Shown in pieces: positions 1-64,000 of a stretch of 64,000 nucleotides of DNA. A program made the translations under genes and the position numbers. Numbering within the stretch: the first letter of the stretch is position 1; every line of letters starts with the position of its first letter. The stretch covers positions 56,730,001-56,794,000 of the forward strand of contig NC_043001.1 of NCBI RefSeq assembly GCF_006345805.1, read 5' to 3'. This stretch comes from Octopus sinensis. Its lineage: Eukaryota. The notes under the pieces were generated by a model. It had not been told where the DNA came from. It did not search any database and saw only the letters and a program-made list of their open reading frames with translations.

Positions 1-52
1 GTATTGAAACAGCTAAGTGTTTGTTGTAATGGTGTAACTCAGTGGTTAGGTA

Positions 53-304
53 CAGGGCCAGTGCTTGAAATTGCGGAGCCCTTTTAGAAAATGGTCAGTG
101 GGGGCCTCTGCTCTACAAAAACTGAAGATTGACGTTTTATACTTCGTGTAGTACGCCAGTCCCAGCCAAATACTGTTGAGTGCTTGAGGCCCGACCAATT
201 AACCACAATGATATACGAAAAATTCAATATAGCGTTCTCCGCTTGAGCGTGTTCGCAGAGCCCAATATGGACACATCTGTCTAATTGGTTTAAAACCAGC
301 TCTG
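53..304. mobile_element. hAT-like MITE relic
   Basis: Imperfect terminal inverted repeats CAGGGCCAG.../...CCAGCTCTG. Flanking 8-mers gttaggta (45-52) and gttaggag (305-312) resemble a degenerate 8-bp TSD. Confidence 0.5.
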
Positions 305-1634
305 GTTAGGAGTTGTAATGACAGAGCCCTACAATGGTTGTACTGAAACACCCTAGCAGTTCGTATTGCTATAAGTCAGTAGTGGTTGAAATTGGTTGTA
401 ACGATACAGCTTACGGATAGTTTTAATAAATAAATGAACAGTTATTGAAAGTTGATTTGATGAAATAGCCTTGTGTAAGTGAAATAGTTAAACACGACAA
501 GAATATAAAGAATTCAACTTGCTTTTCTGTTTGTAAAAATAGAAAGACAACAAAATTATAAGTTCAGAATTATTTACCGTTTGTAGTTTTACTGAGGACT
601 ATTGCTGCTGCCACCTACAGTTGCTTCTAAAGAGAGAAAGAGAGATTGAGAGAGAGAGAAAGAGATAGAGGAGAGATAGGGACGGGAAGAGAGAGAGAGG
701 CAGAGCGAGAGAGAAAGAGAGAGTTTACTGAGAGATAGAAGAGAGGGTGAAGATTCAGAATTTATAATTTTTCTTTTTCTTTTTTGTCACTTTATTTTTA
801 TTTTAGTATTTACCGTTTGTAATTTGATTTTCATTTTCAATGTATTCATGCGTATGTATGTTGTGACGTGATACTCATGTAGACCAGAATGTGTAAAGAT
901 ACACAATGCTGGCAAAAAGTCGAAAAGAAATGAATAATTGTTACGATGAACGATACGTCACGGTGAAAGAGTGTTTTTCAATTTGATTAAGAAACCACAT
1001 TTGAAATGACCGTAAATTATAAAAAAATTAGAATGTTAATAATCAGTTGGCTTTAAACGAAAACTTTGCAGAAATAAAAGTTATCTAGATATAACCCTAT
1101 AATATTAAGTTGGCACATCACACAAGCTCATCAACACGAGAACCGTTAGCGACTGACTATACATAGTTGCTATAAGTTAACCGATTTTCAGACAGATCTT
1201 TACTCAAAAAAGACCTAGATTATATCAGCTGCATATTTAGTCTCTCCCTTGGAATCAAGTCACAGGTTCTCTTTAAGAGACAAACAGTGTGCATGACATG
1301 CTCAACAACATCGTCAATTACGTAGATATGTATATAGAAAGAAGGCGAGAAATAAATTAAGAAACAAGCAAACAAAAAAATTTGGTGATAGGAGAAAGAG
1401 AAAATCGAAGAAATGATAAGCTGAAAAGAGAAATAAAAGGGAATATCTAATATGACTTATAAAAAGCTTATTTATTATAAAGAAAACAGGTAAAAATAAA
1501 TCTTAACAACGGAGAGTAGGAAGTATCATGTTGACTTAGGACTGTTTTAGCCTTAGACATAAAATTAGGTAGGTTAGCCGTTATAACGTTCCTACAAATA
1601 AATAGATCGTCAAAATCTGATACATAAGCCATCG

Positions 1635-1959
1635 AAGTACTGATTAAAACCCTCTGTACATCGGGGTATCATTGAGAAGGAAACTGACAGGTATGCCCTC
1701 GGCACTAGGGATTTGTTGATGTCTGCAATTGAGGACGTTATGGTCAACACGAATAAAAATGATACAACCAACACATTTAGTCATTTCAAAAGCTGTATCG
1801 AATCAGTAACCGAAGCTGAAGGTGGTTTTATTGAATAGCCATTAGCTATGTATATGTAAGAATATGTCTACCAAACTCCTTAAATATATTGACTTTTCTA
1901 ATAAATATTTGTTCCTTTTAAATTAAAATTTTGTTCTCAAATAGCTGACGCTTCCTGTA
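1635..1959 (+). mobile_element. Tc1/mariner transposase C-terminal relic with right end
   Basis: Degenerate translation ...LLMSAIEDVMVNTNKN...IESVTEAEGGFIE* is typical of a Tc1/mariner C-terminus. The element ends ...cgcttcctg|TA. Confidence 0.65.
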
Positions 1960-1981
1960 TATGTATGTATATGTGTGTGTA

Positions 1982-2016
<35 letters not shown>

Positions 2017-2039
2017 TTGTGTGTGTTTGTGTGTGTGTA

Positions 2040-2274
2040 TGTATTTCATCTCTTTCAGTAATTAGACCGCGGCCATGCTGGTGCACTGCCTGGAAGAAAT
2101 TTTACTTGAATGAATCAATCTCAGTAATTTTTTAAAAACCAGGTACTTGTTATATCGGAGACTTTTTGCCAAACCACTATTTACTGGAACGTAAACAAAC
2201 CAGCACCAGTTTTCATGTAGTGGTGGGTGGGTGTACAAATACAGATACACACACACATACACTCACATACACAC

Positions 2275-2280
<6 letters not shown>
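2040..2280 (-). mobile_element. SINE family B, 3' fragment
   Basis: Similar to the other copies (gcggccatgctgg...ttttgccaaacc...gtaaacaaaccagcacc). Confidence 0.65.
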
Positions 2281-2323
<43 letters not shown>

Positions 2324-2388
2324 TATAGATATTTAGCAGAGTGACCCAAGAGCTAACAACTTTGTGCGTTACCACTTGGGTCACTCTG

Positions 2389-2431
<43 letters not shown>

Positions 2432-2512
2432 TATATATATATAATATATATATATATTATATATATATGATGTCTGTAGATGTATACATTATTATACATA
2501 TGTTATATATAT

Positions 2513-2523
2513 ATATACATACA

Positions 2524-2555
<32 letters not shown>

Positions 2556-2726
2556 CACATGCATACATAGTTATATACGTAGGTACGCACGCACACACGC
2601 ACGTACTAACGTATGTATGTATGTATGTATGTATGTATGTATGTATGAATATATATATATATATACTGTGATCTTACCCAAAATGCTGAGAAGCGCCATG
2701 CATTATACATATATATATATATATAT
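2513..2726 (+). repeat. Left arm of a ~210-bp inverted repeat flanking the tandem array
   Basis: 2665-2710 (actgtgatcttacccaaaatgctgagaagcgccatgcattatacat) is the exact reverse complement of 5109-5154. 2559-2615 matches 5220-5276 with about 3 mismatches. Confidence 0.9.
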
Positions 2727-3389
2727 TTGTCCATGTTGTATTTTTCTACATACCTTAACATATATTCCAGGCGCCCCGTACCCCCTTTATCATTAATGTG
2801 AACACATATTCTTAATAATTGGTACGACTCTCTGTTTGTCTCTCTCTCTCTCTCATTTTTACTTTCTCTCTATTCATCTTCTCTTTCCTCTGATCCTTTG
2901 GTCTAGTCTTCCACTACCCTCCTATTTCTTTGTCTCGCTCTGCACTCACAGGTCATTCTTCGACACCCATCCCTTCTCCTCTCTGATTCCTTCTTTCTCT
3001 CTCTTCTCTCTCTTTGTTGCGTTTTGTCCCCCTTTTCTCTCTCTCTCTTTCTTTTCTTTTCCCTCTTCTCTGTCACGTGACTGTTGGCCGAAATCTGCCT
3101 TTCAGCTCCTGACCCTCGTCGTGTTAACATCGTTGTTCTTCGTCCGCCGCTATAAAAGCTTTTTCCAATGCGCCAGAGAAAAAAATTGTTTGCTTGTTAT
3201 CAGTCGTAAGACACTTGTTGTTTTCACCGTTAATGCTTCTGTATTTCATGTTTCTGTATTCCATTATTGTTTTTTGTTTTTTTTATATCTGTCCCTTTTG
3301 CTGTCCTGGTGTTCGTATGCATTCGATCCTTCTTCCAGGAAATCTACGCTTCCAGCTTAGTTTTTCTTGGAGGGGGCCGTGCCGTGATC

Positions 3390-3452
3390 TAGTAATCTCA
3401 AGATTAATCAGCCGAAATTACTACGATGATCCGGTTCTTGACTGAAGACTGA
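3390..3452 (+). ncRNA. Candidate non-circularly permuted hammerhead ribozyme, copy 1
   Basis: TAGTAAT-C-TCAAGA..TCAG-cc-GAA-ATTACTA..TCTTGA-CTGAAGA-CTGA gives stem III of 7 bp, stem I of 6 bp, stem II of 4 bp and an AUC triplet (cut after 3397). Confidence 0.65.
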
Positions 3453-4165
3453 GGGGTTCGAATGTCCTGTCCATGTTTATTGTATCGTCTTCTATGAGTT
3501 ATACGTTCTTGTCCATGTTGTATTTTTCTACATACCTTAACATATATTCCAGGCGCCCCGTACCCCCTTATCATTAATGTGAACACATATTCTTAATAAT
3601 TGGTACGACTCTCTGTTTGTCTCTCTCTCTCTCATTTTTACTTTCTCTCTATTCATCTTCTCTTTCCTCTGATCCTTTGGTCTAGTCTTCCACTACCACC
3701 TCCTATTTCTTTGTCTCGCTCTGCACTCACAGGTCATTCTTCGACACCCATCCCTTCTCCTCTCTGATTCCTTCTTTCTCTCTCTTCTCTCTCTTTGTTG
3801 CGTTTTGTCCCCCTTTTCTCTCTCTCTCTTCTTTTCTTTTCCCTCTTCTCTGTCACGTGACTGTTGGCCGAAATCTGCCTTTCAGCTCCTGACCTCGTCG
3901 TGTTAACATCGTTGTTCTTCGTCCGCCGCTATAAAGGCTTTTTCCAATGCGCCAGAGAAAAAATTTGTTTGCTTGTTATCAGTCGCAAGACACTTGTTGT
4001 TTTCACCGTTAATGCTTCTGTATTTCATGTTTCTGTATTCCATTATTGTTTTTTGTTTTTTTTATATCTGTCCCTTTTGCTGTCCTGGTGTTCGTATGCA
4101 TTCGATCCTTCTTCCAGGAAATCTACGCTTCCAGCTTAGTTTTTCTTGGAGGGCTGGCCGTGATC

Positions 4166-4228
4166 TAGTAATCTCAAGATTAATCAGCCGAAATTACTAC
4201 GATGATCCGGTTCTTGACTGAAGACTGA
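4166..4228 (+). ncRNA. Candidate non-circularly permuted hammerhead ribozyme, copy 2
   Basis: Identical to copy 1; predicted cut after 4173. Confidence 0.65.
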
Positions 4229-4934
4229 GGGGTTCGAATGTCCTGTCCATGTTTATTGTATCGTCTTCTATGAGTTATACGTTTTGTCCATGTTGTATTT
4301 TTCTACATACCTTAACATATATTCCAGGCGCCCCGTACCCCCTTTATCATTAATGTGAACACATATTCTTAATAATTGGTACGACTCTGTTTGTCTCTCT
4401 CTCCTTCATTTTTACTTTCTCTCTATTCATCTTCTCTTTCTCTGATCCTTTGGTCTAGTCTTCCACTACCCTCCTATTTCTTTGTCTCGCTCTGCACTCA
4501 CAGGTCATTCTTCGACACCCATCCCTTCTCCTCTCTGATTCCTTCTTTCTCTCTTTCTCTCTCTTTGTTGCGTTTTGTCCCCCTTTTCTCTCTCTCTTCT
4601 TTTCTTTTCCCTCTTCTCTGTCACGTGACTGTTGGCCGAAATCTGCCTTTCAGCTCCTGACCCTCGTCGTGTTAACATCGTTGTTCTTCGTCCGCCGCTA
4701 TAAAGGCTTTTTCCAATGCGCCAGAGAAAAAAATTGTTTGTTTGTTATCAGTCGTAAGACACTTGTTGTTTTCACCGTTAATGCTTCTGTATTTCATGTT
4801 TCTGTATTCCATTATTGTTTTTTGTTTTTTTTATATCTGTCCCTTTTGCTGTCCTGGTGTTCGTATGCATTCGATCCTTCCTCCAGGAAATCTACGCTTC
4901 CAGGTTAGTTTTTCTTGGAGGGCTGGCCGTGATC

Positions 4935-4997
4935 TAGTAATCTCAAGATTAATCAGCCGAAATTACTACGATGATCCGGTTCTTGACTGAAGACTGA
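4935..4997 (+). ncRNA. Candidate non-circularly permuted hammerhead ribozyme, copy 3
   Basis: Identical to copy 1; predicted cut after 4942. Confidence 0.65.
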
Positions 4998-5085
4998 GGG
5001 GTTCGAATGTCCTGTCCATGTTTATTGTATCGTCTTCTATGAGTTATACGTTCTTGTCCATGTTGTATTTTTCTACATACCTTAA

Positions 5086-5301
5086 TATATATATATATAT
5101 ATATATATATGTATAATGCATGGCGCTTCTCAGCATTTTGGGTAAGATCACAGTATATATATATATATATTCATACATACATACATACATACATACATAC
5201 ATACATACATACATACATACATACGTATGTACGTGCGTGTGTGCGTGCGTACCTACGTATATAACTATATATGCATGTATGTATGTATGTATGTATGTAT
5301 G
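5086..5301 (-). repeat. Right arm of the inverted repeat flanking the tandem array
   Basis: Reverse complement of ~2513-2726. Confidence 0.9.
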
Positions 5302-5855
5302 TAAGTCAGGTCACTTTCGAGTGCTACTGGTAATATGTAACCCAGTACAACCTGTTGCATCGTCGGGTCGTCGGTGACTAAACCGGCAACCCCACCAAGC
5401 TTGCTTGGTGAGGAGGGTGTTTATTGGACACCCTGCAGGATGAAAAACAAAACCCGCCAAAGGGCAGAGGAACTCTTGAGAGTGAACGGCCATCCAATAA
5501 ATGTCTGTATCATGCGCGGGGATATAGAAATAATCGGACTGAATACCCGATCGCGCGGTTAAACCATTGGGAGTGAAGGACTCCTAGCCTTTGTTAGGAC
5601 ATCCTTCTAGGAGAAGGTAACTCAGTTAACTGGGATAACTCCGATATAAAACTTGCGGCTGAGTGGTTACCGATGATATTGACTTGTTCTTCTTTTCGGA
5701 TTATGGCTGCTGTTGCTTAGTGAGTGGGGTTGACTCAGTGCACAGCCTTTCCTCCCTTTAAAAAAAATCTTCTTGCACAGGCATTGCACGATAACAACAT
5801 TGATTAAGCTTTCTGCAATGGCCATACTCGATAACGAAGGGGTAGCCACCACCAT
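5302..5855 (+). mobile_element. Non-coding element resembling an RTE-type LINE 5' UTR, embedded in (ATGT)n
   Basis: GC-richer block with RTE 5'UTR-like motifs (ggcaacccc, ctaggagaaggtaactc) and (atgt)n on both sides. Confidence 0.45.
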
Positions 5856-5856
5856 G

Positions 5857-5890
<34 letters not shown>

Positions 5891-6424
5891 TGTATGTTGT
5901 ATGTATGTATGTACGTATGCATGCATGTATATGTATATATGATGAGAGATACATAAATAGTATATTGGCGACCAGAGCGTTTGTTTACAGTGAAATATTC
6001 TATATTTAATACTACAATAAATACTATTAAATCGAGCCAACAAAGTAATAGAATTTTGTCTGTCTGTTTCTTTGTACTCTGACTTTCTAGAAAAAAAGAA
6101 TATTCAGTTGTTTTCCGCATAACACTGCAATCCCAACAAAGCAGCCAATATGTGGCTTTTTTTCTGCTAGAAATAATAGCCAAATATCCATCCTTAAAGA
6201 ATACGTATTGGTTGATAAGATTGTATTTACAGTGTTGAAAAAGTAAGAAGTAAAACAGGACGTATACGGCTCTGCTGCCGTTTGATCACAGGTCTTTATG
6301 TACAATGCTGACCTGGGAATAAACAGTTGCACCGACTGTTTATTTCAAATTTTGTCACAGAGCCAGAAATTTCGGGGAAGGGGATAAATCGGTTTCACCG
6401 AGCGCAATGTTTCGACTATATTAG

Positions 6425-6635
6425 TTTCAAATTTTGGCACAAGGCCAGCAAATTCGTTGTAGGGGCCAATTGACTATATCTACTCCAGTAATCAACTGGT
6501 ACTTATTTCATCGATCCCGAAATAATGAAAGGCGAAGTTGACCTCGGCGGAATTTGAACTCAAACGAAAAGACTGACGAAGTGCCGCAGAGCATTTTGCC
6601 TGGTGTGGTAACGAGTCTGCCAACTCGTCGCCTTG
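6425..6635 (-). mobile_element. tRNA-derived SINE family A
   Basis: Reverse complement of the ggcgagctggcagaa...gagttcaaattccgccgaggtcgactttgcctttcat consensus seen at 29615 and 45732. Confidence 0.8.
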
Positions 6636-8270
6636 GGTTAGAAGTAATATTAATATCATTTATGTTGAAGATTGTAGAAGTGATGGTCGTAGACATATCA
6701 ATACTATTGCTTTCGCTGCTTATGAATATATTGCCGTTGTTGTTGCTGCTGCTGTTGTTGTTGTTAAGCAACAAGACGAGTAAGGGTGATTAGGTGATGG
6801 TCTAGGGTTTAGGGGCGGGAGAGACCAAACCTTGGAAAAAAAACTTCGGTCGTCTTTTTGTAGTCGAGGCCTCTTCGTTGACGCCCGACACCACTGGGAG
6901 GTGGCCCTCGAAGTCGCTGGAAATGGAGATCTCCAGGTCCAAATTCTTAAACGGCTATTGTTGCTGCTGACGCGGCAGCGGCGGCGATTTCGTGGTAGTG
7001 GGGTATTTAGCTTCATGCCAGGATCAATCGGGTAGATGAGATGAGATTTTTTATAAGATTCTACCATTGATGCTCACAAATCGATTCAAAATTTAATTGT
7101 TATTTCATGAATTCCTTTTTGTTATTGATATTTTGGTCCGAATGACTACACTTGCAGCCAATGACTTTCCGTTTATATAACCAGCACGTTTTAATGTTTA
7201 TTGAATTGAATGTGACTTTCTATCTTTTAAGACTGTAAAGCTATTGTTGCTGTTCAGAATAATGACTGCTTCAATCAAAAGCTTTTTAGCCTTGATCCTG
7301 TATTTTCTTTTTCGAGGCGTATAGGACCTCATTATCGAATATGTCAATCGAATTTAATTTGACGGTGTTTATATAACTCTATCTAGCAAGTGGAGCAACC
7401 ATGAAGATGATGTTATCCTTGAGATAGTGTTAATGCTTATTTTTGTTACTATCATGGTGATCGTTAAACAGTGATAGGACAGACCAATGACATGATAAAA
7501 GCCAGCCATACGATGATTCAAGATCCATAAATTGATTGTCCACGATAAATCACAAAGTGAATGACTACGAAAAGCCCATCCTCTCAACATAGGTTTTAGT
7601 AAATGACCTATGATCAAAAGCATTCCAGACATAACCGCCCTATTTTTTTCTTTTCTTTTTTTTTTTAGGGGTATGCAGATATATTTTATATTGAAATCAT
7701 CAATTCACTCTACAATCACATTTCGAAATCAAACGTTTGGATTACAAATGCAAATATCTCATGAATAACTATAGATCTCAATTATCCTGACTCTCTCATA
7801 TATCGTCCACTTCACCACTCGACTAAATATCCAACAATATCAAAACAGACATATGAAACTGATTAGCTTAAAAATAAAGTAAAAAGAGCATTTCCCGACG
7901 TTTGCTGAAGAGAACTCATCGTCGTTATCCACCTGAGTAATCAAAGGTGTTCAACAACTTTAAATATCCCCCTACAATTATATACAAGAGTGTATATATC
8001 ATGCACCTTATAGACACAGATACACAGCTAAATAAGTACACTCAGACACTCACACAGACACACACACACACACACATACACACATATATATGCATGTATG
8101 AACGTGTGTACGTATGTATACATGTATATATATATATGTGTGTGTGTATGTGTATATATATATATATATATCCATATTTACTTACAAACATAGATGTATA
8201 CATACATATTTATATGAGTGTATATATGAGTGTATGTATGCATCTGTACATCTATGTACATGTATGTATG

Positions 8271-8333
<63 letters not shown>

Positions 8334-10339
8334 GTATGTATGTATATCCAACAGATGAATTAAGGATTACACCAAGCATAACGATAGGTTTCTCGAAACA
8401 TTTACTCTTTTATAGAAGCCTATCTTTCTCCTGGGACATTTATTTGCTGCTATAGCTATATATTTAAATACAGCGAAAACTGCAATAAGCAGACAAAATT
8501 TAATTTATACTCTGAAGAATCCCTAAAGATTTGCGAAGCATTTTAGTCATCAAAATTTGCTTACCACTTGATAGACAAGCTACCCTTCTGATTCTACTTC
8601 CAGCCCTGTTTGAACTTGTGTCACGTTATGTTCATTCCCCGAGCGGTTATTTTTATAACTGTAACATCCACAGTTACGTTGAACCCATTGCTGTATTGTT
8701 AATTTATTTCACCGTTATAGATTTCCTTATAGCCGTCTTCTATTTTTTGCTTCACTTCGCCAGGTCTTTATCCCAGTGGACCATTCATCTATCATATATC
8801 TTCTCACCAATCATAATCAAAACAAACCTGTGACTTTTTTCAATAAGCGTATGCTTGTATGAGTATGTGTGTGGTGTGTGTGGATATGTGTGTGTGTATG
8901 TGTGTGTGCGTACGTGTGTGCATGTACATGTCTGAGTGTGTATTTAGCATGAGTGTTTCATACGCAAGTGTATGTTTCAGTTGTTTGAGACTATTGCTTG
9001 AGTGTGTGCCTCTTGAATTTCTTTTAAAATGAATAAGTATTTCTTTCCCTGAATATCTGTGTCTATTGATGTATGTATTAGGAAATATACATTTTATACA
9101 TTACTGTCTATATATTTAGATTAAAATATTAATGTACACATTCTCTCACCAGGGGTTTGCAAAATTAACTCGTGCACGCTGATATATTTCTCCAATAAGC
9201 ACCGATACGTGCAGACACACACACATTGTGCAGTTATATTATATGACACAGCTATATATATGATTACACACACACTACACACGACTAGCATCTTGTTAAA
9301 TTTCTTCCAACTACTTGAAGATTTTTCAAATTTTTACCAAATTATTTAAAAAAAAATGTAGTTCTGATCTTGTTTCGCATGCTGATAAGGAAAATCATAT
9401 TCATTTTTTGCTAAGAATTATCAATAAAGAATTTACAATGATTTTTAAAATTATAAAATTTTAACCAATCGGTAGGCTTCATCGCTGGACAAACTGGAAA
9501 TCGTGACTATCTGTTTCCACATGGGATCTTTACGTACTCTCCTGGTCTGCTAGATATAGCAGTGAAATCTTTCTTAACCTATATCATAACGTTTAACAAG
9601 AAAGAAAGAAACAAAATAAAAACAAACAAACAAAAACGGTGATGGTACCACTGCACCGTTTATTTCCTCGCTTGACAAAGATCTGATGGGGGTTATTAAT
9701 AACTTTTATACTAAAGTCAGTCTCCACGGCCTTTAAAACACCTACCGAACGCTACAGATCGATTTTAGATGTTTCTCTTTTCTTATGATAAGATTTTTTT
9801 CTGCAGCTTCAGCTCAGAGCTGCGGCCATACTGACGCACCGCCGTTAGATTGGGGACAAAGTTTAAAAGAAAAAGAAAGCGGGGGTAGTGGTGGCGGAGA
9901 AAGAATTGGTTACCAATGATGTCATTGTATGAAGTGTAGTGTTGATGACAATGATGATGATAAGGGAGAGGACGAGAAGGAAGGCGGTGGGAGGAGAAAG
10001 CAGAGGAGGGAGGAGAATGGTGCTGATGGTATTTTTTCTTCGCCACCAAATCTTATCAAACAATTTTACTATAACAAAAGTGGAAGTGCATTTAAATCTT
10101 ATACTTGCAGCTGAAGACCAAACTCTTCTCTTCCAATTTTGTGAAATGAAACATCTACAAAATTTCTGACGCCCAGTAATGCAAAATATGTGAAAAAAAG
10201 TATGGAGTGTAACCCACTTGCTATGGATGTGAGAACCATGTACTAAATGAATGCAAGCGTCGCTGTGATAAAGTCTGTTTGTATCTTTATTGTCTTTTAT
10301 GTGGTAAGTACCAATACGAAGAAATGGAAGACAGGTAAT

Positions 10340-10735
10340 AAGTACATGCCTAGTGAAAAAGATGGGACAGCAACGATATGCTGGGATTATGACTTTCGGA
10401 CTGATAGACTCGCTAACCGGGCATTGTCGTATTGAACAAGAAAGACATATACTGTCAGATCATAGACGTAGCCATACCAAATAACGTGAATAGTGCGAGT
10501 GAAGAGGTTTAAAAGCCACCAAGTACTCCGACTTGAACGTGGTGATGTCAAGATCGTTTGGAATGCGAAAAAGTAAAGTAAAAGTGATGCCAGTTGTGAT
10601 ATGGACAAAATGGTTAATCCCATTGAAACTTCAAGACTTCTTAAAGCTCTTGAGAATGCCATGCAAGATTAGTGCCACACTGCGCACATTTTAAGGAAAC
10701 TACTATCTATCTAAAGTCCTTGTAACCTGACCGAT
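10340..10735 (+). pseudogene. REL-endonuclease 3' fragment of an R4/Hero-type LINE
   Basis: Translation TICWDYDFRTDRL.ANR (ILWD..D..N.PD motif region), followed by degenerate C-terminal sequence. Confidence 0.55.
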
Positions 10736-10784
10736 GAATAAATACTCCGGTGCATTTTCCAGCTACACTGTATAACAATACTCT

Positions 10785-11153
10785 TTTACTCCCTTTTACT
10801 TATTTCAGTCATTTGACTGCATCCATGCTGGAGCACCGCCTTTAGTCGAGCAAATCGACCCCAGGACTTATTCTTTGTAAGCCTAGTACTTATTCTATCG
10901 GTATCTTTTGTCGAACCACAAGATTAACGGGAAGTAAACACACCATCATATCGGTTGACAAGCGATGTTGCGGGGACAAACACAGACACACAAACACACA
11001 CACACACATCCATATATACGACGGGATTCTTTCAGTTTCCGTTGGTCGGCCCGAAGCTATAGTAGAAGACACTTGCCCAAGGTGCAACGCAGTGGGACTA
11101 AACCCGGAACCATGTGGTTGGCAAGCAAGCTACTTACCCCAGAGCCACTCCTA
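10785..11153 (-). mobile_element. tRNA-derived SINE family B
   Basis: On the minus strand, head ggagtggct...ggttccgggtttagtcccactgcg then ccttgggcaagtgtcttctactatagc, an internal (CA)n tract and an (agtaaaag) tail. Confidence 0.85.
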
Positions 11154-11402
11154 CGTTGATAAAATTTTCTGATATAGGCAAGCTTTTCATCAACCCCGAA
11201 AGGATGAAAGGCAAAATTGACGGGATTTGAAATTAATACGTAAAGAAGAGTGAAATGCTACTACGCATTTTCGGCGTGTTAACGATTCTGCCTACTTGTC
11301 GCCTTAACACCGCCGCCGCCATCATCACTACCAGCACTACCACCAGCACCACTAGCACCACCACTACCAGCTCTGCTACGAGCGCCACCAGCACCACCAC
11401 CA

Positions 11403-11785
11403 CAGTCCCAAATGATGAAGTCAGCATGAGAGATACAGAAAAAATAGTAAAGTACCAGGACCTAGCTATTGAATTACAGAATCTATGGGATATGCGGGTA
11501 AAATGTATCCCAGTAGTTATAAGTGCATTGGGAACTATCCCTAAAGATCTGAACAGATGGATAGAGGAAGCAGGCATAAAACCCAGTTTAGTATAGCTCC
11601 AGAAAACGGTGTTTTTAAGGGACAGTTATGATACTTAGGAGGGTTCTTGACATCTAAGGTTACTTATGTAGCCCGATAGGCGGGTTCTTGGCATCTAAGT
11701 TTACTTGTTGTAGCCCGATGTTAGGATTTGTCCTTTTCCAACAGTCTAATCTGTTGAGTGTATATGAAAACAATAATAATAATAA
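11403..11785 (+). pseudogene. REL-endonuclease C-terminus and 3' UTR of an R4/Hero-type LINE with (TAA)n tail
   Basis: PNDEVSMRDTEKIVKYQDLAIELQNLWDMRVKCIPVVISALGTIPKDL carries the K..KY.DL and P.V.GALG motifs. Confidence 0.8.
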
Positions 11786-11789
11786 TCCT

Positions 11790-11987
11790 TTCTACTCTAG
11801 GTAGAAGGCCTGAAATTTGTGCGGAGCGGGTAAATCGATCATATCGATCCCAATATTTGACTGGTACTTAATTTATCGACCCCGAAAGAATGAAAGGCAA
11901 AGCCGACCTCAGCGGAATTTGAACTTTGAGCGTAGCAGTAGACGAAATACCACCCAGCGTGCTAACGATTGTGCCAGCTCGCCGTCT
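11790..11987 (-). mobile_element. SINE family A
   Basis: Reverse complement matches the family A consensus. Confidence 0.8.
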
Positions 11988-12486
11988 GAATAATAATAAT
12001 AATAAGAAGAAGAATAAGAATAATAATAATAATAATAATAATGGTAATAATAATAATAATAATAATAATGATAATCATAATAATAATAATAATAATAATA
12101 AGAAGAAGAAGAACAACAACAACAGCAGCAGCAGCAGCAACAGCAGTGACACAACACTACAACAAAAAAAGGTGCAGTCACGGCTAGAATGGCTTTGATC
12201 ATGAATTCTATACATTCAGAAACGACTTAGAGTTAAACAACATGATCTACAATAAAACATAGCGTTACAAACACGTAATCGATTAAAACTTCTAAAGCGT
12301 ACAGAAAGACATGCAAACCCACAGGCGCATAACCATTAACACACATCTCTGCATAGATAAAGCCATTCATTCATATATGCGCTACTGCATTGCTTCAATG
12401 AAACAAACACATATACATGCATAGACACATTCATACATATATTCATAATTCATGAACCCAAGTGTGCACGCACATATGGTTACGTA

Positions 12487-12559
<73 letters not shown>

Positions 12560-12605
12560 ATATAAGCATACACACACAGACACACGCACACGCACACACA
12601 CATTC

Positions 12606-12641
<36 letters not shown>

Positions 12642-14015
12642 TTGCACATACACCCACATTCATACAACAATGCATAGAGGTATACACCTACGTACTACTA
12701 CATGTACCCATTCAGTCATTCATACACATCTACATGCCTTCATGCATAAATACACACACACACACACACACACATATGCATGTATACACACACGTATATT
12801 TAAGTCCATACGTACATGCATATACACATCCATCGATACATTCAGGTATAGTTACACACGTACACGTGCGCGCGCATACACACAGGCACGGACACACACA
12901 CTCTCTCTCTTCCCCCCTCTCTCTCTCACACACAAAGCTGTCAAAAATGATATCAGCCTTAAGAATCAGTATTAAAATATAAACAAAGGGGACTAAAATC
13001 TGTCAAAATTGCTCAGTGTCTGTTGTAACTTCGCATGTCATTTTTTTCCCACCTCCCAACTTGTATGTCTATGTTTAAATATAGATAAGAATGTGTGTGT
13101 GTGTGTTTGAGTGCAGTGTTTCAGTCTGTTAGCAAATGTGTTAGGGAACATTTATAAATCCTTTAAAAGAAATCTTGTTGGTCATATTTGGAAACAAAAG
13201 CACCCACCCACCCAAAAATCCAAAAGCAAAACTATTTCCAAAAGCGAGCAAAAAAAAAAATGAAAAACGCCAAAAAACTAAGAAAAGCAAAACCAAAAAA
13301 AAAACTGAAACACAAGGACATTTGTTAAATCTTCGCAAACTAAGCTTCTTTTCTGTGTCTGCATGTGTTTGTTGGAGAGTGTATATTTCAAATAATCAGG
13401 TAACCAGCCCACTAACCAACCAACCAACCAACAAGCAAACCAAACAACCTATGAAACATCCATCAATCCAATAGGCCAGCCCGTTAACCAACCAGCCAGC
13501 CAGCCTGCCAGCCAGCCTGCCAGCCAGCCTGCCAGCCAGCCTGCCAGCCAGCAAGAGATTCAGTCAGCCACCTACACATCCACATCCAGAGACCCACAAG
13601 CTATTTTTTATTCTTCTTATTTATTCCTCTTATTTATCCAACCCACCCAAATCTAACCCACTATTCTATCTTTGACTCTCTCATCTGCCTTCAGTGTCAT
13701 TTGTCAATATTGTTCAGTTCAGAAGCCGTGACAGAGCAAATATAGACAAGAGCTACGCATGAAGTTCTTTAGTGGCACCAAGCAGTTGTTATTTGTACGT
13801 GTTGCTTGACATTGTTGCCGAAACTGATTGGCAGTTCTTTTGCTCTTCAGTAATATTAGCAGCAGCAGCAGCGGCGGCAGCGGGCGGGAGTAGGAGTGAA
13901 ACTGCAGCAGCAGTAATAGTAGTAGCTACACCAGAATTATCATTATAATCAATAGTAGAGGCGGTAGCACCAGTAGTAGTAGCAGTATACTTCTTGTAGT
14001 ATTAGCAGAAATGGT

Positions 14016-14230
14016 AAGGCGGTGAGCTGCCAGAATCGTTAGCACGCCAGACAAAATGCTTAGCGGCATTTCGTCCGTCTTCAGCTTCTGAGTTCAAATT
14101 CCGCCGAGGTCGACACTGATTTTCATCCTTTTGAGATTGATGAAATAAGTAACAACTGAACAGAGAGGTCGATGTAATGGACGTACTCTGTATCCCGAAA
14201 TTGCTAGCCTTGTGCCAAAATTTGAAACCG
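14016..14230 (+). mobile_element. SINE family A
   Basis: aggcggtgagctgccagaatcgttagcacgcc (A box) and gagttcaaattcc (B box). Confidence 0.85.
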
Positions 14231-14578
14231 ATATCAGTTAAAAGGCTGATGTGGCTTTGCTTGTAGTGGTACGAATGCATTCGTCACAATCGATGTACTT
14301 GTTTATCCGTGATCAACAATCATGGGGCTTTTCAGAATTGGTCATCACATCTTTTAATCGAGCACTTCATATAAACCTATATCGAATCATACACGTATTT
14401 TATAAAGTTCATACTTGGGATTTGATGCAGTAATTCACTGCTTTTTCAAGTGTAGTGTTAAAGAGTGGGCGTATTCTATTCTATTGTGGTTATGTGTATT
14501 TAATGGTTCCTTAAACAACTGAATCGGAGAAACATATTGCTTTTAAGGTGCTGTTGTACTATATATATATATATAGAC

Positions 14579-14652
<74 letters not shown>

Positions 14653-14699
14653 AGAAGAAAGTATTGTAGTTCGCTTGAAGCATTGTGTATTGCTTGTAA

Positions 14700-15651
14700 A
14701 GAATAAAATGTTTTGAATGGTACAACAATGGGCTATATACCTGTTGTATAGTCTGATAATATTTCGGAATAAAATTCCTTCTTCAGATATTCTTAGATGA
14801 AGTCGCTGCTATAATCGGTTTTCAAACGGCTTTTCTTTTTTTTTTCTTTTCGGAAGCGTCTCAGCAGTGGTCTCACGAAGCTCCTTCTGGAATTCGCCAT
14901 GAGAAGTGCGTGAGGTCGTGTGTGCTGGTACATCCGTAGCGCTGCTTCTAAGATATGTATTATACAGAATATTCACGGCGTTCAATAACATGGAGATGAT
15001 CCTAAAGTTCACTATAGAACATCCCGACATCACTGGATCACTATAACTACTTGACTTCAAACTGAATATAACGGAAGAAGGGGAGATCCACACCGAGTTC
15101 TACAGGAAAACAGCCAGTAGAGATATGTTTGTCCAAAACAATTCAGCACTTCCACTCGGTGCCAAAATAGGATACGCCACAAATGAACTTGTAGGCATCC
15201 AGGGCAAGTGCAGGAGAACGGAGGACAAGGTGACCAACACTACACGCTTCCTAGATATATTGAAAACCAACGGGTACCCTAGATCCATTGTAAATCGGCT
15301 TAAGTGCCCAAGACGACCAACACGCTGAACACATAGAAACCAGGCAACATATGCTTCCTTAAAATACCCTATTTGGAAGATGGTAATCAATATATTATTT
15401 AGCTATATTATTTAGCTACATCTGGATGCGTGTAGGTTCATTTTTTATAACATGCTCATATATTGCTTATAACAAAGAAAAAGAAGAAAAAAAGAAGGGA
15501 AAAAGGAAGGTGTACGTATAATACATAACTTAGAAGCAGCGCTACGGATGTACCAGCACACACGAGATTGAGACATGGCTGACCTCACGCACTTCAAATA
15601 AGGGATTCCGGAAAGAGCTTCGTGAGACCACTGCTGAGACGCTTCCGGAAA
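14700..15651 (+). mobile_element. 5'-truncated Penelope-like element: inverted pLTR, RT thumb fragment, partial pLTR
   Basis: ~14990-15330 translates LKFTIEHP..LLDFKLN..TEFYRKTASRDMF..NSALP..K...LKTNGYP (PLE RT C-terminus). 14851-14952 is the reverse complement of 15529-15651 apart from indels. Confidence 0.85.
14751..14790 (-). ncRNA. Degenerate minimal type I HHR in the inverted pLTR
   Basis: Minus strand CTGAAGA-A-GGAAT-ttt-ATTCC-GAAA-tatta-TC: intact core and 5-bp stem II, but stem I pairs poorly. Confidence 0.55.
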
Positions 15652-15724
15652 TATAATGTGTATATGTATATATATATGTGTGTATGTATGTATGTATATA
15701 TGTATGTATACATATATATGTGTA

Positions 15725-15767
<43 letters not shown>

Positions 15768-17074
15768 GCGCACGCACACCCACGCACACACCTATCTACT
15801 ACACACAAATATAGATGTACAAGCACACACACACACACATCCATATCGTTAAAATTATAATTATAATCGCATATAAACATTGTAGTATGCTGTGTAAAGC
15901 ACGTCCACTACCTGCTGTCAACATCAGCAGTGATGCATATGTTACACGATCTACTTCTGAAATCCCTTGATGTCCGTGGAGTTTATAGAAAACGATCAGA
16001 GACAGAAAATGAAATTCACGAGGTACTTTATTCGAAACCATTTTAATTGTTTCGTCTCATCCTGCAGCTGTACCCCACGTATCAAGTACTGTACAAACAA
16101 TTATCTTGCATCACAGGTGCAGACTGCGTCTCCTCAGATTACTTTCTAAACAACTACCTTGCTCCTTCTTTCCTCCATTTCACCTAGCTCTTTTAAGATA
16201 TATGCTTATGCAAAGACTAACGATTTTGTAGGTACTTGGTAGTTCGTCATGCAACCATAATATTGTAGCTCTAGAAAGGCATTTAATATGTAAATTGGTA
16301 TATCCATTAACGTAACACCGTGGCTATATGTGTGTGGTGGCTATATAAGCAATGTATTCGGAGGCGAGAATGGGTTAGATGGGTGCTGATGAAGGGGCCA
16401 AAACCGCCGAAGTCTGGCATATACAATCATTTCCCAATTTTGTCTTCGATCCCATTGTTTGTTTATCTCTGACGTCTCGATACGAAACGTTGTAAGAAAA
16501 GTCAGCGCTGGTTATAATTTCCATAGAATATCGGTAGAAATAACCGTAACAAAATACGCCTATGTAGTCAGCTACATTCAAGTAGTTTATATAAGAAACT
16601 GAGAGAAGACAGACTCCTTTTCAAAACAGTAGGACTGTGAAATACACCGATAAAAACATAGATAAATAAAAAATAAAAAAACATGAAGCCTAAATGAAAA
16701 CAAGGAATCGAACCGAACATATGTAAATAGTGCTATTAAAACAAAAAATATTATCAAGTAAATTAAATAAGCAAAAAGATGCATTAAAGGCAATGAAATC
16801 ATTAAGCAAAGAAAGGAGTGTTGCTCAGTCCATTTTATGACAGTTGGAATTCTTCTTGTTGCAGTTAATTTATAAATATAATGCATCCTCTTGTATATCT
16901 AATTTCCTTGTTTATGTCTTTTGCTTTGATTGCACTACTTATTAGGTCCAGTTTGATTTTTGATATCATGTTTCATATTTTTATGCTTTTATTTATTTAT
17001 TACGTTTTTATTTATCTGTTTTGCCTTTCTCTGTTAGCAGTGAGACGTTTTCCTTTTCAGGTTTATCTGTACGT

Positions 17075-17245
17075 GGCGTGGGTGTGCAGTAAGAAGCTTC
17101 CTTCTCAACCACAAGGCTCCTGGTTAAGCCCCACTACGTTGGACCTTAGGCAAGTTTCGTCTGTTATAGCCGCGGTCTGATCAAGACTTTGTAAGTGGAT
17201 TTGGCAGAAGCTTAAAGAAGATTAAAGAAGTCTGTCGTATGTGTG

Positions 17246-17321
<76 letters not shown>

Positions 17322-17600
17322 GTGTGTATGTGTGTGTGTGTGTGTGTGTATTATATGTGTATGTGTGTATGTGTATATCTATATGTGTCTTTGTGTCTGA
17401 GTTTCTCCCCCATCACCGCTTGACAACCGGTGTTGGTGTGTTTATGTCCACATAACATAGCGGTTCGTCTAAAGAAGCTAATAAAATGTACTGGGCTTAA
17501 AATTAAGTCCTGGGGGCGATGTTTTCGAGTAAAATCTTCAAGGCAGTGCCACAACATCATCGCAGTCAAATGACTGAAACAAGTAAAGGATAAATAAATG
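17075..17600 (+). mobile_element. SINE family B, degenerate
   Basis: Head and body match family B, with an internal TA/TG microsatellite. Confidence 0.75.
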
Positions 17601-18353
17601 GTAGATATAACCATAACTAAGTAAGGTACAATATTGCTTTGTAAACCTTTCCTATATTTAGTAGTATATAACAGATGCAAAAGAAAATACTGTGTCCTTG
17701 CTAGCAATTAATATATACGTACCAGTTGTCAGGAGCGCGTTTAATATGTGAATTGTTCTATCCTATAGTGTTACACCACTAAAAATTTGTGGGTATCTAA
17801 GCAACGTGTACGTGGAGAGTAAATGGATTGCATGTAGAACTGACGAAGAAGCAATAACTCATGAAATATGCATATACAACAATTACCTATTCTATCTACG
17901 ATGACATTGTTTCCCTAGATATATTCGCGTACGAAACGTCGTAACTTTCTGAGCTGGTTCAAAAATCTGTAGAGGTTAACTAAACGATATATTAATTGCT
18001 AGTAGAGACATCGTTTATCCTTACGCAAACATAATATACTACTAGCTATATTAAATGATTATAAGTCTATGCTGAGTTTTGCCTATTCAATCACTTTCTA
18101 AATTTATGTGTACGAAGTCTTTATTGAAATCAGAGCCAGTACTGAAGTTACGAAGTTTCACCTACGAACGAGTCTATGTGATCAATGCGATCGAAGTCAG
18201 TATGGTGTCCTACCATTTTACTTAGACTTACTCGCATAAGAAACATAGTAACTTTCCGTACTAGCTCTAATTTGTATTGAAAATCTGTAGAGATAACTTT
18301 AAAATGTGATCACTGTTTGAGTTGCATAATAGTGGTTTTATCTCTAAATCATA

Positions 18354-18417
<64 letters not shown>

Positions 18418-18420
<3 letters not shown>

Positions 18421-18842
18421 GCATATATATATATTCTTTTATTCTTTTACTTATTTCAATCATTTGATTGCGGTCATGCTGGAGCACCGCCTTTAATCGA
18501 GCCAATCGACCCCGGTGCTTATTCTTTGTATGCCTAGTACTTATTCTATCCGTCACTTTTACCGAATCGCTAAGTTACGGAGACGTAACACACCAGCATC
18601 GGTTATCAAGCGATGTTGGTAGTGGGGGGACAAACACAAACACACACACTCTCACATACACACATATATATATATTTATACGACGGGCTTCTTTCAGTTA
18701 CCTTCTACCACTCTACTCTCAAGGCTTTGGTCTGACGGGCTCTATAGAAGAAGACACTTGCCAAAGATGCCAGGCAGTGGGACTGAATCCGGAACAATGT
18801 GGTTGGGAAGCAAGCTTCTTCCCACACAGTCACGTCTTCGCC

Positions 18843-18879
<37 letters not shown>

Positions 18880-19303
18880 CATGCATATATATATATTCTT
18901 TTATTCTTTTACTTATTTCAATCATTTGATTGCGGTCATGCTGGAGCACCGCCTTTAATCGAGCCAATCGACCCCGGTGCTTATTCTTTGTATGCCTAGT
19001 ACTTATTCTATCCGTCACTTTTGCCGAATCGCTAAGTTACGGAGACGTAACACACCAGCATCGGTTATCAAGCGATGTTGGTAGTGGGGGGACAAACACA
19101 AACACACACACTCTCACATACACACATATATATATATTTATACGACGGGCTTCTTTCAGTTACCTTCTACCACTCTACTCTCAAGGCTTTGGTCTGACGG
19201 GCTCTATAGAAGAAGACACTTGCCAAAGATGCCAGGCAGTGGGACTGAATCCGGAACAATGTGGTTGGGAAGCAAGCTTCTTCCCACACAGTCACGTCTT
19301 CGC

Positions 19304-19307
<4 letters not shown>
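18418..19307 (-). repeat. Near-perfect tandem duplication (462-bp period) of a family B SINE with flanking (TA)n
   Basis: The sequence starting at 18418 recurs at 18880 almost identically; ORFs 18468 and 18930 differ by one residue over the shared part. Confidence 0.9.
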
Positions 19308-19349
<42 letters not shown>

Positions 19350-19670
19350 TCTTTTATTATTTTACTTGTTTCCCTTATTTGACTGCGGTCATGCTGGAGC
19401 ACCGCTTTTAATCGAACACATCGACCCCAAGACTTATTCTTTGTAAGCCTAATACTTATTCTATCGGTTTTTTTTGCCGAACCGCTAAGTTATGGGGGTG
19501 TAAACACACCAACATCGGTTGTCAACACAGACACACAAAGGGCTTCTTTCAATTTCTGTCTACCAAATCCACTCACAAGGTTTTGGTCAGTCTGAGGCTA
19601 TAGTAGAAGACAATTTCCCAAAGTGCCACGCAGTGGGACTGAACCCGGAATCATGTGGTTGGGAAGCAAC
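19350..19670 (-). mobile_element. SINE family B
   Basis: Matches the family B consensus; more diverged than the duplicated pair. Confidence 0.8.
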
Positions 19671-20699
19671 AAACAAACACACGGACAGACACACACACAA
19701 ACATATACACACACACACCTGCAAAGAAACACCTTGATACATTAGATACATATATATTCACTCATGCATACTCATATTTATCTATTGAGGTAGATAGGCA
19801 GATAGAAATATGGATAAGTAGATATAAACATACATAAATCTCTATAGATTTAGATGAATGTAAGAAGCTTAACATCATCTCAAGCATCTTTTGATTATCA
19901 ATTACCAATTAGGCTACTTTAAAACACAATGCACTAAACACAATCAAATCCATACCCTCACCACCATCACCATCACTACCACCACTACCACCACCACCAC
20001 CACCACCACCACCACCACCACGCCACTGCTAGCCCCACCAATATCATCAACGAGATTAACAGCAGCAGTAGCAGCAGCGTCGACAACTTCGTTCTAATTA
20101 GTCAGCAAATGATATGCCATCTGTCTAGTCTAGTTAGCAAATGTGTATTTCTTGCAATAACACAATGAAACCCAAAGACAATATAAGCAGAAACAACAAC
20201 AACAACGTTGCCTTCAATAGCTACGCGACTATCATCATCATCATCATCATCATCAATATCGTCAGCCGTAACAGCAGCAGCAGCAATTACAATTAGATCT
20301 CTTTCATTCAGATGTATTTCAGGCAACAACAGTCTCTTCATTTGAATTAAAGAGATTTCCTGAAAGATGTCTGCTCTAGTGTAGATGAATGTAGTAATTG
20401 TATTACAACTGGATTCATTCAAATGAGTTCACATTGTAGATAATTCTTTGATCTTATTAACAGTAACCATTCATGTTGAAGTGATTAGCTGAAATTGATC
20501 ACTTCTCATCGTTCCCACCAACACTCGCGATGTTTACTTTTGTTTACATTGTGAACACACTTTTGCTAAGAATTGTATGTTGCCTTTGTGCATCGTGTAA
20601 ACACGCTTATCTCTCACACTATCATCTCGTAGTACGTTTTCCCATTATATAAATACTTAAAAATATTCAGTTAAAAAATATTTTCTGCGATATTTTTTA

Positions 20700-21640
20700 A
20701 AAGACTATCCATTTAATGAGTGATAAATGCTACCTTGGATATAACGTATCTTTGAAGCATATACAACTATGGGCAGTGATCTAGGATACAGCATAACAAC
20801 TGTATTAAACTGAATTTCTGAGATAAACAATTATGATTATTTTGCACCGAAATATGCAGGCTTATGTCCTCATTTAGGTTGTTGTGGTGGCAACATTTAG
20901 ACCGTTGCTTTATCGGCCTTCTTCACGGGTCAGTCATATTTGCAAACCTCGGTAATTCGACTGAAGCTCCTTATCATATTTAAGTGATAGATGTTCTCTT
21001 TCTGTTGTCTACTCAAGACTAATATTTATCAGGATCGATTCTCATAATTCATGGTCGTGCCATATGTATGAATCTCATTTTTGTCTATTTTGTGGAAAGG
21101 AACTTACTCCTCTCCCTAATGAACGACATAAGTGAGTTTGATTTGATGTAGGTCAAGCACTTTCTTCATCTCTCCCACTTCAAAATGTCAGCCGTTACAT
21201 TTCCCCGTGAATACCTGCATAGAGAATTCTATTATTCTCCACTTGGTTCATTGATATTAAATAAGTGTCATGCATAGAAACCAGAAATATTATGAAGCAG
21301 TGCTCAGTATTCAACGTTTCGACCATGTAGTCTTTCTGCTTTGGTGGGTTCCAATTTGTTCCTGCTCTTTGTGATCCGTATTCAACAACTCTGGAACTAT
21401 GCCGTTCTTTCTCAGTTTGTCGGATTGCGTCTTAGATCATGTCTCTCTTGTACCGTGTGTCTGACTTCTCGTTGGAAATGTATGGTTCCGACTTTTATAT
21501 CCTCATGCATAAGTCCTTGAAGATGACCTCCAATTTAATCATATTGTCTGCCACTGATATATCAGCGTCTCACGTGCGTCTTGATGTAAAACACAGGGAT
21601 TCAGCACTGAGGTAGATGAGGATTCAAGCGATAGCTACAC
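20700..21640 (-). pseudogene. Decayed RTE-like LINE RT/3' fragment
   Basis: Minus-strand fragments resemble RT and RTE 3' coding sequence, with many stops. Confidence 0.4.
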
Positions 21641-21779
21641 TGAACAGAAAGATGAGAGGAAATGGACGTATACATAAATACAATTTTCTCGTGTACAACC
21701 CTACACACAAACAGACACAAACACACACACACGCGAACACATACACACTCACCTCCCCATATATATATATATAATATAT

Positions 21780-21839
<60 letters not shown>

Positions 21840-21878
21840 ATATATAATATATATATATATATTATATATATATATATA

Positions 21879-22496
21879 TACAACCCCAGAAACAAAGAAG
21901 CCTTCACCATCATCACCCATAATTTACCAATACTACATAAGGACCCCAAATTAAAGGAAATTCTAAACATACATAAAATCATTAAAAGCTACAAACAACC
22001 TGAATCACTTAAAACGATTCTCACAAAGGCAAAATTGTTTTCTGAAATTACGGATGCAAATGTAAAAAAATGTGGTAGACCAAACTGCGCAACATGCCCA
22101 AACCTTCTAGAAGGATCACAATTCCTCTTCAAAAAGGGACAAAAATTCAAGATCAAATCTAACTTTACTTGTGCTTCTGAAAACATAATTTATGTCATAA
22201 GATGCTCGGGCTGCCACCAAAACTACGTGGGTTTCACAGGACTATCACTCAGACGTAGATGCACTCTGCATCGACAACAGATTGCATTCCCAGAATACAG
22301 AATGATACCCTTTAGTGAGCATATTGAGAAATGCGCAAAGCAGCTACTACCACAATTTCTAATCTTTCCATTTTATCAATGTGCTATTAGAACACCAACA
22401 CAAATTAGACTAAACAAGGAAACATTCTTCATTGAAAAATATAAGCCCAAACTTAACCATTCTAACATTCTTATACAGAGAAACTCACCCCATTAA
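21879..22496 (+). CDS. 5'-truncated Neptune-like PLE ORF: linker, Cys-rich motif and GIY-YIG endonuclease
   Basis: Open frame YNPRNKEAF...SYKQPESL...CGRPNCATC...FTCASENIIYVIRCSGCHQNYVGFTG.SLRRRCTLH...EHIEKC...KETFFIEKYKPKLN*. It starts directly at a (TA)n tract. Confidence 0.92.
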   Translation, partial: YNPRNKEAFTIITHNLPILHKDPKLKEILNIHKIIKSYKQPESLKTILTKAKLFSEITDANVKKCGRPNCATCPNLLEGSQFLFKKGQKFKIKSNFTCASENIIYVIRCSGCHQNYVGFTGLSLRRRCTLHRQQIAFPEYRMIPFSEHIEKCAKQLLPQFLIFPFYQCAIRTPTQIRLNKETFFIEKYKPKLNHSNILIQRNSPH

Positions 22497-22617
22497 ATAA
22501 AAGGGAAAGGAAATATAAAGCGATTGTCTCCCTTATACCGGAAGAAATCGCTAATTACCTCCCCCTACCTGGAACTCTCCTTTGCACTTCATAACGAAGA
22601 AATAACAAGATGTTTTG

Positions 22618-22654
22618 AGAAATTTGAAAAGTTAACACGAAACCGGTAATTTCT
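22618..22654 (+). ncRNA. Minimal type I hammerhead ribozyme with U3-A8 covariation in the PLE pLTR
   Basis: AGAAAT-TTGAAAA-GT-taac-AC-GAAA-CCGG-T-A-ATTTCT: 6-bp stem I, palindromic stem III (ACCGGT), GUA triplet. Confidence 0.75.
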
Positions 22655-22818
22655 TCAAAGACTATGTCACTGTATGAAAAAAAATTTATAACATTCTCCG
22701 GACATAATGACTCAAATATATATTTTAACCTTTTAAAACAACCCTTCTGTAGTTTTTCACTTTTTACTATTTTCTATATATTCAACCACGTGCTTTCACA
22801 CACCAACTTTCTCAACCT

Positions 22819-22854
<36 letters not shown>

Positions 22855-22889
22855 AACAAGATGCAAGCTGTATTTGATGTCTATTTATA

Positions 22890-23362
22890 AGCTTATACTA
22901 TGGTTCTACTTTCGGCTTCGATAACTAATTTAATGCATAACAGAATCGTTGACATGCCTGCACTAAATGTTTCTTATTCATTTCGGACATGACTTGAACT
23001 TTGGCAGCTTTCAATGAAGCTATGGTATTGTGAGGAGGTCGATTAGTCTCCCTTTCTTCAAAACCCACCACTGGTAGAAGTCCTTGAAATTTAAGCCTGG
23101 GGAGCTTGGAGGCCACAAGTTTGGTGTCATATGACTGTAAAGATTGATTTTCGTCCTCGGCTTACTTGGACTTTCAGAGAAGATGCTTAGTCTTGCTGAA
23201 ACAAGTATGGCCTTCCAGTGCGCATTTCACTCATCCAAGGCTTAACAACTGTCTTTAGTGCCTTAACATATCTAGCAACAGTAATTCTATGACCATTGTG
23301 GAAAGATATGAGGTGGCCTGACATAACATTCATTACTCACCACTCCTAAAACCATCATAATT
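22890..23362 (-). pseudogene. Tc1/mariner transposase fragment (catalytic domain)
   Basis: Minus-strand motifs MMVLGVVSNE, PYLFQQD, WPPSSPGLN and ...ERETNRPPHNTIASLKAA. Confidence 0.8.
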
Positions 23363-23878
23363 GCCAATAATTGCTAATAATATCAATACTTCTTTCCACT
23401 TTTTGCATGCTTTCCTTTTTCTCTGTTGGTGTTTTTTTAATAAAATTCTTTTCCATTCCCTCTTCAACATTAATCTAATAGTTTCAACCACTCTACCTGA
23501 ATCTCTTTCAGCCTATTATCACATTTTAGTTCCCATCGTATGCTCTCCTTCTTCCTTCTATTTTTGCCGTCTTCTTTTAAAAAATTAATATTAATTCATT
23601 TATTCAGGAAGTAAATTTTGTGGGTGGGAGTTCGTATTACCATTACAAACAAACGCAGTATTCCCTTTTACGAATGATTCGCTACACATAAATATAAATG
23701 TATGTCAAAGAGACACGGAAGAAATGTGATTTTAATAGAAATACAATGGCTTGGTAAAGGAAAGATGCAAGTGATCTTACAAATGTGAGAGGTCACTAAC
23801 CAATTTGAATATAACAAGTTATGGAAATGAAAATATGAGAGCAAAAGAAGGAAACTAAAAGAAAGTGTCTGTGTGCAT

Positions 23879-23935
<57 letters not shown>

Positions 23936-24376
23936 AATAGTGAGAGAGAAGTAAGCGAGAGAGTTGACATTTGCAAAGCGAGACTGCTCCTGCTCATATT
24001 TGCAAAACTAGTGATATTTTTCACTTACGAAACAATTGCATTTAAAAGCATATTCAAATTTCTCCTTAACTTATGATTGCCTTCTTGTTTATGCATAGCA
24101 AATCTAATATAATAAATGCGAAAACTAATTTCTGTGTGTCAGTATGTCACACTTTGGCCCCCTTCTCTCACTATTCAATGGCACTTCCTCCTGCTGGGGT
24201 GCGATTAATAGCAGGCACAGAGGCGGTGAGGGTGGTGGCAAAGACAGAGAGAGAGAGAGAGGGGGAGAGGCAGAGAGAGAAAGAAAGAAAATGAGAGGGA
24301 AAGAAAGAGAGACAATAAAATTTAGGGAGAGCTGATGATGTTTTATTAAAAGTTGTAGTGTTGATGGTGCCAATGG

Positions 24377-24485
<109 letters not shown>

Positions 24486-24641
24486 AAGAAGAAGAAGAGA
24501 AGAAGAAGAAGAAGAAAGAGAGAGAGAGAAAGCGAGGAAGGTGTTAAACAACTTTCCTGGACAGAAATTCCTGTGGCCAGCATACTGAACCAACTACTGA
24601 ACATTATCATTTTTGTTTTATATTTTGCTTTCTTTAATACA

Positions 24642-24675
<34 letters not shown>

Positions 24676-24679
24676 CATA

Positions 24680-25360
24680 TTCCAAGTAAGTTTTTATCTT
24701 AATAATTATGATGCGCACTCCTCTATCTCTCTTTCCCTCTCTTGTTCTTCATCCTTTCTGTTTTTCTCTCCCACCCTTCCCTATTCTTCTCCTCTCCCCT
24801 TCATTGTTCCCTCTCTCTTACTCCTCCTCGACTCTCATCACTGACACGTGATCAGAGGGAAACCATCTTTCCGACTGCTATCTTCACCAAGATAAGGCCG
24901 TTTATCCTGTCTCTCTCACAATAAGCTGTCTCCTCAAGCGTTCAAAATAATTTTTCCATCGTCTTGGTTTAACAGCCCTCATCGTTTGTTTTTACTGTGT
25001 TAGTCTCTTTGTTCTGTCTTTTACTGTTTTTAATTTTATTGTTTTTACTGTCTTTTTGTTCGTACTGTCTTTTTGTTCGTACTGTCCTGTTCTTTTTTCC
25101 ATTTTTACCCCACCGCAAAAAATCCCAAATTTTATTTAATTTGCTTTGCGGGAAGGACTGTTTCAATGAAGTCGCGCCTTGTCCTTACCTTCGAAAACGC
25201 GGGGTAGACGAAGCAGGGACAACTGAAGAAGGGGAATATTCCTTGTGTTGTATGTCTTGTACTCTGTTCTTTCGTTGTTTGAAAAATAGTTCGTTTCCAT
25301 GTTTTTGTTTTTATGTTTTCGTTTCACATTGTGTTCAACGTTTTTTTTATGTCCTGTACC
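24680..25360 (+). mobile_element. Single-copy non-coding element with the same architecture as the 775-bp unit
   Basis: Same order of parts: tcttaataatt, CT-rich tract, CACGTG (24845), T-rich tract, permuted HHR motif, tgtgttgtatgtc tail. Confidence 0.55.
25173..25232 (+). ncRNA. Degenerate non-circularly permuted HHR motif
   Basis: CGCG-cc-TTGTCC..CCT-tc-GAAAA-CGCG..GGACAA-CTGAAGA-AGG. The triplet appears mutated (GCC) and there is an extra A after GAAA. Confidence 0.5.
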
Positions 25361-25451
25361 CATATATGCATGTATATATACATATAGATGTAGGTATGTA
25401 CATATATGTATGTATATATGCATATATTTATATATTTTATTATTATTATAG

Positions 25452-25491
<40 letters not shown>

Positions 25492-25501
25492 ATGTGTGTG
25501 T

Positions 25502-25539
<38 letters not shown>

Positions 25540-25591
25540 ATATATATAAAATACACTTTAATTGAAATACAGTTTCCCCCAAATTAGACAC

Positions 25592-27260
25592 ATCTAATAT
25601 AATAAATGTGAATGTCAATGTGTCAGTGCGTCAAATTTTTTCAACTTTACTCCTAGAAGACGTAGCCCAATATATACTACCATTTTGGAATCAGGCTGAT
25701 TCCGTGAGTAAATTAAAAACATTCCGGATCGAATCCTGATCTACAATCCTGAAATTTTGGATTCCTATGTTTTCATTCCTGCGATTGTTTTTGGCGATTT
25801 TTTTTTTACATGAGTAAAAAAGAATATTGCTTTAAAATTTGGCACGAAGCTAGCAATTTCGGGGGCATGGCTAAGTCGGTTACATTGACCTCCGTGTTCT
25901 GCTAGTATCTGTTTGATCGAATTCTAAAGGATGGAAGGCAAAGTCGACCTTGGCGGAGTTTGAACTCAAAAGGTGAAGACAGACAAAATGCTACTAAGCA
26001 ATTTTGTCCGACATACTAACGATTCTGCCAGCTTGCCGTCTTACCAGTTCTGCTAAAGTTACAGTAAGTATGCTATTACTACTACTGGTGCTACCGCCAC
26101 TACTATTGATTATAATAATAATAATAATAATAATAATCCTGGTGTAGCTCTACTACTATTATTACTGTTGCTGTACTTTCATAACTACTGCGAGCAGTAG
26201 TACTAGAACGTAAAAACAGACGATATGCGATAAAGTATTTTGTCCCGCTCGTTAACGATTCTGCCAGCTCGCTGCCTTTCTGCTTTACTAATGTTGTAAA
26301 AGAAAATGCAGTGGGGCTGGTGGAATCGTTAATACGCCAGGCAAAAAGCTTAGCAAATGCCGCCGACGCCGACTTTGCCTTTCTTTCTTCGGACTCAATA
26401 AAATAAGTGGCACATGACTACTGGTGTCAATGTGATTGACTCCCTCCTCAAACCCGCTGGCCTTGTGCCAAAATCTGAAACCAATATTGTAAAAGAAAAG
26501 TGCAGTGAGCTGGCAGAATCGTTAGCACACAGGGCAAAATGCTTAACATCATTTCGTCTGTCTTTACGTTCTGAATTCAAATCCCCGCGAAACCGACCAC
26601 GCCTTTCATCCTTTCGAGGTCGATAAAAGAAGTACAAGTTGAGCATTGGAGTCGTTGTAATCGATTTACCCACTTCCTCGAAATTACTGGTCTTGTGACA
26701 ACATTTCAAAGCAGTATTGTAAAAAAAAGAGACAATGTGTCAAAGAACTTTTCGATTTTTCTATTAACATTTTTATTGACAAAGAACTGTTGTTATTACC
26801 ACTTCGAAGCTCTAAAGTAATATCACTTTTCCTTATACTCTGTTTTAAATCTCTGTTATTCTTTTCCTTGTCATACCTCACTGTCATATCAATTTGCACC
26901 ACGCAGTGAACCTTTACAAAATATTATCAAGACCCAGTGAACATAGAAGAACATTATTTACATTCTACACATAAATGACACAAAAAGAACTATTTCTTTC
27001 CTTGTTTTCACAAATATAACTTTCTCAATATATATTATTCCCTTTTCTTAAGTTAATGTTTACTGCTTTTCATATAACATGAAATGTTGTGTATTATGCT
27101 TTAAGTGTCCGTTTTTATATAACACATAGCTTGTGTATATTACATTGACTATAATTTTTACCTATAACACACAATCTGTTTTTATATTGCTTAGAATCTG
27201 TTTTTATGTTACGTTCCATAATTATTACCCATGCAGACCGGGCAATCTATACACTACAGA
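25592..27260 (+). mobile_element. Possible non-autonomous Helitron relic containing nested SINEs
   Basis: 5' A|TCTAATATAATAAATG (also at 24102) and a 3' GC hairpin cccatgcagaccggg near 27228. The terminal CTRR is unclear. Confidence 0.3.
25830..26710. mobile_element. Cluster of family A SINE copies and fragments on both strands
   Basis: Consensus matches at ~25830-26042 (-), 26205-26278 (-), 26305-26485 (+) and 26500-26710 (+). Confidence 0.75.
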
Positions 27261-28067
27261 CAGAAACATGTTACAACAGACTTTTCTATAAAATAGAAAT
27301 ATACTAACTGCATTCTATTCAAATCCAAGAAGCATTTTAAAATCTACAAACGTAAACACGATATAAAACAGCGGAGGCAGGACTCAAACCAGCTTACGAA
27401 CGCATTAACGCACAGAGCACGTGTTCGTCGAAATAATAAATTGCAATTTTAGAGGAATAATTAATTTTCGTAGTGCCGTTGTTGAACAAGCTGATATGGC
27501 ATGCCAGCATCTGAAACCGATGAATCATCTGATGTTTTGTAATTAATTTAAGCAGGAGGGGAAACTTTAACTGCTTATCTATCTGTAATAATCCTTGTTT
27601 ATAATCGTACCTTATCTTAGTGATTCAATCAAAACATATTTATCACACTTTGCTTTTTCTCAGTTTCTTTATCTTACAACTTATTCCATGGTCTCAGGCA
27701 ATATGATGTTAATTCATCAACAAGGAACCATCTGAAGCAGATGATGCATAAAGCACGCTAATGCACTTAAGTATATGTATGGATGTACACACGCATACAC
27801 GCACATATTTTTATCTTTTACTTGTATCAGTGATTAGACTGCAGCTATGCTGGGGTACTGCTTTGAAAGGTTTTAGTTGAATAAATCGACCACATTGCTA
27901 TTTCTTAAGACTGGTATTTATAATAAAAGTATTTTCGTCGAATCTGTAAGTCATGGGGACGTAAACAAACCAATACCAGCTGTCCAGTGATGGTGGAGGA
28001 GAAACACACATATACAGACAAAGATAATACATGACAGACTTTTTTCTCAACATATATTATTCCATTT

Positions 28068-28252
28068 TAAGGCAGCGAGCTGACAGAAACGTTACTGCAC
28101 CTGACAAAATGCTTTGCAGCATTTCTTCTGAGTTTGCGTTCAGACTTCAAATGCCCTCGGCTTCGATAAAATATGTACCACTTGAACACTGGGATCAATG
28201 TAATCGATGTATACCTCCCTCGAAATTGCTGGCGTTGTGCCAAAATTTGAAC
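28068..28252 (+). mobile_element. SINE family A, degenerate
   Basis: aggcagcgagctgacagaaacgtt... matches the family head. Confidence 0.7.
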
Positions 28253-28492
28253 TTCAATAGAAATTTTCCCCTTTTCTTAAATTAATGTTTTCTGCTTTTC
28301 CTATCATTTTGATAACACATGAAATGGTTTGTCTTATATTCTAAACTTCTCTTTTTATACATTATTTACAATGAATGGACTGTACTTTCTAGCTTTTATG
28401 AGTTCTAGAGGAGTTTCGAACCCAGCCCTTTATTCCTAAGGTATTCTTTTTTGCTGATGTTACTTTTTTTCTGTTGATATTATTTCCCAAAT

Positions 28493-28562
28493 CCCTGCCT
28501 GGGATTGAACTCAGAATCCGAGGGTTAGCAGCTCACGCTCTTATCCACTACGCTATATGCCC
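28493..28562 (-). mobile_element. tRNA-like SINE head or tRNA pseudogene
   Basis: Minus strand gggcatatagcgtagtggataagagcg...gagttcaatcccaggcaggg has A and B boxes, but the acceptor stem does not pair. Confidence 0.6.
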
Positions 28563-28689
28563 GTAGAGTAAATTTTGTAGCTTATAAACGTAATATTTCA
28601 TATTTTCTTAATACCAGTTCCCATATTACATTTACATCTGCACTAGGTCTGCTTAGGAGATTATTGTGTCCTAGCATATGTACTGGCTC

Positions 28690-30400
28690 TTTTAATATTC
28701 GTATTTTCCAGTGGTTGTCTCTGTCTATTATTTAAACTTCACTCCGCAGAGGGAGGTGGTCTCTGTTTTCCCCATACATGAGCGGCTATACCCGATTTTG
28801 CAGCATCCTCTCGCTTCACAGCTTTACGATGTTCCTCTACCCTTATTTTAAGGAGGAGGTATGTTTCGCTTTTGTATAACCTACTGCAAATGCATGGGTT
28901 GGAGTACACGCAGCATTTGGTCATATTTTCTTCTATGGGTGGATTTACTCAGAGGAGGTATTTGCAAAGTGTCGTATTACTTCCGAATATTGTCCTAGAG
29001 GCCTTTGACATGGGTAGACAGACTGCGGTCAGTTTATGGGTTTTATCCCGTTTCGTATTCCTAATTGGAGTAGATAGTATGTTTTCTGGATAGTTGTTGC
29101 ATAATAGGTTGTTTCTTAGCCTGATAATTTCTTCCTAGTGTGTGACAGGATCGCTACTTATAGTCTTTGCTCGATGTTTTAGGCACTGAGCAATCCTTGT
29201 ATGGATGGTGGGAATTGAAGTTGAGGTATTGTCCAGTGAAGGTTGGCTTACGATATACGAATGTCCTGAACCCATACTCAGTGCGTGTTATTAATACATC
29301 CAGGAATGCCAGTGTTGGGTCTGTTGTCAGTACTTCATTGGCATGAAGTAATCTTTGTTCTTGATTAAGATCTGTGACAACTTCCTCTCTGTTTTCAGAG
29401 TTGGATCTTTTTTTATTTTGCTGTAGCTTTCTTCAATTATGAGACTTGCTAATTTTACCGAGTATTCAGACTTGTTCATTCGCCGGAAATATGGTGGAAC
29501 TGTCACTCTGTAATGTTTTGATAGCGAATTTTTCTCCCTAGAGATGTTTGGTTTGGGAAGTTTCCTTTTCTTTAGTACCTTCTCAACAGGGGCTAGGCTA
29601 TTATGTCCAAGTATAAGGCGGCGAGCTGGCAGAAACGTTAGCACACCGGGCGAAATGCGTAGCCGTATTTCGTCTGCCGTTACTTTCTGAGTTCAAATTC
29701 TGCAGAGGTCGACATTGCCTTTCATCCTTTCGGGGTCGATAAATTAAGTACCAGTTACGCACTGGGGTCGATGTAATCGACTTAATCCGTTTGACTGTCT
29801 TTGTTTGTCCCCTCAGTGTTTAGCCCCTTGTGGGTAGTAAAAAAATATACATTATGTCCAAGTATGGAATGCGCTTGATGGTTGTCGCAAAGTTGAAACC
29901 TTTGTTTAGTACTGCTTCTTCAGAGTTGTCCAGATGTCGCCTACTTACGTTAATTACTGCTTTCACAGGTAGGTGATGGACTTTGGTCTTCATTCTCTGA
30001 ATATTGAGCTTCATAAGCTTCTTTACCTGGCGTGTCTTCACCTTCTCAAATTCTTTCTTGCACGACTTTTCTAGATCTTGTTGGATTCTCTCTCTACCAT
30101 CCTCTCTGGTTATTCTCCCAAATAATGAAGACAATCTGTCTCTGATTTCGTTATTTAGTTGATGTTTTTCCAATGGTTATAATGGATCCTCTCATGGGCG
30201 AGGGCGTGCCCTGTTTTTTCCGCTACTCTCCGAGCATTATTTGAATTCACTGATGTCATTACAGTCAGTCCAGGTGACATTAGCTTTGAGTCTCTACATC
30301 TACACAGAAACGTTAGATGGCTTGAAAGACCATCTAGTTTCTAATAGAGTTTCTCAGTATGTCTCCATTGAAGTCTAATGTTGACTCCGTACCGATTAGT
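28690..30400 (-). mobile_element. Penelope/Poseidon-type PLE, internally deleted and interrupted by a SINE
   Basis: N-terminal VINVSRRHLDNSEEAVLNKGFNFA..IPYLDI; KKDPTLK; RT end LAFLDVLITR..FRTFVYRKPTFTGQYLNFNSHHP; GIY-YIG CVYSNPCICSRLY..ET..L..RVEEH..SGIAAHVW. The RT core is missing. Confidence 0.88.
29615..29850 (+). mobile_element. Young full-length family A SINE with a perfect 15-bp TSD
   Basis: attatgtccaagtat occurs at 29600-29614 and 29851-29865. Confidence 0.95.
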
Positions 30401-31021
30401 ATTCTATTCTTATATAACACGACTAGTTGTGTATATTACATGTAACTAAATATATATGATGGACTTCTTCCAGTTTCTGTTTACTAAATCCACTTAAAAC
30501 TCTTTGGTCGACCTCGGTCTATGGCAGAGGACACTTATCAAAGGTGCCTCGCATTGGGAACGAAGCAGACAGATTGTGATTGGGAAGCAACTTCTTACCA
30601 CACAGCCATGCCTGCGCCTAGTGACTTCATCTACATTAATATGAAGAAATAATAATAAAAATAAGCATTTATAACATTTAAAAAAAAAGACTAAAACTTC
30701 AGTCTTTTTGGATCTCGTCCAGTATTCGCGTCATTAAATCCATACCTGTTGTCAAAGGCAGTTTGACAAATAGTTTACATTTCAGCTGATATTAAGAATA
30801 AATCATCCAGCGTTATAAAGCATGAATCTTAGTTGTTTTCGATGAATATTTCATAACGCAGAGTAGGACAATTTGATTAATTTATATGCTTTATGGAGGG
30901 TTATGCAATTTTTCAGGGAGACGTGTTTCTAGGTTTACCAACTGGAAAAATTTATTCCACGATATATTTTACAAGACTGTTAAAACACACGCACACACAC
31001 ACACACACACACATACACACA

Positions 31022-31059
<38 letters not shown>

Positions 31060-31099
31060 ACACACACATTATTATTCATATATTATATTCATTAGTCTA

Positions 31100-31425
31100 A
31101 ACTACATGATATGTTATTGGCACTCCGTCAGTTACGACGACGAGAGTTCCAGTTGATCCGATCAACAGAACAGCCTGTTCGTGAAATTAATGTGCAAGTG
31201 GCTGAACACTCCACAGACAAGTGTATCCTTATTGTAGTTCTTTGGGGGATTCAGCGTGACAAGCCTGTTTCTTTAAAATACAGGTACAACTAATCTCTGT
31301 CAGGTGAGTAGACTTGAGCAACATGAAATAAAGTATCTCTCTCAAGGACAGAACGCGTCGCTGGGAATTTAACTCACAACTTAGGACCGTGAGCCAAATA
31401 TCCCTAACCACTAAGCCACGCGCAT
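31100..31425 (-). mobile_element. tRNA-derived SINE family C
   Basis: Minus-strand head gcgcgtggcttagtggttaggg..., related to the copy at 63061. Confidence 0.7.
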
Positions 31426-32039
31426 TCACTACACACGATATGTATACTAGACATATAAACGTAAGCATGACATACACACAGATGTGTGTGTGTGCGCGTC
31501 TGTGTATGGTCGTTAGAAACCTTTCTTTTCGTACGAGTTAGTATGCAGTTTCACTTACGTTTTTAAAGATTCGTATTGTACACGGGTCGTTTCTGTTCTC
31601 ATTTGTAGCTCTTTTTGAGAAAATAATGAATTCTTACTAGTTTAGCCACAAAACTGAGTTTATTGCTAAATTAATTTTATGTAAATTAAAAATATACATA
31701 CATCTAATGCATGTAATGTGTAAGATGTTTGAGAGACATAAGGCATAGACAAATATTAACTTCAAGAGAAACAAATCATTTGAGAACAACTAGATACTCT
31801 TCAAATGGATTCGAACTTACAATTAGGCAGATCAATGCTGAAACTATTCATCTGCCACTATCTTCCCATTATGAGATAGAAATCCACTCACAAGACAAGG
31901 TGTTTGTTGACCCGCTGTTATAGTAGAAGAAACCTGCTCGAGGCGTCACGCAGTGGAGCTGATACAGAAACCATATAGATAAAGACCACTTCGATCATGA
32001 GTAGCCATGATATATACATATATATATATATATATATAA

Positions 32040-32442
32040 TTCTTTTATTTGTTTCAGCCATCTAACTGTGGCCATGCTGGACCACCGCTTTTAGTCGAAC
32101 AAATCGACCCCAGACTTATTCTTTGTAAGCCTAATACTTATCCTATCGGACTCTTTTGCTGAACTGCTAAGTTACGGGAACGTAAGCACACCAAGACACC
32201 AACATCGGTTGTTAAGTGATGGTGAGGGGGGAAAGACAAACACACACACACACACACATATACATTTATGTATATATATACGACGGGCTTCTTTCAGTTT
32301 CCGTCTACGAAACTCTATTCACAAGGATTTGGTCGGCCCGAAGCTATAGTAGAAGACACTTGCTCAAGGTGCCACGCAGTGGAACTGAACCCATAACCAT
32401 GTAGTTTGTAAGCAAGCTATTTACCACGCACCCACTCCTGCA
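32040..32442 (-). mobile_element. SINE family B
   Basis: Matches the family B consensus. Confidence 0.85.
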
Positions 32443-32469
32443 CATATAGCTACTTACAACACATCCACT

Positions 32470-32581
<112 letters not shown>

Positions 32582-32596
32582 TGTGTGTGTGTGTGT

Positions 32597-33042
32597 TGAG
32601 ATAACCGTTCAGCGATTATCTTCCTGAACAGCTTGTAAATGAATGAGCAGAAGCCAAGAGGACAGGTTGGGTTCAGAAAGAAGTACAGCACTATAGGTCA
32701 TATGTTTGCTCTAACGCAGTCGTTGGAACAAGCGAGACAGTTGCTTTTGTGCGTTGCATTCATTGATTACAGAAAAGCCTTCGACAGCATCGAAATCAAC
32801 GCAAAACTGCAAGCTCACAGGAAACAAGACGCAAAGTTCTAAGGCAATCGACGGACCCGTCAATTGTCGAAAGGTATCCGCGCGAACGGAAGAGACCACT
32901 CGGAAGACCTCCAGTCAGGTGAGAAGATGGAAAGATTATTTAAGAAAAATGTTTGGAACAACATGGAAGAGCACGTGGGGAAAGGAGCAAATACTGTGGC
33001 TAGCGGAGCCGTCTCGGCCCCTGACAGTCTGGCCGATCCAGG

Positions 33043-33045
<3 letters not shown>
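32597..33045 (+). pseudogene. Internally deleted RTE LINE (RT N-terminal motifs joined to the 3' end) with (CA)n tail
   Basis: EQKPRGQVGFRKKYSTIGHMFAL..LCVAFIDYRKAFDSIE, then YPRERKRPLGRPP. Confidence 0.8.
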
Positions 33046-33080
<35 letters not shown>

Positions 33081-33414
33081 TCACTCACATAGAAAACAGG
33101 TACTCTTCACAGATAGAGATTTAAAACAAAATACATGCAATGGATTCGAACGTATGACTTACAAGTTGGCAGATCAACGTTGAATCTGTTTATCCTGCCA
33201 CTATCTTCCCATTAAACGACTTGGTTAATAAATAATTCAGGTAACATTAATGCAACGTATAGCCAGTTGTTTGACCAGAGCGATTGAAGTGTCAAAACAA
33301 CAGGGGAGAATATTCATCACAGCATTAGGCGTATACTCGTATATCAACAGGACTGGCTGAAACCAACGCCGGTGTACAGTTATGGCGTTTTAAAATATGT
33401 ATAACTGCCGCTGT

Positions 33415-33723
33415 TATTTACATACATGTATTTGTATTGCTCTCTCCATTTCTCACTTTCCCTCTTTCACTCTCAACATATGCACATGCTTGCATATGTG
33501 GGTTGTGTGTGAGTGTGTGAGTGTGTGTGTGTGTGTATGCATGAATATATGTATATATAGATAGATAGCTACAAATAAATATACAGACATGTTTGCATAT
33601 ATATATGTATATGCATATATAATAGTATGCATACACACACACATATATATTCATATCCACACATATATGTATCTAGGTATAGTGCTAAATCTATCTTCCG
33701 TTTCCTTCATCAATTATATATAT

Positions 33724-33804
<81 letters not shown>

Positions 33805-34317
33805 TACATACATATATGCATACATACCGACACATACCGATACGTGCATGCGTATGGGTGGAATATACCTCTATGTATAACTGAATTTACAATCGTACAC
33901 ACGTGTTTATACATATAGATATATATATATATGTGCATGCATATACATTCACATTGCGTGTCTGCATGGACACCGAGAGGTTGAACGGGAGTAAATTTAG
34001 AGATCAATTCATTAAGCAAAGATATGTTTATAGGAATTCACATGTTTGTATACATATATAATATCGTGTTTCATTACTTGCCTGCTTCGTACGTCCCTAT
34101 ATCCTTGTGTTCATGGCACTATGGTAGACAAATGACATGTATACATACATAGTTACGTGCGCAAACTATATGTGTGAGTGTACGTATGTATGTGTATATG
34201 TATTTGCATATATATATGCATATATGCATATACTTATATGCATATTGCATGTATATTAATATATATATACATCCATCCATCCATACATGCATGCATACAT
34301 ATATTATATATATATAT

Positions 34318-34361
<44 letters not shown>

Positions 34362-34921
34362 ACATATATATATATATGTATATATATAAATAAAATGTGG
34401 GAGACAAGGAGAATGAGATGGCAGGGACAAAGAGAGATAAGACAAACATACATACATATGTGAGTGTGTCTATGCTTCTATATATTAATATGTGAGTGAG
34501 AGAAAAGGAGGTACTAGAGCATAGTTAAGTGAAAGAAATGATTCACTATCATGAACCATTAGTTGATATTAGGTAATTTATGATCCGGAAATGGAATTCT
34601 GTGATTCCCTGTTAATGTTGATGGCAGCATTATTGGTTTTGGTAGCATTCAAAGTAGACATTGTTATTGACTACATGTTCATCCATAACTTCAATAATAT
34701 ATACATTTGATCATTTTTTACATTGTCCTTTACCAACGATAATGGCTGTACACATGCAAGCTTTTTACATTATGGGCATTATATGTGCATGGATATATGT
34801 GTGTGTGTGTACGTACATATATGTACGTGTATAGATTTATTTATATATATATTTATGCATGTATATATGTACAAATGTATACAAACACACACACTTAAAC
34901 ATATATATATATATATATGTG

Positions 34922-34960
<39 letters not shown>

Positions 34961-34980
34961 ATACATATACACACACACAC

Positions 34981-35054
<74 letters not shown>

Positions 35055-35145
35055 ATATATATATGTATATATATACATACATACATACAGGAAGCTGCAC
35101 AGAAAATTATGTCCGTTTATATATACTTATATATACATATATATG

Positions 35146-35228
<83 letters not shown>

Positions 35229-35900
35229 ATGTATATTATATATACACACATATATATATTATATATATATACACTATTATATATACATATATGTGAAAAA
35301 TATATGATATATATAATCAATATACATATATAATGAACACATAAACACACCACAAACGCAGACACACTCACACACACACACACACACACACACGCTTATA
35401 TTCTTGAAATATTTGTCTCTTCTTGTGCATCGTTTTACGTGTCTGATTCGCGTGCGGGTGTCTATGTGTCTGTTTAATAATGAAAATACAGAGAATTAAT
35501 AAATAAATAAAAATACGTGTCATATTAAATATATCCATTCTACTTACATATTCTGCAATATGTGTGCGTGTTTGTGTGTCTGCATATATGTGTATTTGTG
35601 TATATATGCATGTAGATATACATATAATACACACACACAAACACACACGCAAAAACACACTCGTACATATATATACATACACATATACATATGCATATGT
35701 ATATTTGTACATGTATATTCAAATATATACTAACATATATGCAAATATATATATATATGTATACTGTTTATGTATGTTTATATGAAAGTGTGCTTCACAT
35801 ACACATACATATATACTTGCACACACACATATGCGTATATGGATGTACATATTTACGTGTGTGTGTGTTTACAAATGCTTATGTAGTCTTCGAAGAGATA
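33415..35900. repeat. Extended compound (TA)n/(CA)n/(TACA)n microsatellite field
   Basis: Visible directly; it accounts for the many YIYI ORFs. Confidence 0.95.
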
Positions 35901-36578
35901 TATTGGTGCATTTACTATGTTTCCTGAATGTACAATATAAGCAGTGAGTTAGTTTTATCCTTAATGGATTCTTATTAATTTTTCGTATAGATTCAAAGAT
36001 CGGACATTGTCTGTCTGCGAAGACTATTTTTCACTGTTTCTCTGTTTGTTTCTCGTCTCGAAGTAACTTCCTTTGTTGAAGAAATGATATCTAATAATTA
36101 TTGTTATTCTTCATCTTATTTACTTCAGGGGACAATGTTACAGCTCCGTGCTGCGTCAATATCTTTGATTAACAATATTTCACTCACTAGACCATTTTGG
36201 TTATATTTCGTGTAGTTACATGCCTGTTATATTTTGCAGATAACTGCATTCTTGTGCGTAAAAGCAAATGTAGTTGGTAAACATAATATGTATTTAAAAG
36301 TTTCATCTCTACACTGCAGCTATTAGTGGGCTAAGCCTAAAATGGTTTTGGTCGATTATGTATTGGTCTCGCCACTTCGATTGGTGCTAAAATTATCAAC
36401 GTCGAAATGGTGAAACACCTGCCAACTTTGCTGTAAAAAGAGTGAATATGCGCAAAGGAACTTAAAGGGACTGGGTCGAAAACGAGAAATGATTTATTTT
36501 TTTCTGTCAAAGTATCGATTATATTGTTTCTCGTTGTAATACATCTACATACATGCATACACATCTATCTATTTATAT

Positions 36579-36639
<61 letters not shown>

Positions 36640-36821
36640 CATAATTCATGCATACATATATACATACATATAGTTGTGTGTGTGTGTGTGTTTAAGTAAA
36701 TGTAAGATCCAAGGATCGAGGTGTAGGAAGAAAGTTAGCCTCAAGCAATCCGTAGTAAAAATATAAAACTTTCAGGGACACTAAGGGTTTATTGAGACGG
36801 TGTATTTTCTAATTTTTCTCA

Positions 36822-37480
<659 letters not shown>

Positions 37481-38669
37481 CAAAGGGCACTATTCAGCAC
37501 AGGTATTGTTGGAAATGAGAGTCAAAAACAACACATAGACAAAGAAAGCATAGCCAGATCACCAGTGATTTCGCATTTGATTAATACTAGTCAGTTGCAC
37601 TTACCCGGCATTATGAGTTTCGTTTTTACTCTCATTTCTAGCAATACTGGTGTTGACTAGTGCCCTTAGTCAGATTAGTGACGTCTATGTTTCTGCCTTT
37701 CGTTTGTAGATAGCGAATAAGCTACCTTTCACTATATATAATTTTTCCTTTCACCATTTATGAAAACAGCGTACGATTTCTACGGTAGTCTTATAAACTG
37801 ACAAAGCGAGCAAACTTAACCCAGCTAATACGCATTTAACTAACATAATGCATTGCAAATATAGACTCTTTTCTAAACTTTGAACAACTAAAACTTATGG
37901 TGGAAAGAATTCAATAAAAATAGAGACAAATGCGCCGGCGCGCTCACACACATATCCAACGACATTCTCCATTGTTTTTGTATACTAAAAACACGTTATT
38001 AGTAAACACAAAGCTGTAACAGAAGTTAATTGTTAAATGTGCAATAAAATTTAACTGCACCTAGAAACTTTTGAAACAAGCATCTTACCGATACAACAAT
38101 TTCTGCGTCAATGCATGCAATTATAGCTTTTTATTCAGTCACATAAATTATATACGCTGATTAGAGCGATAAACCTGTATTCTTATGTTTAATGGCCATT
38201 TAGTCTTCATTCTTAAAGATTTGAATACTTCGATAGACTTATAAATCATATATTTAACGTTTAAACTATTTTTCGCTGATGAGGCGTGATAAGACCAAAA
38301 CATGCTTGGTGCTCTCAGTGTACTTTGAAACATGAGACCTGCCCATGACAGCATTCTAATTTCAATTGCTTGTGATAAATTTAGATTTCGTAGTCGTTTC
38401 TTCTACATTTTTTGAGAATTAAGTGATTTTTTTTCTCTTCACTATATGTACCAATTTAATTAATCAAAATATCTTGGCATATTTACATAAAGTATGTTAG
38501 TAAGCATATATTACGTAAAATAGTCGGAAACTAGTCTTAAAGAAGAAAGAAAAACATAACCTGTAAAGAACCAGAATCACGAGCAACCTTATACACAGAC
38601 GCATAGATACATACATACATACATACATGCATACATACATACATACACACATACATACATACATACTGG

Positions 38670-39660
38670 GAACTTTCACAGAAACAATGATGTTGACAGG
38701 CTCTACCTAAGGAGAAATGAAGGTGGTAGAAGCCTGAGATCAGTGCAGACGGCCTACTAATGCTGCATGCTATCATTCAAGCAGCACCTGTTAAACAACA
38801 GCAGCAAAAATAAATATAATAATGCAGTCCTGAAAAGTGAAGTGAGCAACATTGTACGAGTTGGGAGTGAACTCCCCAAAAAACACTCTCTTCCTTATGA
38901 TCTGCTATATAGCCCCAAACAGCTTGGCTGTCTTACCTCAGAGAAGACATGGATGGAAAGCACTTATCATACAAAAAAAGTCTCTGCATGGGTGGTTTGC
39001 CTGGAAGCTAGAAGACAGTAGAATTGGCACGAAGCGCAGCCTCTCTTGGACACAAGTCTACTACATCACATCGCACTTTGAAGGCTATGCGTTTGCAATC
39101 CAGGAACAGGAGATTGCCACAATGTACAGACGGGACATTGTCGTTTGAGATAGAGGGCCCTCATTCCATTCTATTCTAAAAGTGACACATGCCACTTTTA
39201 ATCTTGTCATTAGTATTATATCACATCTGTAAATACTCTTCTAATGATCTTCTCAGTGTTCATACTTCAGAACTGCAAGAATTAGGAATTTCCCCCTTTT
39301 GCTGTTTAACGTTAAGTCTAACCTGATAGAGCTGGCTTTTAAATACAGTATTTCATCACAGAGGTTATCTGTCCTGCAGATATAAATGTCACTTTGAAAA
39401 TCAAGGAAAGAGAGGATATCTATGGACAACTGATTTGAAACCTCCAGCTTCTATATATAGACTATGAATTCTTATTCATATCAATAGTAATTGGAGTACT
39501 AGGTTTTGTAAGTAAATGCTTAAAGGAGAATCTGGATAAACTAGGATTTTCAGAAAGAGAAATTAACCGGCTGATTCGTGCATTACAAGTTCAATCTGTG
39601 AGTGAAACAGTAAAAATATGCAAGACTTTTGTCAAGTTCCAAATGTGAATTTGTCTGTGT
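38670..39660 (+). pseudogene. Decayed R4/Hero-type LINE 3' part with an internal templated insertion
   Basis: DVDRLYLRRNEGGR; ITSHFEGYAFAIQEQEIAT; EVICPADINV..EDIYGQL..IVIGVLGFV. Confidence 0.75.
39157..39355 (+). repeat. ~200-bp direct copy of 40275-40489
   Basis: gccctcattccattct...aaatacagtatttca is present at both sites with few differences. Confidence 0.9.
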
Positions 39661-42600
39661 TAACTACATCCCTAAGACAGAACCTTGTATCTTTTTTGGG
39701 AACTGGCCCCTCCTCAGTGAAAGATTTATAATAATTAATGAACAGAAGAGACATCCATCCATCCATCCATCCATCCATCCATCCATCCATCCATCCATCC
39801 ATCCATCTATCCATCCATACATACATACCTACATACATACATACATACATACATACATACATACATACATACATACATACATACATACATACATACATGT
39901 AACCTGTCTCAGGCTTAGAAACATTTATGAGATGGATAGAAAGAAGTGGTTAGAAGTTGAGTTTTTACTTTCCCCGCGTGCTAAATATCTGTTTTTATAC
40001 GAATCTCGTATTATTTCTGTTGCAGAGAAGTTTAGTTTATTGAGAGCCACTAAACAAGTTTGTATTAAAAATTTGAGACAAAATTACAGTTGAAGTGATG
40101 AAAAGCTCCCTTGTCTGTTTCTTAAAGGTTTTATCCCGAATGGATGAAGTCATTATTTTCTTAAGGATTTTCATCTTCCCTTTAAACTTTGTATCACACA
40201 TTTATTTTCAAAAAGTCAACCGAACTTCTGAAACAGCCTCCTCTATTCTTCTAAACGATTTACACATAGTCTCTGCCCTCATTCCATTCTAATTCTAAAA
40301 GTGACACATGCCACTTTTAATCTTGTCATTAGTATTATATCACATCTGTAAATACTCTTCTAATGATCTTCTCAGTGTTCATACTTCAGAACTGCAAGAA
40401 TTAGGAATTTCCCCTTTTTGCGTACTTATTATTGCCGTTTAACGTTAAGTCTAACCCGATAGAGCTGGCCTTTTAAATACAGTATTTCAAATATGATTAT
40501 TACATTTTGTTGTCAGGTGTGATATATCAAGGATCACATGTATCGAATGTCCCTTTCCAGTTTAAGAAGATACAGTGTGACTTCAGAGAGCATTAGCAAC
40601 TATTTATATCAGGTCTATCCACCACACTGAGGTGTTCCTCTAAGTCAAGATATTGTTGTCCAGAAAAAGATCGACCATGTCGTTCTCTAACACTATAGAA
40701 ATGACGCCTCTTTTACAAATTTGTAAAAGAAATCGGAACCGAGATTTACTCATTTTTAGTGTTGTATTATGTACAACAGGCTAAGAAGGCAAAAAGTCAT
40801 GGAAAAAGATATTTCTTCGACATATTTGTGGTGGATATTATGTACTGAAATGAGATTTAAACTGGGTTAAAAATACGAACAAATAAAACTGCTACATATT
40901 TGTATCTGATGAAGCGAGAGTAAGAGTTGTTAGCTGGTGATGCAAAATTAATGAAGGAACATCTGTGCAGTAATGTATACTGTTAAAGTAGCAGCTAGAT
41001 CATTTCCAAATTTCCTCCTATCGTTTTGTACATGGACGGATACTCTGTATAATATAGTCTTAGATAGGCATAGCTGAAGTGAAAGGTGGAATGGTCAAGA
41101 TTGCAAAGCTTGTGATCAAAGGTTTGTTCAGTTATACATAACCTGTGACTAAACAACCTCAAAAGCAACATCATGTTTAACCAAACCATAGGCACTTTGG
41201 ATTTTACAGATGATATGACACAGAGTTTGGTATTCCACAGATCAGTGCTCGTTCAAATTTATCTGGCAAAGCAAACTTACACTAGTTTAGAAATGTAAAT
41301 ATCTCTCGACAAATACTGAATGATTAGATAACCAGCAAAAGATTAGTATTATTGTGTATAGTGCCAAGAACGAGTCAGTCTAGTGGAACCCATTTGCTTC
41401 TAAGCTGTTGATAATGAACAGAAATTTTAGGCAATTTTATGTGAAATGAGAGATTTGGACAAAAGGAAAAAAGGATGGTGGAGGAAATAGATAAAATAAA
41501 ATAAAAAAAAGCAAATCTTTCGGGCTCAAATTGATAGGCGATAATCACATTCACATGGATACACATGCATGAAAACTAGAATAAAAAGGCGCGATTGTTA
41601 CGCATGGAAAACCTCTGATCGTCTACATGATCAGAACTAAACTAGGGCTAAACAACAACACTAACAAGTTACTACTGTAGGATGATTTAATTGTTAAACT
41701 GGCATCCCCATGCAAGTTCAAGTACACAGAACGCCTACGGATACCAATGCACACTCGAAAATACATCCAAACACATACGTATGTTGAAATTTATGTCTAA
41801 GCATCCACATGTAAGCGCATATACATACGCGTATGCAGAGATGCATTATACACATACGCACTTTGATCCGATTCATAACAACACTTACAAAGAGTTAAAG
41901 CTGGACAAATCTCAGATGTTTCCATCCATTGAGAAATCAATCTAAAACTTTTTCCTGCGACTGCTGCGGTTGCTGCTACTGCTGCCGCTGCTGCAGTTAT
42001 TATTTCTGTTGTTGTTTCTGCTGCCAGATATGACGATACTAGATAACTTCTGCCCTAATCCGTTATTGGATACGTTTCCTATAGCAGCCAAACAATATAT
42101 TTGTTGGGTAGGGCTACATCAAGGCTGACTTATCTTAGAAGCTTCATAAATCTAATATCCATTTTATTATTTGATTCTTAAGCTCAATATAGTATTTTTT
42201 GTTTTTATTTATTCGTTTATCAATTCTAGGAATTAGACAGACGTTGCCCTTTATTTATTGCAATCTATTTAATTCTTTTGATATTTGAAATCATTCTACT
42301 TTATATTTTCGATTTTAAACAAATTGGAATTTGGCTTATAATTTTTTCTCTATTGAGAAAAACTAAACATGAAAAGAAAGACGAAGAGAGAGGGAGACAG
42401 AGAGAAAGAGAAAGAAAGAGAGAGGGGTGATGGGGAGAAGGAGATAAACATGAATATGGAAAATGAGTTAGAATTGTCCCAGAGATAAAATAGATAAATC
42501 TAAATTAAAAAGAAAAATCACAACGCGAAAGAGAAACAAGCAAATAATATAATCCTTAATAGCACCAAATATTATTTGTTTATTTTTGCATATATTATTA

Positions 42601-43131
42601 GACAGTATAGTGCTGTAACAAAGAAATATATAGAATAATCTCCAAAACTAATGATATTAAATCTAAACCAAGGCTGAAATTTTATTGACGAGGAGACAAA
42701 ATGAAAACAAAAAAAAAAAACGAAATATTCTTGTGAAAAACTAAGTATAATTCTAAAAATGGAAAATCAGACCCTAAAAGAAATAGAATCCATTAAAAGG
42801 AAAGCAACCTCTCCCTCGAAAACGAAACAAAAATGAAAGACAAGCACACCCAAAGTCGTGTCAAGATATCGTACAAGTAAAACAAATATTTATGGAAATG
42901 AATAAATGCAGCAACAAAATGATTACAGTATCCTAACATTGTAATGCACAGTGAAATATGAGTGTGTGCATGTGTGTGTGGTGTCGTATATATATAATAT
43001 ATATATATATATATATCTATATATATATATATATAGATATTATATATTATATATATATCTTTATTATATATATATATATTATATATATATATATTTATAT
43101 ATATATATATCTATATATATATATATAAAAT

Positions 43132-43312
43132 AGCCATGCTAGATCGTTAGCCACTACACACATTTTTTCTCTCCTTGTTTTTTCTGTGTCCTTTTCTATT
43201 GAAGAGCGTAGGCTCGAAACGTAAAAGACTTTTTATATTCCTGAGCGTTATCTAATACCTCTGTTTGTTTGTACACCACCTGTCTCCGTCTTTTGTTTTT
43301 TTTCGTAAACTC
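43132..43312 (+). mobile_element. ~180-bp PLE pLTR-derived mini-element with HHR motif (43191-43227)
   Basis: ctttt-CTATTGA-A-GAGC-gtag-GCTC-GAAA-CGT-A-aaag, inserted in a microsatellite tract. Confidence 0.7.
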
Positions 43313-43323
43313 TCTCTCTCTCA

Positions 43324-43373
<50 letters not shown>

Positions 43374-43736
43374 ATTTATTTATATTTATATTCTCTTATA
43401 CATATTGTATTATTGTATCATATTACTTCTTTATGTACACTCTTTATGTACACTGTTTTGTTCATATTATTATGTTTGACCTTAAAGTTTCTTATGTGGT
43501 GGTTTATAAAGTATATGATTGGGTATTATCTGGTAATTAATATTTGATTTGGATGTTTTCTCCATTTTCTTATTTTTATTATGAATTTGTGGTAAAACAT
43601 TTTACCTTTGTCCATATAATACAGTAAATGAATTAATTGCATCATCGCAATCTTAACATTTATGTATTAACTTTGTTGGGTACTTCACTAGCAGTATATT
43701 GGATATATGTTATCCCATGAGGGTTGCATCTCAATT

Positions 43737-43784
<48 letters not shown>

Positions 43785-43785
43785 T

Positions 43786-43975
43786 GCCATGATAGATAGC
43801 TAGCAACTACACATTCTTTATTTTCTCTCCTTGTTTCTTTGTGTTCCTTTCTGTGGAAGAGCGTAGGCTCGAAATATTAAAGACTTTTTCACTTCCCGAG
43901 CGTTATACTAATACATCTGTTTGTTGTCTACATCACCTGTCTCCGTCTTTTGTTTTCTTTTTGTGAATTCTCCCT
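43786..43975 (+). mobile_element. Second ~185-bp copy of the HHR mini-element (motif 43847-43882)
   Basis: cttt-CTGTGGA-A-GAGC-gtag-GCTC-GAAA-TAT-T-aaag; homologous to 43132-43312 and flanked by (TA)n. Confidence 0.7.
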
Positions 43976-44330
43976 ATATATACGTATATTTAAACATATA
44001 TGTATGTATATAGATATACATATATACATATACATCTGTCTGTCTGTCTCTCTATATATGCATATATATGTGTGTATCAAAATAACATTGATCCTGTTGT
44101 CATCGGGGCGGGCATGATATGTCGATTATTACGCATGTTCTTTCTTTTTTATTCACCACACCATTGTCTGGTCAGGTGATGGCACTGGATCATTGCATCC
44201 CAAATGATTTTGCAATTCTCATTCTCGGTGACTCCTTCTTGGGTTTGCTCATACCATGTCTTTGATCTTTGTAGGCCGTGATTTCCACAGGGCTTCCAAT
44301 GCATCATTCTTGCCACATTGTTATGGCGTC

Positions 44331-44395
<65 letters not shown>

Positions 44396-44401
44396 GTTAT
44401 T

Positions 44402-47130
44402 CACTGAACACGTAAGTCTCGTTTAAAACCATTGTTTTTATCAGATTTGTTGTGTTTTTTTGTAAAATGTTTGTTATAACTTATTAAGAGCATCAGAAGT
44501 ATTGTGTAGCTATTTTGCTCTGCAAGATGTCTTTTGCTCGGTTGGCGTTTTAAAGAAGATCCATATATACAAGTTGGCGTCAACAACATTCGTTATGGGA
44601 GCATTGAGGGAGAGAACCGTTTCTTCCACAGCCGAATACTTTCCTTTACTTCATTCACTCATTCCATTAAGTTACAGGAGCCGATTGTTGAGAGCGGCAG
44701 CTACAGTAACGTCGTCAACAACAACAACAACAACAAAAACGACAGCCTCAATACCGTCGGACTGCTAGACGTTGGCAGTATCGCAGGAAATATCAGCCAC
44801 AATATCACCCCTCCTACCATCACCAGTAGTAGGACGAAGTTAAGCCCGCGAAAGGACATCACAGATAATGAAAATAGCAGCAACAACAGGCAACAGCAAA
44901 TCTGTGTTGTAGAAGGTAGAAAGTGTATATGCGAATTTTGTGGGACCACAAGACACCTTAGTGCATTCTGCCCCGAAAAATAGGAGGCTCGAGGCCATTG
45001 TTACAGTGCGCTCAACAATAGCAACAACAAAGACAATACGCCACACCTGCAGCATCATCAACAACGGAGACAGCAGGAACAAGGAAATTACCGCCAGTTA
45101 GAACATCAGCACAAACAACTACACCAGCTGTTGGGAAAACAATAAGAGGGTAAAATATAACAACAAAACAGTAGAGACAAGAACAGCTCTGGTTATTCTG
45201 TCATCACTATCCCAACATCAACAAGAAAAACACGGAAAGAACCACAGAGGGCTTCTCTCAACCCAGCTCTCCCTCTCCCCCTTTTCTCAAACATACATTC
45301 ACAGAGAGACACTCACACAAACAAAAACACACCCTACCCATATCCGAGACAGATACTAGTCTCCACATACAGAAGTGAAGACGATGAACAACACCTCACA
45401 GTCAAACAGAAAAGATAACAGAGAAAACACCTTGCTTCGCGTCAACACACCAGAAAACGCAATAAACGTTCTCACAGCAAACAGAAATACAACAACATTA
45501 ATCCCACTGTCTCCACAACTGTCAGCCCTTCGAGTTTTATTTTCGTATGCCAGACATGTTCGGTGATCTCTTGGCCGAGGTCTGCTGCAACGGACAACGG
45601 AACGGGAGAATTCCCAGTGTTGTGAGCTGCGGCGTAGAGAAAGAAACTGAACAACGGAAAAAAATAGATAATTTTAGGCCCGTAATTCTGCTAAATGCAG
45701 ATTCCGAAATTTTAGTCAAGGTATTGATCAAAGGCGGCGAGCTGGCAGAAGCGTTAGTACGCCGGGCGAAATGCGTAGCCCTATTTCGTCTGCCATTACG
45801 TTCTGAGTTCAAAATTCCGCCGAGGTCGACTTTGCCTTTCATCCTTTCGGGGTCGATTAAATAAGTACCAGTTACGCACTGGGGTCGATATAATCGACTT
45901 AATCCGTTTGTCTGTCCTTGTTTGTCCTCTCTGTGTCTAGCTCCTTGTGGGTAGTAAAGAAATAGGTATTGGTCAAAGGGTTGGTGCTTGACATTGATAG
46001 ACTGGTAGGTGACGCGAAGAGATGCGCTGTCCCAAAGAGATCTATTCACGGCGACCTCTACTCAACGCGTTACATCATAGAGAGAGTAGGTAAGGATCCT
46101 GGCATGGGAGGGTGTCTTTGATAAATTTAGATCAATCGAAGGCTTTCAACAAATTCAACTATCAATACTTGGCACTGTCCTCTGGACGAGAAATTGCGCC
46201 TGGCACCTTGAATAACGGCAAGCCCTCGCAGCCCCCTGCCTGTCGAGCAATGCGGTCGGTGGAAATACTACTTTAATGTTATCTAGGGGATTAGTGGTGA
46301 GCAAGAACAACGACATCCTCAGCGAAAACCTGGGTGTTGGGGGAGATCATAGATGGTGCTTTATGGAGAACGTTTAGGCCAGAACCAATGGATAATTTCC
46401 AGAAATCTCTGTCCTGACAGTGCTATCGGGTTCTCTGCCAGATCGAAGTATGCTTTCCATGCACGAAAGTGCTGTTGGACGGATCTAACCCAGATGCGCT
46501 CAAAGCAAGGAAACTTTTCTCCATGCACTTATTCAGTGTTTCAGCAGTGCTGACTTGAGAATCTTTGTCGAACAGCCGTTGTTGCGTGAAGGTCGGATCC
46601 CGTTATCCGCCGAGCCCACCATGAAGTTCATTTAGTCGCCTACTTTTGCCTGGGAAGCGCAGGAATTTTCCCTCTTTCTGGTAGATATTGCGAAAGAGGT
46701 AATGTGGTTGACGAAGTTGAAAGGGTTGAAACTCTTCGCCCTGGACCTCTTCGACGTTTCGAAGTCCCACTTGAAAAGAAAAGTGAGGCCGGAGAAGGAA
46801 GTGCTGCCCACCAGTAATTTTGTTCAAAGCTGTGAAATGAGGCGCGGATGGCTCGTGTGAATGGACCTATTCAAAACATGCGCCTGTTGATTGGAGAAAA
46901 TGAAAAGGAGAAGGGTGTGTGCCTGGGGTGCAATTGGCGGTCGGGATGACCAGGATGTGTGAACTTCCTCGGTTGCGTCTGGGTGGTAGCACTCTCCTAT
47001 TTTTAAGGGAATTTTACTGTGTAAAGTTTGTTGCTATTGTTTTTTCTATTGTTTACACTTATTTTGTGTAAGCCCCTCGTGTCCTATGTCTAGTGTCATC
47101 CTTTTTGTCTTGTTACCAATAAAGAAAATA
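44402..47130 (+). mobile_element. Decayed Tx1/L1-clade LINE (ORF1 zinc knuckle, RT fragment, 3' UTR) between (TTA)n tracts
   Basis: ORF1 VVEGRKCICEFCGTTRHLSAFCPEK (CCHC); RT DNFRPVILLNADSEILVKVL...CAVPKRSI...INLDQSKAF. Confidence 0.8.
45732..45963 (+). mobile_element. Young family A SINE inserted into the Tx1-like RT, with TSD
   Basis: aggtattgatcaa (45719-45731) and aggtattggtcaa (45964-45976). Confidence 0.93.
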
Positions 47131-47153
47131 TTATTATTGCTATTATTATTATT

Positions 47154-47242
<89 letters not shown>

Positions 47243-47246
47243 TGTT

Positions 47247-47504
47247 AAGGCATCGAGCTTGGCAGAGTCGTTTGCACGTCGGCAAAATGCTTAGCAGCAT
47301 TTCGTCCGTCTTTACGTTCTGAGTTCAAATTCCGCCGAAGTCAACTTTGCCTTTCATCCTTTCGAGGTCGATAAAATTGAGTACTGGGGTCTATGTAATC
47401 GACTAGTCCCCTCCCCGCAGATTTCAATCCTTGTGCCTATTGTAGAAAGGGTGTTGTTATTATTATTATTGTTATTATTATTATTATTATTATTGTTATT
47501 ATTA

Positions 47505-47580
<76 letters not shown>

Positions 47581-47582
47581 CA

Positions 47583-47644
<62 letters not shown>

Positions 47645-47760
47645 GTAAATGCTTAGTGGTATTTCGTTCGTCTTTATGTTCTGAGTTCAAATTTCACCGA
47701 GGTCGACTTTGCCTTTTACCCCCGAAAAAATTTCAGGCTTTCGTGCCTATAGTAGAAAAG
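47247..47760 (+). mobile_element. Two family A SINE copies separated by (TTA)n
   Basis: Consensus matches at 47247-47450 and 47649-47760. Confidence 0.75.
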
Positions 47761-47804
47761 CTTATTATTGTTGTTGTTGTTCTTGTTACCTACTACTACT
47801 ACTG

Positions 47805-47852
<48 letters not shown>

Positions 47853-48039
47853 GGAAGAACTACACCAACAGCAGCAGCAACAACAAGAATATCCACCTCA
47901 GTCTGCTGGTTGTGCACAGTTGACACTTTCCATCATAACCAGCAAAATAAAGCTGACGTTTTTCAGAATATTATAATTTATTGTCGCAAGTGCAGCGAAT
48001 AGGGACATTACAAGTACATAAGGTGACATTACAAATACA

Positions 48040-49000
48040 TTAGGTGTTTTAAATGGTTTGCGTTAATCGGTAATACATGGAGACAAAAATAAATGCAAAG
48101 GAGATATGAAATCAATGCACTGCCTCAGTTGGTGCCACTTATGCAATCTCATATAATCTCAAGACTGCTGTGTCTATCAACTATAAATGTCATCTCAAAT
48201 TATTCCATTGATCACATGCCCAAAGAAAGATGTGCTCGCTGATATCACTCACCTTCAGCAAATTTATTGGGAGTAGCTCCTTCTTCTGCGCCATTACCTT
48301 ACTCTTCATAATGTACCTGAAAGAATTGCGTGAAGCAGAGATCGCACCTCCTAAGTCTTGTTAGTTATGTTCAAGATACAATTTTTCTATTTTTACCATA
48401 GCCATAGTACAGGGGAAATACTTTACCTTTGTCTGTGAATAAAAGACAGCAGGCTATGCCTCGGTTACCAGCAGCAACACTAAAAAATATCAGTATTGTT
48501 GAGACACTTAATGAATACGTGGAAACAGATTTATCTAATGCCTGCACCTTAGACAATACAATGTTGTTAGATTTTATCTCGAACCAGCAGTTCTCCCAAA
48601 CCCATAGCTCTGCCAATTCCAGAGACTTCTTGAAGCCAACATGCACAGTCCTTTAGCAGAGAGCCATTTAGAAGAGATTGATCCGTTGATCGTCAACGAC
48701 ATTCAGAGTATCTTCTGATATGTTAATATCTGTAAAATGCAAGGATGATTACTGTATTAGTCTTATTGTCCGCCTGTTGGTATAGAAAGGATTATGTGCG
48801 CGTGAGAAAATTCCAAATGCCAGACATTCTATGCTGCTCTCAACCTGACTCAGAATTGCAGTTCAGTTAAATTTACAAGCTAAGAAAAGATATGCCTAGA
48901 AATATAATTCGACATTTATAGAACAGCTGAAAAAAATTGTAGATGTCGGAGCCTCAACGCATACCTACTGATAATTAGCTACGGCACTATAAACTCTCCA
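48040..49000 (-). pseudogene. Very decayed CR1/Jockey-group LINE RT fragment
   Basis: Minus-strand W...N...F...K.Q and ..WNNL-like segments. Confidence 0.35.
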
Positions 49001-49475
49001 CGGAGAGGTTACAGATAACAAACGGACATTGTAGCTAACGTACCCGTCTTCTTTACAGAAATATTAATGATGTATTTTATTGCCACAACTAAGTAACAAC
49101 AGAAATATATAGTATTGATGTTTATAATGGTGGTAATGATCTTGATGGTGAGGTTTGTAGTCATGGCTGTTGTGCAGGAATGGAATGTTCGTTATTAGCT
49201 ATTTTGTTATTAGAGTCCGTATTATTAGCGTTTGAAAACCAAAAATAAACATGACATAAAAAACAACAACAACAACAAAGAACAATGAAACAAAGAAAAA
49301 TAACTGTCTCACAAATATAACAAAAATAAAGCAGAAAAAGAGTTGTGAAAAATTGTTTGAAAAAAAAATATAGTGGTAAAAAGGCAATAAATAAATGAAT
49401 AAATTATAAAAGAATACTAGACTATTAAAATCTAAGCCGACAAATAAGCCCCATAATAAAAGAAAAGAAAAATTT

Positions 49476-49506
<31 letters not shown>

Positions 49507-51218
49507 ACACACATACACACAAACATGCATACACATATACACATATATATTACATATATATATATATACATACATAAATACATACATACATATGTGTATA
49601 TATATATATATATACACATATATATACACATATATATACACATATATATATATATACATGTACATATTACCAATATGTGTATATTAATTATATGATGTAT
49701 ATATATATATATAGATATATATATATATGGATACTCACATATTTAACTATATTTCAGTTTTTAATTTAGCTTTTTGGGGGAGAAAGATTTTATTTAATGA
49801 TTTCAATGAGGGAAATGAAGGAGAGGAAGACAAATAAATATATAATATAATATAATAATACATACTATAATAGAATGTAGTGTGTGTGTGCGTGTGTGCG
49901 TGCGTGTGTGTGAATAACAAACATTTAGAAAAGAAAACGGGAAAATAACTGGAAAAAATCATAATTAAAAAGAGAGTTAAATAAAACCTTATATACAAAA
50001 AGAACAAAAAGAAATGGGTCTCTTCCCACCCCATTTAACTTGATTTCTCGTTTAAAGATTTTTTTTCTTTTTTTCTTCTTCAACTTTTTATATTTTGGTC
50101 TTTGAAATTCTAATGAATATAATAAGCGGCACAAACCGCATTTCACTCTGAATCTGATCTCTTAGCCTCTCTCTCTTTCTCGCTCTCTTTCTCTCTCTCT
50201 CTCACTCACTCACCCACTCTTTGAATTCCTTCTCTGTCCCTATCATCATCATCATCATCATCTTCCTCATGCGAGTAATCATCGTTAACATCAGCATTAT
50301 TAGCATTTAGCATACCACTTCTTATTCCTTCTTCGATACCCACCAGCACACTTCTCCCCTGCTCTTCCTCCTCCTCCTCCTCCTCATCATCATCATCGTC
50401 ATCATTAGTGGCAGCAGCAGCAGCCTCAGTATCATCATCACGCTCATGATGATGATAAGCGTTTTATCGATGGCAACGGCAGACAACAGACCTCGGCCTA
50501 CAACAACAATAGACATTAGCAACAACAACAACATTATCTATATAACAATAACAACAACGACCACAAATAAAGAGGACGCGTTACAATATGTTTTTGCCTT
50601 TTTTTTTACAACTATTTTGTTTGGTTTTTGTTATCGTTGGAATTGTTATCTTCAATATTGTTTTTCAATTGTCTTTTCTTCTTTTGTCAAAAAATGTGAA
50701 TAAAAATTTAACAAAACAGATGAAAAATATCGTTCAGTTATTTTTTGAAATTTTGTTGTTACAATAAAAAAAATGTCCTTGTTGAAGTTTTTTTTTAGTT
50801 ATTTAGTTATTTTCTGTCCTTTTCTTTTTCACTTTTTATTTTTATACTTTGTTTTATTTACATTTCTCTTTTGTTTTATTTTTAGTTAAACCTAAAACAA
50901 TAATAGCAACAACAAAGTCTCCAACAGTTATTTCATATTTATTTCTGTATGTTTTAATATCCGTGTTTCATTGTAACCAATCTAACATTTCACTTGTATT
51001 GCAATTATTTTCTATAAACACACAGAAAACTGCACACATATACACACACAGACTCAATCATTCGCACACATACATACACAGATGCATACATGCATACATG
51101 AATGCCTGCATACATGCATGAATGCACACACAACATACCTAAACTTAACACATGTACAAACATGTATGCGTGTGTGATTGTGTATATAACAACAACAACA
51201 GCAACAACAATAATAATG

Positions 51219-51434
51219 GCTTCAAAATTTGCCAGAAGGGCAGACATTTTGCGGGAGGGCATAAGTCAATTACGTCGACTCCAGTGTTTCACTGGTGCAT
51301 GATTTATCGACCCCGAAAGGATGAAAGGCAAAGTCGACTTCGACGGAATTTGAACTCAGAACGTAGCAGCAGACAAATTACCACTAAGCATGCCTGGCAT
51401 GCTAACGATTCTGCCAGCTCGCTGCATTCATAGT

Positions 51435-51494
<60 letters not shown>

Positions 51495-51766
51495 TTTAAA
51501 GTATAAAAATTTGTAAGTAGAGGTAAATCGAATATATAACATATATAAAATAACACTACTAGGCACCGTACACATTCTACGTAACCCACATTCAATACAG
51601 TGAATATAAGAAGACCACAACAAACCACAGCACATATCCAAGGCACACAGAACTGCGTTCCGTAGTGCAGTGAAAGCACGTAATAAAAATAAGACTACTG
51701 AACAACAACAACAAAAACAAAAACAAAAACAAAAACAAAAACAACAACAACAACAACAACAACAAC

Positions 51767-51814
<48 letters not shown>

Positions 51815-52225
51815 TCTGTTATAGGTGCATGGTTAAACCTTTTCGGGAGTGGACAAATCAGCTACATCGACACCAGTAAAGAAGTAGTACTTATCTTATT
51901 GACCCCGAAAGAAAGGCAAATTTAGCCTCAGTCGTATTTTAATTCAGAACGTAACGAAGCGGAATAAATGCCACCGAGCATTTTGGTCAAAGTGCTAACG
52001 ATTTGACAAGCTCAAAGTCCTTGTCTTTTTACTATTGACATAAAGCTTGAAAGTTTAGGAGTGGTTTAATAAATTTCCTCGATCCCAGTACTCAACTGTT
52101 AGCTTATTTTATCGACCCTGAAAAGTTGAAAGGTGAAGTCAAACTCGGTGGCATTTGAACTCAGAATATAATGCTACTAAGTATTCTGTCCAATGTGCAA
52201 AATATTCTGCCTGCTCACCTCCTTA
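51219..52225 (-). mobile_element. Three degenerate family A SINE copies (51219-51422, 51815-52020, 52030-52225)
   Basis: Reverse-complement consensus matches. Confidence 0.7.
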
Positions 52226-54685
52226 ATAATAATAGCAATTAGTTCAGGGACACAGGATCTAGAGGAACTAAGGGCGGGCACGTTAGGTTGGGAGTGGAAG
52301 ACCAGGCTCCCAGCAGTCAGGCACAAATTCAACTCGGTAATCGCACATAAAACAAGAAGGTAGGTAGGAGAAGCCCTAGTGTCGATAAACGCTGGTTAAA
52401 AGCCAATAAGGTTACTCTTCAGTGCTTGTATGAAATTGAAGCACTTTTTATTTCATCGGTGAAAAGGCCCACCGTCTTTAGAATGAAAAGGAATGTATGA
52501 GACCAGCGTAATTCAATTTATGTGCTGAATTTCGTGATATACAGAAAAGAAGTTGTTTAATAATTGAAGAAATATTGTGCGATATTGAGAGAAGATTAGA
52601 AGATCTGCATGATTCTGAAGAGCCCTAAGACGAAAGTATCGATGAAATTAGGGTTGATGAACCTGAGAGCATAAAGGTGGGAGTAGAAGCTGGAGTAGAT
52701 GAAAATATTGGCAACCAGGGTAGTGATACGGGTGCAATGTATTATATTCATACAAACCCTATGTAGAGTTGCTCTTTGATCTGGAGGTCAATAAACAGGA
52801 AATACTGAACAGCCTAACTAAATTAATATAGTGTGGCAATTAGTCAGAATAATGCGTGATGTGAAAAGTCAGGCTAAGGTGCAAATTAGCCGAAAAGTAT
52901 CATAGCCGAGCTGAAGGAGAGACCTTTAAATAAGGTCAAGCTAGTGCTTAGAAACTATGAGAAGCAAATACCACCATCACGCTGTTTTGTTTCTTTTTCT
53001 GCTTTACAGGACATGTGTAGAGTCAAAAGATGGCAGTATGTATCAGCAAATCGAATTAGTATTTGAACGACATCAGGTCTCATAATTCAACAAATCAAGT
53101 CACTTTGTAACTTCATTGATATTAACTTTATATCATTCTGTCACTTGTTTTATATACAAAGATACAAATAACATCATACGCAAATCTCCAAAGTGAATGA
53201 CAAACAAAAACTTTGTGTACGAATAATATACATACATACATTCACACATGAATACATACATACATGCATGCATGTATGCATACATACATACGTACATACA
53301 AGTATACATACATACGGACAAACAGACATGCATACATACAAACACGTATATATACATACATAGACTTTCGATACTCTGCGTCATCGCTCCTAAGTTCATG
53401 TTGACATCTATTTCACTTCTTCCTCTGTCTTCTAGCAGTTTCCATACTGTTTACCGTTGTACTTTTAATCAAGAATATCGTTTATCTATATCAGGAAGTA
53501 TTACAAACATCAATATTACTATCTGTTGTTATTCGATCTATAAATGATAGAAACGATGACATTGATGGCGGTGCCGACGGCAAAAGAAACAAAACAAAAC
53601 CAAAAACAATATTAATGAAGTGTTCTTTACAAAACCTCGGTGCATGTTAGAAACAGCAGTCAATTTCTTTTAGACTCATCGCAGATATTAAATTAAAATA
53701 TATTATACACCTAAGCCTAGATAATGCTCAAAATACTATTGCATTACAATTGGAAAACATTTAATCATGCATTTTGTGCCACACCTGCTCTGTGGGACAA
53801 CCAACATAAACAGCCCTGCGAATTGTTAGAAAACAGATGTCAAAATGCCATTTGAGAGGTTCGTTCCTTAGTCGCTTAACTAAGACGGAATAGATTGCAA
53901 CAGTTATTAAAATCACTGTTTGGAGAACTGAAACAATTTCCTCTGAAATTTATGAGAAAGTATCCATGTCTTATTATATAGAGTATAAAAAGTGAACGGG
54001 ATTAACGAATTCACAACATAATCATGCAGCATACGAACATTATAGGATAATTAATAAAATGAGTCATTAGAATATTAACACTGGTTCAGAGCTAATCAAC
54101 AACATTGCCCCAGTTATTATTACCACCATCTCGCCGGCAATCACTATCGCCACTACCACCACCATCACAAAAAGCACAAACATCACAAACATCACCACCG
54201 CCAACATCCTCATTAATTATCATATGATTATCTCTATTGCTGTTCGCGTAATTTTTACATCTCGTTGTGAAGGAAACAAACCCTAAATTATGGTGATAAA
54301 AACCTTAGCAAATATTACTTGGAAACATTTTACACAATCAAACATTTGAAAACTAATGGGTGTTGATGGAAAATTATTGGAAACATTAAATTTATTAAAT
54401 TAGCAACTTGTACATCAAACACAAACTAATGATCAAAATTAGGTTTTGTAATCAAAATTGGATATAACTACCACTTATACATACACGGGAATATAAATAT
54501 ATATAGGTGGGTGTTTTTGAATGCGTGTATGCGTGATGTGTGTATGTGTGTGCGCGTGTGTGTGAGTGAGTGTATGAATTTTATGTGCGTTTATAGATAT
54601 ATTATAACATTAGATACACCCACACACGAATACATACGTACACACATACATTCACACGCACACAAGCGCGCGCGCACACACACAT

Positions 54686-54734
<49 letters not shown>

Positions 54735-54769
54735 TGTATATATTCGTATATGTGAGGAATAACTCTTTT

Positions 54770-55140
54770 ATGCATCTTTCATTGAAAATGGGACAATGTT
54801 CACATTTTATTTTAGATTTTTTTCATAAATATTTATTAGAGTTTTACATGTGGCTTCTAAATCCATATCTGACATGTCTGGATCTTCACAATTCCATTTA
54901 AAGAATGGATCTAAATAGAATATTTTTGGTGCTTGTGATGTTACTTATATACTGATTGAATTCGTGTAGACTTGCCGTCTAGGTTTTTCTTGATGTATTT
55001 TCCTTGTATGTTAATATTTATGTGTAATCTTTTCATGCCAGTGTTTGAGTATTAACTGTATTGTGAAATGAATATGGTTTTAATAGGCAATCATAGGTTT
55101 TTGCTCCAAACTTTCTAAAGCATTTTTCTCTTGTATTTTC
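54770..55140 (-). pseudogene. Decayed PLE linker/GIY-YIG fragment
   Basis: Minus-strand ..EQKPMIAY.. followed by degenerate endonuclease-like sequence. Confidence 0.35.
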
Positions 55141-55143
55141 CTA

Positions 55144-55300
55144 TCTACGACTATAGCACGTTGAATGCACTGGTTCTTGACCGGTCGCCGAAGTTAAACA
55201 ACATCGAGACTAGTAAGTATTTAGATGGGTGACCGTTAGGGGAACTGAGGGGTCTTGTGAGTAGATTTGGTAGACGGAAATGAAAGAAGCCTGTCGTATA

Positions 55301-55368
<68 letters not shown>

Positions 55369-55398
55369 TACACATATATATATGTAAATATATGTATG

Positions 55399-55435
<37 letters not shown>

Positions 55436-55461
55436 GTGTATATATATATGCATATATATAT

Positions 55462-55504
<43 letters not shown>

Positions 55505-55544
55505 TACACATATATATATATATATATATGTAAATATATGTATG

Positions 55545-55579
<35 letters not shown>

Positions 55580-55925
55580 GTGTATATATATATGCATATA
55601 TATATAGGTAATATATATATATATATATATATATATCTATATATATATATATATGTATATATATGTGTGTGTGTGTATACATACATATTTATATATATGT
55701 GTGTGTGTGTTTGTGTCTGTGCTTGTCCTACCGCCGCTTGACAATTGGTGTTGGTTTGTTTACACCCATGTAACTTAGCGCTTCTGAAAAAGAGACCGAT
55801 AGAACAAGTACCACGCTTAAAAAATAACACTGGGGTCGATTCGTTTGAGTTAAAAACCCTTAAAGGCTGTGTCCCGGCATGGTCGTAGTCTAATAACTGA
55901 TACAAGGTAAAACAGGTAAAAAGAT
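55144..55925 (+). mobile_element. 5S rRNA-derived head joined to a family B SINE body
   Basis: 55144-55250 aligns to metazoan 5S rRNA (ctacgacyatascacgttgaa.gcac.ggttct...ccgaagttaa.caac.tcg...agta.tt.gatgggtgaccg). It continues as cttgtgagtagatttggtagacggaaa... of family B. Confidence 0.85.
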
Positions 55926-56615
55926 AATTTCGTTTTGTGTTGTAATTTAATGTTGTACAGTAGCTGCATGTTTATAGTGAGCTTATGTGGGGGCACTATA
56001 CTGGTCTATCCAGTATAATAGTTAGTGTCCTGAAGTCTGCAACTTTCTGTTTTACAGTCAGGGTACTTTAGTCATCTGCAATTTGTTTAACATGTTTGTG
56101 GTGTGTTGTTGGTAAGTATTGACAAGGGTAAGGGTTTTCAGTGTTGATTTTTGTACTACATTATTTAATTTAAGCTTATGGGGGTGTGGTGTGATGCATT
56201 TTGTGTTGCGTTTTACGTGTATTTGTTTTTTCTATTAGATAGTAAACACTGACAACCTGAAAATATGTTAATCTTTTTAACTCTTTCAAAATAGCAAATA
56301 TTATAAAACAAACTTTTAGCGATATCATAGTATTTGGCACGCGGTCTCCTTTTTCTGTTGTATATCATTCTTAGTCATAAATAAAAAAAACACACCAAAA
56401 CCTCCCATTTGTTGTAACATGAGGTCTTAGTTTGAGACTTCAAACAACTTGTAGAAAAAGAAAGCGACGACCACGACGCAAGTGATAATAATGCTTTCAA
56501 ATTTTTGTCACAAAGCTAGAAATGTTAAGAGTAAGGTATTAGTCGATGACATCGACCACAGAAAAAAAACTGCTATTTATTTCATGAAGCTATAAATATT
56601 TTTCCTGTAATAATC

Positions 56616-56673
<58 letters not shown>

Positions 56674-56709
56674 TAATAATAATAATTATGATGATGATGA
56701 TGATGATGA

Positions 56710-58185
56710 TAATGCAAAAGATGACAAGGATCTCAAAGGGCTACGAAGAAATGAATAAATTCAGTGATGACATCAATATGGAAAATTGGCCTTGACAAGT
56801 GTGCAAAAGCTTGCTTCAAACTGACATCTAATACCAAGACCCAACTTGATCATAATACCTGTATCAAGGACCTGGAGCCAGAATGCTTCTATAAGTGTCT
56901 TGGGGAAAGAGATGCAGCACGAATTAATGAAATAGGTGATCAGGAAAGAATATTATAGATGCATCAGAATGGTCCTGAATACTGAGCTGATCTCCCAGAA
57001 TAGAATTGCAGCTATAAACTCTCTGGCAGTACCAGTTGTCTAGTATAACCTTAATGCCATCAATTGGAATCTAAAAAATCTTCTGCATTTGGACATAACG
57101 GCCAGGAAACTGCTGATAGTAAACAGGATGCACCACCCAAAATGAAACGTCCACAGACTCTATCTCCCACAAAAGAAAAGCGGCAGGGGCCTAACCATCT
57201 TCAAAACGACTACGTTAGGTCTTCAAGTGTACTTCCAAACTAATACTGACTGGATGACACAGCTGGTAAGGCAACACGAACAGAGTAAGAAACTGCACTC
57301 TATCTAAAAGGAGGAATATAAATACAGACGAGAGCTTAACTTGCCTGATTATGATGCTGATAACGAGGACACGCCACCCACTAAGGCATCAAAAAGTGTA
57401 AAACAAAGAGCAAACAAGAAAGCTTGAAGGAAATATCAAGACTGTAGAAAGAAGTACCATTGTATGGGCAATACCCCAAAAGAGCTTGGCAAGCTGATGT
57501 AGATATAAGAAGAAACCATCATAGGCTGCAGAGTGTTGGTTTGAAAGCGGAAACGAAAGGATTCATCCTAGCAGCACAAGACCCGAGTCTCCTCACCCGG
57601 AACTAATGTCACACACAATGAGGTAGACATAAAGAGTAGACAGTGCAATGACAAACATGAGAGTATTAACTATATTGTTGCTGGCTACTCATTCCTTGCA
57701 CCTACAGAATATAAAACCAGGTATGATCGCCTAGGTCAATATTTTCACGGATGTATGGCGCCACTATGATATTCCCACCATAAGGACTGGTATGAACACC
57801 ATCCAGAGCTCGTCCCTGAGGGAGAGAATGTTACCATCCTATGGGATTATGGAATACATACAGTGAAGCAAATAGATACTAACAGACCAGATATCATCAT
57901 CATAGACCTAAATAAAAAGACATGCCTGTTAATTGACATGAGAGAACCTACGAATAGAAACATCTCAGCAAAGGAATATGAAAAAACTGTCGAAATATAA
58001 GGATCTTAATATTGAGATGATCGGACATGGCAATTAAAAACAAAACAATCCTGTTGTTGTAGGTACCCTGGGAGTGAGCTAGAAAGGGACTGACCAAGGT
58101 TTTTTTTTTACCAGATTCCTGGGAAACCAACAATCTGAGAATCTCAAAAAATTGTGTTGACACCAACCGCTCATATTCTCAGCAG
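56710..58185 (+). pseudogene. Decayed R4/Hero-type LINE 3' half (RT end, zinc knuckle, REL endonuclease)
   Basis: GLDKCAK; AINSLAVPV; RLYLP..GRGL; ETKGFILAAQD; ILWDYGIHTVKQIDTNRPDIIIIDLNKKTCLLID. Confidence 0.85.
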
Positions 58186-58199
58186 TGGTTCAGTAAAGA

Positions 58200-60930
58200 T
58201 GCAGACTGACCACAGCTGTTATCCTAATACAGCATCAGCAGATAATAGAGTAAGGAGGAAGAAGTGGACTACCGAAGAAAACAGGATAGTAATGCAGTGC
58301 TACTTAGAAAGTGAACCTAAAAGAAAGGGTTATATAAAACGGATGTTAACATTTTGGGTAGAGAAGGGTATGATTAAAGTGACTGCTATTAGGAGAAGAA
58401 ATTGGAGGTGGAAGAGATCACAAGAGAACTGGAAAAGGCCAAGCATTAGGAAAGAGATACAACATAAGAAATACAGGTCAAACCAAAGAAGAACCTAAAG
58501 GAAGAGACAATTGGCATCAGAGATTTAAGCGATTTAAGGGAAGAAGATCAGAAGATTTTAGATGAGTTTCAGAGAGCAATGAGTAAAGAAGTAAGAAAAA
58601 GATTGCCAGCAGTTAAAGGTACCATCTGAAGTAAGCTGCTAGATAAGCTGCTAAGATAGTAGATTCTGTTATCAGTAGGACAGATACTAAAAATATAGGT
58701 GACAATAGCTTATTGATCCATGTAAGAGGGGTAGTAATTACTAAAATATTAGATATCCCATAAGGAATGATTAGGAAAGAGAAAATGTGGAAAATAAAGT
58801 GAAGACAAGATCTGAGTAGAATAGAATCCTAATATCTGAACAGCTTAGCTAACACAAGATTTATATCTTCTCTTGAGAAAAGATACTTAAGTTAAAGAGA
58901 AAGGATTCGGGACAGTCATAGTAGAGCTGAAACAGAGTATCATATCCGTATCAGTTAAGCTTTCCAGATAGAAAATAATAAATCAGTATTAACAGAGTAG
59001 GTTATTTGAGACACGACAGAGCAGAGGAGATTCTGTAACCAAATAAATAGTGAAGAATAAAGTGCTGAAGATGAGAAACCTAATGGAGAAGAAGCTAGAA
59101 AGTTCTGGAGATGGTTAAAGAAATTCAGGAAGAAGTAGTGAGTGACAAGTAGATATAAGACTGTCATGTGCACTAATGAATAAACTGCTGAATTGGAAAG
59201 GCCCTGGGCCAAATTGACATCAAGGTTCCTGATTAAAGAAATGTTGTAGCTTATATGGGATGCTGAAGGAACAATGTAAGGATTGCCTTACCAGAGGAAT
59301 GATACCAGATTAAATGACTAGAGGAAGAACAGTACTCCTCATCAAAGACAAAGCAAGGGTAATACAACTAGCAACTGCAGACCAATCACTTGTTTACAAT
59401 TACTGCGGAAGCCGTTAACAGGAATGCTTTCAGAAAGCATTCACGAGCCCCTTGGCAGCCAGAATTTACTGCCAGAAGAACAGAAAGTTTGCAGGAAAAG
59501 GCATGATCTATTATACATAGACAAAGCAGTTCTAAATGCAGTAAATTCTAGAAGGAAAAATCTAACAATATGGATAGATTATAAGAAAGCTTATGGCATG
59601 ATCCAGCACTCATGGATAAATAAATGCTTGAGTGTATTTAGTATTACAGACAACGTAAGAGAATTAAGTAGCTTTAGCATGAAGAAATGGAAAGTAGAAC
59701 AATACTCAGGTGACACAGTCTTAGGGAAAGTTAATATTAAGAGATGAATTTTCCAAGGAGATTCGCAATCCTCTTTAATATTTGTCTTATGCATGATACT
59801 CCTCAGTTTAGCATTAAGGAAAGCAAAGACAGTTCAGAAATAGTAGAGGTAAAATGAACCATTTACTCTACATGGATGATCTGAAGCTTTTTAGAGAGAA
59901 TAAAAAAGAGATAAATTCATTAATACAGACTGTAAGACTCTTCAGCAAACATACAGGCATGGAATTCGGCATAGATAAGTGCACAATATTAGTTCCGAAA
60001 AGAGGACAGGTAGTCAACAGTGAAGGCATTCAATTACCAGAGGGCCAGACCTTAAATCCTATACCAGGATCTTCAACACTACACACTATCATTGAAAGAA
60101 GGAGAGAGTTAAGTATCTACGTGTATTAAAATCTGACACAGTTCCAAGTAGAGAAATGAAAGCAAAAATTGAGAAGGTGTACATCAGAAGGGTTAAGAAG
60201 CTAATGAAGTCAAAGCTAAATGGCCCGAATCTAGTGAGGACTGTAAATACTTGGGTAGTATCATTAGATACTCAGTAGCCTTTCTGGATTGGTCAAAATC
60301 TGAATTAGCAAAGCTAGACAAGATCTAGGAAAGAATTCAATATGAATGGAGGACTTCACCCGTGGGCAGGAGTAGCAAGAAGTGAGTTAATATTAGTAGA
60401 AGACAGCGTAGAGTTAGGTATAATATTCATACCCTCCTATGTAGGTACTGGAGAAAGTTTATTAAGAGCTGGTAGGATCACAGCAGGACATAGGGAAACC
60501 AAAAAGCCAGATGAAGTTAAAAACCAGAAAAAGGAAGAAGAAGGAGGTGAAGAAGAAGAAGAAGAAAAAGAGAAAGAGGAAGAGGAAGGAGAACGACCAG
60601 GTCACAATCATCTGGGACATGTGGCTTCAAACCGACAAAGAAATAGAAGTTAATCGACCAGATATAATATAGTGATAGACATTGTACTCCCTTCTGACCT
60701 AAATATTATCCATAAAAATTAGAGAAATTGTCATAGTACAAAGACGTCGAAATTAAAGCATTCGAGATGCGAGGAAACCAATGCCAGTAATAACTGGAAC
60801 ATTGGGCAGGATAAGAAAGCATATGAACAGAAATGTAGAGGCTATACCAGGATCTTCAACATTACACACTATCCCAAAAATAACCCTGCTAGGAATAACC
60901 CACATCTGATGCAAAACACTATCAATTCAA
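58200..60930 (+). pseudogene. Decayed R4/Hero-type LINE (N-terminal KWT.EEN domain, RT, REL remnant)
   Basis: RKKWTTEENRIVMQCYLESEP..GYIKRM; LLPEEQK; WIDYKKAY; IFQGDS; NHLLYMDDLKLF; GMEFGIDKC; NRPDIIIV. Confidence 0.88.
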
Positions 60931-62149
60931 TAATACAACTTAAACATAGCAACCCACAAACACAAGACACACTCTAAATAGCAAATATCCAATGAAATAA
61001 ACCAGCAGGCCAATCACTCAAAGCATTACATACACAACACACAATATATACACTAATGCAACATAAGACTGCACCACGCCCCTGATGCAATACAGTATCA
61101 GGAAATTTTGCACATTCCCAACAACAATAAAGAAGAAACAATGCTGCAAACATCCCAGCAACACGGAAGTGTAGCAGCTGATACAGTAGAAATTTGCCGA
61201 AACTCCCAAATGTTGAATAATAATAATAACTTGATGCACCGTTTTACACCGGTATACATAGACTTAGCGAAATATAGGCAAATGCAAATACACATGTGTA
61301 CCCACGCACACTTGAACCAAAGATGTCAGGCTTTCAAATATTTTCTATTCGTCCAATTACACATCTAAGATTCGAAATTCTTTTGTCCGAAAATCCACTC
61401 CATTTCCGATCTCTTACTTTTCCTTGTTTTATTGCATCAGTTCTGTTTCCTATTCACATGACTGTATATCTGTCGTTGATTAAATCACATTACATCGCCA
61501 GTCCTTCATCTCACTGCTTATCTTACCTACAGGTTTTCTCACTAACTCTTCACTTCATTTTCTGACAGCTACTAACAGTAACCACGTCTCTCTCAGCCTT
61601 TCTACCTCATTTCCATAAATCATTTCCTACATCTCCCATTCACTGCTTTTAGCTTCTGAACTACTGCCAGCTCCTAACTTTTAACCTATTCACTTCTGCT
61701 GACCATTAGTTCTCTCCTCAATCGGAGGATCTACGTATACAACGTCAGACAGTTATACTCCTCAAAGGAAGCAAATTTATTGACACCTAGAAACACGATT
61801 GTATTTTATTACTTAGCCAGCGCACTAAATACATTTGTCTAATCAATAAATATTACATGCGCAAAATAAATTTTCTTAACGAATGTATCAAAATAATTCC
61901 TGCAACCTAAACACGAAGAATTTAGTCTATATTTATACAGTCGACTCCTAAAATATGTTACACTTAGCTATAAAAGAAAACATGATATACTTCATCTATA
62001 GACTAATAAACAAGCTGACGGGAAGGTTTCAAACGTGTCATTCAATCTACCAGAAATAACTTAATCTTCCCTAACACAAAGATGAAACACAATTTTGATA
62101 TAGATAAAATAATCTCGGCTCAGTCAGGGAGAGAGGTAGACGGCAAGAG

Positions 62150-62990
62150 AGAGAAAAATATGAAAAATCTTGGTGAACACACTATCTCATTTTGGGTCGT
62201 TCAAATATATCCCGGATTTTAGTCAGTTTTTAGAATTTGTTTTTACAAAACTTTGCTGGGATCATACATTTTAATGCGTTTTATATAAATCTGATACTTT
62301 TTACTAATTTTCCATCACATGTCGTAATTGACAGCCTTTTCTTTCAATGCTCAAATGTAGTTCGCTGTTTCAGCTACAACTCCATTTCTCAATGTTATAA
62401 AGGTGTGTCGTATCATATCAGAATTTCATCTGCCTTTCTGTTATATAAAGACACCATGGATCCTGTCTAAAGTTTGACCTCAGTTTCATTTAAGACAGTT
62501 GTTTTGTTGCAGCATCTAATGAGAGGGCGTATGGCGTTGTTTTACATGATCAACGGGTCTCCGTGGTGTAATTTGTTCAATATAGGCGTTAAAACTAAAA
62601 TTTAACTTTTGGAGTCTATGTATTGAGCAGTTTTCTTTGTCCATGTCTAATAGGAAATCCTTACCTATGTTAAACGTAACATTTAGGTTGAAGAGGTAGA
62701 CAGAGAAAGTGATATTACAATGTCTCTTCTTCTAATTTACTCGCTTCGATGATATTGTTGTAGCTAGGGGCGGTTCTGTCAATATGATAAAAATTGTTAC
62801 CAACCTACCGCGTTGGAAGAATATTTATGCAATCCTGTACGCGTTTGATAATTGTTATAATGAAAGGTAATCCAGACGTTTACAGTTTAGCATTGTCTAC
62901 TTTTATCTAGAGGGATCCCATGGGAGTTTGTTGGATGGTTTATAACCGTATTTCAAAGGGACATCAACATACTCTAACATACGGATACGA
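62150..62990 (-). pseudogene. Decayed Naiad-type PLE (RT end and GIY-YIG)
   Basis: Minus-strand fragments FNLNVTFNIGKDFL, PL..CCNKTTV, ..NYI.ALK.K..NYDM.WKI. Confidence 0.55.
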
Positions 62991-63060
62991 ACTGAGAGAC
63001 TTGCACGTTAACACGTTAGTTTAAGTAGATAGTAATGAATGTACATTATAGAAACCTTCA

Positions 63061-63300
63061 GAGGCGCGTGGCTTAGTGGTTAGAGTTATTGAACTCATGA
63101 TCGTAAGATTGTGATTTCAATTCCTGGACTGGGCGTCCCGTTGTACTCTTCAGCAACACATTCTATTTCGCGTTGATTCTGTTCACTCAGCAAGCTAAAA
63201 CGAGTAAATCTGCTAAGAACTAGCGTCCCATCCAGGGAAGGATATATGTGCCAAGGAAACCGGGAAACTAGCCCTATGAGACTATATAAGGCGCATTTTT
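63061..63300 (+). mobile_element. tRNA-derived SINE family C
   Basis: gaggcgcgtggcttagtggttag (A box) and atttcaattcc (B-box-like). Confidence 0.7.
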
Positions 63301-63363
63301 GTAACCAAAAACCGATGTACATTCATAAGTAGATACATACATACATACATAATACATACATAC

Positions 63364-63418
<55 letters not shown>

Positions 63419-63456
63419 CATATCTAGCTATCTGTATATATTTGCAAAGAACGAGG

Positions 63457-63519
<63 letters not shown>

Positions 63520-64000
63520 CTATCACGAGGTAGATAGATATAAGGAAAGAGATAGATATGTGAATAACTCATTTAAGAAAGTAATATGAATTATCCACAA
63601 CTTTTTCTAAACATAAATATGTCTTCAAAACAATAAATTCACTCTTCATTTAATTTCTAAGAGCTATTTCTTGTTAGAAAAACCAGTTCGGCATTCTACT
63701 TTCCATTTACCAAAAATGCTATGCTTCATCTGCAACAGATTCAAATTGCTCAGACTTGTTAAAAACATCGCTGATATCAAAGAATTTCAATATAAGGAAA
63801 ATGATTGAATGGTCTGTAAAATTTCGATTTCAGAGGAAAATGTCATACACACACATATATACACACACACACATACACACATACACACACATACATACAC
63901 ATTGAAATATCTATATAGATGTGTTTCTACGAAGTAAGTTATGTTATAAATAATACTAAAATGATTATTACTATACTCATAATAATAATAATGATAATAA

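What the first reader, a model, noticed from the sequence alone, without database searches (positions are those of the whole stretch)
2727..5085. Three units plus a 32-bp terminal repeat: signature of rolling-circle reverse transcription or pLTR multimerisation
Seen: three head-to-tail units (782, 775 and 770 bp) end with a 32-bp repeat of the start, sit in (TA)n and lack coding capacity. The units differ by small indels and substitutions while the HHR motif is invariant. Each unit also carries a GTCACGTGAC palindrome (3072-3081) and a TATAAA (3151). Established: non-LTR retrozymes are tandem HHR-bearing repeats copied from circular RNAs, and PLE pLTRs also form tandem copies. Inference: this is a large non-autonomous ribozyme retroelement, probably mobilised by the microsatellite-associated PLEs common in this window.
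Basis: partly seen in the sequence, partly recalled or inferred. Interest (0 to 1): 0.75.

Follow-up and report, generated by a model that had tools for sequence, protein, structure and literature searches.

The report
Tandem non-coding retroelement in TA microsatellites
This is a three-unit copy of a ~775-bp non-coding repeat found about a thousand times in this genome, always ending at the same base inside a (TA)n microsatellite and starting at variable points, so it was likely copied in from RNA, probably by the enzymes of Penelope-like elements; the textbook hammerhead ribozyme claimed for it is not there.

Summary
The array is real: a 32-nt partial unit (2727-2758) plus units of 782, 775 and 770 bp (to 5085), inside (TA)n and non-coding. 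It belongs to a dispersed family. The last 24 nt of the unit followed by TATATA occur 896 times in the 2.72-Gb genome; a conserved 35-nt core shared with a sister family occurs 2481 times. In an unbiased sample of 95 insertions every copy ends at ...CCTTAA|(TA)n, and 5' ends are variable. About 30% run on into a second or third unit, and only 1-2 start at a unit boundary. The internal junction CCTTAA-CATATAT-TCC is identical in 46 of 47 cases. This is the signature of target-primed reverse transcription of a template that is continuous across the unit junction (circular or concatemeric). It matches the partial tandems, 5' truncation, inverted copies and (TA)n bias of Penelope-like elements. 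Intact (TA)n-inserting RT+GIY-YIG PLEs are abundant here, but none shares sequence with the unit. No canonical hammerhead is present, although a positive control elsewhere in the genome was detected. Hammerhead-like parts do occur in a non-canonical, pseudoknotted order, and the predicted cut site coincides with the 5' limit of an abundant 124-146-nt insertion class. This is untested. TATAAA is not conserved; the CACGTG box is.

The parts
2516..2726 (.). Left arm of a 211-nt inverted repeat of host flank; it includes the upstream (TA)n target next to the array
   Evidence: I1, 85% ungapped; 90.5% over 211 nt. Its unique 30-mer occurs only twice in the genome, as these two arms.
2727..2758 (+). 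5'-truncated first unit: the last 32 nt of a unit (TTGTCCATG...CCTTAA)
   Evidence: first qstart 743; nhmmer 2727-2758 = model positions 753-784.
2759..3540 (+). Full unit 1 (782 bp), starting CATATATTCCAGG and ending CCTTAA
3541..4315 (+). Full unit 2 (775 bp); used as the reference unit (q1-q775)
4316..5085 (+). Full unit 3 (770 bp); ends at the family's fixed 3' end ...CTACATACCTTAA
   Evidence: The 3' end is shared by 896 exact copies.
3541..3547 (+). TA-like junction spacer CATATAT (also at 2759-2765 and 4316-4322); inferred annealing site for the nicked (TA)n target
   Evidence: The junction CCTTAA-CATATAT-TCCAGG is identical in 46 of 47 internal junctions. The sister family has GTTTACC-TATATA-ATCGG. 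The priming role is inferred.
5086..5110 (.). Downstream (TA)n target
5093..5303 (.). Right arm of the inverted host-flank repeat
3852..3861 (.). GTCACGTGAC palindrome with CACGTG E-box (also 3072-3081 and 4620-4629); possible promoter element
   Evidence: TCACGTGAC is kept between families A and B within a poorly conserved stretch. Function is inferred.
4160..4243 (+). Most conserved 3' module (also 3384-3467 and 4929-5012). It holds the stem UAGUAAU/AUUACUA, the loop CUCAAGAUUAAUCAGCCGAA, CUGAAGA and GGGGUUCGAAUGUCC
   Evidence: A-versus-B alignment gives 70/80 and 62/80 identities here. Consensus fold with 4 compensated pairs. The 35-nt core occurs 2481 times.
4173..4174 (+). Predicted hammerhead-like cleavage site AAUC|UCAAG (also 3397|3398 and 4942|4943). 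It equals the 5' limit of the 124-146-nt insertion class
   Evidence: order a-c-b; helix I 6 bp, helix III 7 bp; leftmost starts q633-649. Cleavage is untested.

Best explanation
The array is one insertion of a dispersed, non-coding, non-autonomous retroelement family that was likely copied into a (TA)n microsatellite by target-primed reverse transcription, probably by the RT/GIY-YIG protein of the (TA)n-specific Penelope-like elements of this genome. Shown: every copy ends at ...CCTTAA followed by (TA)n; 5' ends are variable and mostly abut (TA)n; about 30% of copies continue through an invariant junction (CCTTAA-CATATAT-TCC) into a second or third unit; starts do not pile up at the unit boundary. 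Inferred: the endonuclease nicks (TA)n, and the freed TA-repeat 3' end anneals to the TA-like spacer that sits at every unit junction. With the primer overlapping the single C as a mismatch, this gives exactly the observed CCTTAA+TATATA; in the sister family the spacer is a perfect TATATA. The RT then copies a template that has no end at the unit boundary, which I think is most likely a unit-length circular RNA read round and round, or otherwise a concatemeric transcript. The 5' end is joined at TA-containing microhomology sites. The 32-nt 'terminal repeat' is simply a 5'-truncated fourth unit. The conserved 3' module is predicted to be the RNA part recognised by the RT.
For: Family and fixed 3' end: the unit search gave 1364 first-look candidates and 127 matches from the 40 scored, with every array ending at the same position. 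There are 896 exact 30-mer 3' ends and 0 in the reversed control. Unbiased sample: the first 100 places in genome order, 95 kept. By raw length 63, 28 and 4 fall in the first, second and third turn; three of the 28 are single units lengthened by insertions, so about 66/25/4. Only L086 and L176 start at q1-2. Junction identical in 46 of 47. Units within an array are closer to each other (1.5%, 22 pairs) than units of different arrays (2.1%, 539 pairs). There is no position-specific clustering, and L117, L119, L125 and L128 have array-private shared variants, so units were alike at birth. No long master arrays: among the 100 listed core hits I counted by eye runs of at most 3. PLE hallmarks per Craig 2021 (PMC8557442, passages) and Goubert 2022 (PMC8969392, passages) are 5' truncation, partial tandems, inverted 5'-truncated copies and (TA)n bias. 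Inverted head-to-head copies are seen at L025 and L092/L093. PLE supply: at least 5029 GIY-YIG candidates and open frames of 775-883 aa with RVT_1 plus a C-terminal GIY-YIG. Their 3' ends abut (TA)n. The 3' module is conserved between families, with compensatory pairs.
Against: No sequence similarity was found between the unit (or its 3' module) and the 35 PLE loci fetched via GIY-YIG (blastn on 30 of them; nhmmer on all 35 plus 20 loci of the 'head' family), so the partner is unidentified. These 35 are a small part of at least 5029 candidates. (TA)n targeting and 5' truncation would also fit an unknown (TA)n-specific LINE. Priming at the spacer requires a tolerated A:C mismatch two bases from the primer end in family A. 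A concatemeric read-through transcript cannot be excluded for any single copy. Target-site duplications cannot be read in (TA)n.
Confidence: 0.6

Rival explanations
1. It is a true retrozyme-like element. Each unit would carry a self-cleaving hammerhead-like motif with rearranged strand order that cuts at AAUC|UCAAG (window 3397, 4173, 4942). Linear 775-nt monomers would be ligated into circles. Circles would give multi-unit arrays by rolling-circle reverse transcription, and linear monomers would give run-off copies of about 142 nt.
For: All hammerhead parts are present and adjacent. These are the stem UAGUAAU/AUUACUA closing on A15.1-U16.1 with GAA beside it, C at position 17, the 6-bp helix I UCAAGA/UCUUGA directly flanking the site, and CUGAAGA. 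Only 9 of 3000 dinucleotide shuffles gave any such hit and 2 gave one as strong. The same arrangement is in family B. Between families the only change within CUGANGA is at N7 (A/U), and helix III changes by a compensated pair. A class of 23 insertions of 124-146 nt has leftmost starts at q633-649, bounded by the predicted cut at q633|634. The cluster appears only in the first turn, 21 of 63 against 0 of 32, Fisher p 5e-5, as expected if later turns are read from circles.
Against: The strand order is a-c-b, which cannot form a nested three-way junction; helices I and II would cross helix III as pseudoknots. Helix II is only CUGA/UCAG, with two unpaired C next to G12. No Rfam ribozyme family matches at E<=10, while a canonical one is found in the control. 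The motif scan was designed after seeing the sequence. Only 2 of 23 short copies reach q633-634. The cluster sits on a TTAAT microhomology site. Conservation extends beyond the hammerhead-like parts.
Confidence: 0.17
2. The multi-unit copies come from linear concatemeric transcripts read through existing genomic arrays into the flanking (TA)n. They are primed by the (UA)n tail or at an internal spacer, and no circle is involved.
For: This gives the same fixed 3' end, the same invariant junction and variable 5' truncation. A conserved CACGTG box could drive Pol II transcription. PLE pseudo-LTRs are usually explained by tandem templates.
Against: Daughters can never have more units than their source. 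Only 4 of 95 sampled insertions have two or more full units, and no run above 3 cores was seen in 100 listed hits. Three-unit copies like this one would therefore die out without a step that adds units (inference). No preferred transcription-start phase is visible in the second and third turns.
Confidence: 0.2
3. It is a tRNA-Phe-derived SINE-like module (the last ~135 nt), transcribed by Pol III and fused to a longer body; the short class would be full-length Pol III transcripts.
For: GCCGAAAT, then ACTGAAGA after exactly 22 nt, then GGTTCGA, as in the genome's own tRNA-Phe(GAA) genes (73 pattern matches; ARAGORN on L235). Global alignment z = 4.3. The short class starts 0-14 nt upstream of the tRNA-like +1.
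Against: The tRNA genes were retrieved with those same motifs. An unbiased local alignment is not significant: 507 of 1000 shuffles reach the score. ARAGORN and Rfam see no tRNA. The A-box region is unrelated. The base at the G53 position varies freely (G/T/C/A) between active families. A T5 run precedes the 3' end. Short copies share the variants of the long ones.
Confidence: 0.08
4. It is a local satellite expansion or an assembly artefact with no retrotransposition.
For: The inverted duplicated flanks at this locus are unusual.
Against: Hundreds of dispersed copies on many contigs have the same 3' end and different flanks. The three units differ by 1.7-2.2% with private changes. Multi-unit arrays recur at independent loci.
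Confidence: 0.03

Closest known systems
Metazoan non-LTR retrozymes (Cervera and de la Pena 2020, PMC7229834, passages read; Li et al. 2026 preprint 10.64898/2026.07.22.740005, abstract and introduction)
   Same: Non-coding head-to-tail units dispersed in the genome. They co-occur with PLEs, are thought to be PLE-dependent, and are proposed to be copied from circular RNA.
   Different: Retrozymes are defined by a type I hammerhead in every unit, and their units are about 150-450 bp. Here units are ~775 bp and no canonical hammerhead is found. Arrays are short (1-4 units), with a strictly fixed 3' end in (TA)n.
Penelope-like element insertions with pseudo-LTRs, especially the (TA)n-targeting clades Naiad, Neptune and Hydra (Craig et al. 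2021, PMC8557442, passages; Goubert et al. 2022, PMC8969392, passages)
   Same: 5' truncation, partial tandem copies, occasional inverted 5'-truncated copies, (TA)n insertion bias and a short terminal extra piece. Naiads show that such tandems form without a hammerhead.
   Different: No RT/EN ORF and no detected sequence shared with the PLEs sampled here. The unit is a stand-alone 775-bp non-coding sequence with its own conserved 3' module.
SINEs (tRNA-derived, LINE-dependent)
   Same: Short non-coding, RT-dependent, 5'-truncated copies. There is a weak tRNA-Phe-like motif pattern in the 3' module.
   Different: No poly(A) or LINE-type tail. Units are tandem. The tRNA likeness is not significant. 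The module sits at the 3' end rather than the 5' end.
Hammerhead ribozyme types I-III (Rfam RF00163, RF00008, RF02276)
   Same: CUGANGA, GAA, a UH site, and complementarity for helices I and III adjacent to the core.
   Different: Strand order a-c-b instead of the cyclic b-c-a. Helix II is short with a CC bulge. No covariance-model match.

Membership tests
Non-LTR retrozyme | Type I hammerhead ribozyme in each tandem unit | tested here: not met
   Rfam at E<=10: none. The motif CTGANGA-N6-36-GAAA is absent from the array. The positive control was detected.
Non-LTR retrozyme | Non-coding head-to-tail tandem units dispersed in the genome | tested here: met
Non-LTR retrozyme | Unit about 150-450 bp (PMC7229834) | tested here: not met
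   Units are 770-782 bp.
Non-LTR retrozyme | Expressed as self-cleaved circular RNA | not testable with these tools
PLE-type (non-autonomous) insertion | Fixed 3' end with variable 5' truncation | tested here: met
PLE-type (non-autonomous) insertion | Partial tandem (pseudo-LTR-like) arrangement made at insertion | tested here: met
   About 29 of 95 insertions exceed one unit, and the junction is invariant.
PLE-type (non-autonomous) insertion | Inverted 5'-truncated copies adjoining some insertions | tested here: met
   L025 and L092/L093.
PLE-type (non-autonomous) insertion | Microsatellite (TA)n target shared with autonomous PLEs of the same genome | tested here: met
PLE-type (non-autonomous) insertion | Sequence (3' end or pLTR) shared with an autonomous PLE | tested here: not met
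   No similarity to the 35 PLE loci sampled. Only a small part of at least 5029 candidates was sampled.
PLE-type (non-autonomous) insertion | 30-40-bp 'tail' at one end | tested here: inconclusive
   The 32-nt piece at 2727-2758 fits in size, but 5' partial units of all lengths occur.
Hammerhead ribozyme | Core CUGANGA, GAA and a UH site with adjacent helices I and III | tested here: met
Hammerhead ribozyme | Cyclic strand order allowing a nested three-way junction, with helix II directly adjoining A9 and G12 | tested here: not met
   The order is a-c-b. Helix II is 4 bp with two unpaired C (reading).
tRNA-derived SINE | Recognisable tRNA-related region with A and B boxes | tested here: not met
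   ARAGORN: none. Rfam: none. Local alignment not significant. The G53 position varies.

The most novel reading that the evidence does not exclude
Each unit encodes a hammerhead whose three strands are wired in the 'wrong' cyclic order (a-c-b): a pseudoknotted connectivity not among types I-III. It cuts at AAUC|UCAAG, releasing 775-nt RNAs that are circularised and then read round and round by a PLE reverse transcriptase primed from the TA-spacer. That would be a large retrozyme with a new ribozyme topology.
Probability: 0.15. Interest if true: 0.85.

Novelty: new variant of a known kind. Interest (0 to 1): 0.6.

Why it matters
PLE retrotransposition is poorly understood, in particular how partial tandems arise and why microsatellites are targeted. 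This family offers hundreds of young, short, non-coding insertions in which those steps can be read directly. It shows a fixed start at a TA-like spacer matching the target, read-through of the unit junction without a stop, and a roughly constant loss per turn. It also shows that retrozyme-like tandem elements can thrive without a canonical hammerhead. If the rearranged hammerhead-like motif cleaves, it would add a new connectivity to the best-studied small ribozyme.

Tried and rejected
Rfam on the whole window at gathering thresholds found only U6 and 5S. Rfam on five PLE loci at gathering thresholds found nothing; this was later shown to be a sensitivity limit for minimal hammerheads.

The search for an autonomous partner failed. 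There was no unit-to-PLE DNA similarity. No PLE ORF lay next to arrays in 146 and 60 loci, apart from unrelated fragments in L142 and L246.

The distinct 5' 'head' in L074 turned out to be another (TA)n-targeting repeat family, with at least 1316 candidates, not the element's own 5' end.

The idea that the flanking inverted repeat is a repeated MITE was rejected: its 30-mer occurs only twice in the genome. The idea that it is a general feature of insertions was also rejected: 3 of 28 other loci showed any flank-to-flank match, two of them being one inverted pair.

The short 124-146-nt copies as a separate lineage were rejected: they carry the same polymorphisms as the long copies.

tRNA-Phe origin is suggestive only. 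TATAAA as a promoter is not conserved.

Earlier-findings look-ups returned nothing.
Full report
**The observation**

The window holds a head-to-tail array from 2727 to 5085. Unit ends (…CATACCTTAA) lie at 2758, 3540, 4315 and 5085, giving full units of 782, 775 and 770 bp. These are preceded by the last 32 nt of a unit. (TA)n abuts both ends. Stop-to-stop frames are short, differ between units, and the longest has no Pfam match. The units differ by 1.7-2.2% with mostly private changes, so this is not a duplicated assembly of one unit.

Its non-microsatellite 30-mer occurs only twice in the 2.72-Gb genome, namely in these two arms.

**The hammerhead claim**

No hammerhead family of Rfam matches at E<=10, either in 2600-5200 or in a focused 211-nt search of the conserved 3' module. 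A search of the same size on L064:7950-8160 does find a canonical minimal type I hammerhead (RF00163, 26.6 bits, E 1e-4). I had located that site with a motif scan, so the method can see PLE-type hammerheads in this genome. The pattern CTGANGA-N(6-36)-GAAA has six matches in the window, about what chance gives, and none in the array. The canonical ribozyme that defines retrozymes is therefore absent.

**A dispersed family with a fixed 3' end**

- A search of the window's own genome with one unit gave 1364 first-look candidates. Forty were scored, giving 127 matches, and every array ended at the same position while first units began anywhere.
- The last 24 nt of the unit plus TATATA occur 896 times exactly (427 + 469), with none for the reversed control.
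- I took the first 100 places in genome order, a sample that is blind to array length, and measured how far each insertion extends upstream.
- I dropped L184 and L185 (chains ran across (TA)n into neighbouring copies) and L153, L165 and L183 (same flanks as L152, L164 and L182). I replaced the cut L091 by its full value from L127. That left 95 insertions.
- By raw length, 63 are shorter than one unit, 28 lie in the second turn and 4 in the third. Three of the 28 (L074, L086, L186) are single units lengthened by internal insertions, so the split is about 66/25/4.
- Lengths run from 41 to 1960 nt. Only L086 and L176 begin at q1-2, and L176 in fact continues 10 nt into the preceding unit.
- The internal junction CCTTAA-CATATAT-TCCAGG is identical in 46 of 47 junctions found in all fetched loci.

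So the 3' end is fixed, the 5' end is variable, and reverse transcription reads through the unit junction as if it were ordinary template.

**Were units alike at birth?**

In 34 full units from 17 arrays, units of one array differ by 1.5% on average (22 pairs), against 2.1% between arrays (539 pairs). Units do not cluster by position in the array (2.15% same position, 2.04% different). Several arrays (L117, L119, L125, L128) carry variants shared by all their units and seen nowhere else in the sample. This fits repeated copying of one template sequence, not copying of a heterogeneous master array.

Long masters are not evident. In the 100 listed hits of the conserved core I counted by eye 68 singletons, 13 doublets and 2 triplets, and no longer run.

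**A sister family and the conserved parts**

- A diverged copy found by chance in L065 led to family B. It has at least 761 candidates and the same ~776-bp tandem units. Its fixed 3' end is …GTTTACC|(TA)n, and its internal junction is GTTTACC-TATATA-ATCGG.
- The 35-nt core GGTTCTTGACTGANGACTGAGGGNTTCGAATGTCC occurs 2481 times, with none in the control.
- Families A and B align over the whole unit. The 3' module is by far the best conserved (70/80 and 62/80 identities).
- TCACGTGAC is kept within a poorly conserved stretch, while TATAAA is absent from B. In a second A subfamily that site reads GCTATAGGCATCGCCGATAAGG.
- A consensus fold of the last ~210 nt has 45 pairs, 4 of them with changes on both sides, against 0-1 in slid controls. 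This rests on essentially one A/B split and on a structure derived from the same sequences, so it is suggestive only.

**The TA-like spacer (inference)**

Both families carry a TA-like spacer exactly at the unit junction, and the 3' boundary of every insertion lies at the start of that spacer. A nicked (TA)n target end can anneal there. In B the match is perfect. In A the primer must overlap one C as a mismatch, which would yield the observed CCTTAA+TATATA rather than CCTTAAC…. This explains a fixed 3' end without requiring the RNA to end there.

**Who moves it?**

- The genome holds at least 5029 GIY-YIG candidates, of which 150 were scored and 149 matched.
- Their copies sit in (TA)n with fixed 3' ends, some with a ~38-nt extra tail.
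- The window itself has a 5'-truncated PLE at 21881-22818 in (TA)n and a small fragment at 29202-29312.
- Published descriptions list 5' truncation, partial tandems forming pseudo-LTRs, inverted 5'-truncated copies, 30-40-bp tails and (TA)n bias for Naiad, Neptune and Hydra PLEs. They also note that Naiads lack hammerheads (PMC8557442, passages; PMC8969392, passages).
- Inverted head-to-head copies of the present family occur at L025 and L092/L093.
- Against a PLE link, neither blastn nor nhmmer finds similarity between the unit and the 35 PLE loci in hand. No array in 146 + 60 fetched loci (many overlapping) adjoins a PLE ORF.

PLE mobilisation is therefore inferred from shared target and shared insertion anatomy, not from shared sequence.

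**Circle or concatemer?**

Several findings argue against a linear monomer with template jumps and against simple read-through of genomic arrays: the missing pile-up at the boundary, the invariant junction, the likeness of units within arrays and the scarcity of long sources. Under read-through, daughters could only lose units (inference).

A further clue is a class of 23 insertions of 124-146 nt whose leftmost possible starts lie at q633-649. By BLAST start, 21 of 63 first-turn insertions fall at q636-650, against 0 of 32 in later turns (Fisher p 5e-5). These short copies carry the same polymorphisms as the long ones, so they are not a separate lineage. An RNA 5' end at about q634 in part of the templates, and no end there in the templates that give multi-turn copies, would explain this. 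Linear versus circular forms of one RNA fit, but so does a start site combined with mostly short source loci.

**The hammerhead-like arrangement**

Around that position the unit has, in this order:
- UAGUAAU;
- C, then UCAAGA, UUAA, UCAG, CC, GAA;
- AUUACUA;
- 12 nt;
- UCUUGA;
- CUGAAGA;
- CUGA.

Read as a hammerhead, this gives helix III (7 bp, closing on A15.1-U16.1), C17, helix I (6 bp), the core heptamer and GAA. However, the strand order is a-c-b, so helices I and II would have to form as pseudoknots with the loop of helix III. Helix II is only 4 bp, with two unpaired C next to G12.

An order-blind scan finds this single hit in the unit. It finds any hit in 9 of 3000 dinucleotide shuffles and one as strong in 2 of 3000. 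Family B has the same arrangement. Between families the heptamer varies only at N7, and helix III changes by a compensated pair. The predicted cut, q633|634, is the upper limit of the short class.

The scan was designed after seeing the sequence, the topology is unprecedented to my knowledge (recalled, not searched), and no cleavage data exist. I rate it at about 15%.

**Other readings**

The same module shows GCCGAAAT, ACTGAAGA 22 nt later and GGTTCGA, as in the genome's tRNA-Phe(GAA) genes. Those genes were fetched with these very motifs. An unbiased local alignment is not significant (507 of 1000 shuffles), and ARAGORN and Rfam see no tRNA. I keep this as a weak lead.

The inverted host flanks are peculiar to this locus and remain unexplained. 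Candidates are a pre-existing palindrome centred on (TA)n, or fold-back repair at the endonuclease break.

**Verdict**

- The thing is a new, large, hammerhead-less variant of the PLE-type or retrozyme-like tandem non-autonomous retroelements.
- It targets (TA)n, and its genome-wide structure favours a template that is continuous across the unit junction.
- Expression, circularity, cleavage and the identity of the reverse transcriptase are untested.

Noticed in passing
window 2516-2726 and 5093-5303: The host DNA on the two sides of the array is an inverted duplicate (211 nt, 90.5%). Its unique part occurs nowhere else in the genome. Such flanks are not a general feature of the family (any flank-to-flank hit in 3 of 28 other loci). 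Origin unexplained: a pre-existing palindrome around (TA)n, or fold-back repair at insertion.
   Followed up: partly
window 21881-22818 (+) and 29202-29312 (-): A 5'-truncated Penelope-like element (C-terminal linker plus GIY-YIG, ~50% aa identity to the 781-aa family) sits inside (TA)n with 3' end ...CTTTCTCAACC|(TA)n. A second small PLE fragment lies at 29202-29312.
   Followed up: partly
window 37157-37254 (-) and 55143-55263 (+): A U6 snRNA match (70 bits) and a 5S rRNA match (49.5 bits), both above Rfam gathering scores.
   Followed up: no
L074:472-712 and loci L097-L115: A second abundant (TA)n-targeting repeat family (at least 1316 candidates) has the fixed 3' end ...GTGTTTTCTTGTTTGGATTAACT(T)|(TA)n, 5' truncation and some tandem copies (L102). 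L074 is a chimera of this family and the 775-bp unit.
   Followed up: partly
L064:8015-8059 (+); L063:7620-7705 (+): Canonical minimal type I hammerheads (CUGAUGA ... GAAAC-UCGA-GUC) lie next to PLE copies. They score below Rfam's gathering score, so they were missed in the gathering search.
   Followed up: partly
G000:C15:43558424-43582221: A tandem cluster of about 60 tRNA-Phe(GAA) genes at ~200-bp spacing.
   Followed up: no
L184-L186 (G000:C2:44229405-44231166): Three copies of an ~800-bp insertion, each starting at q47 and each with its own (TA)n, repeated at ~865-bp spacing. This looks like a DNA-level tandem duplication of element plus microsatellite.
   Followed up: no
L035, L053, L056-L059: Some copies of the 781-aa PLE family carry a ~38-nt extra piece (TATATACCCACTCGTATACGAGCTAATCTTATTATAAA) after the usual 3' end ...TTTTTTACAAA. 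This matches the 30-40-bp 'tail' described for PLEs.
   Followed up: no

Follow-up and report, generated by a model that had tools for sequence, protein, structure and literature searches.

A candidate hammerhead of non-circular S-G-C block order in high-copy, non-coding tandem retroelements of an octopus

The stretch of octopus DNA analysed here (64,000 nucleotides, called the window) contains a decayed copy of what appears to be a hammerhead ribozyme whose three sequence blocks follow one another in the order S-G-C. The motif occurs once per unit in high-copy, protein-less, TA-flanked tandem retroelements, and we consider it probable that its intact copies form a pseudoknotted hammerhead, which would cut multimeric transcripts into units that are copied by a Penelope-type reverse transcriptase (RT). 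Judged by their sequence, these elements are a retrozyme-like family of animal retroelements with the type-SGC hammerhead fold. In the literature covered, this non-circular permutation of an RNA catalyst is reported once before, from environmental RNA whose hosts were unidentified (PMC10085705), whereas here it is chromosomal and found in an animal.

The S-G-C motif of the window and its host element

The motif core lies on the + strand at positions 25173-25234. Read 5′ to 3′, it consists of block S (a stem III strand, the triplet and a stem I strand), block G (a stem II strand, GAAA and a stem III strand), a 15-nt linker, and block C (a stem I strand, CUGAAGA and a stem II strand). The order is non-circular, in that no cut point of a circle converts it to type I, II or III. 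The features of the motif and of the elements that carry it in the window are the following.

2728..5085, +: F1 array of three head-to-tail units of ~770 nt, with S-G-C motifs at 3390-3452, 4166-4228 and 4935-4997
24680..25450, +: F2 non-coding retroelement, a nearly complete 786-nt unit flanked by (TACA)n/(TA)n tracts
24845..24850, +: CACGTG motif, at a position common to six of eight families; a promoter role is a guess
25158..25164, +: candidate helix P0, 5′ strand, pairing with 25210-25216 (79% paired, 3 of 7 pairs two-sided; weak against shuffles)
25173..25177, +: block S, stem III strand (16.5-16.1); 25177 reads C instead of the U16.1 usual in the family
25178..25178, +: C17; by analogy with the hammerhead core, an intact copy would be cut between 25178 and 25179
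25179..25184, +: block S, stem I strand, pairing across families
25189..25192, +: block G, putative stem II strand in the register that ends in C11.1 (25188-25190 in an earlier note)
25193..25197, +: GAAA core with one extra A in the window copy (extra A in 8 of 47 F2 copies)
25198..25201, +: block G, stem III strand, pairing across families
25210..25216, +: candidate helix P0, 3′ strand, flush with stem I
25217..25222, +: block C, stem I strand, pairing across families
25223..25229, +: CUGAAGA core (C3-A9), the family majority
25230..25234, +: extra A after A9, then putative stem II strand G10.1-G10.4, a layout as in the resident type I motifs

The earlier note, written from the letters of the window, had described a permuted hammerhead at 25173-25232. 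Its letters and block order are borne out, the same order recurs in the three F1 copies (3390-4997), and stem I (TTGTCC/GGACAA), stem III (CGCG/CGCG) and the core CTGAAGA read as it claimed. The linkers that it gave for F1 as 3 and 15 nt are in fact 4 and 12 nt. The host element, placed by the note at 24680-25360, does start there but runs on to about 25450, by comparison with the 786-nt dimer L280. The CACGTG that the note saw in a shared layout is present at 24845 and precedes the core by a similar distance in six families (F1, F1b, F1c, F2, F2b and F4), but was seen in only 1 of 26 F3 and in none of 30 F5 copies, many being 5′-truncated.

The core-letter pattern has four matches in the 64-kb window, namely the window copy and the three F1 motifs, against 0.05 expected, and none of 100 shuffles reached four. 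No hammerhead family was present among the 150 best of 299 matches in an Rfam scan of the window, which was expected because the stems cross.

The window copy carries two defects, a change of U16.1 to C, which gives a GCC triplet, and an extra A in GAAA. The note had recognised both as mutations, and the family majority indeed differs at both positions. With GUC present in 42 of 47 F2 copies, three of which show no defect at all, the window copy is a decayed member of its family and is predicted to be catalytically dead.

Families and copy number

A 201-nt F2 query gave 2835 first-look candidates, 40 of which were scored (92-100% identity). Among 47 distinct F2 copies, the triplet was GUC in 42, AUC in 2, AUU in 1, GCC in 1 (the window copy) and unassigned in 1; CTGAAGA was found in 44. 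The GAAAC region was less well kept, with 20 copies reading GAAAC, 8 having the extra A, and 19 other changes; the extra-A copies are enriched because the first query carried that A. Three copies (L275, L289 and L294) were intact throughout, and the F2 majority has GUC and GAAAC and retains the stem pairings.

Eight families were recovered, in two lineages: F2, F2b, F3, F4 and F5 make up lineage A, which also has single variants in L093 and L262, and F1, F1b and F1c make up lineage B. The list, obtained by scanning flanking DNA with a descriptor and by chained DNA searches with 40 candidates scored in each, is incomplete. Intact natural copies of other families include L062 (F3), L101 (F4), L218 (F5), L031 (F1) and L189 (F1b). 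CUGANGA directly between stems I and II is the majority in all eight families, and GAAA between stems II and III, together with A15.1-U16.1, stands in the family majorities, though not in the window copy. The triplets across families are GUC, GUA, GUU and AUC, all of them NUH; GUC, AUC and GUA are reported to cleave (PMC1636495). The families differ in age, F1, F1c and F3 being young (99-100% alike) and F4 old (about 86%).

Six copies were found in 60 evenly spaced 10-kb stretches of ten contigs (600 kb), or about one per 100 kb, two of the six having helped to build the model. If the sampled contigs are typical, this corresponds to ∼27,000 copies (Poisson range 10,000-59,000) in the 2.72-Gb genome. 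A strict scan of the same sample returned six CGS (type I), one GSC and one SGC motif, and three shuffles gave two SCG and one CSG. F2 also matched contigs of sequencing runs from three organisms (5537, 4315 and 59 contigs) and none of a fourth, counts which indicate presence only.

Stems I and III covary among families

F1 and F2, and with them the two lineages, are alignable nowhere outside low-complexity tracts. Comparison of F1 with F2 alone is thus not strict covariation, since the sequences do not align, and it is the further families recovered in this analysis that supply the strict evidence. In the family majorities, all 40 cells of stem I (positions 1-5) and all 40 cells of stem III (1-5) pair over the eight families, and every family-level difference in stem I (1-5) and stem III (2-5) is two-sided. 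For the alignable families F2, F3, F4 and F5, all 36 cells pair and 8 extra pair types occur, a result reached by none of 100,000 shuffles, in a test that takes no account of relatedness. In none of their 6 family pairs does any of the 13 core letters differ, while 4 to 14 of the 18 stem letters do. Stem III reads CGCG/CGCG in F2, TACG/CGTA in F3, CGTA/TACG in F4 and CGTG/CACG in F5; in lineage B it is TAGTAA/TTACTA (F1) or GCAA/TTGC (F1b). Variation is also found within F5, where a single pair of stem I reads C-G in 18 of 30 copies and U-A in 9.

In nine rows picked by hand for good preservation, 13 of 22 pairs were two-sided, and 91% were paired, compared to 42-52% in slid controls. As an outside control, none of the core-letter matches listed from viral (120) and metagenome (117) sequences formed stems I and III, as against 186 of 229 family-selected loci of the host genome. 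One measure counts against our main reading: decay of single F2 copies was about equal in the core (0.022) and elsewhere (0.026). The note had proposed that the permuted fold is conserved by selection in more than one family and is unlikely to be due to chance. With stems I and III (1-5) paired throughout eight families, both proposals hold, on far firmer ground than a pair of families could offer, and the fold, as judged by these comparisons, is real and under selection.

Units, arrays and insertion pattern

The motif resides in non-coding units of less than 1 kb, one per unit, arranged head-to-tail and pyrimidine-rich on the ribozyme strand. Unit lengths are 756-812 nt for F1 and 858-898 nt for F3, both measured in arrays, and 786 nt for F2 (dimer L280). 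No protein match was found in the units, where stop-free frames are low-complexity, nor was any frame for an RT plus GIY-YIG domain.

Copies have ragged 5′ ends, whereas their 3′ ends lie at TA tracts about 90-330 nt past the core. Of 227 copies, 182 had a (TA)5 tract within 60-420 nt downstream, where the background is 20%, a count that is inflated in lineage A by a TA-rich segment inside the unit. In 13 of the 227, an inverted piece of the element itself lies upstream. Stretches from downstream of the core reappear upstream of it, so that copies are permuted. Tandems, ragged 5′ ends, inverted 5′ pieces and a TA bias together match what has been described for the insertions of Penelope-like elements. 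As a test of rolling-circle copying, divergence of F1 units was compared within and between arrays, and was 2.27% and 2.12%, respectively.

An 862-nt "F2 tandem" in L277 was rejected, as it proved to be a local duplication with unique flank. In the window, the F1 array is enclosed by a 211-nt inverted repeat (85%; 2516-2726 and 5093-5303), which may be a small inverted-repeat element that was targeted at its central TA tract.

Relation to known hammerheads and retroelements

The S-G-C order is that of type SGC, one of three non-circular permutations described by Eckert et al. (2023, PMC10085705). HRIMA-1 and its variants, the published type SGC RNAs, resemble the octopus motif in block order, in their three mutually crossing stems, in size, in a 3-4-nt link between stems I and II (3-5 nt here, depending on family and register), and in one extra base after A9, which is U in these RNAs (PMC10085705). 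They came from metatranscriptomes of viroid-like RNAs and were shown by experiment to cleave, at 0.007-0.19 per min, whereas the octopus motif is known from DNA, as part of chromosomal animal retroelements. In its accessible sections, that paper places no such RNA in the genome of a known organism, except for one GCS candidate in a bacterium, and leaves the origin of the non-circular permutation open. Its search needed CUGAUGA(U)G and would therefore have missed the octopus motifs, which have CUGAWGA followed by A.

In organisation, the octopus units resemble the non-LTR retrozymes of animals, which are also non-coding tandem units of less than 1 kb with one hammerhead each (PMC7229834; 10.64898/2026.07.22.740005), of low GC, present as dispersed monomers and arrays in genomes that also have Penelope-like elements (PMC7229834). 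They differ in two respects, as retrozymes are defined and searched for through type I hammerheads, and have been shown to give circular RNA, while the octopus units carry type SGC and are known from genomic sequence (PMC7229834; 10.64898/2026.07.22.740005). Since their order is S-G-C and not type I, they are presumably retrozyme-like in working, yet fall outside the retrozyme definition. The likeness extends to Penelope-like elements, whose copies likewise have ragged 5′ ends, carry inverted pieces and insert at TA targets (10.1101/2021.04.23.441226), and to the hammerheads of Penelope terminal repeats, which have an extra base between A9 and G10.1 and a G10.1-C11.1 pair (PMC4209133). The latter, however, are of type I with a palindromic helix III of 1-2 bp, against 5-7 bp and no coding frame in the octopus elements (PMC4209133).

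A literature search whose coverage took in few subscription papers returned Eckert et al. as the sole source on type SGC or non-circular hammerheads with retrotransposons, and no report of an S-G-C element in work on octopus, cephalopods, Penelope or retrozymes. The accessible sections of the giant squid paper give type I hits only; those of a 2026 paper mention hammerhead permutations in passing, and those of the retrozyme survey of Li, Clavereau and Pollet (2026; 10.64898/2026.07.22.740005) name no mollusc.

Proposed cycle, stem II and expected activity

In the cycle that we propose, a + strand multimeric transcript would be cut after position 17 in each unit. The monomer would then be ligated into a circle, with stem III (5-7 bp) and perhaps P0 docking its 3′ end. 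A Penelope-type enzyme would nick (TA)n, and reverse transcription would be primed inside the TA-rich segment of the unit; copying through an intact cleavage site would yield permuted and longer-than-unit copies. The fixed genomic end does not coincide with the predicted cleavage site, as would be expected if the template were circular or uncut. Minimal type I motifs in the style of those resident in this genome have a helix III of 1-2 bp and need dimers (PMC4209133); the S-G-C wiring, unlike theirs, would provide a full helix III within one molecule. In contigs of four presumed RNA runs, neither a start nor an end nor a joint could be made out for F1, and one 845-nt, terminally redundant F1 contig fits a tandem and a circle equally.

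The catalytic reading is weakest at stem II. In lineage A, the extra A followed by a 4-bp GGGG/CTTC stem II (G10.1-C11.1) holds in all five families; this stem includes two G-U pairs, has a stability of -4.1 kcal/mol and shows only one two-sided change. A competing 5-bp register, which pairs G8 and A9, reaches -8.7 kcal/mol in F2, F2b and F5 and -9.7 kcal/mol in F3, and is absent in F4. The CCT/AGG stem II read by the note in F2 is probably in the wrong register, with no two-sided change and two of three pairs failing in F4. Lineage B has four more bases after A9 and admits two options: a CC bulge before G12, with pairing in all three families, or a 5-nt insert after A9, with 4 bp in F1b and F1c and 2 bp in F1. 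We know of no report that either the 2-nt bulge before G12 or the 5-nt insert after A9 is tolerated. A 2-nt insert before GAAA, which the note held to be shared by both families, is retained for the lineage of F1 in the bulge reading and is probably wrong for that of F2, as it fails in F4.

Candidate helix P0, between the 5′ flank and the linker, would extend stem III. In the hand-picked rows it is 79% paired, with 3 of 7 pairs two-sided; against 500 flank shuffles the counts were 24 (F2), 1 (F2b), 87 (F3), 35 (F4), 192 (F5), 81 (F1), 363 (F1b) and 280 (F1c). The fourth helix of published type SGC forms between the G-C linker and 3′ tail (PMC10085705), whereas the 5′ flank offers the better candidate here, outscoring the linker/3′ tail helix in 6 of 8 families; the best duplexes of the latter kind range from -3.6 to -8.3 kcal/mol, with no fixed register. 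Nested folding gave z near 0 with other hairpins preferred, which counts against the main reading. In lineage B, the 5′ flank (4143-4157 in the window and its equivalents; TCTTGG, then GGCTGG) can pair with strands of both stem I and stem II, in the manner of a coreless block C, and may be either an off-fold or a relic of rearrangement.

It is unlikely, though worth serious attention, that the fold is real and selected but the ribozyme slow or conditional, the template being mostly uncut multimeric RNA. Catalysis would then be held off by the G8-A9 register or a 3′ hairpin, or would need a protein or a second molecule. The competing register is indeed more stable by about 4.6 kcal/mol, arrays of at least seven units exist, and a core deletion is common to both units of dimer L280; metazoan Penelope hammerheads, moreover, cleave poorly in vitro (PMC4209133). 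Yet that register is missing from F4, a full helix III would do away with the dimers that are usually needed, and the invariant core with an NUH triplet over eight families argues for catalysis. Against ready cleavage in our main reading, we also count that in Xenopus only 1 of 9 predicted retrozymes cleaved (10.64898/2026.07.22.740005).

Penelope-like elements and resident type I motifs

Intact-looking Penelope-like elements, with frames of 775-883 aa, are present in the genome. At 50 GIY-YIG loci (30 and then 20 examined, of at least 5029 candidates), none had the motif in its own terminal repeat. An S-G-C element lay near six of the 50, in either orientation, which we read as the use of common TA targets. 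In a single case, L262 (contig C18, reverse-complement position about 2690), an S-G-C element is joined directly to a Penelope 3′ end with no TA spacer; this junction would fit a template jump by the RT of that Penelope element.

It seems improbable to us that an undetected autonomous Penelope-like element, served by the ribozyme, has left the units as its solo terminal repeats (pseudo-LTRs). The terminal repeats of Penelope elements do bear hammerheads (PMC4209133) and have relatives among the animal retrozymes (10.64898/2026.07.22.740005), one copy is joined to a Penelope 3′ end (L262), and only 50 of the at least 5029 GIY-YIG candidates were covered. The arrays, however, repeat the unit with no coding part, no in-line Penelope protein match was found at the family-centred copies (loci L001-L240), and the Penelope elements observed here bear type I motifs.

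Lineage B has ATCAGCCGAAA in common with the resident type I motifs, and lineage A has GACA-N-CTGATGAAGG and GCTCGAAA in common with them. The short block sequences that each lineage thus shares with a resident type I family suggest, at the level of sequence, a rearrangement in place. More tentatively, and with doubts that outweigh our confidence, we propose that tens of thousands of retroelements run on an active non-circular hammerhead which arose in place by block reshuffling of a resident Penelope type I motif, the eight families being a surviving series and lineage B a new core variant. If this were true, in-place rewiring would have turned a dimer-dependent ribozyme into a monomer that cuts and re-closes.

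Several other sequences of these kinds were noted. A type I motif with U3-A8 was seen by eye in the 3′ end of a Neptune-like family (L252, and L262 at reverse-complement positions 2640-2690). Two minimal type I hammerhead-like motifs lie in the window at 43195 and 43850 (+); they belong to a common family, many copies of which carry T or G at position 6. A short inverted-repeat sequence in L021 (1913-2010) and L123 matches the type I descriptor on each of its strands. At 21882-22820 (+), between TA tracts, the window has a 5′-truncated Penelope-type GIY-YIG end together with the 3′ region that follows; it lies 1.9 kb upstream of the S-G-C element and is separate from it. At 28600-30176 (-) there is a decayed RT-endonuclease remnant, broken by another repeat, which we take from its motifs to be Penelope-like.

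Remaining alternatives and implications

Production of circles through splicing signals in the unit, with the hammerhead secondary, seems very improbable. A donor-like AA/GTAAGT is found at the unit end in F2, F4 and F5 (24683-24689 in the window; L280, L211-L240), and F3 and F5 have an acceptor-like TTTTGCAG/G ahead of the motif, but this acceptor-like site is missing from F2 and F4, the whole unit is retained in genomic copies, and the F1 contigs contain no spliced joint. A chance pairing spread by the copying of a selfish repeat is hardly credible and already contradicted, for although high copy number is uninformative on function and the families are related, all family changes in stem I (1-5) and stem III (2-5) are two-sided around a fixed core, and none of the 237 chance matches listed forms both stems.

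As these elements are chromosomal, come in families of different ages and lie beside likely type I relatives, the origin, folding and rate of a candidate non-circular hammerhead can be tested on natural sequences. Surveys of retrozymes and Penelope elements use type I or III descriptors, to which S-G-C elements are therefore invisible; families reported as hammerhead-free merit a rescan with all six block orders.

Two further sequences of the window, U6-like at 37157-37254 (-) and 5S-like at 55143-55263 (+), are above the Rfam gathering score, with deletions or changes, and are likely retrocopies.
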